A DNA stretch of 64,000 bases from Eledone cirrhosa (taxonomy: Eukaryota). The notes below the pieces were generated by a model. It was given only the letters and a program-made list of their open reading frames with translations, had not been told where the DNA came from and did no database searches. Shown here in pieces: positions 1-64,000 of the stretch. Within the stretch, counting starts at the first letter, position 1. Each line of letters starts with the position of its first letter. The translations under genes were made by a program, and so were the position numbers. The DNA is taken from assembly GCA_964016885.1 (NCBI GenBank), contig OZ024747.1, positions 40,362,001 through 40,426,000 of the forward strand, read 5' to 3'.

Positions 1-364
1 TAATAATTAAGGATAAAATGAAGACATACAGACACACACAAAAACCAAACTAACAAAACAAATCAGACACAGACAGATAGAACAAACAACCAGCAAGTGA
101 CAAATAAATAAACACATAAATAAATAAATAAAACACACACACACACACACACCTGGGTGTAACGCATGCGCAAACTCATAACACAACACACAAAAACAAG
201 GAGAGACACAAAATAAAAACCTAGTCACTGAGGAGGTCAGAGAATGTGTGATGAAAGAGCTTTGACAATATATAAACAACCTTCCAGTTATCGAACCAGC
301 CAACCAACTAGAAACTTATAATAAATTGAAGTGTAAACTAACAGGTGCGTGTGTTTTTATTGGC

Positions 365-500
365 AGCAGGATATATAGCTCTCTTAGATAGACACTTTCC
401 TATAGGTCACAAATACCGCTCCATCTTTAACAGACGCAGAGTGAAACTAGGATACTCCTGTGCTAAGAATATGAAGGCCCACATCACCAACAGCCCTAAG
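365..500 (+). mobile_element. Penelope-like element fragment
   Basis: RHFPIGHKYRSIFNRRRVKLGYSCAKNMKAHI resembles the linker between RT and GIY-YIG of Penelope-like elements; cut off by the RTE fragment at 501. Confidence 0.55.
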
Positions 501-1270
501 AGTCTCTTGTCTACAACTAATCTAAGCTTAATTATTCTATTAGTAACTCTAACTACCTCTATTGTCTTATTGATCCATCTCTCAGCCAGTAATATACCCA
601 CCCTATCACACCCATCATCATTACCCACCCAGAAAAGCTTATAACTACGATGTTTGCCTGCGATTAGTCTTGCAGAGGCAGCTCTCCATCTCACCTCTTT
701 CACACAGCACACATCCACATGCCTTCTCTCCAGCATCTCCACTATCTCACCAGATCTACCTGTTAGAGTGCCAACATTAAGTGTGGCAACTCTGAGATGC
801 GACGTCTTCTTCTTTTTCCTGTTGTGCGATTGCTTGATAACGGTCGGGGAGGGGGTCTCACACATGGCCTCACTAGCCAGAACACTACCGTGCACAGCCC
901 TAACATAGTTAGTGTTATTGCTGTTAACGCAGTTGTTGCAAATCTCATTGTTGTGCTCATAGTTTTTGGCAGTAGTATATATACTGGTTGGATGCCCTTC
1001 CTAACACCAGCACCCCTTTACAGCATGGACTAGGTGATTTTATTCGTGCCACCAGCACTAGAGAAGTTGTCTTACTGGACTCAGGGGCCCTCTCTACCAC
1101 TCCATTTTACAGCATGGACTGGGTGCTTTTATTCATGCCACCAGCACTAGGGAAGTTGTCTTACTGGACTTAGGGGACTTCTCTACCCCGCACCAATTTA
1201 TTTGGAGTGGTAGCTCTCCTAGACAGGTTGCCCACACTATGGCTTACGGAGCGTCCGTCTGCCCCTTGTC
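501..1270 (-). mobile_element. RTE-clade LINE family A, 5' fragment (5'UTR plus start of APE endonuclease)
   Basis: LRVATLNVGTLTGRSGEIVEMLERRHVDVCCVKEVRW; homologous to 21812-22560; 5'UTR carries 89-bp tandem monomers. Confidence 0.88.
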
Positions 1271-1447
1271 TGTTCTATGATATATTCATGAGGGAGTGGT
1301 TATCATACAGCGTCGGGCATGTATACCGAATGTGGTGGGGTGCTTAGTGAGAAGAAAAATGGCTATACGTACAAATTTATATGCAAAACAATCAACACCG
1401 TTTATATCACATACAAACCACATACATATATATATATATATTTTCTT

Positions 1448-1518
<71 letters not shown>

Positions 1519-1534
1519 TATATACACACACACA

Positions 1535-1635
1535 GTGAATGCGTGTGGCTGAGTGGTTAGAGAATTGTATTTGCAATTGTGAGGGTGTGAGTTTGATCCC
1601 TGGACTGAGCGATGCATTATGTCCTTGAGCAAGAT
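1535..1635 (+). mobile_element. tRNA-derived SINE head (truncated)
   Basis: A box TGGCTGAGTGG, B-box-like GAGTTTGATCC, then TGTCCTTGAGCAAGA core. Confidence 0.65.
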
Positions 1636-1899
1636 CTGGAGTTGCAACCGATAGGTAGTATTATCAATTGGAAAGCCCAATGGAAACATTGATTCCTTGG
1701 TTCGATTTGACGAAAGTCGATCGACTGTCGATATATATAAATATATACACATATATATATGTTGTGCGGGAGAGAGAGTATACATTATAAAATATTGCTG
1801 GTGCCATGGTAAAATGCACTATGTAATGTGATTGATATTAATTAAGAAGACCATCCAGTTAACAGAGATCTTGGAGATATTTCAAGGCAAATTTAATCA

Positions 1900-3780
1900 T
1901 AAAAATCTGGTTGATAAACTGTATTTTTAAGCAGACACAACTACCCACTTCACTGCTATCAAAATGTAACAGAGCCATTTGCTATCAGCAGAATCATTGA
2001 GTAACGATAGGAAATGATGAAGAGGATTATGATTGCAATGACAAGGATAATGCTAACTACTATGCTGATGATAGGCCTAACGGTTATAATAGTGGAGTGA
2101 TAAATTAATTTGGGAAGCCAGCCAGCCACCTGATCACCTACCAATCAGGCAAACACACAAGCGAACTTGACTTTATACAAGTTACAAAATGGGACAAGTA
2201 GATGGTTATGATTGAGAAAAACTTCCCTGGAGAAGAATACACCACACAATGTATGTTAATTATTAGTGACATTAGAATAATCAAGAAATGCAGGAATTTA
2301 TGGAAGAGGGTAAGAAAGCCAAAAGACTTCTCTGTCAAATATAGGTTTAGAAAATCTTTATGACAGGAGGAAAAAGGTGTTAGACACATGTGACAAAGGA
2401 CAACTGGAAGTTTCTATGTGACAACCTACTGCAGGCTACAGATGAGATGCTATTTGCTGGAGTAAAGCACCTGCCAGTGATCTAGAGGTGGAAGAACACT
2501 GTGGACAGAGCTATTATACAACAGAGACAAGCATGGAAAGACTGGAAAAATGGGGGAAGCAAAGATGAGTGCTAGGTAGCTAAAAGAGAAGCCAGGTAAC
2601 AGGTATACAGAGCATGCAAAATAACTAAAAACATGAGATTTGCTAGTGTCTTGAGATGTGAGGATCAGAGATGTAAGGTGTCCATAATTGCTAAACAGAG
2701 TGCCCATGAAAACCAGGATGTTGTTGGGAGAAAAGTCTGTTTGAAATTATACCAATACACTTAGCATCACTGATACTCATAAGAAAGTGGAAATGCTATG
2801 ACAAGAGATTGATGAGTGGAGTATGAGTGGGAGGAAGAAATGTTTCTCCTCAGCTGACCCAACAGAGTGACCAGCTATCAAAGTTGACAACTATAGAGTC
2901 GAAGAAACAATGTAGGAGATGTAAATTGGTAAAGCGACTAATCTGACAGAGAGAGTCACTAAGATGCTGAAATCTTCTGAACAAATAGGAGTCAAACTAT
3001 TCACCCACATAATCATTCAGCTAACACATGACTAGTACAGTCGTATACTCATTAATTGTTACAAAGGAAAAGGTGATGAACTAGAGCAGCTACAGAGGCA
3101 TAAAACTGGTGAACCATGTTATGAAAGTGACAAAAAGAGTTTTTGCATAACTAATTGGGGAAAGTTACATGTGTGGTAATTTTGTTTTGAGGCAGGGAGG
3201 AGTATCATAGATGTTCTCTTCTTAGTAAGACAACAAGAGAACTTCTTTGCTAAGTATAAGCAACTATATCAAGCTTTTGTTGATCAGAAGAAAGCCTTTG
3301 ACAGATTACCATATCTGTCAATAGGGGGTCCTTAAGGAAACTAGGTGTAAAAAATGGCTTGGGAAACCAGTGCAAGATATGAACATAGGAGTTATAAGTA
3401 AAGTGAGAGTAGATAATGCGTTTAGTGAGGAATTCAATGTGCAGATAGGTATTCACCAGAGCTGGTTCATATAGCCAAATCTGTGGAAGAGCTACATGAC
3501 TTAGAGTAAACATGGAAAAAAATGAAAGTATTAGTAAGTAGGAAGGAAGACAGGGCACCAATCGCAGAAGGAAAGTGACCTTGCTCAATAAGTAGAAAAG
3601 TAATGAAGGAAACTTTATATGATGTACATACTGTAAACTTTAGTTACACAATTTGTCAAGAATTGCAATTAATGGAAATTTCTTTTCTTCACTTTTGACT
3701 CACTATGTTGTGTTATCCCACATATAACTTGTTTTCCCATGCTAGCGTGGAAGATGGACGTTAAATGATGATGATGATTT
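1900..3780 (+). mobile_element. Old degenerate RTE LINE
   Basis: Patchy collinear similarity to 10256-13113 (e.g. attaattgttacaaaggaaaaggtgat); ends in cccatgctagcgtggaagatggacgttaaa(tga)n. Confidence 0.7.
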
Positions 3781-3900
3781 GGTGCCTTTGTTGATATCAT
3801 AGTCAGAAATTTATTCTTTTAATCTTACGCATACTGATATGTACACACACATTTCTACTGAGGTAAGCAAACAAATAACATTACAAATTGTTTATCGTTC

Positions 3901-4587
3901 TGTAACGGAATTCTCCTATAAATTACCTGGCAAAGATTCAAAACCGAATCTAAGAGTTCCTGCCTCTGGGACCACATATTGTTGGAAGTTCCCACAATTG
4001 TCCTGTCAAGAAAGCAGTATTATAAACGTACATACCACTTGATCTGTGACCCCAGCTTGTAGACAGAAGAAATACAGATGGCTACTCACAAATCAACCCC
4101 ATATACACATCCTTCTAGCTATAGAGTTATTATAAATACAAGGACTTGGGAAATCCAGGAGCCAGACCAAAGCAAGCAGTCTGTGTTAAGGATAACAATG
4201 TAGCAGACCTTTCACTCTATCTCTCTCTCCTGGCCTCACTCGCTCTCACCTTCTCAGCCACAGACAAAGAGACCCCGAAACAGCAGGAAGTCTGTGAGAG
4301 ATAACGATGTAGGCACCAACAGACCTTTTACCCTTTCTCTCTCTTGACAGGATAGACAAACATAAACACACACGCAGTAGGTTTACTTACGTTTTTCACT
4401 AATCTTTCGTCTTCCTGTTATTTTACCTTTATTATACTGTTGTATTGATACATGCATACACGCTAGCTCGAAGTAGCTAGTCAGAAAATTAATGTAGTGA
4501 TAATTGCTGTCACAAGTTTGTTATTCGATGTTCAATGTACCAACAAGCTAATATTGTTATCGTAAAATAAACATTGTCAACATCACA
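3901..4587 (+). mobile_element. Probable solo LTR
   Basis: TGTAAC...TCACA termini, TATAAATA near 4131, AATAAA near 4566, internal direct repeat, flanks gttc/attc (near 4-bp TSD). Confidence 0.5.
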
Positions 4588-4615
4588 ATTCTGGCATTAT
4601 TCTTTTTATCATTCG

Positions 4616-4967
4616 CTAGCATTAAAGCCCGGCGTTGCTCGCGTTCTCTCTCTCTCCCCTCTCTCTCTTCGGCGTTCCTAAAGGAAGTTTGTAAGCATGT
4701 ATGTAGTTTTATTGAATTTTAAGGGGAGTAGAGAGAGGGAATCAGATTCTATTAGAGGGGTAAAGCGTCATGTATTTAGTTTTGTCGATTATTACCATAA
4801 TTGTGGGTGAGTTTGAATGAAATAAATAGTCGTTGACCTAAGTTATACCATTTACAATATTCTTAGAGACTTTGAGTCGAATCGGTTTGAAATTGTGCAA
4901 ATGTATAAACATAGAACATGCACCCACACACACACAACAACAACAATCTGCCTTTTATAGATAATGA
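4616..4967 (-). mobile_element. Non-autonomous Helitron
   Basis: Minus-strand 3' CTAG preceded by a cccggcgttgctcgcg hairpin; 5' TC..TATAAAA-type end; subterminal similarity to 48080-48189. Confidence 0.6.
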
Positions 4968-5989
4968 TCCATAAAAGAATACATTTATCCACTCCAATTC
5001 TTACAGAAAGAAAATATAAACACAAATATAAACACATATAATAAATACAATTAATTATTGCTACAAACCTTACAAATATAATTGTTCCTACTTTTGGCAC
5101 AAGGCCAGCAATTACCCCAGTGCATTACTTGTGCTTTATTTTATCGACCGGGTAAGGATGAACCTCACAAATATAATGCACAAAAATATATGATCAAAAC
5201 GAGAGAAAAAGAAACAAACAAAACAATCACCAATTCACCAGCAAGTGTGACAATTGGCTGCACCCCTCAAGGGTCAACAGAAAACTTTGAGGCATAAACA
5301 TAAACATATATTCCTATTTCTCTAGATTAAATATTTTGCAGAAATATGCTCTTAATTAAATGATATACACAAGATAAACAAAAAATATATACAAAACAGT
5401 ATCTCATGTTAATAATTTATACAAATGTCATCCACATATAACACTTAACGACCTGTATCACATGAAATCGCATTAGCAAGACTTTCTTGAAATGTACAAA
5501 ACAATACGATGAGCACATCACATTAAATATTGAAGTTCTTCCTGTATTACTACAAATTTTCACAGACATTTGTCCACTTGTAAAAATACTATAAATTAAA
5601 CCAATTTTTGTTATATTTCCCATATCATTACAGGATGTTAGGAGTGAATAAGACATGTATAATACTGGTTTATATATGTAGACTGTTTATTTTCATTTTC
5701 TCTTAAGAAATTCAAGTATTCCAATAGTACACATCTATATACAGTTCCAGATAATTACTTCTTAAACACATACAAGTATGGATAACAAGCATTCATTAAC
5801 TCTGAAATGTGTGTATATATATGTGTATGTGTGTGTGTGTGTATATATATATAAATATATGTGTGTATATATATGTGTGTCTGTGTGTGCATATATATGT
5901 GTGTCTGTGTGTGTATATATATGTGTGTATACATATATATATATATGTATATTTATATATACGTATGAATGTATGTGTGTATGTATCAA

Positions 5990-6445
5990 TAGTGCTACTG
6001 GTAGCATGTAACCCAGTACAACCTGTTGCATGGTCGGCTCGTCGGCGACTAAACCGGTAACAACACCAGGTTTACTTGGTGAGGAGGGTGATTTTGGACA
6101 CCCTACAGGACAAAAAACAAAACCTGACAAAGGGCGGAAGAACTCATAAGAGTCAACGGCCATCCGAAAGTGTGTAAATATGTATATACACATGTACCGT
6201 GCAGTTAAACCACTGGGAGTTAAGGACCCCTAGTCTTTGTCAAGGCATTCTTCTAAGAGAAGGCAACTCAAGAAACTGGGATAACTCTGATATAAAACTT
6301 GCGGCTCAGTAGTTACCGATGATGTTGATCTTTTCTTCTTTTTGGGTTATAGCTACTGTCGCTCAGAGAGTGGGATTGGCTTAGTGCACAGTCTTTCCTC
6401 ACTTTAAAAAATATCTTCACGCACAGGCATTGCATGATAGAATTA
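5990..6445. mobile_element. Unclassified interspersed repeat (RTE 5'UTR-like/non-autonomous)
   Basis: GC-richer block between microsatellites, interrupted at its end by a SINE with TSD gca(t/c)gatagaatta. Confidence 0.35.
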
Positions 6446-6448
6446 TAT

Positions 6449-6620
6449 AGGCACAAGGCCAGAAATTACCCAGTACATTACTGGTACTTTATTTTATCGA
6501 CCCAGTAAGGATGAAAGGCAAAGTTAACCTCGGCGGGATTTGAACTCAGACCATAAAGGGCTGTAACTCTTTGCTGCAAAGTATGGCGTCAGACCCTCTA
6601 CCGATACGGCCAATCCGCCG
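6449..6620 (-). mobile_element. SINE family 2 (Nin/Deu-domain-like)
   Basis: Sense GAGTTCAAATCCCGCCGAGGTTAACTTTGCCTTTCATCC...GTCGATAAAATAAAAGTACC; ~15-bp TSD. Other copies at ~5078-5170(-), 27834-28060(+), 28785-28963(+), 29257-29428(-), 30846-31023(+), 47712-47892(-), 51290-51405(+), 52250-52430(+), 53345-53530(+). Confidence 0.85.
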
Positions 6621-7095
6621 CACGATAGAATTAAATAATAATTATTAATAATGGTATATAGTGAAATGGCCATACTCGATAATGAGGGCGCAGCCATCAT
6701 GTATCAATAGAAATGGATATAACAATCATTCATTACCAACTGCATTAAAGCTTATTGTGTTAATCAGACACGGAAAAACACAGAAATGAATAAACAATTC
6801 AAACTCTATAATGACTTTGGTTATTCACCTGAATTGTATATACATATTTGGAGGCAATTTGTTGCAAACATAACATCAAATTGTGCTCCATGTCTGAATC
6901 AAATCTATTCTCTGCTTATGTTTGCCCCAATCCTGTAATTGATTATCTAATGTTTGCAATTTACACCTGATGGCATCACCAAAGTCTTATGTCATGATGT
7001 AACCAGGCCATAGAAATATGTATTATGATTTTGAAATATGAAAAGAATATTTGAAATCCAGCCTTATGATGTCTTTTAAATTATATATATATATA

Positions 7096-8167
7096 CTAGC
7101 AGAGGCGTTGCTCGGATATTAAATAGCAGTTGTGTATACCATTTATGTCAATACTTCACTGCTGCTTCGAAAACTATACTTTTACAAAATCATCGGCTTT
7201 TTCCAAAAGGGGGTTCCTGCCCCCAGGGGTCCCCTACCCAATATGTGCCAATTCACATTAATCTGTAGGACAAACGTAGCCCATGTGTCAAGTTTTGTGA
7301 AAATCGGTTGCGAACTCCAGAAGTTATGACGTTTTGTTGCATTGCACTGCAGTGCTTCAGTCGACTCCAAGGAAATGGTTAAAGTGGTTAAAGGGGTTAT
7401 CTGCCGGGGGCCCTATAATCAATATCTGGAAAAATGACAGTGCCCATGACCATCCGGAGTACATAAGTAACCTATGTCTTAAGTTTGGTGAAAATACTGT
7501 AGAAATGCATAAGGTTTATACATACGCGCGTGCGCGTGCGTGCGTGCGTGTGTGTTTGTGTGTGTGTGTGGGGGGGGGTATGTATTTGTGTGTGCGTATG
7601 TATGTGTATGTCCGTCGGGGCATACGTATGTATTGGTCTAAATATTCACTATTTACTTTTACTATTTTAATAGCCTCTGTCATTTTCGTTTTCAATTTTA
7701 TTTACATCATTCTTAAACTCCGGGGCTGGAAATCATTCTGTTATTTTAAATAGAATATTAGTCTAACGACTCCATTTATACCATAAACTTGGTCTTGTCT
7801 TTGCATGAAATTGTTCTTCACGCTCCACATAACGACGTATTATCCTCGCTTTTTTCCCGTTCATTGCCAGGGAACGTCTTCATGAACCAAAATATCGTCT
7901 TCCTGTTTTCGTTCGGTTGCAACGTTTCTCGAAATATTTACTTCTGCGTTCACAGATTACTCTCAGTTCAATTTGAATGGGAAATTCCTGTTTCATCGAT
8001 TTTCTCCGTAACTATGGAAGATTGTAGCTTGAAAGTCGACCCAACGCTTCCTCGGGTCATTCTGCATAACTGTGTAAATTTTCGCTGCATTCCACCAAGC
8101 CGTTTCGACGTTTATCCGACTACACCTACATATACAACGTCCAACCACTTCCAATTTATATAGTTGA
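7096..8167 (-). mobile_element. Non-autonomous Helitron (composite)
   Basis: Plus-strand actagcagaggcgttgctcgg is the reverse complement of a 3' hairpin+CTAG end in a TA tract; TC...TATATAAA-like 5' end near 8167. Confidence 0.55.
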
Positions 8168-8920
8168 TTTGTTTATATATGAATGACAAAAAGAAAAGTA
8201 CAAAACTATACATGAATTGTTTCTTCTAAACCTTCAATTTAAAACACAACCTACATATTTGATAGGACTCCAGCTCACTTCTTCTTCTTTTTCTTTTTCT
8301 TCTTCTTATTTTGCTCCCCCTGGAACATTGGGATGTGAGCCACCCCCACACAACCCCATGTTCTAAGTCTGCTTTTCAACTCCACCGTGATGCACGGTGC
8401 GTCATGGTGTATCTAACCATTTTCTTCCAGAGTGAAAGAAAGAGATGGAAAAAGGCAGAGAAGATTCATCCCCGGAGGAATAATAAAAAATGTTTACACT
8501 GCACATTTCACTTTTTCAAAGCTAAAGCTGCTGATCCAAAATCAGTAATTCAACTCCCTGAAAATTTCAAATATATGCTGTTCTAGCATGAATATTATGC
8601 TAAGGATAAGCTGTCCACAAAGTAAGATTTACTTGCATATCCCCGCTCATATAAACACATAAATACATGCATACATACATTACAGTTGATATTTTCTCAT
8701 AATCCTTTATTTACTGCTTTATTTGTATGAAATTGTAAATAAGACAAAAGTATTAGAACAAGGGGAAATAACTCACCGAACGCGATAGTTTTGGGGCCCC
8801 AGGGACCACATTTTTCAAGTTAGAGATTTGAAACCTCGTCTATTTGCTTCCTTGGCACTTTTTACATAGGTCTACTACCATTTAACCGTGCACATCTGAA
8901 TTTCAACCACCACCCATTTC

Positions 8921-8924
<4 letters not shown>

Positions 8925-9015
<91 letters not shown>

Positions 9016-9036
9016 TTATATATATATATATATATA
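8925..9036. repeat. (TA)n microsatellite
   Basis: Direct reading; one of many (TA)n tracts. Confidence 0.98.
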
Positions 9037-9361
9037 GTATTAAGGGTACTATTTATGGTTATGTATGCAATAAAACCTTTGATGGTAATATATTATATAT
9101 ACACAAACCCTAAATAGTGAGAGATAGTCATTAATTACTATCCTATTACCAGTAAGATAAATAGCTCAATGTAATAACATCAGTTGTTTTCACTCTTATT
9201 TTCACTCTTGTTTTTATTTTATTTTATTTTTATCCTGTAACCTTTATATGTAAATTGCCATGCTATATCATTTGATGAATGTCACCCCACTGTTGATCAA
9301 TATGCGCATATGTTTTATGTGTCTCTTGGGTTGAAAAGGAGGTCAAGTATGTTATAAATAG

Positions 9362-9410
9362 TTGCTCCGAAGAATCCAAACCTCGGTTTGGAGGAAACAA
9401 TTGTAAGCAA
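9362..9410 (+). ncRNA. Minimal type I hammerhead ribozyme (CCGAAGA core variant)
   Basis: ttgct-CCGAAGA-a-tccaaacc/ggtttgga-g-GAAA-caattg-TA-agcaa; preceded by TATAAATA and followed by AATAAA, as in Penelope pseudo-LTRs. Confidence 0.7.
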
Positions 9411-9470
9411 ATAAATGACTTAAACTGAACTTTGATTACTGTAATCTCTCTCTCTCTATATATATATATA

Positions 9471-10233
9471 TTTGTTGAGTGAGTTGGAATTTGGCCGGAG
9501 TATCGCTAAAAAGCTTTCTCCGATATTCTATTTATTTACTTACTCTTGGCGCAGCAGATTTGAAAAAATTCCCGGTATAAGGTCAGCATTTCTTTGTTTA
9601 TTTTTTATATATGAATATTGATTGTTCCTTATATCTCATTCTGTTATTTTGCCCGAGAAAATATCTGTGTGTGTCATCAAATGTTGTACACACATAGATA
9701 TTTTTTCAATTTCCAATTGAGTTCTTAGCACGTGGCCTGAATTCCTTTCAGAGTTCATTGTCACGCACATGTATTGTTTTTTGGCAGTAATTCACTTCCT
9801 CATTTTTTGAATCAGTTCGAGCACTTCTTTCAGAACTGCTGGACTGGCGACCTGACAGATACCTCAGGCACAGAAAGTGATTATCGCTAAATGCTGATGT
9901 TGGTTAGATTATCAATATTAGTATTATTGGGGCACCCACTGATGAATTATAGGAGCCCACTTGAATATATATCTATTGATGGTATACAAGCTCCTACATA
10001 AACTGGTATAATTTCACCCAAATTGTAGGAGTGCTATAATGAAACGAGACGTCCGTCTGGGAAGAGATATATTAGATATGTCTCATTTGAAATAATACAG
10101 CCAATTTTCCATGCAATACTTTTAGTTAGCACCCCGAACACTTAATTGGGAATATAATCACTTATTTCCTAATGTTTGTTGAATGTGAGTTGGAATTTGG
10201 CCGGAGTATCGCTAAAAAACTTTCTCCGATATT
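9471..10233 (+). mobile_element. ~704-bp non-coding retrozyme-like unit with ~57-bp terminal redundancy
   Basis: tttgttga..gtgagttggaatttggccggagtatcgctaaaaa.ctttctccgatatt at 9471 and 10175; TA tracts on both sides; internal hammerhead. Confidence 0.7.
9935..10061 (+). ncRNA. Type I hammerhead ribozyme with long stem II, GUC cleavage site
   Basis: ccca-CTGATGA-attatag...ctataat-GAAA-cg agacgtc cg-TC-tggg; predicted cleavage after 10057. Confidence 0.78.
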
Positions 10234-10255
10234 GTATATATTTATATATATATAT

Positions 10256-13110
10256 ATCAATAAGACAATAGAGGTAGTTCGAGTTAGTAATCGAATAATT
10301 AAGCTTAGATTAGTTGTAGGTAGGAGACTACTGACAATCATCTCGGTCTATGCTCCCCAAGCAGGCCTAGGCAAAGATGAGAAAGACTGCTTTTATGAGC
10401 AACTTTTGCAAACAACCACAATGACAGAGGACGGAGACATCGTTATGCTAGCAGGAGACTTCAATGGTCATGTTGGACAGCTCCAGGATGATTACACTGG
10501 GGTACATGGTGGGCACGGTTACGGTTCAAGAAATGAAGAAGGAGTGAGACTTCTTGAATTTTGTGATGCAAGTACATTGACTATTTGCAACACAAACTTC
10601 CAGAAACCTGCCAATCACCTAATAACCTACAAATCTGGTGAGCACATAAGCCAGATTGACTTCCTGCTAGTTAGGCAGCGGGACAGGCAGATAGTGTCTA
10701 ATACCAAGGCATACCCTGGGGAAGAATGTACCCCACAGCATAGGTTAGTTGTTAGTGATATCTCAGTAAGCAAGAGATGGAATGAGACATATAGGAAGGT
10801 GTGGAGAAGAAAGGTCTGGAAGCTAAAAGACCTTTCACTAAAATACAAATTTAGGAAAGCCCTTCAAGATGTATATGACGAAAAAGAAGACGATTTAGAG
10901 ACGTATGACATAGATAATAACTGGAAGTTCTTACGTGACAACTTGCTGAAGGCTACTGATGAAACCTGTGGCTGGAGCAGAGCTCCAACCAGACAGAGAG
11001 TGACCTGGTGGTGGAACAGCAGTGTAGATAAGGCTATTAGAGACAAAAGACTAGCATGGAAGGCTTGGAATAAGGGTGGGAGTAGGGAAGAATATACAGC
11101 CACTAAGAGAGAAGCTAGACGTCAGGTGTACTTAGCACGCAGGGAGGCAGAGAGTAGGAGGTTTGCCAATGTTCTGCGACGGGAAGATCAGAGGCGTGCG
11201 GTGTTCCACATTGCAAGGCAGTGTGTCAATGCAAATCAGGATGTTGTTGGTGATAAATGTGTCCGGGATGATGCCGGTGTACTTAGTGTCACGAATGACC
11301 AGAAAAAGGAGGCCTGGAAATGTCATTATGAGAGACTGATGAATGTGGAGAACGAATGGGAGAGAGAGAAATTACCCTTGGTAGATCCGACAGAGGGACC
11401 AGCTATTGAGATTGACGAATATAGGGTCCAAGAGGCGATTAGGGAAATGAAAAATGGTAAGGCGGCCGGACCATCGGGAATAGTTGCTGAGATGCTGAAG
11501 GCATCAGGGGACGTAGGCACTAAACTGGTTGCACGCATAATCAATCAGGCTATATATGGTGGTGTCATACCCAAAGACTGGTGCAGCAGTATTCTCATAA
11601 ATTGCTACAAAGGTAAAGGGGATGCTTTGGAGAGGAGCAATTATAGGGGTATAAAACTGATAGATCAGGTTATGAAAGTGGCAGAAAGGATTCTAGCACA
11701 ACTAATTAGAGAAAGGGTCAAACTAGATGAGATGCAGTTTGGTTTTGTGCCTGGGAAGAGTACAACAGATGCCCTCTTCTTGGTGAGACAAATGCAAGAG
11801 AGGTTCTTAGAGAAGAATAAGCCACTATACTTAGCCTTTGTTGACCTAGAGAAGGCCTTTGATAGGGTACCCCGATCTGTCATCTGGTGGTCCCTAAGGA
11901 AGCTGGGTGTTGAGGAATGGCTTGTAAGGACAGTGCAAACTTTGTACAGAGGTACTCTCAGTAAAGTCAGGGTAGGAATGGAGTTTAGTGAGGAATTACA
12001 GATACAAGTAGGAGTACATCAGGGTTCGGTCCTCAGCCCGCTCTTGTTCATTATAGTCCTCCAAGCCATAACAGAGGAGTTTAAGACTGGCTGTCCATGG
12101 GAACTTCTCTATGCTGACGATCTGGCTCTTATGGCAGAATCAGTAGAGGAGCTAGAGAATAAATTCCGGCTATGGAAACAGCAGTTGGAAGCAAGAGGAC
12201 TGAGAGTAAATCTAGCTAAGACAAAAGTGTTGATGAGTAGAAAAGAGGACAAAACCCTGATTCCGTCAGGGAAATGGCCATGTTCGATATGCAGAAAAGG
12301 AACTGGCATAAATTCTATAAAATGCACACAATGTAGGTCCTGGGTACACAAGAGATGTAGCGGGATAGCAGGCAAACTAACAGGTAGGGAGAAATATGTA
12401 TGCAGTAGATGTACAGGGAAATTAGACAGTAGAAGTCGCACTGATAGACACATTTTTCAAATGCGAGAGGGCGCTATAGAAGTGGTGGATAGCTTCCGGT
12501 ACCTAGGAGATCAGATTAGCATGGGAGGAGGGTGTTCCGAGGCCATAGTATCTAGAATAAGGACGGGTTGGAAGAAGTTTAGGGAGCTGCTTCCTCTGTT
12601 GACGAAGAAGGGTTTCTCCCTGCGTACGAAAGGCCGGTTGTATGATGCCTGTGTGAGGAGCGCGATGCTGCATGGTAGTGAGACATGGGCAGCTACCGCA
12701 GAAGATATGCGACGGCTGGAGAGAAATGAGGCAAGCATGCTCCGTTGGATGTGCAGTGTAAATGTGCGTGAACGACCCAGCATAAATGTGTTGAGAGAGA
12801 AACTGTGTCTGAGAGGGATAGAATGTAGTGTACGGGAGAGGAGACTGAGGTGGTATGGACATGTGATGCGCATGGAGGATGACCGATGGGTGAAGAAGTG
12901 CCAGGAAATGCCAGTTGAAGGAAGACGTGGTAGAGGTAGACCACGAAAAACATGGGCGGAGGTGGTGAGAACAGACCTCAGATCATTGAAGCTCACGGTG
13001 GAGATGACGAGGGACCGTGACGAGTGGAGAGATGCTGTGCTGAATAAGACCCGTCCCACCCTTGCAAGCAGGGAAAAGCGGACGTAAAATGATGATGATG
13101 ATGATGATGA

Positions 13111-13113
<3 letters not shown>
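10256..13113 (+). mobile_element. RTE-clade LINE family A, 5'-truncated, uninterrupted ORF (APE-RT-PHD)
   Basis: GDFNGHVG, HRLVV, FVDLEKAFD, QGSVLSP, YADD, RLRWYGHV, RGRPRKTW; (GAT)n tail; (TA)n on both sides. Confidence 0.96.
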
Positions 13114-13171
<58 letters not shown>

Positions 13172-13314
13172 TACATATACTTGTATATAGAAGAAAATAA
13201 CGACACATCTTAATATATATACACACTTGAAATTCAGATTTGTCTAGTAACAGATGCATTGCTAAACCAAGCATAAAAATATATGGTAATATATATATAG
13301 GTTCAAAATACAAC

Positions 13315-13479
13315 CTTGAATCTGTCTTCAAGTTCCATTAAAGCTCCAAGTGACCACATCAATGAAAAAACAACAATGTTTTCAAGTCTCTGAGTTGATA
13401 TATCCTTCAATTCCTCTTCTCCAGGTAGATATCCTTCTAAGAGTGTTAAGGCTTGAGCAACATAATTGCATTCAAGCAG
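13315..13479 (-). CDS. Dynein heavy chain internal exon g
   Basis: ttcag acceptor, gttgta donor, 165 bp. LLECNYVAQALTLLEGYLP...VFSLMWSLGALMELEDRFK matches the post-AAA2 FxxxWSxGA motif. Confidence 0.88.
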
Positions 13480-13496
13480 CTGAATAATAACAATGG

Positions 13497-14340
13497 TTTC
13501 TTTATTAACCACAAAAGGTTTACATCAAGAAAAACATAAAGACAGCACACAACGAAAACAGAGTGTGTGTGCATGTGTGTATGCATGTGTGTATGCATGT
13601 GTGTATGCATGTGTGTGGGGGTTTTTCATGTAAACAAAATTTAACAATGTTAAAAAAAAGGAAAATAATATTAAAATCAAAACAAAGGAGGTTCCTCAAT
13701 AGGGAGGAGATGTTTCAGGGTCACTCAAGGAAAAAACCCCATAAAACTATGGGTGCCCTGATCTTTAGGGTAAGTGTCCTGTCCCAGTTGTATTCCTCCA
13801 ATCTAGAGGCTCACACTCAGACCACGCCAATTCTCGTGAGTCATGCTCACCTCTCTCACCCACCTTTCAACAAATTGCTTTGAAGGCAGCACTTCCTTTT
13901 CCACCCTGATTTTCCTCTTCAAGTAAAACCTAAAGAAGTTAATCAGGGTTTCACCAAAGAAGAAAGTGTTCATCTTCAAATCTTTCAAGTTTGTCCACCA
14001 TACAAACTCTTTTGCCACAGCCACAAGACAGATAAAAACAGCCTGTCCTTCTTGACTAAAAGGAGGTGGCAGGACAATCTTCAGAAAGGACTCGGTTGAT
14101 AACCAGATTTGTCCCACATGCAACAGCAGGGGTTTGACATAAGCCCACAAGTCATTAATGCTCGGATACTGGACGATTGCATGCATGATGGTTTTGTCAC
14201 CCTGCATGCATCTCAGACAGGCCTGGCTGATTGCACTTCGCTGCCTGTATAGTTTATCCCAAACTGGAAAAGTTCCTTGGTAGCACTGCCAGGCTAGGGA
14301 TTTCTGGAAATTATCCATGAGCCCTGTACCAAAAGTCCTC
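13497..14340 (-). mobile_element. Tx1/L1-clade LINE 3' fragment
   Basis: MDNFQKSLAWQCYQG...CLRC is homologous to ORF 57398-58000; 3'UTR ends gtggttaataaagaaa like the copy near 58300. Confidence 0.85.
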
Positions 14341-14531
14341 TGTTAATGATATGAGCTGGTGGAACATGGCATCTGGTGATGACCTTGACACAACTAACAG
14401 GTCCTCCCAACCCTTCGTTTGACAAATATATAATTGACTAAATAAAGGCAGGCAGTGCCCCATCATGGTTGCAGTCGACTAATTGAAACAAGTAAAATGA
14501 AAAGCAGAAGAAAATTCAAATATATATATAT

Positions 14532-15925
14532 ATAACAGGGGAGTTTAAGACTGGCTGCCCATGGGAACTCCTATACGCAGATGATATAACTCTCATAGCT
14601 GAATCTATGGCTGGACTAGAGAACAAATTCCAAACATGGAAGCATGGCCTAGAATCAAAAGGCCTTAAAGTTAACTTGTCTAAGACTAAAGTTCTAGTTT
14701 GTAGAAAGGAAAATAGGGCACAGGTGCCCTCTGGGAAATGGCCATGCTCAGTGTGTAGGAAAGGAGTAGGTAGAAATTCCATTTTATGTCGCAAATGCAA
14801 ACTATGGGTACATAAAAGATGTAGTGGGATCACGTAAATTTTATATGTGGCCAATCCTCAGGTGCAATAAGTAGCAAGTGCCCACAGGATATTAGCTCCT
14901 TCTATTGCCCAGATGGTTCTATAGAAATAGTGGACACTTTCCGTTACCTGGGTGACAAAATCAGAAGTGGTGGAGGGTGTTCTGAAAGCACAGTAGCCAG
15001 AGTCAGAATGGGATGGAAAAAGTTCAGAGAGCTTATACCGCTGTTGGCCACAAAAGGTTTCTCTCTAAAAATGAAAGGCAGATTGTATGATGCCTGTATA
15101 CGAACAGCAATGCTACAGGGCAGTGAGACATGGGCGTTGTGTGCAGAGGACCTGCGCAGACTGGAAAGAAACGAAGCATGCATGCTCCGTTGGATGTGTA
15201 ATAGTAATATATGTGAATGGCAAAGTATAAATGAACTAAGTGAGAAATTAGGAATAAGTGGGATCAGATGTTGTTTACTTGAGAGAAGATTACGTTGGTA
15301 TGGTCATGTGATGCACATGAAAGACGACAGCTGTATAAAAAAGTGCAGGGTGATCAAAATTGATGGAAGTTACGGAGTAGGTAGACCCAGAAAAATCTGG
15401 GACGATTTGATAAATTCTGACCTTACACACATGCACATCTCTAAGACAATATCACTGGACCAAGATCTTTGGCGTTACGCAGTAATACAGAAGACCCGCC
15501 TTGCCTATGTACAAAGCGAACCTACAGTCAGTAGGCACCTCTTAACCAAATATACACCCCAATCCACTACCCCTACTCTATCCTCCCAATCCCACCAACC
15601 TCTCTCTGTAAAGTTGCTACCACAACATTCAGTCCAAATAAATGAGATAATGAGATCAAGATTGAGATCGTGTAGGTGTCACGACAAAAAAACACACAGT
15701 CCACGCTGTAATGTGGCTGTGTAGGTAACACGGAAAAAAGTTCCCAGTCCACACTGTAAATGTGGCTGGTGTTAGGAAGGGCATCCAGCAATAGAAAACA
15801 TGCCAGATAGTCCTATATGAGCAAGACACGGTCATCCGACCAACCTTGCCTCTGTGGGACAACTCCCGTCTAACCCATGCTAGCGTGGAAGATGGACATT
15901 AAACGATGATGATGATGATGATGAT
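14532..15925 (+). mobile_element. RTE LINE family B, 5'-truncated
   Basis: YADD, PHD, YLG and RWYGHV fragments with frameshifts; ~400-bp 3'UTR; (GAT)n tail; starts in (TA)n. Confidence 0.92.
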
Positions 15926-16757
15926 ACATATAAAGGTGTATATATTCTCATATACAATATATTTGTGTCTAATGTTTTCTAATTTAGAAACAAGGCTAAC
16001 AATTTTGAGAGGAAAGGCAACTCGATTACAAAAACAGCAGTGGTTGACTTGATGAAAGGCAAAGTTAGCTTTAGTGGGATTTAAACTGAGAAAGAAAATA
16101 AATATCTCAAAGCCTTTTGTCCAATACTCTAATGATTTTGCCAATTTATCACTCTTTTCTTTATGTATAGTAAACATAAATATATTTTTACTGTGTCTAT
16201 ATGGGTCCACAATTATGCTGTGATAATGATATTGTTAATTTAGCTTGTCAGAATTATTGAAAGAATTTATTCAGCAGTAATATCCTAAAATATAACAGAG
16301 GACTCTTCAGCTGTGTCAAAGACATGACAACTTCCCTAGTTTTGATGATCTACACAATAAAATCCATCCAGTATACTCTGTAAAGTGGTTGTTGAAAGGA
16401 AGAGCATGTAGCTGTAGAAAAGAGGCCAATCAAATGGTTGGGAGGACTCTTTAGCCTTGTCAACGAAATGATAGCCTCTCTAGTGCTGGTGCCATGATGA
16501 CATGCACTTGGTAAAATATAGAAACATTTGTAAGTGAAATGAGGGCCCATAGCCCATCTGAGCACTCAAAGTATGGGAATATATGTAAGCATGATGTATA
16601 TCTGTGACACATCTGAGTGATTTAAGGCTCTATTTGAGTACTGACTGGTCTGTGATCACCAAACCTAGTTAGCATGGAAAATGTATTTTAAATGTCAACA
16701 AGCCTATGTTTCTTATGTTCTATTAAAATCTAATTATATTTTTATGAATATACATAC

Positions 16758-16870
16758 CTGCATTTTGGGATGAAGATATTGAATTATGTATATGTAGGCG
16801 GCTTGAAATGCATCTTGAAATATATTATAAACAGTAGATCTTATTCCTGTAGGTTTGGTAGCTAGCCAGG
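16758..16870 (-). CDS. Dynein heavy chain internal exon f
   Basis: ttctttgtag acceptor, gtatgt donor, 113 bp. Phase 1 start matches exon e; (A)WLATKPTGIRSTVYNIFQDAFQAAYIYIIQYLHPKMQ. Confidence 0.85.
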
Positions 16871-17540
16871 CTACAAAGAAAATAAAAAACAGTTTTGATA
16901 TATATATCATTTACTTCATTTAAATTCTACTGGCAGATATATTTAACTAAAAGAAAATAACTCAATTAGTAACTAATTAAAATTACATTTACTTAACTTA
17001 CGTCTATAAACATAATTTACAGTGAGTAATCTGTTTGACTATCTCCCAGAGAATACCAAAAAAATTCTCACTGGATTGAATAACAAATTGATTATATATA
17101 TATATATGTGTGTGTGTATGTGTGTGAGTGTGTGTACATGTGTGTGTTAGGCAAACTACAGCAGAAACACAAAACCTCCATCTCAATTTTACTTTTGAAA
17201 TCATAAGATCTGTGAAACCAGTAAAGTAAATAAATGTTCTTAAAAGACTCCAGTTGAATTTTCAATTTCTTTTGCTTATATTTTTACCCATGTGGTAAAT
17301 CTTGTAAAAGAACTCATTTTCTAATGTGTGTTGTTATATTTGGGGATGGTCATGTTGCCAGTTTTGCCAATAAAAAACACATGCAGCATATGATTTTCAG
17401 TTTTGCCCTTTATTTTTCTTACTAGTTATTGGTTAGTTCATCAAAGTTCTTTTATCACACATTCTGTGTTCTCCTTTGTGCCTCCTCTCCTTTCTGATCT
17501 TAACCTGTATTTTGTTTTTCATATATATATATATATATAT

Positions 17541-17860
17541 GGGGGCACATGGCTTAGTGGTTAGAGCATTGGCCTTGCAATCGAAAGGTTGTGAGTTCAA
17601 TTCTCAGACCGGGTGATGTGTTGTTTCCTTGAGCAAGACACTTTATTTCACATTGCTCCAGTTTACTCAGCTGTAGAAATGAGATGATAGGGACTGGGGT
17701 CGAGGAGGTGCCACGGCAAAAAAGCACCCAGCACTCACTGTAAATGAGGTTGGTGTTAGGAAGGGCATCCAGCTGTAGAAATCAAGCCAGAATCAGTTCC
17801 CGTCCCACCCTTGCAAGCAGGGAAAAGTGGACGTAAAATGAAATGAAATGAATGAAATGA
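17541..17860 (+). mobile_element. SINE family 1 (tRNA head, CORE-like domain, RTE-A tail)
   Basis: A box TGGCTTAGTGG, B box GAGTTCAATTC, TTCCTTGAGCAAGACACTT; 3' end cccgtcccacccttgcaagcagggaaaag as in LINE A. Other copies at 26385-26715(-) and 62765-63105(+). Confidence 0.9.
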
Positions 17861-19599
17861 TATATATATATAATATATATTTGTGTGTGTTGGACCTACA
17901 TCAGTTCTGGCAATGAGCTGTTCAGTTGTTTGATCAAGAAAGTAATGTGCAAGTTGCTGAGCATGCATTTCCTTAACACAATTCTCATAGGCATCTAGCA
18001 TTACACAGCATGTGACAATGCTAGCTATTTTAATTACAGGTGCAACTCATTTTTACCAGCTGAGAGCCTGGGAACACCATGAAATAAAACGTATTTCTCT
18101 TGTACACAATCCACTGCCTGCAATTGAACCCATAACCTTATAATCTTGAACTGAACACTGTAACCACTGAGACATATGCCTTCCTATATATGTCATCAGC
18201 TCATCCATCAACATACACAAATTGAAGATATCATTCATTGAAGGTTTGGTTGTTGACCACTCACACAACAGCACTTTCTTCACCTTAGCCAAGATCCACC
18301 TCACTAATTCCCGCATGGAAGCTGAAGTAAAGGTCAGGAATTCTAACACTATTCACACATATTGCTCCGGCAAAAAAAAAAGTAGGAGCATCCATTTTCC
18401 AGCATGATTCATTAATTGGAGATGTAAAGAACTTATTTTCCAATGGCTACTGCAAATCAGTGATTATTGAGAGAAGACTATTTTTCTAGAAAGAGTAGGT
18501 ATAGTCTGTTATGCCCTCAGAGAGATAAAAACCTCTGGTGTAACTAACCACTTCATTACCTTTTTCACAGTGATGCTAAAATTGTATTACCCTTTTACGC
18601 TCTTACGCGTTCCATCCAATAGCCTGAGGCCATGCCAGGTCACCACCATTGTATGTTTACTACACAAAAAAGACCTCATAGTTCAGATTTTATGTTTCAG
18701 TCAGGTGTTACTTCAGTTGTCAGGCTCAAACATTTTAAATTTTTAGCTTAGTCTTCATCGTCAGTTGGTTCCTTTATATCAAAACATGGACAACTTGTTC
18801 ATCTATCATCCATCATTCATTTGCATCAGATATCTATGAGAGCATAGTCATCACTCTAGCCTACAATTTGGTATAGTCCACCCCATACATCGTATTCAAC
18901 TGATTCTTGTTCAATCATTCCATACATAATTGGCCATGTTCTACTATCATACAAATTTACACCAACAAGAACTAGCAGAAAGAGAAAACTGTTGCTAACA
19001 ATTAACCCTTTTGATACCAGTCCAGTTCTATGGAACAAAACCACCCATTTTAAAGGTTTCCTATTCAAATTAAAATCTTCCGACATAATTTTACTTTTGT
19101 TAAGTTATGTTACAAATACCATCTTAATAATGAAATGATTAATAAGTTTAGTAAATTCCTTCAAATTCTTCAATATCTAATTCAAATACAGTGTATTTCA
19201 TTACAAATACACTACCAAAAGAGTTAAAGTAGTTTTCAGTTCGTTTTTAATGTGACTAAATCTATTCATACTCAGCATCTTTCAGTAAGCTATCTGAAGT
19301 AGTTAATGATTGCTCATGCAACTATCTACCAACACAAAAATATGGTTCCCTGATAGAACAGCTTTAAAATAAAAAACATTTAGGTAAATAGATATAAGCC
19401 ACTGTTTCTGTAGCATTTTATTGAAAATTTCCAATAACCTACCCTATTTTTGAATTATATGATAGTGTTATTTCTAAGGTAATGCTTTTCTTTTTTCCTT
19501 TTTTCTTTTTTGTTTAACATAAGAAATATATTTTGTAATAAATCACTTATTTCTTAAAAGTAAATTTAAACTTTCAACCCCACAGAAATACAGCACTTC

Positions 19600-20510
19600 A
19601 ACAGAGGAAAGTCTGGATTGCACTTAAGTCCGATATGTTACAATACTTTAGCTTAGGCTTGGAAAACATAAACGATTGTATATAGGTAAAACTTGAATTC
19701 AAAGGAAATATACAGGGGTAAAAATTAGTTCATTGAAGGATTCAGTTGCCACATAGAGTGAAGAATCATGTTTAACTCTTCATTGAAGAGTGAAGAAGAC
19801 AGAGAAAGTGCAGTCATATTGATTGTGAGCAAGTAAGTAATGAAGGAATTAGAAGGAATGAGATAAGTGAAGGAATAAGGAGGAATATTCCATACAGATA
19901 CCATAAGAATTTATTTTCTTTATATTGATGGATTTTCTATCAAGTATCAAGTTTGTTTTTTCGTGATAGCATTAGTTTAATAGGTTTGTGAAGAATGCCT
20001 TTTAAAGAAAATCCCAGCAGATTGAACTATTAAGATTTAAGGATTTATAGCTCTTCTTTCATGGTTTGTTACTGTTCTATGTTTCTGGCAAGCACATTCA
20101 TAAACACCATAAAGAGGTTATAATATTATGCAGATTTATCATATAACTGACAAGTATTTTGTTAACTGGCAATGGTAAAAGTTCTCATTTGATTACCAAA
20201 TAATCTAACAATGTTCCTAGAGATGAACTACCATCTTATCAACAGGAAGATTTATCTGTCATTGAATTCATCCCATATAATTAGTGCAAAGTAATGAGTT
20301 TTCAAACCCAATTGAGGCTAGAAGAGATTCACATTTATATTGCAGACAGCTTCTGCAAATGACAATGGAGAAAATGGACATTTCCTCAAGTCAAATCCTG
20401 ATAAAGGATTCTAATATCATTCAAAATCTTGCTATTTCTTTCCATGTCAATACAAATGAGTTTATAAACTGACTAAGCTAACTAGTAAAACCAGCTTTAG
20501 TGTTGTTTAA
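19600..20510 (-). mobile_element. Highly decayed LINE remnant (CR1/Jockey-like)
   Basis: Weak resemblance to a LINE 3' region, with a similar remnant at ~41720-42120; no intact frame. Confidence 0.3.
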
Positions 20511-20617
20511 TTAAAAGTCCCCAGATTCAACCTAATTAGATTTCTTGATGCCAACATGTCTGATAACCATGAAAAGAAAAAGTTACAACAAAATTATAAA
20601 GAATACATTAACAAACA

Positions 20618-20618
<1 letters not shown>

Positions 20619-20654
<36 letters not shown>

Positions 20655-21801
20655 GTTTAACATCCATCTTCCATGCTTGCATGGGTTTGGACGGGAATTT
20701 TCCCACTTGAGGCAAGATTGGTTGTCTTGCTCATATAGGACTGTCTGGTGGGTTTTCTACGGCTGGATGCCCTTCCTAACACCAACCACATTTACAGTGT
20801 GGACTGGGAGGTTTTTACCGTGTTACCTACACGGCCACATTACAGCGTGGACTGTGCATTTTTTTTGTTTGACACCTACACGACCTCATTTATTTAGGAC
20901 TGGATGTTGTGGTACCAACATAACTTTACAGAGAAAGGGGTGGGTGGATGGGGTGGGGGTAGTGGGACGGGGGTGTATTTTTGTTAAGAGGTGCCTACTG
21001 ACTGTAGGTTTTGCTTTGTACTTAGGCAAGGCGGGTCTTCTGTATTACTGCGTAGCGCCAAAGATCTCGATCCAGTGACATTGTCTTGGAGAGGTGTAAG
21101 TGTGTGAGGTCGGAATTTATCAAGTGGTCCCAGGTTTTTTGAAGTCTGCCTAATCCGTGGCTACCATCTATTCTTATCACCCTGCACTTTTTTATACAGC
21201 TGTCGTCTTTCATGCGCATCACGTAACCATACCAACGTAGTCTTCTCTCGAGTAAACAACATCTGATCCCTCTTATTCCTAATTTCTCCCTTAGTTCATT
21301 TATGCTTTGCAGTTCACGTATATTACTATTACACATCCAACGGAGCATGCAAGCTTCATTCCTCTCCAATCTGCGTATATCCTCTGCACACAATGCCCAA
21401 GTCTCACTGCCATGTAACATTGCTGTTCGTATGCAGGCATCATACAGCCTGCCTTTCATTTTTAGAGAGAAACCTTTAGCGGCCAATAGTGGTATAAGCT
21501 CTCTGAACTTTTTCCATCCCGTTCTGACTCTAGCTACTGTACTTTCAGAGCACCTTCCACCACTGCTAATTTTTTCACCCAGGTAACGGAAGGTGTCCAC
21601 TATTTCTATAGAACCATCTGTGTAATGGAATGAGTTAGTATTATGTGAGCCCTTGCTGCTACTTATTGCACCTGAGCACTGGCCACATATAAAATCTATA
21701 TTCTTAGTTAGCTTACCTGTGATCCCACTACATCTTTTATGCACCCATACTTTGCATTTGGGACATAAAATGGAGTTTCTGCCTACTCCTTTCCTACACA
21801 T
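20619..21801 (-). mobile_element. RTE LINE family B, 5'-truncated
   Basis: ORF 21022-21801 (PHD, YLG, RWYG), family B 3'UTR, (GAT)n tail. Confidence 0.93.
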
Positions 21802-21811
21802 ATATCAAACA

Positions 21812-24800
21812 TATTAAAAGCACCTAGTCCATGCTGCAAAATGGAGGGGTAAAGAGGCCCCTCAGTCCAGTAAGACAACCTCTCTAGTGCTGGTGGCATG
21901 AATAAAAGCACCCAGTCCATGATGTAAAGTGGTGCTGGTGTTAGGAAGGGCATCCAATCAGTATAATAAATGCCAAAATTATGAGCACAACAAATAAGAA
22001 TTGCAACAACTGTGTCAACAGCAATAACACTAACCATGTTAGGACTGCGCACGGTAGTGGAGTGGCTGGTGCAGCCAGGTGCAAAAAAACCCCGACAGTC
22101 GTCAAGCAATCACACAACAACAACTGCATAAACAGCAATAACACTAACCATGTTAGGGCTGCGCATGGTAGTGGGGTGGCTAGTGAGGCCATGTGTGAGA
22201 ACCCCACGGCCATCATCAGGTAATCGCGTAACAGGAAAAAGAACGAGACATCGCATCTCAGAGTTGCCACACTTAATGTTGGCACTCTAACAGGTAGATC
22301 TGGTGAGATAGCGGAGATGCTGGAGAGAAGGCATGTGGATCTGTTCTGTGTGCAAGAGGTGAGATGGAGAGGTGCCTCTGCAAGACTAATCGCAGGCAAA
22401 CATCATTAGTTATAAGCTTTTCTGGGTGGGTAATGATGATGGGTTAGGTAGAGTAGGCATATTACTGGCTGAGAGATGGATCGATAAGACAATAGAGGTA
22501 GTTAGAGTTAGTAATAGAATAATTAAGCTTAGATTAGTTGTAGGCAAGAGACTACTGACAATCATCTCTGCCTATGCTCCCCAGGCAGGCCTAGGAAATG
22601 AAGAGAAAGACTGCTTTTACGAGCAACTTTTACAAACAGCTGCAATGACAGCAGACAGAGACATCGTTATGCTAGCAGGGGACTTCAATGGACATGTTGG
22701 ACAGCTCCAGGATGGATACACTGGGGTACATGGTGAGCACAGTTATGGCTCAAGAAATGAAGAAGAAGTGAGGCTTCTTGAATTTTGTGATGCAAATGCA
22801 CTAACCATTTGCAACACTTCTAGAAGCCTACCAACCACCTAATAACCTACCAATCAGGTAAGCACATAAGCCAGATTGACTTCTTGCGAGTTAGACAGCG
22901 AGACAGACAGATGGTATCAAATACTAAGGCATACGTTAGTCGTTAGTGACATCTCAGTAAGCAAGAGAAAGAATGAGACATACAGGAAGGTGTGGAAAAG
23001 AAAGGTCTGCAAGCTAAAAGACCTTTCATTAAAATATAAATTTAGCAAAGCCCTTCGAGATGTGTATGACAAAAAGGAAGACGATTTAGAATCGTATGAC
23101 ATAGATGATAACTAGAATGAAGAAACTTGTGGTTGGGGCAGAGCTTCAACCAGACAGAGAGTGACCTGGTGGTGGAACAGCACAGTAGATAGGGCCATTA
23201 GAGACAAAAGACTGGCATGGAAGGCTTGGAAAAATGGTGGGAGTAGAGAAGGATACACAGCCGCTAAGAGAGAAGCTAGACGTGAGGTGTACTTAGCACG
23301 TAGGGAGGCTGAGAGTAGGAGATTTGCCAATGTTCTGCGACGGGAAGATCAGAAACGTGCGGTGTTCCGCATTGCAAAGCAGTGTGTCAGTACAAATCAG
23401 GATGTTGTTGGAAATAAGTGTGTCCGGAATGATGCCGGTGTACTTAGTGTCACGAATGATCAAAAAGAGGAGGCCTGTAAATGTCATTATGAGAGACTGA
23501 TGAATGTCGAGAACGAATGGGAGAGAGAGAAATTACCCCCAGTAGACTCCACAGAGGGACCAGCTATTGAGATTGATGAATATAGGGTACAAGAGGCAAT
23601 TAAGGAAATGAAGAATGGTAAGGCTGCTGGACCGTCAGGGATAGTTGTTGAGATGCTGAAGGCATCAGAAGTAGGCACTAAACTGGTTGCACACATCATT
23701 AATCAATGATGGTGTCATACCCAAAGACTGGTGCAGCAGTATTCTCAAAAATTGCTACAAAGGTAAAGGGGATGCTCTAGAGAGGAGTAATTATAGGGGC
23801 ATAAAGCTGATGGATCAGGTTATGAAAGTGGCAGAGAGAATATTAGTGCAACTGATTAGAGAAAGGATCAAATTAGATGAGATGCAGTTTGGTTTTGTGC
23901 CTCAGAAAAGTACAACAGATGCCTTCTTCTTAGTGAGGCAACTACAAGAAAGGTTCTTAGAGAAGAATAAGTCACTATACTTAGCTTTTGTTGACCTAGA
24001 GAAGGCCTTTGATAGGGTACCCCGATCTGTGATCTGGTCGTTCCTAAGGAAACTAGGTGTTGAGGAATGGCTTGTGAGAACAGTGCAAGCTATGTACAGG
24101 GGTGCGGTCAGTAAAGTGAGAATAGGAATGGAGTTTAGGGAGCAATTCCAAATACAAGTAGGTGTACATCAGGGTTCGGTCCTCAGCATGCTCTTGTTCA
24201 TTATAGTCCTTCAAGCCATAACGGAGGAGTTTAAGACTGGCTGCACATGGGAACTTCTATGCTGATGATCTGGTTCTTATAGCAGAATCAGTAGAGGAGC
24301 TAGAGAATAAATTCTGGCTATGGAAACAGCAGTTGGAATCAAGAGGCCTAAGAGAGAACATAGCTAAAACAAAAGTGTTGATAAGTAGAAGAGAGGACAA
24401 TATTCTAATTCCATCGGGGAAATGTCCATGTTCGATATGTAGGAAAGGAACTGGCATAAATTCCATAAAATGTACGCAATGCAGATCTTGAGTACACAAG
24501 AGATGTAGTGGGATAGCAGGAAAAACTAATAGGTAGGGAAAACTACATATGCAGTAGATGTACAGGGAAAGTTGGCAGTAGTAATCGCAATGATAGACAC
24601 ATTTTTCTAATGCAGGTGGGTTCTATAGAAGTGGTTGATAGCTTCCAGTACCTAGGTGATCAGATTAGCATGGGAGGGGGCTGTTCCAAGGCCATAGTAT
24701 CTAGAAGAAGGACGGGTTAGAAGAAGTTTAGGGAGCTGCTTCCTCTGTTGATAAAGAAGGGTTTCTCCCTGCGTATGAAAGGCCGGCTATATGATGCCTG

Positions 24801-25257
24801 TGTGAGATGCACGATGCTGCATGGTAGTGAGACATGGGCAGCAACTGCAGAAGATATGCGATGGCTCGAGAGAAATGAAGCAAGTATGCTCTGTTGGATG
24901 TGCAATGCCAATGTGCGTGAACGACCAAGCATAGACGAGTTGAGAAAGAAACTGGGTATAAGAGGGATAAGTTGTGGTGTGCAGGAGAGAAGGTTGAGAT
25001 GGTATGGATATGTGATGCACATGGAGGATGACCACTGGGTAAAGAAGTGCCAAGAAATCCCCGTAGAAGGAAGACACAGTAGAGGAAGACCACAAAAAAC
25101 ATGCACAGAGGTGGTGAGAGCAGACCTCAGATCGCTGAAACTCACGGAGGAGATGACGAAGGACCGTGACAAGTGGAGAGATGCTGTGCTGAATAGGACT
25201 CATCCCACCCTTGCAAGCAGGGAAAAGCGGACGTAAAATAATGATGATGATGATGAT
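21812..25257 (+). mobile_element. RTE LINE family A, near full length, disrupted
   Basis: 5'UTR, ATG at 21981, EN, RT, PHD and C-terminus collinear with 10256-13113 but with stops, frameshifts and deletions. Confidence 0.95.
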
Positions 25258-25317
25258 TAACAAACACATATATATGAAGAAAAAATATACCAAAAGCTTT
25301 AAATGATTTTAATTTAC

Positions 25318-25561
25318 CTTGAAGTAAAGGATCCCAATTGAGAATAGAGCTGCTCATGAAAACCATTCCATTTCTTGAGACAGTTGCAGGCGAAGCATTA
25401 TCTATATTATGGACTTCAAATATAATTTTGCAAAGTGGTGCCATTGGTATACGGTCACCATTTGCAAGGGTTAGTGTTTTGTTATCATCTAACACAGAAT
25501 TTAAGTTTTCAATCCAAATAGCATCAACTGGGCCATCTAAGATAATCCAAATGTGTTCCCC
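25318..25561 (-). CDS. Dynein heavy chain internal exon e (AAA2 Walker B)
   Basis: ttcag acceptor, gtaaat donor, 244 bp ending in phase 1. [40 protein letters not shown]...[15 protein letters not shown]. Confidence 0.96.
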
Positions 25562-25699
25562 CTGAATAAAGAGAATGTAGAGAAATTGAAAAATTATTCA
25601 GCTAAATCATATATGATATTAACTTATATATTATATTGTAAATTATAAGGGATAAAGCAAGCCCTTTTAATCTGTTGTATACATATAATATACAGGCAT

Positions 25700-25985
25700 T
25701 GTCTAGACTTATGACCTAGTGATTAGGGTGTAGGAGCCATAATCATAAAGTTGTAGATTCAAATACCAGACAGGGTGACATATTGTGGCCTTAATCAAGG
25801 CACTTTATTTTATGTTGCTACAGTTTATTCAACTGAAAAGAAGTAGCAGTAGCATCTGGGAGTTAGCCTAGCAACAGTCTGGCATACTGCCTTATACTCT
25901 CAGTTGCAAGATGTCCAAGAGATGAGGCTAAGCCCCAGGTTTAATCAAACTCATGCAAGTATGGAAAATTAGATGTAAAACAATA
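25700..25985 (+). mobile_element. Old tRNA-derived SINE (Meta-like body)
   Basis: Degenerate A/B boxes and ggccttaatcaaggcactttatt core; related to 37676-37925 and 29460-29630. Confidence 0.55.
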
Positions 25986-26027
25986 CCTCATAATACATAT
26001 ATAATTACACACATGGACACATATATC

Positions 26028-26350
26028 ATTATCATCATCATCGTTTAACATCCATCTTCCACGCTTGCATGGGTTTGGACGGGAATTTTCCCACTTGAGG
26101 CAAGATTGGTTGTCTTGCTCGTATAGGACTGTCTGGCGAGTTTTCTACAGCTGGATGCCCTTCCTATCACCAACCACATTTACAGTGTGGACTGGGAGGT
26201 TTTTACCGTGTTACCTACACGGCCACATTACAGCGTGGACTGTGTTTTTTTTTTGTGACACCTACATGACCTCATTTATTTCGGACTGGATGTTGTGGTA
26301 CCAACATAACTTTACAGAGAAAGGGGTGGTGTGGATGGGGTGGGGGGTGT
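26028..26350 (-). mobile_element. RTE family B 3'UTR-only insertion
   Basis: Near-identical to 20650-20960; similar short 3' ends at 26728-26960 and 36905-37062. Confidence 0.9.
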
Positions 26351-28326
26351 ATTTAAAAATATATATATATATATATCATCATCATAATCATCATTTTACG
26401 TCCGCTTTTCCCTGCTTACAAGGGTGGGACGGAAACTGATTCTTGCTTGATTTCTACAGCTGGATGCCCTTCCTAACACCAACCTCATTTACAGTGTGGG
26501 CTGGGTGCTTTTTTGCCATGGCACATCCACGACCACTTTGCAGTGGACTGATAAGGACCCCCAGTCCTATCATCTCATTTCTACAACTGAGTAAACTGGA
26601 GCAATGTGAAATAAAGTGTCTTGCTCAAGGAAACAACACATCACTCGGTCCGAGAATTGAACTCACAACCTTCCGATTGCAAGGTCAATTCTCTAACCAC
26701 TAAGCCATGCACCTTATATATATATATCATCATCATCATCATCATCGTTTAACGTCTACCTTCCATGCTAGCATGGGTTAGACGGGAATTCTCCCACTTG
26801 AGGCAAGATTGGTTGAGTGACCGTGTCTCGCTCGTATAGGACTATCTGGCAAGTTTTCTATGGCTGAATGCCCTTCCTAACACCAACCACATTTACAGTG
26901 TGGACTGGGAGGTTTTTACTGTGTTACCTATACAGCCACATTATAGCGTGGACTGTGTGTCTTTATATATGCTTATATATATATGCTTATATATATATGC
27001 TTAGAAAATGTAGAAAATCTCAAACACAGGAAGATAACTGTAAAAACAGTCTTAGAAAATTGGATGAGAGACCTCTGTGGATGGAAAAGTAGCCAGCAGC
27101 AGCTACAGAGAATTGAACACTGTACGTCTTCATAATTTTACCTGATTTTCTAAGCTGTGTTGATAGCTATCTTCTTGCAATTGAGATATTCTACATTTTT
27201 TAAATATTTCAACTCAACTCTACGTGCCTATATTTATTTACAAATCATCATTATCAACATCATTGTCATTTTAATGTCTGCTTTCTGTGCTAAGGTAGGG
27301 CAAATATATATATACATATAATAATGGTTCACAAATATAATAATATTTCTTCAGGCAATGGAATATTTTCATTTCAGAATGTAATGTTAATAGTATATTA
27401 ACATTACATTCTGAAATATATAAAATAACTTAAATGAAATGATACAGGAAATTTAACAAGTAGTATGCGGTTTTATGGAAATAGGAATAAATATTTTATA
27501 TTTATATTATAGAATCATGTCAACACATGTTTAAAATTTCAGGTAAACTGAAACGGGGAATAGATTTTGCATTAATTTTGGAATAACACAACTCAAATGA
27601 ACATATCTTGACTATCCATCAACTCTCTTACATATAAAGGAGGAGATGTCTGATGTTTCAGACAGAGCCCTTCTTCATATGGGGGAAGTTATTAGTACTG
27701 GATTAAGAAATATTGTAATATACCACAATGCAAATTCATATATCCCATACCAGAATGAAAGAATGAAAGAATGGAACAGGTGATAAAGGTGGTGTTGATG
27801 GTCATTGCTTTTATTATTATTATGATGATGAAGGCTGTGGATTGGCAGTACCAGTAGAGCATTGGACACCATGCTTCGTGACATGAAGTTACAGCCCTTT
27901 ATGTTCTGAGTTCAAATCCTACCGAGGTTAGCTTTGTCTTTCATCCTAATGGGGTCTATAAACTGGAGTCAATAAATAAAGCAATGTACTGGAGTCGATT
28001 TAATTGACCTTTCCTGCCCCTTCAAATTGCTGGCCTTGTGCCTAAAGTAGAAACAATTATTATAATGATGATGATAATAATATTAGGTCCTTTTGCACAA
28101 TTCTGGGTTTTTTCATCATCATTTATTAAATTGTCAAGGAGCCTAAATTTAGAAGATGCTATTGTTATAATTAGACCTGGAGAGGAGATTGGCTCCGCTA
28201 GGTTTAAAAATGCCCTAGAAACACTGTATGTCAATATGGCACCACCACAACTCCTTCAGGAGTTATGGGTCCACACGTACATACATTTATATAATCAACA
28301 TTTAAAGAATTAAGAATAGAAATTAC

Positions 28327-28626
28327 CTTTTTGGATTTTAGTGTCTTTCTCCATAGTGTTGAGAAAATTCCATCTGTCCAATCATTGGTAGCAACATCCA
28401 ATCTACCAAACATCTGTGGTGCTGTGATAGCTTTCGGATTCATTCTCATTTCTTTGTGAATGAGACCACATGCAGTGAGGGCTTTTTGTAAGATGCTGAT
28501 ACACTTGCTCTTACCACTACCAGAGGGCCCTAATGTCATCATACCATGTCGTACGCTCTGGGTTTCATATAATTGCACCAGTTTCAAAATCCATGGAGGA
28601 TGGACTATTAAGCCATTTTCAGTAAC
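28327..28626 (-). CDS. Dynein heavy chain internal exon d (AAA2 P-loop)
   Basis: acag acceptor, gtaatt donor, 300 bp. Contains [15 protein letters not shown] (Walker A) and [28 protein letters not shown], typical of DNAH5/8-type chains. Confidence 0.96.
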
Positions 28627-28984
28627 CTGTTAATGAAAAATGTGTGCTGTATAAATACAAGAAGCTCTAATTTCAGAAATTCCTTTTAGAAGAAATATGA
28701 GGGTCAGCTGAAAAGTTCATAGGCTGACTATGAAGGATTGATGCTAGAGCAGTGCAATCTTGCATGCATTAATTTCAACTCAAATGGCAGTGGATTGGCA
28801 GTATCGGTATAGCATCAGACACAATGCTTTGAAGCATAGAATTATGGCCCTTTACGTTCTGATTTCAAATCCTGCCAAAGTTAAGGCCTTTCATCCTTAG
28901 GGGATCAATAAAATAAAGCACCAGTGGAGTAATTGCTGGCCGTGTTTCAAAAGTAGAAACAATTAATTTCAACTCTTCTCTTTC

Positions 28985-29236
28985 TGATTCTTCTTCTTTG
29001 CCCGCTTATTCCTGAGAGGGCCGTGGGGGCAGATTCCTCAAACACTCTTTCCAAGGAGTCTTGTCAGAAGCAACTATTTCCAACTGATCCGGCTGGATCT
29101 GCTAGCAAGATCAGCCAAACTTATGGATGTTATCTAACCATTTTGCTCAGGGTCAACCCCTGGGACTCCTACCAGTTGGTTTTGCCTGTAAAATCTGTCC
29201 TGTGTTTCTTTCCTGAGACACTCTAACCACATACCA
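28985..29236 (-). mobile_element. 3' end of a third RTE family ((GAA)n tail)
   Basis: Sense strand encodes a degenerate GHVVRMSQER...KPTGRxPRGRP; second copy at ~54790-54985. Confidence 0.65.
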
Positions 29237-29868
29237 ATTTCAGTTCTTCTTATTAATAATTGTTTCTACTTTTGGCACAAGGCCAGCAATTACCCAGTGT
29301 ATTACTGGTACTTTATTTTATCGACCCCGTAAGGATGAAAGGCAAAGTTAACCTCGGTGGGATTTGAACTCAGAATGGAAAGGGCCATAACTCTTTGCAT
29401 CAAAGCATGGCGTCCGACCCTCTACCGATTATTATAATGGCATTATTTCTTTCCAGGGATTTTGTTGCTCCAGTATATTTAGCTGAAAACGAGTACCAGC
29501 AGCAACTGTGGGTTTAACCCTGCGATGGACTGGCATCCTGTCCAGTGGGGAGTCTCGCACTTTCAGTTTCTCAATGCTACTGAAAGTGGGATAAACACAG
29601 ACCTGATGAGCCTCTGGGTTTCATATACACTTTAAAATAAGATAAACTTATATAACCCATACAAGCAGAGCCAACTTAAATAGCTTATTCAGTGTGATTA
29701 GAAAAATAGATCATATTGAGAAAGATAACTGCATAGGAATTTGATTGGTAGCCAGGAAAAGATAATAAACATATAAATAAGTTAATCATGAAGATGAAAA
29801 TAACAATGAGTGACAAGAAAAAGACGATATTTTACATTCTGTAAAAGTTGACATTAGTAATTTCTTAC

Positions 29869-29976
29869 TTGTTTATAAATAGCTGCTTCTATTTGTGGGT
29901 AACCAGCTTTGTCAAGTTTCATACCAGGAAACAGATCATCAATCAAAGACATAAATAATGGCTCATCTTCATCAAC
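29869..29976 (-). CDS. Dynein heavy chain internal exon c
   Basis: ttag acceptor, gtaag donor, 108 bp. [36 protein letters not shown]; not in the ORF track, read manually. Confidence 0.93.
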
Positions 29977-30409
29977 CTAAAGCAATGCAAAAACAAAAGA
30001 ATAACTTCAAATAATTTGTGAAGAAACAATGTATGTTATGTATTTCTATATATAAAAAAACAACTATATATTATGTTTAGGGAGATCCATTTGTGTAAGT
30101 TAGATCTGCAATATATATATAAATATTATACAAGAGAAATGTGTATGTAACAAAAGTTGGTAGAATTATTTAATGCAGCATAAAAAAATGTCTACATTCT
30201 TCAACACATATTATATAAGTCATTGATCAGTGTATATAACATATATACATGACTGAAATGAAAGATTATGTAAAAAGCAGTAAAATTTACTATCATACAT
30301 GAAGCCATAGATATATACATAAATAATATCATTAGTACAACTAGTGTGTAACTCAGTTTTACAAATGTAATAAGCTGATTCATTATGTTCCTTATATATT
30401 TATATATAT

Positions 30410-30830
30410 TTATCATACACCTACGGTAGTAGGTGTATAATATTCTTAAGGTCCTATTTCGGTCACTCGCGACACCTTCAAAGCTTTGTCACTAATTCAA
30501 TTTTTGATAGAATTGGATGCGGTTTTTTGCACTTTATAGGACCACAGATAAGCTACTTTTTGACATAAAAATATTGAAATTTGGTTCAGTAGAAAAAAAG
30601 TTACATAAAAATAAGTGAGGACCAAAAGAGTGTAAGGAACTACATACATAAGTAACGCTTAGTTTGTTTCTAATTTCTAATACATTAAAATAGTGATAGA
30701 TTGTGCAATAGTGAATTGTGGTCCGGTAGCTCAGTCGGTAGAGCAGCGGACCGGCAATCCGAAGGTTGTGGGTTCGATTCCCACCCTGATTACTTTTCCT
30801 ATCTGCACTTCTTCCTATTCATTATTATTA
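30410..30830 (+). mobile_element. DINE-1/Helentron-associated-like element
   Basis: Terminal hairpin tacacctac-ggta-gtaggtgta followed by taat, resembling HINE/DINE-1 ends; carries a tRNA-like sequence. Confidence 0.4.
30720..30792 (+). pseudogene. tRNA-like sequence (anticodon GGC), probable pseudo-tRNA
   Basis: D stem GCTC/GAGC, T arm GTGGG-TTCGATT-CCCAC, anticodon stem CGGA/TCCG, imperfect acceptor stem, C at position 33, TTTT terminator directly after. Confidence 0.7.
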
Positions 30831-31102
30831 TTATTATTTAACTTTGCAGTATCGGTAGAGGGTCGGACGCCATGCCTTGACGCAAAGAGTTACGGCCCTT
30901 GCCAGTCTGAGTTCAAATCCCGCCGAGGTTAACTTTGCCTTTCATCCTTACGGGGTCGATAAAATAAAGTACCAGTAATGTACTGGGTAATTGCTGGCCT
31001 TGTGCCAAAAGTAGAAACAATTATTTAACTTATTTGTTGATAAATATTTTTATTAATATTAATATAATATATCCTTGCATTGCCTGGAAAAAAAGTGGAT
31101 TA

Positions 31103-32328
31103 CAGGGAAAAATGCGGGCGCATGTAAAGAAATATTCTTAAATTAATAAACCTAGAAAAGTAAAGGACAAGTTATTACACCTGGAAAAGTAAAGGACAAG
31201 AAAACTTCTTAAAACTTCTTAAAATATTGCAGCTAAAGTCTAAATTTGAAAAAAAATATTTAGATTATAAAACTAAAAATAAATAATTATAAGTTAATTG
31301 TTAAAAAAATATCACTTTAAAGGACTGGAAAAATGACTGTCTTATAGGGAGAGTTGACTACTGTATACTTAATTTTTTTCTTGGTGTATACAAATTAATC
31401 TTTTTAAAATAAAATTTGTACAATAATTTGTACAATAATTTGTACAATAATTTGTACAATAATTAATTAATAATAATAATAATTAATATGTACAATTTAT
31501 TAATTTATGTTATAAGATATTTAAAAATGTTCACTCTTAATCAAATTATATTTTTTTAAATTTAGTTATAAAATAATGCAGTAAAATAAATCAAAAACAG
31601 TGCATCATATAATTGCACTTTTTATGAGTATTACAGATTTTTTTTATAATATAGTAAAATTCAACATCTCAAGGGGCAAAATTAGGTAAAAGTCAATTCA
31701 TCAATTATTCATTTATAGTGAATCAATCAATTATAGTGAATTCATCAATTCATTAGATGAACTGTTGAATTAAACAATGTTTAATTTTTAATTGTAGTCT
31801 AATTTTACTCTACCTAAAAATGTAGATTGGTTATTTTGGTCTCTGATAGGTCTTAAATTTCATTATTAAACAATTATAATTTGTTATTATTTATCATTAC
31901 AGTTGGCTCCCTAATTAATTATTAATTAATTGTTAGTGTCATTTACACGCCAAAATTTTGTTTTATTTGATGCTTATAATTGTCACTCATTTTTTCAGTC
32001 CCATTTAGTAAAGTAAAATAAAGTATATTTATTTAATGACCCAACCACTATGGTGTAAATTAGGATCACAAAATTAAATAAATGATCATAAATTAGTATT
32101 ATTATCAATTAGAGAGTCAACTGTATTATTAGAATTTATCACTTTCTATGTATATTTAAATCAAATATTTTTTATTATTCAAATTTATACTATAGCTGCA
32201 ATATTTTAAGAAGTTTTAAGAAGAAGTTTTCTTGTCCTTTACTTTTCCAGGTGTAATAACTTGTCCTTTACTTTTCTAGGTTTATTAATTTAAGAATATT
32301 TATTTACATGCGCCCGCATTTTTCCCTG
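31103..32328. mobile_element. Non-autonomous TIR DNA transposon (Tc1/mariner-like, TA TSD)
   Basis: TA|CAGGGAAAAATGCGGGCGCATG...CATGCGCCCGCATTTTTCCCTG|TA; near-perfect TIRs of at least ~130 bp; AT-rich interior with (taatttgtacaa)n. Confidence 0.9.
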
Positions 32329-32344
32329 TAATATAATATGTGTA

Positions 32345-32763
32345 GTGAAGGTGCATGGCTTAGTGGTTAGAGCATTGGGCTTACAATCGAAAGGTTGTGA
32401 GTTCAATTCTCAGACCGGGTGATGTGTTGTTTCCTTGAGCAAGACACTTTATTTCACATTGATGAGATGATTGGACTGGGGTCCCTATCTTTCCACTACA
32501 AAAGTGGTCATGGAGGTGCCACAGCAAAAAAGCACCCAGCCCACACTGTAAAGTGGACGTATAGGCACCACGGAAAAAAAGCACCCAGCACTCACTGTAA
32601 ATGAGGTTGGTGTTAGGAAGGGCATCCAGCTGTAGAAATCAAGCCAGAATCAGTTCCCGTATGAGCAAGACAAGGTCAGCTGACCGGACACTGCCCACAA
32701 CAGGACAACCCAGCTAACCCATGCTAGCGTGGAAGAACGGACGTAAAATAATGATGATGATGA
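32345..32763 (+). mobile_element. SINE family 1 variant with RTE-B'-type tail
   Basis: Same head as 17541, but 3' end ...gctaacccatgctagcgtggaagaacggacgtaaaat(gat)n. Confidence 0.88.
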
Positions 32764-32769
32764 ATATGT

Positions 32770-34745
32770 AGGTTCCTGAGTGGTGTGTAACCACTCTCAA
32801 AGAAGGTACTCAATACTCTGCTATGGTATAAACATCTTTATTACATGAAAGGCACCTCAGCCAATTCATCACAGGTAAAGGTCACCAGTATAAATTCTTC
32901 TGGGTGGGTAGCAAATGAGGAGTGGATGGGAATATACGCCTAGCTGAGAAATGGGTAGACCAGGAAATTGAGGTAGTCAGAGTCTGTGATAGAATAATTA
33001 GACTTAAACTAGCCTTGGGCAATACAACAGCCACTATACTATCCATATCATCATCATCATCATCATCACCGTTTTACGTCCGTTCTTCCACGCTAGCATG
33101 GGCTAGACGGGTTGTCCCGTTGTGGGCAGTGTCTGGTTGGCTGACCATGCCTTGCTCATACAGGAACTAATTTGGCTTGATTTCTACAGCTGAATGCCCT
33201 TCCTAACACCAACCTCATTTACAGTGAGTGCTGGGTGCTTTTTCGTGGTGCCTACATGTCCACTTTACAGTGTTGGCTGGGTGCTTTTTTGCCGTGGCAC
33301 CTCCACGACCACCTTGCGGTGGGGGGTGTGGAGGCATATTGTCTATATGCTTCAGCTTGTACCCATGGGAGGTCGGGTACTCTGTATTACTGCGTGATGC
33401 CAGAGGTCACGGCCGTGTGTCATTGCCTTTGAGAGGTGTAATTGGGTAAGGTCGGCTTTTATCAGCTCATCCCAGGTCATCTTGGGTCTCCCCACTCCGC
33501 GGTTTCCATCGACTTCTAGTGCTCTGCACCTTTTTATGCAGCTGTCATCCTTCATACGCATCACATATCCATACCAGCACAACCGCCTCTCCTGCACACA
33601 GCATTTGATTCCTCTTATGCTCAGTCTCTCTCTCAATTCATTTATGCTTTGTCGTTCACATATATTACTGTTACACATCCATATGCTTCCCAAACTGGCT
33701 GTGCAAACACGCAGAAAGACTCTTTCTATGAGTTTTTTCTGCAGGCTACCTCAATGACATATGACAGTGATTTCATTATCACAAGTGGCAACTTCAGTGG
33801 ACACATTTGGAAATGCCCTAATGGATTTTCTGGTGTACAAGGAGACTACAGTATGGTATAAGAAATGGGGAGGGGTTCAGATTTCTGGAGTTTTACAATG
33901 CTCACAATTTAACCATCTGCAATACAAACTCCAGGAAACCAGTCAACCACTTGATCATTTACCAATCAGGAAGGCATACAGGTCAAATAGATTTTGTTCT
34001 CACCAGGAAACGAGATAGGCAAATGGTTGTAAATGCCAAGTTCTTTCTTGAGGAAACATATATTAATTGTCAGTGCACTTATAGTAAGGGCTAAGTGGAC
34101 CAAGAGACAAAAGCCGGTCTGAAGAAGGAAGACATGGAAGCTGAGAGAAACCTGGATAATAAATTCAGTGAGCTCCTACTTGACACTTATAACAGTAAGG
34201 AAGAGGAGTTTGATACATATAATGTATCAAACTCCTCTTGCTTTTCTCTGTTTGATACATGTAATGTATCAAACAGAGAAAAATTGGGAATTTCCATGGG
34301 ACAATCTGCTGGACTCCATGAACCAGGCCCACTGCTGGAGCAAGGTCCTAGCAAGATGGAAGATGATCTGGTGATGGAATTAAGTAGAAAGAGCCATTAA
34401 AAGAAAAGGACAAGTCTGAAGAGACTGGTGTAATGGAAGAGACAGAAAGCAATACCAGAGAGTTAGCAATGGTAGAAGCAGGAAAGAAGTTTGCGCATGT
34501 TCTACATCATAGAGAGCAGAGATGTGAAGTGTTCTGGAGAATGAGACAGTGTGCTGCAGAAAAGCATGTGGTGGGTGTGGAAAGTGTGTCTGATATGACA
34601 GTGGAGCATTTGCCCTGTCAGATGCCAAAAAGAAAGAGGCATAGTAGACTTACTATGAGAGGCTACTGAATGAGAAAAATAAATGGGGCAGTTAGGGCCT
34701 ACCCCGTGCTGACCCAACTGAGAGACCAGCCATACACTGGAGATA
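32770..34745 (+). mobile_element. Old RTE LINE fragment (EN region) interrupted by a younger RTE
   Basis: LAEKWVDQEIEVVRVCDRIIRLKL before 33045; EN resumes at ~33680. Confidence 0.7.
33047..33681 (-). mobile_element. RTE LINE family B' 3' end
   Basis: WMCNSNICERQSINELRERL...GRPKMTW plus a 3'UTR matching the 3' half of SINE 32345. Confidence 0.88.
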
Positions 34746-35154
34746 TACACTTTCAGTTTTCAGTAATCTAAACACATGAAGGAAACTGACTTCATATCTT
34801 TATAAACTTTTGAAGTCTTATCTATTATTTATATTTCATTTATATTTCATTGTGATGTAAAGAAGAAATACTTAAGTCATGTTGAGATAATTTGCATATT
34901 TCAATTATTTTGACAACTTCTACAAAATTACTAATACCAAATTTTCTAAGTTTCATGCTGGGCTGTTATATAAGAAAATGATTTCATATTATTCTAACTG
35001 CAATATGTAAATTAACTGATGTAATAATTAAGATACAATATTTATATTGCTGCAAGTTCTTACTTCTTACTATGATGGGAGGCAAAGTTAAACTAATTTG
35101 ACAATAAGTAAAAGAAAAGGAAAGAGTGGCTGACAGTTGATATCAAAATATGAC

Positions 35155-36905
35155 AACGCAAGTCTTCAGCACATAATGCCGAGGTCTCACAACCATGTAA
35201 TATCGCTGTTCGTATACAAGCTTCATACAATCTGCCTTTCACTTTTAGAGAAAAACCCCTTGTGGCCAACAGCGGTATTAGCTCTCTGAACTATTTCCTT
35301 CCCATTCTAACTCTGGCTACTACACTTTCAGAACAACCTCCACCACTGCTGATTTTGTCACCCAGGTAACGGAAGGTGTCTACTATTTCTATAGAACCAT
35401 CTGGGCAGTTGAAGGAGATAGCATCCAGTGGGTCCTTGCTACTTACTGCACCTGAGCATATAAAATCTACATTCCTAGATAGCTTACCTGTGATCCCACT
35501 ACATCTTTTATGTACCCATAGTTTGCATTTGGGGCATAGAGTGGAATTTCTACATACTCCTTTCTTACACACTGAGGATGGCCATTTCCCAGAGGGCACC
35601 TATGCCCTGTTCTACTTTCTATTTACTAGAACTTTAGTCTTAGACAAGTTGACTTTAAGACCTTTTGATTCTAGGCCATGCTTCCATGTTTGGAACTTCT
35701 TCTCTAGTTCAGCTATAGATTCAGCTATGCGAGTTAGATAATCTGCATATAGAAGTTCCCATAGGCAGCCAGTCTTAAACCCTTCTCTTATAGCCTATAG
35801 GACAATAATAAACAGGAGGGGGATAAGGATAGAGCCCTGGTGAACCCTTACTATTGCGCTCAATTCTTCACTATATTAATTGTTAATTCTAACCTTGCTG
35901 ATTGTTCCTCTATACATGGCTTCTATAGCTCTTACAAGCTATTCATTTACTCCTAAGAGCCCACCAGATTAAGGTGCATGGGACTCTGTCAAAAATCTAA
36001 ATAGAGGAGTTTACTGTTAGCTAGGTACTTCTCCTGTAGTTGCCGTACAAGGAAAAGAGCATCTGTGGTGCTTTTACCTGGCACAAACCCAAACTGCATT
36101 TCATCTAGATCAATTCGGTCCCTAAACAGTTGAGTAATAACTCTTTCTGCGACTTTCATGACCTGGTCAACTAATTTAATGCCCCTATAGTTTCCTCTAT
36201 CCAGGCCATCTCTTTGCCCTTGTAACAGTTGACAATGATGCTGCTACGCCAGTCATTTGGTATGACCCCATTCTGTATTACTTGGTTTACTATCTAGGTG
36301 ACCATAGTATGGCCCACCATTCCAGATGCCTTCAACATTTAAGCAACTATCCCCAAAGGCCCAGCTGCCTTGCCTGTTTTCATACCTCTGATTACCTTAC
36401 TATACTACCAGCTGGTCCTTCTATTGGATCAATGTGGGGCAGACTATCTTTATTCCATTCATTCTCCTCATTCAATAGTCTCTTGTAGTGACACTTCCAA
36501 GCTACCTTCTTATCACTATCAGTGAGGGCAAGTATACCATTATCATTATGGACACACGTCTCCCCGACAATATCACAATTCTCCTTGACACATTGCCTTG
36601 CAATTTTGACCACCTCACGTCTTTGGTCCTCACATTGTAGAATAAGCTTGAACTTACTATCCTCTGCTTCCCTCTTTCCTAAGTATACTTGTTGTCTAGC
36701 TTCTCTCCTAGCTATCCGTTAGAGTTCTCTACTACCCCCCTCCTGCCATTCTTTCCAAGCCTGCTCTTTGCCCTTGATGGACTCCTCCACCTTACTGTTT
36801 CACCACCATGTCACTTTCCTCCCGCCTAACGGTCTGCTCCAGCCACAGATTTCATCAGTCGTCTTCAACAGGTTAACTTTCAGGAATTCCCACTGTTCCT
36901 CTATA
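35155..36905 (-). mobile_element. RTE LINE internal fragment (RT+PHD), degenerate
   Basis: GKWPSSVCKKG...HKRC, YLGDKISSGGG, WKCHYKRLLNEENEW. Confidence 0.88.
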
Positions 36906-37100
36906 TTATCATCATCATCATCGTTTAACGTCCATATTCAACGCTTGCATGGGTTTGGACGGGAGTTTTCCCACTTGAGGCAAGAGTGGTTGTCTTGCTC
37001 GCATAGGACTGTCTGGCGGGTTTTCTACGACTGGATGCCCTTCCTAACACCAACCACATTTACATATATATATACATATATATATACACACATATGTGTG

Positions 37101-37248
<148 letters not shown>

Positions 37249-37675
37249 TGTCTATTGAGCAATGAAAATATAACAAAAGTCAAAGATAGGTTCTCAATTA
37301 GTTCATTGTTTTATGATTGTTTCAGAGTGTTGATTGATCATAGTAAATCAATATATTGATTAAACATGATCCATCAGTCCTCTGAAACGATTGTAAAACA
37401 ATGAACTAATTAAGATCTTATCTTCAACTTTTCTTCTATTTTCCTTGTTCAATACACACACACACATATATAAATGACTTATGCAATGAAAGGCTTCTAA
37501 AAACAATAGCTCTCACCACCTAATCTAGTTGAAACCATCTCTTCATTGAGTTCTAACAATGTTATTGACCCCACCATTCATTGGCTAATAAAACTGTTGA
37601 AAAATGGTGAATGACTAATATAGATTATCTTTTTAACTAATGAGCTGAGGAGTCAATAAAGGGTACATGTCAATG

Positions 37676-37926
37676 AGGCACATGGCCTAGTGATAAGTGT
37701 GTTGAACTTATGATCATAATGTTGAGGGTCCGATTCCTGGACTGCGTTGTGTGTTTTGTTCTTGAGCAAAACACTTCATTTCGCATTCCTCCAGTATACA
37801 TAGCTGAAAATGAGTAGCAGTAAATACTGGGGGTGTCTTGTAGTCTCAGTCACTTCATGCTACAGAAACCAGGATAAGCACCACCCTGATGAGTCTCTGG
37901 ACTCGAGACAGATTTAGACTTTTAGA
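37676..37926 (+). mobile_element. MetaSINE-like tRNA-derived SINE
   Basis: tRNA head, ttcttgagcaaaacactt core, cttcatgctacagaaaccaggataagc...cctgatgag 3' region. Confidence 0.65.
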
Positions 37927-38681
37927 CAATATCAATACTTCTACATAGCTCCTCAACCTACTGGAAATAGCAGCCAAATTTCAATGAAATCACAACTTAT
38001 CTTAAGAAAAGGAAGTATATATTGAATGAAGAACTATTCATTATAAACAGACTAGATGGTCACATAAAAAAATGTGTGTATGTATGTGTGTAAGTGTGTG
38101 TCTGTGTTTGTGTTTATGCTCCTGTGTTGTGTCAAAAAGGTATGTATGAACCCGTAACTCCTGATGGAGTTGTAGAGACACCATGGTGATACATAGTGCC
38201 TTAGGCATTTAAAACTGGTAGGGCCCATACCTCTCTAGGTTTGAATATAACCCGTTTCTTCCAAAGATAGAGAGTGAGAGAGCAGATGAGAAAGAGATAT
38301 AGAAAACAAAATTGACACCAGTGGTACATTTTTATTGATCTGGTACATTTTTATTGATCTTGAAAGGATGAAAGGAAAAGTTCACCTTTGAGGGATTGAA
38401 GTCAGAGAGCAGAGAATAAGAAGGAATACTTCAAAGCCTTCTATCTGATGATCTAATTACTGCTCATTCATTGATCAAAAAGGTGACTTTTCAATAAAAA
38501 TAAAACATTGATTAATAAAAGCCCCTTTGATAAAATATTGATCAATGAAATATGTACCAGTGTGAAATCTGTAATGTGGGTTGATATGATTAATTAAAAC
38601 CCATGAAAAGAATGTCCATCATGGTTGCTGTCCAATAACTGAAACAAAAAATTTGAAATAAAAATTATCAAAATACATTAC

Positions 38682-38816
38682 CAGTTTTGACAAATTCATG
38701 TCTCTGAGAACTCTCATTACAATAGTGGCTTCACTGTCTTGCTGGTTCTGTCTTTTACTTGAACCAAGAATTCTCAACACAGACAAAATATTCCTCAAAC
38801 CAAAATCATAATGAAC
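38682..38816 (-). CDS. Dynein heavy chain internal exon b
   Basis: AG/GT boundaries, 135 bp. [15 protein letters not shown]...[12 protein letters not shown] (HYDFGLR motif) continues exon a in frame. Confidence 0.95.
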
Positions 38817-39117
38817 CTGGAAATAGAACAAGTTTTAATTTAAAAACAAAGTACTCATGAGTCCCAAATAATTGTCCGCCCCCATCGCTTATTAATTTTT
38901 CAGGTTTTTTCCAATTCCTACTCCGCTCTTATTTCAGCCCCTCCCCCACCACGATTATAAAATTTTGCTAATCTGTCTCTGATAAAATTTTATTTTAAAT
39001 GATAGCATTCCTACAATAGTTAATTTTGTTAGACATTAAAACACATAATACATGACAAAAAATGTACATTACAAGAAATCCCATGTTATAAAATAAATAA
39101 GATGGGTTGGGATCCCA

Positions 39118-39912
39118 ATCATCATCATCATCATCATCATCAACGTTTAACGTCCGTGTTCCACGCTTGCATGGGTTTGGACGGGGGTAGTCCCACTTGA
39201 GGCAAGAGTGATTGTCTTGCTCGCATAGGACTGTCTGGCAGGTTTTCTACAGTTGGATGCCCTTCCTAACACCAACCACATTTACAGTGTGGGTCTGGGA
39301 GGTTTTTACCGTGTTGCCTACACGGCCACATTACAGCGTGGACTGTGTGTTTTTTTGTCGTGACACCTACACGATCTCATTTGTTTCGGCCTCGATGGCG
39401 CGGCACCAACATAACTTTACATAGAACGGGGTGGTGTGGATCGGGTGGGGGTGGTGGGACGGGGTGTATTTTGTTAGAGATGCCTACTGGCTGGAGTAGG
39501 TTTTACTATATATTTAGGTAAGGCGGGTCTTCTCTGTTACTGAGTACCGCCAAAGGTCTCGGTCCAGTGACATTGTCTTGGAGAGGTGTAAGTGTGTGAT
39601 GTCGGAGTTTATCAGCTCGTCCCAGGTTTTTCTAGGTCTGCCTATTCCGTGACTACCGTCTATCTTTATTGCCCTGCACTTTGTTATACAGCTATCGACT
39701 TTCATGCGCATCACGTGTCCATACCAACGTAGCCTTCTCTCGAGTAAACAACATCTGATCCCTCTTATCTCTAATTTATTCCTTAGTTCGTTTATGCTTT
39801 GCCGTTCACGTATATTACTGTTACACATCCAGCGGAGCATGCAAGCTTCGTTCCTCTCTAGTCTGCGTATATCCTCTGCACACAATGCCCAGGTCTCACT
39901 GCCATGCAGCAT
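39118..39912 (-). mobile_element. RTE LINE family B 3' end
   Basis: ORF 39514-39912 MLHGSETW...RWYGHV, 3'UTR, (GAT)n tail. Confidence 0.92.
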
Positions 39913-40556
39913 TAAATGATTAATTCTGTTTTTATAATAAATTCAATTGAGATAACCTAGAAAAATTACTGATTTTCCACCCCTTACCACCCCAGTTATT
40001 CCCCCTATCCTTCCGTGTTTTTATTCCAATAACCCTGCTTATTCCAAATTTTGACAAATTTCTCAAATATGGTCTCCTAACAAAAGAAAAAACATATTTA
40101 TTCATTATTATTGCCATTATCTTGTTATTACAAACTATTTGCATCACCTGGTTTCTATCATCACCATTATCATCACTATCAATTTGGTAAAATAAAAGCC
40201 ATGATGGAAAGTACCCAGAATACATGGTAATGTGGCCGGCATTAGTAATAGCATTCAGCTGTAGAAACCATGCCAAAATTGGAAGGTATGTGAGACATGG
40301 CACTTAGCCAGTCTAGGAGAGCTCTAGCTCTGATAAAGTAAGGACTAGATCTGTAACAACCAATCCAGCCCATGTTACTATGAAAAAAATACAGACGTAA
40401 AACTGATGATAATGAATTATAGAATTATAACGGAAAACAAATATATAAGAGTAGGTCTCACCATTCATCATCCTCATCATCAACATCAATATCATCAGCA
40501 TCAAGATCATCAATATCAACATCATCAATATCAACATCATCATTACCTTAACATGA

Positions 40557-41480
40557 ACAGATGATCTAACTCTCATAGCTGAATTAGCATCAACAGATGA
40601 TCTAACTCTCATAACTGAATCTATGGCTGAACTAGAAAAGAAATTCCAAACATGGAAACATGGTCTAGAATCAAAAGGCCTTAGAGTTAACTTCTCTAGT
40701 ATGTAGAAAGGAAAATAGGGCACAGTGCCCTCTCTGGGAAATGGCCATGCTCAGTGTGTAAGAAAGGAGTAGGTAGAAATTCCATTCTATGCCACAAATG
40801 CAAACTACAGGTACATAAAAGATGTAGTGGTATCACAGGTAAGTTATCTAAGAATGTAGATTTTATATGTGGCCGATGCTCAGGTGCAGTAAGTAGCAAG
40901 GGCCCACTGGATGCTATCTCCTCAAAATTGATGAAAGCTATGGAGTAGGTAGACCCAGAAAAACCTGGGATGACATGATAAAAACTGACCTTGCACACTA
41001 ACATGTCTCTAAGACAATGTCAGTGGATCGAGATCTTTGGCGCTACACAGTAATACAGAAGACTCACCTTCCCTTACGTACAAAGCCAAACCTCCAGTCA
41101 GTAGACCCCTCTTAACCAAATATACACCACAACCCACTACCCCTACTCCATCCTCCCACTCCCACCAACACCATCCTTTCTCTGTAAAGTCATGATGGTA
41201 CCACAACATCCAGTCCAAAATAAATGAGGTCGTGTAGGTGTCACGACAAAAAAAAAACACACAGTCCACACTGTAATGTGGCCGTGTAGGTAACACAGTA
41301 AAAAGCTCCCAGTCCACACTGTAAATGTGGTTGGTGTTAGGAAGGGCATCCAACCATAGAAAACCTGCCAGATAGTCCTATACGAGCGAGACAAGGTCAC
41401 CTGACCAATCTTGCCTCAAGTGGGACAATTCCCATCTAACCCATGCTAGCGTGGAAGATGGACGTTATACGATGATGATG
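40557..41480 (+). mobile_element. RTE LINE family B 3' portion with internal deletion
   Basis: ADDL region (locally duplicated), PHD, jump at ~40922 to GRPRKTW, family B 3'UTR. Confidence 0.88.
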
Positions 41481-42890
41481 ATCATCATCATAACATCAAC
41501 ATCATCATCATCAGCATCAACATCATCATCATCATCACCAGCGTGGGAGATGGCCGCCGTCGTCGTCATCATCATCATACAACTCTGTTTTCCATGCTCG
41601 AATGAGTTGAATAAGTTCTCACTGTTATTTACATGATTATAATATCATCATATTTTTACCGCATGAGAAATGGACATAACATCATGACAATGATGATGAA
41701 GATGGTGGTGATGCTGGTTTATATCTTAATAAAATTAAGAAAGTGTGAGGTCTACTCTCAAATATTGAAGGTGGAAGTTAACAAGCAGCATCTGCTAATG
41801 TCATTTACAAATATTTGGAAAACAGAGTTCTGTTCAGCAATATCAAATTTGTATAATATAATCAATATGAATATATATTTATTTCCTGTGATCAATAAAT
41901 AAATCATTAAATATATCTGTTGCCTATTAATGCGGTGAAAATATCCAAAGCAGTGGAGAGTTGGTGGTTTTATGATTTCTCACATGATTTGGCATGGATG
42001 AGTGTGGACTGTCTAGTGGAAAATGCAGTCTTAGTAATTTTCTTAGAGCAAAAAGTGTCAAAATTTAAGTTTGTCAACTCACCAAACTGTAAGGTGAAAT
42101 TATTTTATATGAAAGAATAGACTGCATGACTAAGAAAGGTGCGTACACCTGTAGAGCAAGCTTAGTGCCCTAAATTCCCAGGTGCCCACACATTATCCAA
42201 CATATTTCATCATTCATTAATAAGACAACTGAGAAGTAGTGGAATCTGTTGTTAGTCATGTAAATGATGACTTTCAGAGCTTCATACTTTTCATATAAGA
42301 CAATACACTGGTTATAGAAAAACTTAAACTGATTGCCATATAATCATTTGTAAAACACCCAACCTTTACATTCACATGGGCTTTATTACTTTAGTTACCA
42401 GCCTGGACAAAACTGGCTCTGATTCTATGAAATAAAATCACCCATTTTAATGCTTTCCAATTTAAATTAAAATCTTCGAACATAATCTTATATATGAACC
42501 TTACATTAAATTACTATCTTACTAATGAAATAATTAATAATTTTAGTAAATCCCTCGAAATTCTTCATTAACTAATTAAAATAGAGTGTATTTCATTAAA
42601 AATGTGATCATGAAGGGTGATATAATATAACCTTTCTTACTCATTTCCAATATAATTAACTGACTCAAGTGTCTGATATAAACCCTGCCATAAAGTGAGA
42701 GACCCAGGATTATTTTATAAACAATGTGGCTATAGATTTAATGAGTCATATTAAGTACTTTGGAATATCTAGTTCTGTAACTATACTTTTAAAATAATTT
42801 CCTGTTAGATTAGCATTAGTGTTGCATGTCAGAATATCTAGATGCTCCATTAAATGTCTGATTTTTGAGAGAGGGAGAGAGAGAGAGAGA

Positions 42891-42891
<1 letters not shown>

Positions 42892-42971
<80 letters not shown>

Positions 42972-42972
42972 T
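42892..42972. repeat. (TAG)n microsatellite
   Basis: Direct reading. Confidence 0.97.
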
Positions 42973-43826
42973 GGGGGGGGGGTCCTAGTTGAAGCTTAGT
43001 GGTCAGAAAATGTTTCTCAAGTTTCTCAACAGATTTTTAAAAAGATGATAAACTTATTTCATTTCAGTAAAGTTTTCTCTCAATTTACCTTGCCAGTTAA
43101 TCTCCATTTCAATTTCAAACCATCAACATCTCATCAACTACATCTTACCTACATTAAGGATATGCACATCATTTCATCCCTTTCCAAACTTAGCGTCCTC
43201 AGTAGCTTCAATGCATGTTCTTAATATAATGCTGTCAGTGCAGAAACCAAAACTTTCGCCATTCTAAACCCCTTCCCCTAACTTGTTTCATCCCTATAAG
43301 AGAGTTCAATCTACAAGATCCCAGACCTCATTCACTTACTGAGTGGGGTGGAACTTGTCAAATCAGACCAAGGAAACAATGTTTTTTTCCGTTGCTGCTA
43401 CTATCTACCAGTTGCAACAACCTTGATCATTTTCTCACCTCCAAACCTAATTAGTATCGATACATATTGAGTCATCTAACCGCTCCTTTATCATGACTAC
43501 CCAAGACATATAAATATACCATTCAATGCCCTCTATTTGAAATGCCATAGCACTTCAAGTCAACCAATTGGCTACACTATCCCTGGCAATATGTGCTTCA
43601 CCAATGACAGCTAGGCATGTAACAGAAAACAACCTTTTAAACATATCTTTCCATATTGCACACTCAACAAAACTCAAACTGAGAATGTTATATATATATA
43701 TGAGATACAAATACAAATAAGTAATGTTTGGTTATATGGAAGCCCAACAATGCAAATTTGGTAAAAATGCCAAATGTATTTCTTATTTGTATTTCATATT
43801 CTACAATGCTTCAAGCAAAGTACCAC

Positions 43827-43869
<43 letters not shown>

Positions 43870-43873
<4 letters not shown>

Positions 43874-45477
43874 CTCTCAACGCCTGCCACCCCAACGCCG
43901 TAGCCTTTTTCTCAAGATACGTGGACGATATCCTCATCCTCACTTCTTCCCAAGACACGGCGAACAGAATCTATGAGACGTTCAACAACACGGACGAGAA
44001 CATTGACTTCAGTGTTGAACACCCCAACGAAGACGGGTCACTTGCCCTCCCCGACTTCCGAATCAACATCACGGAACAAGGAGGGATCCACTGCAACTTC
44101 TACAGAAAGGCAGCCTGCAGGGACCTATTCGTTCACTACAAGTCCGCCCTCCCTAACAGTGCCAAAAGAGGATACATCACGAACGAGATCGCGCGAATCA
44201 AAGACAGATGCAGCGATCCCGCGAGTAGTGTCACTCATACCAAGCGATTCCTCGAGGTGCTGGAGACGAACGGGTACCCTACCTTGATCACAGACAGAAT
44301 AGGAGACACCAGACGCAAGAGACAGAGAAGCACCCAAGGCAAGTGCTTCCTTAAAATACCACACCTGGGCGAGAAAACCACCAACGCTATCCGCAAGGCT
44401 ATACGGAGGGAGGGCCTCGACATCCACCTGGCCCACTCGGGCCCCTCCCTGCGAAGATGCCTCTCCAGGAAAACCGAAAAGTCTACTGACGCATGCTCCC
44501 TCAGAGACTGCCCGATACGCCATACTAACTGTTGCCTACGCACATACGTCGTGTATAAGATAGAATGTGACAGGTGCAACCAATACTACATAGGTAGCAC
44601 AATTCGACCTTTGCACATCAGGATCAAGGAACACATTAAAACCAGGGCCTCGTCTTTCCGGAAACACATAGACAAATGCGGAAACAAAGACGGAAGGCTC
44701 ATTGTCACAATTTTAGCGACTGAAAGAAACGTCGGCACGTTACGTATTAAGGAAGGGCTTCTTATCAAACGCCTACAACTGCAATTAAACAACCGCCTAG
44801 AGAGAAGCGAAATGAAATGGCTGGTTTAAGTTAACAAGCGATGCAACAACACACGCACACACACACACGCAAACGAGACAACTACACACACACACGCACA
44901 CACACACACAATAGCATTCCACCATACGAACATACCACACTGCCAATACAGATGAACAAGACAACTACACACGCACACACACACTCAAGCGAGACAACAA
45001 CACACGCACACACACACACACACACAGTAACATTTAACAAGCAGGCAGAGAATGGACTGACAGCTAGCGCCATCCCACTCCCTCATTCGGCCGTTGACTT
45101 CTGTGCGGCCGGCCCCATTTCGCGGGCCCAACCGAATACCTCAGATATTCAAACCACAAACAGCGTAAGACGCGTTCCGAATTGTCCGACAGACAACCTT
45201 TTCCCCCACCCCGGAAAAAAAAACCCCAGTTGATGGATGTGAATCCGAAATATATAGGGACTATTAAATCTCTCCCAAGGTAACTCTCTCTCTCTCTTGT
45301 GTTGTTATTATTATTTTTACCCTTTCACTATTCCCTTCATTCTACACATCCCACACATCTTATACACACCACGCATCTCAACGTCCACCCACTTACATAT
45401 CTCTCTCTCTCCTACACCGGACCCTGTTACCCGGAGATTTACCCATTTGCATTGTCGAGGCTTCCAAACGACTTATA
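43870..45477 (+). mobile_element. Penelope-like element, 5'-truncated (RT C-terminus, GIY-YIG endonuclease, pseudo-LTR)
   Basis: RYVDDIL, YRK, VVYKIECDRCNQYYIGST.R.L..RIKEH, final E and N motifs; open to stop at 44829; (TA)n on both sides. Confidence 0.93.
45224..45259 (+). ncRNA. Degenerate minimal hammerhead in Penelope pseudo-LTR
   Basis: ccc-CAGTTGA-t-ggat gtga atcc-GAAA-tata-TA-ggg; core differs from CUGAUGA at two positions. Confidence 0.55.
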
Positions 45478-45549
45478 AATATATATATATATATATATAG
45501 AATTCCCTTTTTCGGATTATATTACTGTGAGAGCCCTGGTTTCTGTTGA

Positions 45550-45631
45550 GCTCTGCTGATGAATGAAATTCCAACCGTGACCATCTCCACTGAAAGTTTT
45601 CATGAAATAGTCTTTTAAGACTATACAGAGC
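45550..45631 (+). ncRNA. Type I hammerhead ribozyme, copy 1
   Basis: gctctg-CTGATGA-atgaaa...tttcat-GAAA-tagtct ttta agacta-TA-cagagc; three stems and full core; AUA site, cleavage after 45625. Confidence 0.9.
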
Positions 45632-46178
45632 ATTTGATGTTATTCCAAATTGAAGGATAAGTGTTTCAAACTTTATTTTATCATGAGTTAAAGGTCTATA
45701 GATTTTTCCCTGGATTTTACTAAATTCTGTGGATGAATGTATATCCTGATTCTCTTTTGAGATGAGTTTGAGTTATTTTTCCTAAATCTTCCGTTAACTA
45801 CTTTTCCCATCTTGACGGTATAGTCGCATATATGTTATAGAATGCCGTTAGCTTCTTGCTAAAACAATCTCTATACCTCTCATTTATATTTATACTCGGA
45901 TTCTTTTCCTAGAGTGCTTAAACTATCTGTGACTAATCCCGGTTTTTTTCATAAAAACTGTGATAATTATTGCTATTTTGCTGAACTCCTTTGTAGAGTT
46001 TTTTTCAGAATGTATTTGACTGCTATTTCTTGTAAATAAACATTCACTTCCATCCTGACGTCACTAGCCCCGTTTTTTCCTCATGTGCTTTTTCATAAAT
46101 ACACATGAAGACGAACTAGCCAGTTTTAGAATTCCCTTTTTCGGATTATATTACTGTGAGAGCCCTGGTTTCTGTTGA

Positions 46179-46260
46179 GCTCTGCTGATGAATGAAATTC
46201 CAACCGTGACCATCTCCACTGAAAGTTTTCATGAAATAGTCTTTTAAGACTATACAGAGC
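46179..46260 (+). ncRNA. Type I hammerhead ribozyme, copy 2
   Basis: Identical to 45550-45631; cleavage after 46254. Confidence 0.9.
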
Positions 46261-46497
46261 ATTTGATGTTATTCCAAATTGAAGGATAAGTGTTTATCAT
46301 GAGTTAAAGGTCTATAGATTTTTCCCTGGATTTTACTAAATTCTGTGGATGAATGTATATCCTGATTCTCTTTTGAGATGAGTTTGAGTTATTTTTCCTA
46401 AATCTTTCGTTAACTACTTTTCCCATCTTGACGTTATAGTCGCATATATGTTATAGAATGCCGTTAGCTTCTTGCTAAAACAATCTCTATACCTCTC

Positions 46498-46564
<67 letters not shown>

Positions 46565-46565
<1 letters not shown>

Positions 46566-48189
46566 TAGCAGAATGGCCTGGCATTGCTCGGGCTTCTAAA
46601 CATAGATTGGCATGTTTATCTGTCCTTTCTGAAACAGTACAGAGAAGTACAGAATATCTCGGGCTGGGGATGGTGTCTACATTTTGTGCTTAGGCAAATA
46701 ATTTTCCATTAAGACTTTTCAAAAGCATATAATTGCATTCCCTCTCTTTTTTGTTGTTGTTTTTGCTGCTGTTGGTGTGATAGCAGCCGTTGGTCGTTCT
46801 ACTAACACAGTCTCATCCTTCTTCAGCCAATCGTGTATATCCCCTTCTGCCTCGTCTACCTAAACAATGATTGTAGCACCTCCTTGTACACAATGTTCCT
46901 TGTTCTTCCGTGTCGGGTATATGCAAAGAGATTTGTCTTGCTTCCCAATCTTGAGCAGCCAATGTATAGTTGCCCGTGTGAAAAACATGACTCTTCCAAA
47001 AGAAGACCAGCAACAGCTAGGGTCTGACCCTGGGATTTGTTGATAGGCATTGCAAAGCTGACACGGTTCAGCTAATGGTTCGTTGGTTGTCTGTTTCAAG
47101 TGCTCTTCTGGTGGCAGTATGTTCAGCATCTTGCGACCGTCGAATAGCAGATTCCACTGATGATTCGTTTGCCCGCCTTGTTCTTTTTCTTGCCGTTTTC
47201 ACAGTAATTCGGCCAATGGAATATCTCTTCCTTCGAGGCATGACCTAAAAGCAGGACGAAGTAAACTAAGACTAACTGATAGAGTAAGGAGTGATTTCTG
47301 AACCGTTGAGTATGTAATTGCTGGCCTTGTGCCAGAAGTAGTGGGACCTTTTGGGTGACATATCGGCAGTAACAATGACGAAAAGCCATCTGTGCTTTCG
47401 TGAAATAAATACGTTTGTTTATATTTCGTTTTTGTGTATGCAAAAATATCTGTACACGAATATATAATTATATATATATATTAAAATAACAGATTAAAGT
47501 TTAAGCAGAGAATCGTTGCTTTCACCCTTAACGGGATCGTCTGAAACTAAAAAAATCAATCTGTGAAAGCAGAAGTAAATATTTCGAAAAACGTTGCAAC
47601 TGAAGAAAGACAGGAAGACGATACTTTGGTTCGTGAAGACGTTCCCTGGCAATGAACGGAAAATAGCGAAGATAATACGTCAGCAATGAGAACAATCTTT
47701 TCATAATGTCATAATTGTTTCTACTTTTTTGGCACAAGGCCAGCAATTACCCAGTACATTACTGGTACTTCATTTTATCGACCCCGTAAGGATGAAAGGC
47801 AAAGTTAACCTCGGCGGGATTTGAACTCAGATCATAAAGGGCCGTAACTCTATGCTGCAAAGCATGGCGTCAGACCCTCTACCGATACTGCCATGTCATA
47901 ATGCAGACAACCAGACATACAGACAGATATTATAAGGGCGCGACGTTATAGCTATGTATCTATCTAAAAAGAGAGACTAATAAAGAGCGAGAGATCGCTA
48001 ACCGGCGCCTAACACCCCTTTAACAACAGAAAATTGAAAAATAAAAGCTGTAGTTAATATCTTTAGACCACAAGGAATATATAAATGCAAGTTTGAAGTC
48101 AATCGGAGTAGAAATGTGGATTTGTATAGACTTTGCAAAAATTAGGACACACACACACACACAGACAATTTCAGTTTTATATATATAGA
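46565..48189 (-). mobile_element. Internally deleted Helitron with PIF1-like helicase remnant
   Basis: 5' A|TCTATATATATAAAA at 48189, 3' hairpin+CTAG|T at 46565; INKSQGQTL...FSHGQLYIGCSR...TRNIVYKEVL at 46856-47050. Confidence 0.92.
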
Positions 48190-50324
48190 TATATATTTAA
48201 TCATATATATATATATGATTAAATCCATTCAAATTCTTAATTATTTTCAAAATCATTTGAAAACTCTATTCTGTGTCTTTCATTAACATGTTAATGAAAG
48301 GATTAAAGATATGCATCATTGTGCAAGTGATTCTAAATATTGATTAGAACAATAATTTATCATAATGTTCATGTAAAAAACAGAACATTATCAGCTTAAA
48401 AGTTTCATCAAATTAATTCCACCTATTTTTTAAACTACTTCCAAATTAGCAAATGCAAGTTGTTAATAATTGATATTACTAATATTACTAATTAAAACCA
48501 GTAAATTAAAATAAAAAAATAAGCAATAGTATCAGAGTCATGTCAGTATCTGTTAATTCCATTGAATCTTGAGTGAAATGAAATACACATGAACATTTTT
48601 ATCTCTATTAACTTCACATTAGAGTTTATAGACTGATATTCTCTCAAGTTATTTTTCTCAGAATACAAATAACATAATTGTTTCAACAGCAAATCTATCA
48701 CTTTTATGTTTTTTTTTTTTTTTAATTTAAAATTTCAATTTCAACCTTAAATAGACAAATGTAAACCTAATACTACTTTAGTCATTATTAAATATTCATT
48801 TCCAGCTTTACAACAACATCTTTGTTTTGCAGATATTGATGCAATTCAATATTTTGAACAAAAAAATTCTAAGGTTTAAGTCTTACTCTAATAAAATCAG
48901 TGGAATGAACTTCCATTGGTGTCCCTTATGAGTTCCAGTAGTTTGTTCCACGGAACAGCCTGCATATGAAATTAACATATAAATGGCTGAGCATTTCATT
49001 AACACATGTACCCTTAACAATAAGTTCTCAGTGTGTGACAAGGCTGGCCCTTTGAATTATAAGTACAGTCCAACCAATGGCCTTCCAAACAGTTTCTCTC
49101 AATCCAGTTTCACTCACAAGGCATGTGTCAACACAAGGCTATGGTAACTGACATTTGACCAAAATGCCAAGTGGGGTTAAACCCAGGCCCTAATGACCAT
49201 TCAGCCATGCTACATCTACAGCCAGTTAATGATATAATACCAATAACATATTGGATAGATTCAATCACTTATATCCCAACACATTACACTGTAAAAAGTC
49301 CATATGATCTACAGATGGCATTGGACCTGTCTAACATCCTCCACCCTCTGATGCTCCCCCTCTCATATTTACTTCACAGTGCCACCAATGTAACAGGGAG
49401 TGTCTTCAGTCCTGTCTATAGTCATCCTCCACACTCCACTGACCCCATTAGTTTGCTCCTTCCTTGACTATGTAGGAGCATTAAAGCCATTTGCATTCAT
49501 ATATTCCACCATCACCCTCCCCATACACTACTCAGTGTCTCCTGCCCAATCAAAATTTCCCCTTTTCCTTTCTCTTATTTCTAACTCTCTTCTCTTATCC
49601 TCTCCTTCACTGTTTCTCTCTCTTTCTTCCCTTTCTAACACTCCTCATCCCAATTTATTCTATCTCTCCTATCATATTCTAACACCCTTCTACACTCTCT
49701 GGGTCATAAAGACAATATATGGTATGGAAATACTCTTTAATCTTTCAGTCCCAAAGAAAGCTAGGGCAACAATAACATGCATTTGGTACATACAGTAAAA
49801 TGATAACAACTGAACTGAGGATATAACCTCTTTAGTGCTAGTGGCCTTAAAATGCTTATTGCGGTTCTTGTTGATGTTGTTATAGAATAATAACATAAAA
49901 ATACAGCCATTGAATATTATTCTTTTGAATTGAAGTATATATTTGAAACTTGAGAAATAATTCAGATCTGAGAAATATAGCTGTCACATTATCTTTGACA
50001 TCATAGCTGAAGTATATTTATGATCTAACAAACTGAGTGATATGAATTTCACCTATACCTTACAATATGACACATTATACTACAACATATAACTAAGCTG
50101 AAAAAATTGCCGGTTTTAAACATATTCAATGCAATACTTGTTAGTGTTTAAAAAAACAATAGTGTTAGATATAAAACAGTTTGTAAATTTGAAGAAAAAT
50201 AAAATGGAATAAAATATTTGGAAACAAAAATAATAATATGCATAATATGATAAGGGATTTCAGTATGTGAAAATGTAGTTTTTACTAACATATCTAGTCT
50301 TATGTACAGAACAGCGATATCAAA

Positions 50325-50700
50325 AAGTCATACATTATTCTAACTCTCCAAGTATCGGTTGCTCTCCGGCAAGTTTGCAGTCGAGCCCCTAGCAGTGGAG
50401 ACTTCTGGTGCCCTTGGCCCTAGGGCTACCTCCCTACTTACCACCATAGGTGCTGAGCTGGCTAGCTGCAGATGTGAGCCTCACGAGATGGAATGGCTCT
50501 TCCAGCACATCCCCCTTACCATCCTCCAGGGAAACCCCTTCTCCATTCTGTCCGCCAGGGCTGTAGAGTGGCCAGCACGTGGGACCCCATTTGCTCATAA
50601 TACAGAGAGATGGGGAAGGCGAGAGAGAAGGAGGCAATGACAGCGGGAGTCTGGCTCTTCTGTGTTCAGACTTGGTGTGCAGTGTCAGTTGTCCGTAAGG
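50325..50700 (+). mobile_element. CRE-like (RLE-type) non-LTR retrotransposon 3' fragment
   Basis: PLAVETSGALGPRATSLL..IG....WLFQHIPLTILQGNPFSIL resembles the P.A.ET.G..G...FQR.S..IQRGN C-terminus of CRE elements. Confidence 0.65.
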
Positions 50701-53700
50701 AGGTAAAAGTGGCATGATTTTCCTCATCCTTTCGTTGTTTGGCTTCTGTAATTAGCACCTTGTACACACTGTGAAATTGATGCTAACAACTCTTACGTAA
50801 GGTTCTAACTCCCTACAATGCCTATTTGTAGGTAAAGTAAATGAGTCATTGAGAGTGAAAATGGTTTTGCCAGAGATTCAGTGCAACAACGAGAGGTATA
50901 ATCTATTGTTTTGTTTAAACCCAGGTCAACCCTGATTTAGCAGACATCTGATCATATGCATTCCAGTTATGACCATTCCTTTGTAAGATGGTAGCCAGAG
51001 GATTTAAGGAGACTTAGATGTTCCTGCGACAGTGGAAATTTCCAATGTTCTGAACCTCACACCTACTTGTAGCTATCAAAGCAGATTTGGCTACTCGTAA
51101 GTGTGAACCCCATGAGGAGGAGTGTCTATTTTAGCAAGTCTCCCATGTCATACTCTGGGACAATGTCTTCCCCATCTTGTCCATCAGGACCATGAGCCAG
51201 TCTAACCCATAAGTTTTATAACAGCTTCATTGACTATATAGATGTTTGCTTGTTGGGTTGTTGGCTTTTATAAATCATTATTTAACTTTATGTTCAAATC
51301 CTGCCAAGGTTAACTTTGCCTTTCATCCTTTATGGGGTTGATGAAATAAAGTACCAGTAATTCACTGAGGTAATTGCTGGCATTATGCCAAAAGTAGAAA
51401 CAATTATTTAATTGGCTGATAAAAATGAAAGTTAAATGTCTTCTAAGCCCTTAAAAGTCTCTAAGTCCTGGTGCTTAGCTCTAATTTCCTGTCTAGATAA
51501 GATAAATCTTCCCAAGTATATCTCAAATATATCTCAAATAATATTCCCATTTTAATAAGTGAATACAGGTAATCTATATCATAAAAGAACTGTTTCTTGG
51601 TCTGTCTGTCTGTTACACATATATGTAGAAGGAAGGGAAAAGGGGAGGAGTGAAAAGTTGTTGTTGAGTGAGAGTGTGTATGTGTGTGTGTGAAAGTGAA
51701 GTGGATAGTTTAAGATATGAGAATGAAAATGATGACGACAGACTTTTAAAAAACTCACTATAATGACAGGTTGTTTTTGTTGTTATTGAGATAGAAATAC
51801 AGTGAGAAAGAGAGAGATTGTTGTCACCATAACTAACAAGTTTTGATTGAAAACCAGGAATTTCAAATGGAACACACATGAAAGAAACGTGTGTGTCCTT
51901 TAACATATAGCCAAAGTAACACAGACTTCAAACAAAAAAAAAAAGACCATGAAATTTGTCCATCACACTTTATATGCATCTTATATATAATACATATAGT
52001 TATTTTTCTGGTTGTTTGTATGTGTGTATTTTACCACTAGTGTAGCAACAGGATTTTACTCATATACAATTAAATATACTGCTGTTTTGGCATAACATTT
52101 TTTCAGTGAATTTGAACTCAAGAATCAGCAGGCAGTCCAGTATTTATTTAACTTAGAGTGTATATACCTTTTTAATAAATGCCCGTATGTCACCCTATAA
52201 GGTTAAACATCCAATACAACATAAACACCCCCACCAATTATATCAGCATTGGTGAATTGGCAGTGTTGGTAGTGGGCCGGACGCCATGCTTTCTAGCATA
52301 GAGTTACGTCCCTTTACGGTCTGAGTTCAAATCCCGTTGAGGTTAACTTTGCCTTACGGCATCGATAAAATAAAGTACCAGTAATGTACTGGGTAATTGC
52401 TGGCCCTTTGCCAAAAGTAGAAACAATTATTACTACTACCAAAATGTCATATTCTCAAATCTTTCTCAAAACTGTCATTTTTGCAAATTATTATTTTTTC
52501 CACAGAATATCAACCACATTTTCTTACAAGGCTTTCTATCTAAATTGAAAAAGAAGAAATGTCAAACTTCTTTAACATCAAATATTTTCAAATTCTAATC
52601 TATTAATTAGTGTCTTCTCTGTAAAATCATAAATGTGATTATTTTTCTCTTGTTGATACTTGTTATTCAAAAGTCTTAACTGGGAATAACATGTTTAGTT
52701 AGATCTGTATTGCTTTTAATGATTTTATGTCTAGTAAATTTATGATAACGAAACAAGCATTATCTTTACCATTCAGACAGTAAGTTGTTGCTATTGCTAT
52801 TGTTTAGCTGCAAGTTTGACCATTCCATATTAATGGACTATATTGCTCTATGCAACCTTCTTTATTCAAGATAGCAAGTTGTGGTCTGAGGGGGATTTGG
52901 CTGTTATTTCTAGCAGGTAGGTTCTTTATAGAAGCTTCCTTATTGTCTCATAAGTTGGCAGTAAGTCAGTAAAGTGTCAGACTAAACACCATACTGCATT
53001 GAGTTATGTCCCTCATCATTCTAGGATCAAATCTCTCCAGAATTAACTTCAACAGATGATGTAAGTAAAACTGTTTCTCAAAAATATGTTTGGCTTTGTA
53101 CCATATATATTTTTTTATTTTGACCAATTGTTGTATTTAATTTATCTTCAAATCCCACTGGTGTTCTTTTTGCTTTTCATTCATCTAGCCCAGTGGTTCT
53201 TAATTTTTTCTACCGTGGCACCCCTTGAAATTTTGACATTCTATCCCACACCTCTAGGCCTTGCACACAAGACAAAAGAATTTCAATTTTCAGGTTAAAT
53301 TATCAGCTACTTAGCTGCTATTATGTAATTAATTAAATAATAAGGGAGGTGAATTGGTTGTATTGGTAGAGGGTCGGACATGCTTTCCAGCATAGTTATG
53401 TCCCTTTATGATCTGAGTTCAAATCCCTCTAAGGTTAACTTTGCCTTTCATCCTTACGGGGTCGATAAAATAAAGTACCAGTAATGTACTGGTTAATTGC
53501 TGGCCTTGTGCCAAAAGTAGAAACAATTATTTAATTAATTAACTACTATGATTAATAAATATAATTTTTTGAAAATAGCAGAAAATATCCAATCAAAATA
53601 TTTTCATCTTTAATGTGACTTCTGTTCTTGCTTCTTCTCTGCACCCCAAAGAACTGAATATCGCACCTCCTGGGGATGCTGGTACCACTGATCTAGAATT

Positions 53701-55056
53701 TTACCAGACTTCCTTTCCCTAAAATTACTGTTCTTGTGCCTAAATTATAAATCATTATAATTATTCAGTGGCCCTATTTTTAGTGTATGCTATCACTGCC
53801 CTACTGAGTGCAGTACTGTGCTTTTTGGGTGCAGGCTGTACATTTTTAAAATTTCCTTTGCATTTTCTATTGTATTGCCAACACTCTATATAATATATCT
53901 GTACTGTCTATTAGGAAGAATTTGATCCAGTGTTGCAATCAAGAATCCTGTTATCCCAGTTTTAAATTTTGCATTTTTCAACCTGTGTTTTAATTTTATC
54001 TTCATCTATTTGCATTCTACATTCAGTCTTTGCAAATATTGTTACAATTATTTTAGAGCACATATAATAATAATGAGATATATGAAAATAATAATGACAA
54101 TGAAAATAATCACTTCTAATTATACAACTGTGGTTAATCATGTTTTCTTCATGTTGTAATCTTAATAAATGTGACAGTTGTTTCTTGATTTAAAACATTA
54201 AACTTATTTAACAACTGAAGAAGACAGAAAGGGGTGATTGAATAATATGTTTACATAAATTTAATTCTCACAATCTTGTTCAAATAAAATAACCGAAAAG
54301 AAAAATGTAAAATGAAGGTTTGTACTTTTTTTTAAGCACAGAAACAAATATAAATATGGAAGTATAGAAGTACAAAAATATATAAACGTAGAATAATTTA
54401 TGGAGTGGCTGATACAGTGATGATTGTGTAATGTATCTGGTGTGTGATTTGTGTAACACTAATGAGTTTCAACTGTGTTGAATGTGAGCTGTGAGAGCTG
54501 TAGGTGTTAAAACGTTAGATATGAGTTATGTGTTGATGCAGAATGGCTGGATAGATAAGGAATTTGCTACACAATCATTAGGTCTTGAGTTCAATCCCAC
54601 TGCAGCTGAAATACACAGCTTAGACTGGGGTCTACAGTCTGATGCTCCCTCACCCTTTCCTTTACTTTCATTATTTAACATTTTCTTTTTCTTTTTCTTT
54701 TTCTTTTTCTTTTTCTTTTTCTTTTTCTATGAATTTAATATTTGTTCTGGTTTTATATGATCTGAGTTAAAATTCTTTTCCTCCACCTCCTCCATCTTCA
54801 GCAGGTCATGTCAGAAGCAACCATCTTCATCTGATCCAGCTGGATCCCTAAGCGAGACCAGCCAAGCTCATGGATGTTATCCAACCATTTTGTCAGGGTC
54901 TACCTCCGGGTCTCTTGCCAGTTGGTTTGCCCTGTAAAATCTGTCAAACAATTCTTTCCTGAGACATTCTAACCACATGGCCATAGTAACGGAGCTATAA
55001 ACTCTTAATTCAGAGAAGTAGTGGCTGTTTCATGCAATTTTCATCTTCAATTCAGT

Positions 55057-55069
55057 ATATCTATCTATA

Positions 55070-55130
<61 letters not shown>
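55057..55130. repeat. (ATCT)n microsatellite
   Basis: Direct reading. Confidence 0.97.
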
Positions 55131-55131
<1 letters not shown>

Positions 55132-55325
55132 GTTTTTATTGTATGTAAACTTCCCCCTTTGTATTTGTCCCCTTCTTTTGTGCCCCTGTGGCTAATAAAG
55201 AAATATATCTATCTAGTTTATTAAAAGTTTTATTTTCATATACCTGTATGTAAACTCCCCATTTGTATTTGTCCCCTTCTTTTGTGCCCTTGTGGCTAAT
55301 AAAGAAATTTATCTATCTATCTATC

Positions 55326-58315
55326 CCTTTAAATGTGTCATTGCCGGCACGAAAAGCCTACAGTGAACGGATAAGTAGATTAGTTAAGCAAGAGTTGATG
55401 GGAGCCATCGTCAACAATAGATGGCGGTACTCTCTCAAGAGAGCAATTAGAGTAGAATCGATAGGGTTTAGCAGAGAATTAGCTTTAGAGAAAAACAAAT
55501 CAGAAACAGAACTAGTAGCCAAAGTAGAAGAGACGCTTAGGAGTGGCAATGCAGCTAGAGTGTTAGCATCGAGAACGGCACTTGACCAGTTCTTCGACGC
55601 GAAACACAAAGGCTGCATGGGCAGAAGTAAATCACATGCTCTAGGAAATGAGGGAGCAAAAGCTGTTAGCTGGGCCTGAGTGGCGGAAGCGAAAAGTGGC
55701 AACAAGTTCATGATTCGGTCTTTGAAAGACCAAAACGGACGCGTGCTACTTGACCCAGGCAGATGTGTGAGGCCTTTCAGCGGCACTTTGCACGACTGTT
55801 TGAGCAGAACAATGGTGCACCAAACGGGGCAATGGACTTTGGTTCATACCTCGACGGCCTGCCGTGTCTCTCGAGCATGGACGCCGAGTTCTACGAAAGA
55901 CCGATCACAGCCACTGAGATACGGGACACTCTGGGCCACTGTGGGAAACGAAAATCACCCGGTCTAGATGGTCTACCCTATGAGTTTTACATAGGCTTGT
56001 TCTCTGGCATCCTCGAAGCTGTCTACTGCAATTGGCAGTAGAACGGGACAATCCCCAGTTCTGCAGGCAAGAGCGTAGTAATGCTGATCAGGAAAGACGA
56101 GAACAAGGGGGACGGAATTAACAACTTCAGGCCCATAACTCTGCTCAACACAGAGTTAAAGATTTTGGCCAAGGTGCTAGCAACGAGGCTAGCGCTTGTC
56201 GTCAAAAACCTGGTAGAGAAAGCGCAAACGTGTACAATCCCGACCAGGTTCATACACGACAACCTCCACCTCATGCGATACATCATAGAGAGGGAGGGGT
56301 GTAAACCCAGCTTCGGCGGGGCTCTGATCAATTTAGATCAGTCTAAGGCATTCGATAGGGTCGACCATCGATACTTGGAAGCGGTTCTCAAGACGGCCGG
56401 TTTCGGTCCCGTTTTCAGAGGCTGGATCAAGGCGACGCACACCAGCATCTGCACAAAGGTCAAGGTGAATGGCTACCTATCGGAGCTGTTCGCAATCACA
56501 CGTTCCATTCGACAGGGATGCCTTCTCTACTCCATTCTGTACGTATTGACTCTAGAGCCACTACTGCAGAAGTTGGAGCTTTTGCAGGGAATCCCTTTAG
56601 AACCGGGACTGAGAACAGCGTCGTCGGCTTATTCCGACGATGTGACTGTAATGGTGTCGAAAACCTCGGAAATCAAGGTAATCGGCAACCTACTACAGGA
56701 AGGTTCACAGGAGCAAAACTGAACCCGGACAAGTCTGTCGGTTTGCAACTCGGAACATGGAGAAACAAACCTATGCCGTCCGACAGCGTCGTCGGACACT
56801 GGACGGAAGGACGGGGAAATTGTTCGGGGTCTGGTTAGGTCCAAACCTCCAGGTGGAGAAAAACTGGAATGAGGTCATGGCCAAGGTATTTGCGCTCACC
56901 CAAAAGTGGGCAGAGTGCAAACTGTCTTTGAAAGGCCGAGCAGAGGTGGCGAACACTTTCATAGCATCCGTCATCTACTACCGCTTGACTGTCGTGCCTT
57001 GTCCCCGTGAATACCTCACCAAGATGGAATGCATGCTCTTTCAGTGCCTGTGGAAGAAGCAGGCTCCACTGGTGAAGAGATCCGTCTGCTGTCAACAACC
57101 TTCCAACGGAGGGCTGGGCATGCTGTGGCTAATGATGCGCAAACATGCGCTGAGGCTACGGCATCTTCAGGTATTCCTCATCGACCAACCGGTGCACCAT
57201 TTGTGAGACAGGCCTTCCCACAACTTGTCTTGCTGACGGAGCTGCAATCCTGGGTCAAGCGAAGACCGAAGAAGATGGGCGCCTGGCACATTGAATGTGC
57301 CCAGGCACTCACCGTCCTCTGTCAAGTGGGCACAGCAATCAGTGGAGACTCCACTTAGACATTCTATAGAGGGTTAGAACTTTACAAGTGCGACGACATG
57401 CTCGGGGAGACTCCAGGCGTCGAAGACAACGAGGTCACCAGTCTGTTCAGTAGGACTTTCCGCCTGGGACCTATGGACAACTTCCAGAGGTCCCTGGCCT
57501 GGCAGTGCTATCAAGGAGCTCTACCTGTTCAAGATAAGATCTACAGGCACAGACATCCCGGCAGGGATCCTTCCAAGAGGACGTGTCCAAGATGCGAGCA
57601 GGAAATTGAAACCGTCTTGAACGCAATTGTACACTGCCCGGGCATAAGCGACCTGTGGAACTATGCAGAACAACTGCCATCACATATGGGTCAAATCCAG
57701 TTGACTGCCGAGTCCATAGTAGGGATCAAACCGCCAGCCTCTTTCGAAAACGAAAGAGAGGCGGTTTTCCTCTGTACAGTGGCTATGGTAAAAGAGGTTA
57801 TATGGTGGACGAGATTGAGAGGACTGAGGACAGATGTCTTTCTCTCCAGACAACAATTGATTCCCTTCTTTAAGTATCACTTTAGAAGAAGAATCAGAGT
57901 GGAGAGAGAGGCACTGCACCCCAGTAAATTTACTGAAAGGTGGTGGAATGAAGCGAAAATGGCCCGAGTGATTGGGCCTTCTCTGTTTATAAGCCTGTAG
58001 GTTAAAGAAGAGAGCAAAAGGAAGAAGGGAGCACTTGCACAACATGCTCCTGAAGTTGAGGGTTGTTCTATCTATGGGGTATTAAACAACCCATTTGTGG
58101 CGTCTCCCCCCTATTGGGGATTTCGATTGTTATAATTGTTTGTTTGTTTTATATTTTTTTTTACACGACTGTATGTAAAATCCCCGGCATGTGTCTTTGT
58201 ATTGTCCCCTTTTCTTGTGCGCCCTTGTGGCAAATAAAGAAATATATCTATCCCTTTGTATTTGTCCCCTTCTTTTGTGCCCCTGTAGCTAATAAAGAAA
58301 CATATCTATCTATCC
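55326..58315 (+). mobile_element. Tx1/L1-clade LINE, 5'-truncated, disrupted ORF2
   Basis: KSPGLDGLPYEFY, NFRPITLLNTELKILAK, DQSKAFDRVDH, RQGC, AYSDDV, LSLKGR, GGLG, CPRC..ET....HCP; ends aataaagaaa+(tatc)n. Confidence 0.93.
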
Positions 58316-58543
58316 ATCATCATCGTCGTCATCAGAATAACTAAATTGTTGAACAAGATTACAAAATGTCTTGCAGTATTTGATTTGGTTTTTATGCGTT
58401 GGGTTCAAACCCCCCCCCCCCCCCCCCCCCCGCACACACACACACATGGACACACAGATCAAGTATACTTTTCATTGTTTCAGAGTCACAGATGATGATG
58501 ATGATGATGATATAATTGAAAAATCAATAAAAATAGACCAAAC

Positions 58544-58738
58544 CTGCTTTGTCAATTGTTCTTCACAAAGTTTGTATAAAGTGAAAAACTTTTGAGAAAG
58601 TAGAATATTCTGCTGGAAACCACAGCTAGCCATTTTTACTCTCATTATTATTCCACGATCTGGAACCATCATTGCAACAGTGCGGAAATTGATTTTTAAG
58701 TTCTCAGGCAACTCTTGGCGTCCAGCATATCCAGGATT
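58544..58738 (-). CDS. Axonemal dynein heavy chain (DNAH5/DNAH8-like), internal exon a (end of AAA1)
   Basis: AG acceptor at 58739-40, GT donor at 58542-43; 195 bp, phase 0/0. Translates [28 protein letters not shown]...[10 protein letters not shown], a conserved dynein AAA1 motif. Confidence 0.95.
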
Positions 58739-60335
58739 CTGTGGAGAAAATTAGAATTATCTATGACTCCTGCGTTATTGCTTACCAAAGAAAGAAACAA
58801 ATGTATTAACATTGCCTTTATAAAGTAATATACATCTGAATTATAGGCAGACATCTGATAAACATACATCAATTTTTCCTGTAATAAATCAGAAAATATA
58901 CCAGAAATTTCCTGAGTAGTCAAAATTAATTAACTGTTAGAAGCTGCTCATAAAAATACATAATGAAGTTGAATTTGAACTTTTCCAGCTAGTTAAATTG
59001 TTTCAATAAACATAAACTACACCATGACATCATAATATAATATAACTGAAGTTAAAAGCCATTAGAGATTTTATTACATTTTACAAAGGGAAACAAAGAA
59101 TGCTAAAATATAGCTCAGATCAAATATATCACATTGCCAATGTATATAGATACTATAAAAGTTGTGTTGGTATGTATGGAGATGAGAGAGAAGAAATGAA
59201 CCATACTGTCATCACCAGGAGCCCATCCAACTCGCCATACCTTCTTCCTAATGGGGCCACCCATCCCCCAATGATCTGGGTATGACATGGTCAACTGGCC
59301 AGGCCCTCCTCGTAATGGTGCCACCCAACTATATATTAAGTATATCAAATAATACTGTAACAAACTGACATATATCAGTGTATAGAAATACTGTTAAAAT
59401 TGTGAAACTATGTGGTTCATCGATTTTGGGTCCTGTTGAGACACTAGTTAACATCTTTAATTATATTCAACCATTAATTTATAAGAGAATACATTGCAAA
59501 TGTTTCCTGCTGTTCGCTCAAAAGCTGTTTAAAAAATGGAATAAGATAACCAGATAGTTTTCAATTATATAATAACTGCAATACTTAAAGGTAGATTAAC
59601 TAACTTATTAAAAGTTAAGGATCTCTGCTCGATGCACAATGCAACACTGTTGATACAAACTTCTATTACCAACCAACAATCAAATGATTTATCCAGCAGT
59701 GACATCCAAGAAAAATATAGTTACCATCATCATCAACATCATTTTATGTCCACTTTCTATGTAGCCATACGTTGTACAAGTCATTATAGCACAAGACAGA
59801 ATGTGTCAAGTATTGATCCCATGCTCATACATTTCATATTTTGACATGGTTTCTATGGCTAGATGCCATTCCTAGTGCAAACTATTTTACAGCATATACT
59901 GTACTAGATGCATAATATTGTAGCACCAGAACTAGGAACCATTCTCTCTACCCAATATCATCTTTGTTCAATTGTCAACCATTTTACAGAGTGTATTAAT
60001 TGCATTTTATCATGTCACAAACACTAGAGAGGTTGCAACTTCCTCAACAACAACTAAGTGTCCTCTCTACATTATAGTGTCTCAGTTTCTTAAAGCCTAA
60101 TAATTACTAGCTAGTATATTCAATCAAACATATAACAGTTACACATATGTATTACATTATAAATATCATGAATATAATTAAATTTATACCATGATAACAG
60201 ATATTGAAGTTAACAAAACATTACATGAGATATATATATGATGCTACATATTATAGCTATTGTATAAAATAAGTATTCTATTAAAATAGAACAAATAGAA
60301 TGTAGATAAATGTAATTATCACTAATCAGTACCAA

Positions 60336-61071
60336 TTATTGAGATTGATGACTAAAGGGTCAAAGAGGCAATTAAGGAAATGAAAAATGGTAAGGCCACT
60401 GGACCGTCAGGGATAGTTGCTGAAATGCTGAAGGCACCAGGAGAAGTAGGAACTAAACTGGTTGCACACATCCTCAATCAAGCTATACATGGCAAAGTCA
60501 TACCCAAAGACTGGTGCAGCAGTATTCTCATAAATTGCTGGAAATCTGGTACTTATAGCAGAATCAGTAGAGGAGCTAGAGAATAAATTCTGGCTATGGA
60601 AACAACACCTGCAATCAACAGGACTGAAAGTGAACCTAGCTAAGACTAAAGTATTGATAAGTAGAAATGAGGACAAAACTCTGATTCCATCAGGGAAATG
60701 GCCATGTTCGATATGTAGAAAAGAAGTTGGCATAAATTCTATAGAATGTAGACAATGCAGATCTTGGGTACAAAAGAGGTGTAGTGGGATAGCAGGCAAA
60801 TTAACACATAGGGAAAACTACATATGCACAAGATGTTCAGGAAAATTTGATAGTAGAAGTCGCAGTGATAGGCACACATTTCAAATGCAGGTAGGATCTA
60901 TAGAGGTGGTTGATAGCTTCCAATACCTAGATGATCAGATTAGTAAGAGAGGAGGGTGCTCCGAGGCCATAGTATCTAGAATAAGGACGGGTTGGAAGAA
61001 GTTTAGGTAGCTGGCTCCTCTGTTGACAAAGAAGGGTTTCTCCCTACAAATGAAAGGCCGGTTATATGATG
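60336..61071 (+). mobile_element. RTE LINE family A fragment with internal deletion
   Basis: MKNGKATGPSGIVAEMLK joined directly to the post-YADD/PHD region. Confidence 0.88.
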
Positions 61072-61170
61072 TAAATAGCAGTGAGAACTGATTCAACTTA
61101 TCTGAGCATGGAAAAAACGGTTGTATTATGATGTTGATGATGATGATGATGATGATGATGATGTTGATGC

Positions 61171-61205
<35 letters not shown>

Positions 61206-61214
61206 TTGATATGA

Positions 61215-62090
61215 TGATGATGATCATCATCATCATCGTTTACGTCCACCTTCCATTCTGGCATGGGTTAGACGGAATTGTCCCACTTGAGGCAAGATTG
61301 GTCAGGTGACCATGTCTCACTCATATAGAACTGTATCTGGCAGGTATCTATGACTGGATGCCTTCCCTAACACCAACAACCTTTACAGTGTGGACTGGGA
61401 GCCTTTTTACCATGTCTCCTACATGACCACCTTACAGTGTGGACTGAGTGCTTTTTATTGTGTCACCGACACAGTGGACGGAAATAGGAGGGTTGAGTAG
61501 GATGTGTGGGGTGGGGATGTATATTGGGTTAAGAGGTGTTTACTGACTGTAGGTTTGTATGCAAGGGAAGGCAGGTCTTCTGTACAACTGCATGGTGCCA
61601 AAGATCTCGATCCAGTGACATTGTCTTAGAGAGGTGTAAGTGAGCAAGGTCAGTGTTTATCACCTCATCCCGGGTTTATCTTGGTTTGCACACTCCGTAA
61701 CTTCCATTAATTTTCATTGTTCTGCACTTTTTTATACAGCTGTCGTCCTTCATACGCATCACATGGCCATACCAACGTAATCTCCTCTCCAGAACACAAT
61801 ATTTGATACCTCTTATGCTTAGTCTCTCCCTCAATTCTTTTATGCTTCGCTATTCACGCACATTACTATTACACATCCATCGGAGCATGCAAGCTTCGTT
61901 TCTTTCTAACCTACACAAGTCTTCAGCACACAACGCCCAGGTCTCACTACCATGTAATATTGCCATTCTTATACAAGCATCATACAATCTGTCTTTCACT
62001 TTTAGAGAAAAACCCCTTGTGGCCAACAGCGGTATTAGCTCTCTGAACTTTTTCCATCCTGCTCTAACTCTGGCTACTACCCTTTCAGAG
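61215..62090 (-). mobile_element. RTE LINE family B 3' end
   Basis: RVRAGWKKFRELIPLL...WMCNSNVRE, 3'UTR, tail within a (GAT/CAT)n tract. Confidence 0.88.
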
Positions 62091-62573
62091 CATATATATA
62101 CGTATGTATGCATGTATGTATATATACACATGTGGGTGTGTGGGTGTGTGTCTGTGTCTGATTGTCAAGACCTGACAATTTTGTAGACTTTAACACACCA
62201 TGTTAATACAGTCTCTTAAAGAAAAAACCTTTTGTCTGCTTATCATAATTGCTCCTTGAAAAATAAGTAGTGCCTACTTTTGTATCCCTCTGTATCCCTA
62301 TGTATTTTCCTTTAAGTATAGTTTTTTCAAAAAATCCCCATTCTTTAAATCTATCAGCCAATGACCTCCACCCATCCCAATCACCACCTCCCCCTACCAC
62401 CAGAAAATATATAAATACCACTATAACACATTGGCAGTCGGCTTTCTTGATGATTTCTGCTGATTTAAACAGTTCTAGTCCTGTAGAAGCCATTTCTATA
62501 TTAAATATATATACTCTGCTATGTATTGAGTACCTTACTTACTGTGGTTACCCCCAATTGAACCCTGCATACA

Positions 62574-62628
<55 letters not shown>

Positions 62629-63134
62629 TAGGTATATGATTAACCTGGATGCAGTAATGGTTAATTACTACACTGGATAGAGTTGACATACGGTGAGAAG
62701 TTACTCAAGCACACAGAATTGTAAGCACACAGAATAAATTACCTTTATATATATATATATATATGGCACATGGCTTAGTGGTTAGAGCATTGGCCTTGCA
62801 ATCGAAAGGTTGTGAGTTCAATTCTCAGGCTGGGTGATGTGTTGTTTCCTTGAGCAAGACACTTTATTTCACATTGCTCCAGTTTACTCAGCTGTAGAAA
62901 TGAGATGATAGGGACTGGGGTCCATATCATTCCACTGTAAAGTGGTCGTGGAGGTGCCACGGCAAAAAAGCACCCAGTACTCACTGTAAATGAGGTTGGT
63001 GTTAGGAAGCATCCAGCTGTAGAAATCAAGCCAGTATCAGTTACCGTCCCACCCTTGCAAGCAGGGAAAAAGCGGACGTAAAATGAAATGATGATGATGA
63101 TGAAATGATATATATATATATATATATATATATA

Positions 63135-63690
63135 GGTAGAAATTCCATCCTCTGCTCCAAATGCATGCTATGGGCACATAAGAGATGTAGTGTAGTGGGA
63201 TCTCAGAAGGTTTAGCTAAGAATGTAGGCTTTATAGGTAGCAGTTGCACCGGAACAGGAAACACCAAACGGCCACAGGGAACAAGTGCTATCAAATTCTG
63301 GGAAAGCTCAGTAGGAACAGTAGACAGCTTCTGCTATCTGAGTGATTGAATTAGCAGCGGAGGTGGCTGTTCTGAAAGTGCAGTCGTCAGAGTAAGAACG
63401 GAATAGAAGAAATTCAGGGTGCTACTACCACTGCTAGCTACAACAGGCTGCTACTTCAAAGATGCATGCAGACTGTAAAGTGGTCATGTAGGCATTATGA
63501 CAAAAAGCATCCAGTACTCTCTGTAAATGAGCTTGGTACTAGGAAAGGCATCCAGCTGTAGAAACCAAGCCAAAATCGGTTCTGTATGAACAAGACATGG
63601 TCACCTGACCTGGCATTGCTTACAACAGGATAACTTGTCTAACCCATGCCAGCATGGAAAAATGGACGTTAAACAGTCATGATAATGATA

Positions 63691-63692
<2 letters not shown>
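63135..63692 (+). mobile_element. Old RTE fragment (PHD/YLG region plus 3'UTR)
   Basis: Degenerate match to family B; ends aacccatgccagcatggaaaaatggacgttaaac. Confidence 0.65.
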
Positions 63693-63728
<36 letters not shown>

Positions 63729-64000
63729 TTAATGTATAATAAACAACACAATATAATTACCTCATTACCCAAGGTTCCCCGAACAGGACGAACACAAGAG
63801 ACGTCCGCATTCATTCGTCGGATAAGGCAATATAACAGTGAGCTCACTATGTTATATTGCCTAATGAGGTAATTATACTGTGTTGTTTATTATACATTAA
63901 ATATTTAGCTCTGTTACTTACATAGAGCACTCTTCATTTCTTTTACTTTTTCCACGGAAACTTCAACACTTATAGATACATATATATATATAACAAAGGA

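Follow-up and report, generated by a model that had tools for sequence, protein, structure and literature searches.

The stretch of DNA analysed here (the window; 64,000 nucleotides of Eledone cirrhosa contig OZ024747.1) carries at 9471-10237, on the plus strand, a non-coding insertion of 767 nt that repeat comparison and an ORF check resolve into one 704-nt unit plus about 62 nt, equal to 1.09 units, with a GC content of 0.36. The repeat to which it belongs is here called family A. Its terminal segment is present twice, as a 5' copy (9471-9531, +) that may mark the point where a second round of reverse transcription stopped, and as a 3' copy (10175-10237, +) that runs to the point where the family has its fixed 3' terminus, 180 nt past the predicted cut site of a hammerhead. 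A private 2-nt insertion in the 3' copy gives the window copy a period of 706 in place of the 704 seen family-wide. Unstranded (TA)n runs flank the insertion on the left (9458-9470) and on the right (10238-10257), the right one being either target or sequence added at insertion. The original prediction of a TA-flanked unit of about 704 nt, with a direct repeat at 9471 and 10175 and no ORF, is borne out by these coordinates, by the TA runs and by a longest ATG ORF of 51 aa in the unit read as a circle. The direct repeat is real and extends to approximately 9531 and 10237, but the end of the element had been placed at 10233 and lies at about 10237.

The family A unit is non-coding with a GC content below 50%, as retrozymes are, and it lacks the RT and GIY-YIG endonuclease ORF of an autonomous Penelope-like element (PLE). 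An Rfam search of the window at E<=1 returned no hammerhead, neither in the family A copy nor in the 629-nt unit further downstream, in agreement with the suggestion that the long stem II could escape standard hammerhead searches. BLAST against the 629-nt unit (45500-46500) gave no similarity to the family A unit, which, together with about a thousand insertions in the genome, upholds the view that the family is independent.

Several other features share the window. Upstream, a separate TA-flanked repeat (approximately 9040-9445) holds a hammerhead-like motif (9355-9416, +) with a CCGAAGA core, a short helix II and a ACAAUUGU helix III; the C at core position 4 of this motif recurs in a copy beside locus L189. 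A 5'-truncated PLE of a very abundant family (43873-45480, +; RT end and GIY-YIG), in which no canonical hammerhead was found, has its (TA)n end immediately upstream of the 629-nt unit (45500-46505, +). The latter has two hammerheads with a 41-nt helix II, a GUA-like UA site and a palindromic helix III, ends 246 nt past its cut and has related copies at L199, L204 and L143. A long open RTE-type LINE frame (10262-13087, +), encoding an endonuclease, an RT and a PHD finger, has its 5' end cut by the TA run, and tRNA-like matches at 30720-30792, 32356-32413, 62769-62832 and 17550-17607 are probably the heads of tRNA-derived SINEs.

Roughly a thousand family A insertions are present in the genome, as the exact 3'-end 20-mer had 1000 matches and its control 0. 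A first-look search of the 3.0 Gb genome returned 2724 candidates, with full-length copies 95-98% identical and spread over many contigs. Contigs of runs X1 and X4, which are not on record as RNA, also contain the family, and a metagenome scan with the hammerhead pattern gave 0 matches.

The ends of all 84 insertions represented by the first 100 listed 20-mer matches were mapped, and 82 share a common 3' end at unit positions 53-64 (approximately 10237 in the window), 180 nt past the cut. Since this sample was chosen by its 3' motif, copies chosen by a mid-unit query were checked too, and 29 of 30 stop at the same end. The 5' ends vary across the whole unit; the free circular permutation that had been proposed is thus not supported, the variation being confined to one end. 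Insertions range from 32 to 2502 nt with a median of 460 nt, below one unit, and 18 of the 84 reach at least one unit and 2 reach two units. "One monomer plus a short overlap", as the element had been described, is therefore true of the window copy and is one point in this range. TA-rich sequence lies on the right of 78 and on the left of 54 of the 84 insertions, and the (TA)n flanks would mask any target-site duplication, which in metazoan retrozymes exceeds 4 bp when present.

A fixed 3' end combined with a free 5' end fits neither free permutation nor an LTR element or MITE. The terminal direct repeat of the window copy and the existence of some tandem arrays would have suited an ordinary LTR element, MITE or satellite, but this explanation is refuted by 5' ends that vary over the whole unit where both ends should be fixed, by the dispersal of copies over many contigs and by a median length under one unit. 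LINEs, too, show 5' truncation and a fixed 3' end, and the RTE LINE at 10262 directly adjoins the family A copy, so that a SINE-like parasite copied from the 3' end of the abundant RTE LINEs was considered. We disfavour this explanation and regard it as very improbable, as family A has no similarity to the RTE LINE or to any other sequence in the window, its fixed end lies inside a repeating unit which copies wrap past, and the position of the hammerhead and the (TA)n ends match those of PLEs. The fixed 3' end downstream of the hammerhead, the 5' truncation, the partial tandems and the (TA)n flanks together make up the insertion footprint of PLEs and suggest an internal start of reverse transcription.

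The hammerhead lies at 9935-10061 (+), with its elements, the GUC and the branched helix II where they had been predicted. It is of type I, its three helices being arranged around the core with helix I open. Helix I has 4 bp, CCCA/UGGG (9935-9938 with 10058-10061), and is followed by the CUGAUGA core (9939-9945), helix II (9946-9952 with 10034-10040), GAAA (10041-10044), helix III (10044-10056) and the GUC (10055-10057), the cut being predicted after C10057 (10057|10058). Conservation of the core, on which the proposal depended, is high, with 80 of 89 complete cores intact (C3 U4 G5 A6 G8 A9, G12 A13 A14, A15.1-U16.1, H17). Helix III (10044-10056, +) is near-palindromic with an unpaired A, as originally described, and this A is found in 93 of 96 units and so represents the family state and not a mutation. 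The predicted pairing energy of helix III is -14.7 kcal/mol between two molecules vs 0.0 alone. With its short helix I, 7-9 bp helix II stem and palindromic helix III, family A has the shape of the dimeric hammerheads of PLEs. The monomer hammerhead fold of the window copy lies 2.5 kcal/mol above the minimum-energy fold.

Between the core and GAAA, the window copy has a 95-nt insert (9946-10040, +) which is predicted to fold into a three-way junction, its 7-9 bp stem being followed by the unpaired stretch GCCCA and by hairpins at 9960-9990 and 9992-10030. At the base of helix II, family A has A-U where the G10.1-C11.1 pair is usual. The claim that A-U occupies this position in both the 704-nt and the 629-nt unit is correct, but it does not extend to the sister families described below, which have U.U (B and E) or G-C or G.U (D). 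A GGGC (9930-9933, +) upstream of helix I is predicted to form a pseudoknot with the GCCC (9955-9958) of the helix II junction. Both motifs are invariant, with no covariation in 15 aligned rows and none among the first 100 of 2596 listed matches, so that the pseudoknot stands as a prediction only. Helix II of the satRPV hammerhead is extended and contains a pseudoknot. This RNA reportedly requires a double hammerhead (Song and Miller). An intron within helix II was rejected as an explanation of the insert, as there is no common donor GT near its start (best 6 of 15 rows).

A relative 68-73% identical to family A, found adjoining locus L004, led to family B (737 nt, 3818 candidates), and a shared pattern (2056 matches) led to families D (approximately 712 nt) and E (approximately 998 nt); the four are referred to here as the clan. 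The 3' ends of B, D and E lie at the same point as that of A, 186-188 nt past the predicted cut (A, 180 nt). The core-to-GAAA insert measures 95 nt in A, B and D and 96-97 nt in E, and helix II of all four families is predicted to have the same layout, with the unpaired GCCCA between a 7-9 bp stem and two hairpins, both of which RNAalifold recovers unaided. The sequence of helix III differs by family yet is always self-complementary: B and E have ACAAUUGU, D has ACGAUCGU, and A has the near-palindrome described above. In family B, the size of the loop implies that the third pair of helix III would form only between two molecules. Self-complementary helices III in four related families fit a model of dimeric cleavage.

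The covariation check that had been called for on the stems came out in favour of the structure: across the four families (15 rows), both sides changed in 10 of 38 pairs, which lie in helices I and III, in the stem of helix II and in each of its two hairpins, vs 1-3 pairs in slid controls, with few independent events and a structure drawn from the same sequences as those tested. Families A and B alone account for both-sided changes in 7 of the 38 pairs. The helices around the core contribute 1 pair in helix I, 3 in the helix II stem and 1 in helix III, again from few independent events in four families.

These data also bear on whether the ribozyme is a passive relic, in which case the element would move via its 3' domain while tolerating a long, non-functional helix II. 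In families B and E, helix II begins with U.U and the triplet is a weak GUU, mutations are only slightly rarer in core sites than elsewhere in the unit (9/1109 vs 793/57139 cells), and the long helices II of other families have unrelated shapes, rods or branches, all of which would suit a relic. On the other hand, all 12 core positions are kept in four families that are only about 70-80% alike, the 95-97 nt length and both hairpins are kept with both-sided changes, and 5' ends cluster at the cut. We consider a relic unlikely and the hammerhead likely to be an active ribozyme. In the favoured reading, the branched helix II is under selection for its shape, most likely with a role in protein binding or in the tuning of cleavage.

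The 180 nt downstream of the cut form a second covarying folded domain (10094-10238, +), with an AAUACA/UGUAUU closing helix that stops exactly at the fixed 3' end and a terminal hairpin (10202-10228) just before it. The 3' domain is the putative site where the enzyme binds and reverse transcription starts.

The 5' ends carry information about the template. Among 79 simple insertions (5 of the 84 were left out, 2 with other 3' ends and 3 with internal rearrangements), 16 of 81 passes stop within the 27 nt around the cut, vs 4.8% per 27 nt elsewhere (p 1.5e-6), and one insertion (L279) begins exactly at the first base past the cut. In a separate set of second-round passes, 7 of 26 stop in the cut region (p 0.012; 3 of 60 insertions left out). 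Most of the 5' ends in the cut region coincide with a target-like ATATAT 8-13 nt past the cut; the excess is confounded by this motif and bears on self-cleavage only indirectly. The pile-up is significant against pooled TA-rich controls (p 0.001) and not significant against the best single TA-rich control site (13/80 vs 5/62, p 0.11). A pause of the enzyme at the folded ribozyme could give an identical pile-up and would look the same.

The remaining 65 of the 81 passes continue through the cut, and a circle or an uncut multimer is therefore needed as their template. Units inside one insertion agree in subfamily type and in private changes, and their divergence is 2.8%, vs 3.4% between insertions (38 of 51 pairs). 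This likeness fits a single template, be it a circle or a tandem parent. The longest array (L010/L156; C1:426.146-426.150 Mb) has about 4.7 units with a hammerhead in each of the tandem units, four motifs being recognized by script scan and five by the model. Only 3 of 702 positions distinguish its units 1 and 2, while 6 rare changes are common to units 0 and 3, a pattern that needs more than one circle read round. The array suggests a dimeric template or a later local duplication.

A circular template for family A, as originally proposed, is plausible, but read-through copies of this kind also arise from a tandem transcript that was not cleaved. The same enzyme and ends could operate with no circle if uncut or partly cut linear tandem transcripts served as templates and arrays arose via template jumping or local DNA duplication. 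The read-through passes, the only slightly lower divergence within insertions than between them and the unit pattern of the L010 array are all in line with this alternative, as is the acceptance of unprocessed RNA in vitro by the Poseidon element PAc of Anolis (PMC11167929). Against it, coral, mussel and axolotl retrozymes form circles (PMC7229834), and the family A unit folds as a circle far better than shuffles do (z -8, 0 of 40 as good), which is no proof of a circle. Furthermore, an internal start and 5' truncation shorten each generation, so that some step must regenerate more-than-unit copies. We give the circle-free alternative somewhat less than even weight, and a circular template for part of the copies slightly more than even weight.

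The identity of the enzyme was sought among the PLEs of the genome, which is rich in PLEs ending in (TA)n. PLE remnants lie near 13 of 219 clan loci, and the one examined in full (L304) is a separate element. Its ORF adjoins a family E copy and bears the Hydra-clade marks RWK, DKT and CxCX5C. The 3' region of this type contains a hammerhead-like motif with a U3-A8 core, a 75-nt helix II, a U.U base and a near-palindromic helix III, and among 20 loci of the family, 7 end 54 nt and 9 end 186-187 nt past the predicted cut, with 4 lacking the motif. A second Hydra-like family has a canonical core, a 90-nt rod-like helix II and a helix III identical to that of B and E. An intact Hydra-like ORF is present at L328. 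Hydra elements use two ends (approximately +54 and +160-190), whereas family A uses the long one. A second short 3' end in family A, 40-80 nt past the cut, is represented by 5 matches vs 1000 matches of the long end, and Hydra-like use of it was rejected as these lie at 3 places only.

The PLE loci sampled (the window PLE family, six GIY-YIG clusters and Hydra-like families), which are part of a genome complement containing many more PLE families, have no detectable sequence link to the clan. In a shuffle test of the Hydra 3' region against the clan, 80, 82 and 187 of 200 shuffles were as good. The likeness of Hydra-clade PLEs to the clan is thus one of architecture and not of sequence. Neptune-like PLEs end in (TA)n 115-144 nt past hammerhead-like motifs, which counts against naming the Hydra clade as helper. 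The Neptune-like motifs vary, being canonical at L194, with a U3-A8 core at L189 (7540-7590, -) and with U3-A8 and GCAA replacing GAAA at L193. On these comparisons, a Hydra-clade PLE is the best candidate for the helper of family A, with the arguments for and against this assignment about evenly balanced.

A pattern with a 70-100-nt helix II and such a helix III occurs at 14,979 places genome-wide vs 274 in the control, a count that includes false starts and excludes family A. In 20 fetched loci, helix I had at least 3 bp in 15 of 22 motifs, and the end of a Hydra-like ORF lay at most 1.8 kb upstream of 8 of 22. These loci (L334-L353) represent at least 7 more hammerhead-like families with a long helix II (75-100 nt), most of which end approximately 53-64 or 160-200 nt past the predicted cut, and several of their motifs are in inverted pairs.

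Metazoan non-LTR retrozymes are a known class with a type I hammerhead in each unit and circles in coral, mussel and axolotl (Cervera and de la Pena 2020, PMC7229834); Li, Clavereau and Pollet (2026, 10.64898/2026.07.22.740005) describe units of 51-972 bp and argue that these elements are non-autonomous PLEs. Family A resembles metazoan retrozymes in being non-coding and low in GC, in having one type I hammerhead per unit and both dispersed and tandem copies, in its length of 704 nt, which falls within the range of Li et al., and in being a proposed non-autonomous PLE; the U.U of B and E is known from axolotl HHR_Amex2. In contrast to the short hairpin of metazoan retrozymes, family A has a 95-nt branched helix II; most of its copies are under one unit, and one fixed 3' end is mapped. 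Of 9 retrozyme dimers from Xenopus, a single one showed cleavage in vitro (10.64898/2026.07.22.740005), which counts against the cleavage model for family A.

The minimal dimeric hammerheads of PLEs, for which a circle model was put forward, have a helix I of 4-5 bp, a helix II stem of 7-8 bp and a palindromic helix III (Cervera and de la Pena 2014, PMC4209133). Family A is similar in its 4-bp helix I, its 7-9 bp helix II stem, its palindromic helix III and the lack of the usual loop 1-loop 2 contact, and differs in a loop II of two hairpins (approximately 77 nt), in an A-U in place of the conserved G-C base and in having no RT ORF. On AT-rich DNA, PAc begins reverse transcription at internal sites of its RNA that lie past the hammerhead (Frangieh et al. 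2024, PMC11167929), and the start that we infer for family A is likewise internal, past the hammerhead and on AT-rich DNA. PAc has two start sites 85-92 nt past the cut and family A one end at 180 nt. No PAc reads stopped at the cut, in contrast to the excess of family A 5' ends there.

According to Craig et al. 2021 (PMC8557442), Hydra-clade PLEs target (TA)n and carry hammerheads close to their 3' ends, as does family A. Several Hydra-like families of this genome combine a 75-100-nt helix II with a ACAAUUGU or ACGAUCGU helix III, as in B, D and E. Unlike the clan, Hydra-clade PLEs encode an enzyme, use two ends and have a mostly rod-like helix II, and they have no detectable sequence link to it. 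In a search of a collection of open-access papers, a branched helix II this large was not found for any natural eukaryotic hammerhead; the "long helix II" of PMC13725137 is 6-8 bp. Both the class and the general mechanism have been published. What family A adds is its conserved arm with a three-way junction, a mapped start domain and the accumulation of 5' ends at the cut.

The copy number, ends, (TA)n flanks, lengths, partial tandems and covarying structure of family A point to a non-autonomous retrozyme that is very probably driven by a PLE. The fuller description, a young non-coding non-LTR retrozyme with a predicted hammerhead, inserted by the RT/endonuclease of a PLE that probably belongs to the Hydra clade, is one we hold as quite likely. 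Tandem family A copies would be transcribed, and two hammerheads would pair via the self-complementary helix III and cut after C10057. The product would be linear RNA of 704 nt, some of which may become circular by ligation. The PLE protein would then bind the folded domain spanning the 180 nt past the cut, nick (TA)n DNA and start reverse transcription at the base of the domain. On cut linear RNA, the enzyme would run off after approximately 180 nt, whereas on a circle or uncut multimer it would continue and stop at random, giving 5'-truncated units and partial tandems including the 1.09-mer of the window.

More tentatively, the branched helix II could be the working domain of a new hammerhead architecture, either docking on the 5' flank of helix I through GGGC/GCCC or binding a Hydra-type PLE protein, with cutting confined to the dimer or to the enzyme-bound RNA. 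The genome would then record both fates of the RNA, cut linear molecules as 180-nt copies and circles as more-than-unit copies, and the clan would be part of some 15,000 long-armed hammerheads missed by standard searches. We regard this combined proposal as speculative and rather doubtful.

On the copying of retrozymes and the role of hammerheads in PLEs, the sole biochemical study found cleavage to be dispensable and no RNA ends at the cut. Family A offers a mapped start site at the foot of a covarying 3' domain, a possible genomic trace of some templates having begun at the cut and a named candidate helper, which makes the circle-plus-PLE model testable with one RNA and one protein. With 14,979 places vs 274 in the control for the 70-100-nt helix II pattern, counts of hammerheads in animal genomes may miss large classes.

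What the first reader, a model, noticed from the sequence alone, without database searches (positions are those of the whole stretch)
45499..46505. 629-nt tandem unit with two perfect hammerhead ribozymes beside a Penelope element: candidate octopus retrozyme/circRNA
Seen: about 1.6 near-identical copies of a 629-bp ORF-less unit inside (TA)n. Each copy has a complete type I hammerhead (stem I gctctg/cagagc, CUGAUGA, stem II atgaaa/tttcat, GAAA, stem III of 7 bp or more, AUA site), with sites exactly 629 nt apart. It begins about 20 bp after a Penelope-like element. Known: tandem type I hammerhead repeats in animals (non-LTR retrozymes) yield monomeric circRNAs, and Penelope elements carry hammerheads. 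Inference: read-through transcription would excise a 629-nt monomer able to circularise, and the partial-multimer insertion is what rolling reverse transcription of a circle would give, possibly by Penelope RT/GIY-YIG. The monomer is larger than the animal retrozymes I know of; whether it is undescribed cannot be checked here.
Basis: partly seen in the sequence, partly recalled or inferred. Interest (0 to 1): 0.9.

Follow-up and report, generated by a model that had tools for sequence, protein, structure and literature searches.

The report
Hammerhead retrozyme family in TA microsatellites
This is one of more than 800 recent copies of a non-coding 629-base repeat that carries a predicted self-cutting RNA; nearly all copies end at the same internal point in TA repeats and run on through the cut site, which suggests they were likely pasted in from a circular RNA by a borrowed Penelope-type enzyme, a known kind of element with an unusually readable record.

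Summary
Observation confirmed. Two complete type I hammerhead motifs lie 629 nt apart in a 1.6-unit, ORF-less array inside (TA)n. The family is dispersed: 822 exact 3' junctions and 1,017 hammerhead matches, with sister subfamilies 75-84% identical that keep the ribozyme through compensatory changes. It fits the known animal non-LTR retrozymes, and 629 nt is no size record (51-972 bp in a 2026 preprint).

The added value is the insertion anatomy. Copies share one 3' end about 264 nt past the cleavage site, are 5'-truncated, and 43 of 90 read through the cleavage site with no pile-up or scar. Genome-wide, 1 copy ends and 5 begin there. First and last units share array-private variants in 9 of 42 arrays. 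This favours target-primed reverse transcription starting internally, Penelope-style, on a circle. An uncleaved multimer template is not excluded, and long arrays also grew by DNA duplication.

The adjacent Penelope-like element is probably a co-tenant of the TA tract: no homology, and 0 of 29 other copies has this subfamily alongside. Cleavage and circular RNA are untested. The scan had no look-alike of this DNA, only a tandem-hammerhead note from a rotifer.

The parts
45500..46505 (+). Retrozyme array, about 1.62 units, 5'-truncated, ending at the family's fixed 3' end (unit position ~390)
45550..45631 (+). Type I hammerhead motif 1: stem I 45550-55/45626-31, core 45556-62, stem II 45563-68/45598-603, GAAA 45604-07, stem III 45608-23, predicted cleavage after 45625
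46179..46260 (+). Type I hammerhead motif 2, identical, predicted cleavage after 46254
45626..46254 (+). Predicted 629-nt monomer / circle (cut site to cut site); circular MFE -134 kcal/mol, 59% paired, z -3.95 against 30 shuffles
   Evidence: prediction only
45537..45583 (+). Candidate pseudoknot: 5' flank of stem I (45537-41, 45545-48) with loop II (45572-75, 45579-83); one position pair reads G-C 73, G-U 8, A-U 7, A-C 0
   Evidence: inferred; few independent lineages
46470..46505 (+). Family-wide 3' terminus joining (TA)n; inferred start of reverse transcription, about 264 nt after the cut site
45480..45499 (.). (TA)10 spacer between the Penelope-like element and the array; part of the target tract
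46501..46564 (.). (TA)32 tract at the 3' junction
43871..45479 (+). Neighbour: 5'-truncated Penelope-like element (RT C-terminal part and GIY-YIG, stop at 44829; non-coding 3' part), ending at the shorter of its family's two 3' ends
45224..45260 (+). Atypical minimal hammerhead-like motif of the neighbour element (non-canonical core, palindromic TATA stem III), conserved across its family
   Evidence: activity unknown

Best explanation
This is a dispersed, non-coding, recently amplified tandem element with a conserved type I hammerhead (a non-LTR retrozyme) that is likely cut into 629-nt monomers, likely ligated into circles, and likely copied back into (TA)n microsatellites by a Penelope-type RT/endonuclease that would start at one fixed internal site and roll round the circle. 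Shown: copy number, fixed 3' end, TA target, variable 5' truncation, read-through of the cut site without scar, ribozyme covariation, monomer-like homogeneity of arrays, later DNA-level duplications. Inferred: (1) read-through transcription of copies with two ribozymes, here possibly from the upstream element; (2) self-cleavage; (3) ligation by a host ligase such as RtcB; (4) nicking of (TA)n and priming on the UAUAU at unit position ~386-390, chosen by protein or structure because other TA-rich sites of the unit are not used as 3' ends; (5) synthesis that falls off at a roughly constant rate (mean about 390 nt), so about 1 insertion in 8 is long enough to hold two cut sites and act as a new source. 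Which Penelope-like family supplies the enzyme is not identified.
For:: 2,120 candidates, 39 scored; all 38 listed terminal pieces end at unit 390-396 while 5' starts scatter; of 21 loci picked by the hammerhead pattern alone with the end in view, 19 end 265-269 nt after the cut, one at 260, one at 225; 822 exact 3' junctions (control 0); 261 internal continuations. (first 90 junction matches in coordinate order): 43 of 90 pass the cut site, 18 of 90 exceed one unit, 0 stop within 6 nt of the cut site, drop-off per 125 nt is 0.25-0.29 from 150 to 775 nt; 71 of 84 5' flanks contain (TA)4. Genome-wide 5 copies begin and 1 ends at the cut site. No length change at the cut junction in 142 contexts. 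First versus last unit of one array differ by 0.58%, between arrays 1.42%; 9 of 42 arrays have a variant private to the array in both first and last unit, including the window's. Subfamilies 75-84% identical keep 13 of 13 core and 36 of 39 core+stem I/III positions against 429 of 629 overall (Fisher p 0.0005, three monomers); 3 pairs change on both sides, 95% of cells paired; a further compensatory stem I pair is visible in L317/L318. Dead-ribozyme units of L343 occur at that one locus only (6 of 6). The neighbour family has the same anatomy: partial tandems, fixed internal ends, TA target. A Penelope-like protein is reported to initiate internally on AT-rich nicks (PMC11167929). Circles are shown for coral, mussel and axolotl retrozymes (PMC7229834).
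Against: No test of cleavage or of a circle was possible. No Rfam hammerhead hit. In PMC11167929 the ribozyme was dispensable and unprocessed RNA was the main substrate in vitro; in the 2026 preprint 8 of 9 tested Xenopus retrozymes did not cleave. A U-U variant at the base of stem II spreads well (20 carriers), and recurrent variants within the young subfamily are not depleted in the ribozyme (6 of 46 in 51 of 629 positions). 33 of 42 arrays show no private shared variant. Period-2 and all-but-last patterns (L121, L124, L126, L128) show DNA duplication, which can also homogenise units. No homology to any sampled Penelope-like locus. Inverted 5' segments, a Penelope hallmark, are rare: 1 of 90, plus L348.
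Confidence: 0.6

Rival explanations
1. Same element and enzyme, but the template is an uncleaved multi-unit transcript; the enzyme starts internally at the fixed site of any unit. The ribozyme is slow or acts at another step.
For: Gives the same fixed end, read-through and scar-free junction. Unprocessed RNA was the main substrate for the anole Penelope-like protein. DNA-expanded arrays exist and could supply homogeneous multimers. U-U stem II variants spread.
Against: Cleavage would destroy this template, yet the ribozyme is the best-kept part over about 25% divergence. Only 7 of 90 insertions exceed two units, so lineages would shrink each round. 15 of 166 unit-specific substitutions recur in another array, and I saw no ordered set shared by two arrays.
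Confidence: 0.25
2. Cleaved linear monomers are the template and the enzyme jumps from the 5' end of one to the 3' end of the same or another.
For: Explains ribozyme conservation and array homogeneity without ligation.
Against: No pile-up of 5' ends at the cut site (0 of 90; 5 genome-wide) and no added or lost bases at the junction in 142 contexts. That jumps usually leave scars is recalled, not tested.
Confidence: 0.08
3. A DNA-level repeat (satellite spread by recombination, or a Helitron-like rolling-circle element) that merely carries a ribozyme.
For: Local DNA duplication is real (L342 repeats element plus flank).
Against: Most copies are shorter than one unit (72 of 90), dispersed, polar and TA-targeted, the pattern of the neighbouring retroelement. 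The ends lack the recalled Helitron TC...CTRR termini. The ribozyme shows covariation.
Confidence: 0.05

Closest known systems
Animal non-LTR retrozymes (Cervera & de la Pena 2020, PMC7229834; review PMC7761336)
   Same: Non-coding, low-GC tandem units with one canonical type I hammerhead each; predicted self-paired circle; proposed copying of circles into multimeric cDNA by Penelope-like elements.
   Different: 629 nt versus 150-450 bp there; mostly sub-unit, 5'-truncated, TA-targeted insertions with one fixed internal 3' end, not described in the parts read; long loop II with a candidate pseudoknot; expression not shown here.
Vertebrate retrozymes as Penelope pLTR derivatives (Li, Clavereau, Pollet, bioRxiv 10.64898/2026.07.22.740005)
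   Same: Meets their definition of an active element (two consecutive units with complete motif); size within their 51-972 bp; co-occurs with Penelope-like families; local expansion by unequal crossover.
   Different: No pLTR homology found here; no mollusc among their 35 genomes (31 vertebrates, 3 insects, 1 coral); they do not analyse insertion ends in the main text.
Endonuclease-positive Penelope-like elements (anole PAc, PMC11167929; Craig et al. 10.1101/2021.04.23.441226)
   Same: Partial tandems, internal initiation downstream of the hammerhead, AT/(TA)n targets, occasional inverted 5' segments.
   Different: No ORF; full-size rather than minimal hammerhead; one 3' end instead of two.
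Non-autonomous Chlamys elements such as MRC1 (Craig et al., passage)
   Same: [quoted passage not shown]
   Different: Those resemble their autonomous partners at the 3' end and mostly lack hammerheads; here no partner was found.

Membership tests
Type I hammerhead ribozyme | Conserved core CUGANGA, GAAA, UH | tested here: met
   13 of 13 invariant across three diverged monomers
Type I hammerhead ribozyme | Three stems, stem I open | tested here: met
   MFE fold; 95.2% of 270 cells paired, 3 pairs with changes on both sides in 18 related sequences
Type I hammerhead ribozyme | [quoted passage not shown] | tested here: inconclusive
   candidate pseudoknot with one covarying pair; few independent lineages
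Type I hammerhead ribozyme | Match to an Rfam hammerhead model | tested here: not met
   the 29-nt loop II may be the reason (inference). A library match is not itself a defining feature.
Type I hammerhead ribozyme | Site-specific self-cleavage | not testable with these tools
   needs in vitro transcription
Non-LTR retrozyme | Tandem units each with a complete type I motif | tested here: met
Non-LTR retrozyme | Non-coding, GC under 50%, no long terminal repeats | tested here: met
   longest ORF 40 aa; GC 33.7%; architecture. PBS/PPT not searched.
Non-LTR retrozyme | Many genomic loci | tested here: met
Non-LTR retrozyme | Predicted self-paired circle | tested here: met
   z -3.95 against 30 shuffles
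Non-LTR retrozyme | Expressed as monomeric linear and circular RNA | not testable with these tools
Non-autonomous derivative of a Penelope-like element | Sequence homology to the pLTR or tail of an autonomous family | tested here: not met
   none with the neighbour or in the 111 loci scanned by profile; only 70 of 150 scored GIY-YIG places (10,596 candidates) were fetched
Non-autonomous derivative of a Penelope-like element | Penelope-type insertion signature (fixed internal 3' end, 5' truncation, partial tandem, TA target, inverted 5' pieces) | tested here: met
   inverted pieces rare (1 of 90)
Helitron-like DNA element | Fixed 5' TC and 3' hairpin-CTRR termini (recalled) | tested here: not met
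   ends read

The most novel reading that the evidence does not exclude
This family is a population-scale fossil record of an animal circular RNA being written back into the genome: a Penelope-type enzyme starts at one internal site of a ribozyme-made circle, primed by nicked (TA)n, and rolls across the ligation junction without scar. That would turn the proposed circRNA-to-DNA step of animal retrozymes into a directly testable reaction with a defined template, start site and target.
Probability: 0.5. Interest if true: 0.72.

Novelty: new member of a known kind. Interest (0 to 1): 0.5.

Why it matters
How animal retrozymes integrate, and which enzyme does it, is stated as open in the papers read. 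Long satellite-like arrays hide the insertion ends. Here hundreds of young, short insertions show the start site, the target and the read-through of the cut site, which specifies an in vitro test with a Penelope-like protein on circular versus linear RNA. It also adds a canonical hammerhead lineage with natural covariation and a candidate pseudoknot, and a 629-nt scaffold predicted to circularise.

Tried and rejected
Rfam scans: no hammerhead model hit; weak snoRNA-like scores far below threshold were rejected.

Expression: no RNA holder listed; the four runs laid are contigs of unknown kind and say nothing on RNA.

Link to the neighbour: whole pLTR alignment no better than shuffles (344 and 399 of 500); last 70 nt 57 of 500 for this subfamily and 8 of 500 for the sister, a marginal result among six comparisons that I did not accept.

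Partner search: GIY-YIG loci L212-L281 and full-length neighbour copies gave only separate retrozyme insertions in TA tracts. One family with a Cys-rich linker ends in a similar TTTTCAT before (TA)n; too short to count. The first hammerhead scanner failed on the positive control and was replaced.

Dimeric-circle idea: L343 alternates intact and broken ribozymes, but the broken type is found at that locus only, and L126/L128 fit two-unit DNA duplication better.

Target-site duplications: shared flank words in 4 of 84 loci (2 direct, 2 inverted; 55 had only about 83 nt of 3' flank), mostly hidden by TA.

The protein search gave mostly unnamed RT/GIY-YIG relatives and no clade assignment. Alignment A4 was poorly registered upstream, so the pseudoknot was counted by anchored patterns instead.

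Rows left out: L138 (units split at a deletion shared by its units), L139 (3' end missing), and the detached first piece of L121; L194 was parsed as a single unit but counted.

Full report
Observation. The window shows a TA tract (43831-43870), a 5'-truncated element with an RT C-terminal part and GIY-YIG domain (a longer copy has RVT_1), (TA)10, then a 629-nt unit and a partial second copy, then (TA)32. The two copies differ by a 13-nt deletion and two substitutions. Each holds a full type I hammerhead motif and the predicted cut sites are 629 nt apart. Rfam has no matching hammerhead model, so the motif was judged on its own terms.

Is the ribozyme real? The genome holds sister subfamilies 75-84% identical over the monomer. 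Across three diverged monomers 13 of 13 core positions and 36 of 39 core plus stem I/III positions are invariant, against 429 of 629 overall. In 18 hand-picked, related sequences 95.2% of cells pair and three pairs change on both sides, among them G-C to A-U in stem I and C-G to U-A in stem II (the shuffle control ignores relatedness). Loop II can pair with the 5' flank of stem I; one position pair reads G-C 73, G-U 8, A-U 7, A-C 0. Pseudoknots of this general kind are described in PMC3088659 (passages). Against strict selection: a U-U pair at the base of stem II spreads well, and recurrent variants in the young subfamily are not depleted in the motif.

Family size. The unit gave 2,120 candidates, 39 scored, full units 97-99% identical. 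Exact patterns count 822 3' junctions, 261 internal continuations, 1,017 hammerhead cores and 4,137 copies of a motif shared by the subfamilies. All are lower bounds. The 'single-locus duplication' refutation fails.

Insertion anatomy. All 38 terminal pieces listed end at unit position 390-396, running into (TA)n. Of 21 loci chosen by the hammerhead pattern alone, 19 end 265-269 nt after the cut site (the last few bases are TA matched by chance, so the true end is about 264). I then took the first 90 of the 822 junction matches in coordinate order (this needs an intact 29-nt junction). 47 stop before the cut site, 43 pass it, 18 exceed one unit, 7 exceed two. None stops within 6 nt of the cut site, and the drop-off is flat across it. 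71 of 84 resolved 5' flanks contain (TA)4. Genome-wide only 5 copies begin and 1 ends at the cut site. The junction shows no length change in 142 contexts (overlapping loci may repeat a copy). So the template was continuous across the cut site, and copying started inside the unit, not at the cleaved 3' end.

Circle or multimer? First and last units of one array differ by 0.58%, units of different arrays by 1.42%. Nine of 42 arrays carry a variant seen in no other sampled copy in both first and last unit, the window's array among them. That is what copying one molecule twice gives. But several long arrays show period-2 or all-but-last patterns best read as later DNA duplication, and such arrays could supply homogeneous multimer transcripts. 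The circle is favoured because cleavage would destroy a multimer template, yet the ribozyme is the best-kept part, and because units with a broken ribozyme in L343 did not spread. I put the circle at 0.6 and the uncleaved multimer at 0.25.

The neighbour. Its family has about 3.1-3.3 kb partial tandems, two fixed 3' ends 52 nt apart, a minimal hammerhead-like motif and the same TA target. Its ORF copies are 94-99% identical to the window's, so it is of similar age. This matches the internal initiation shown for an anole Penelope-like protein (PMC11167929, main text read). But there is no sequence homology with the retrozyme, 0 of 29 other copies has this subfamily within 1.5 kb (three have sister fragments), and among the 90 loci the 3' ends of this and other Penelope-like families turn up in eight hits, in both orientations. 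At least six GIY-YIG families are present. The adjacency is best read as a shared target; the neighbour stays one candidate donor among several, and may drive read-through transcription here (inference).

Comparison. The element meets every testable feature of animal non-LTR retrozymes (PMC7229834, results and discussion read; review passages). The preprint 10.64898/2026.07.22.740005 (abstract to discussion read; supplements closed) reports units of 51-972 bp and argues for pLTR origin, so neither the size nor the Penelope link is new. Craig et al. (passages) note TA targeting and non-autonomous head-to-tail elements. Nine searches listed no paper describing an octopus retrozyme or a fixed internal end for animal retrozymes; the library lacks most subscription papers and repeat databases. 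The host taxon was not checked. The scan had no look-alike of this DNA and one tandem-hammerhead note from a rotifer.

Verdict. Real, a new member of a known kind, with an unusually informative insertion record. Interest 0.5; 0.72 if the circle-templated reading is confirmed.

Noticed in passing
window 43690-43830: A short TA-flanked fragment ends just before the neighbour's TA tract with a motif like the neighbour family's long tail: probably a third element in the same tract.
   Followed up: no
L263, L272, L274, L258, L251: At least two further families of canonical-looking type I hammerheads in TA tracts, unrelated in sequence, some with inverted 5' copies: the genome likely holds several retrozyme-like families.
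   Followed up: partly
window 45224-45290; L209 2210-2500: In the neighbour family an ATG lies inside the hammerhead-like core and is followed by a possible 5' splice site; the long tail ends inside the N-terminal reading frame, as in the anole element.
   Followed up: partly
L213, L223, L232, L236, L274: A GIY-YIG family with a Cys-rich linker carries a degenerate minimal hammerhead-like motif (UUGAUAA core, GAAA CCGG UA) and ends in TTTTCAT before (TA)n, like the sister retrozyme subfamily.
   Followed up: partly
L343 (G000:C1:82128400-82136400): An array of 12 or more units, about 80% identical to the window unit, in which intact and broken ribozymes mostly alternate; the broken type is confined to this locus.
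   Followed up: yes
L025, L058, L197; L036, L168: Flanking sequence is duplicated across some insertions, inverted in three and direct in two.
   Followed up: partly
window 30720-30792, 32356-32413, 62769-62832: Three tRNA-like matches; the last two are near-identical partial ones and may be heads of a tRNA-derived SINE.
   Followed up: no
window 46565-47250: Minus-strand frames just after the array read like a broken helicase fragment of a Helitron-type element (resemblance recalled, not tested).
   Followed up: no
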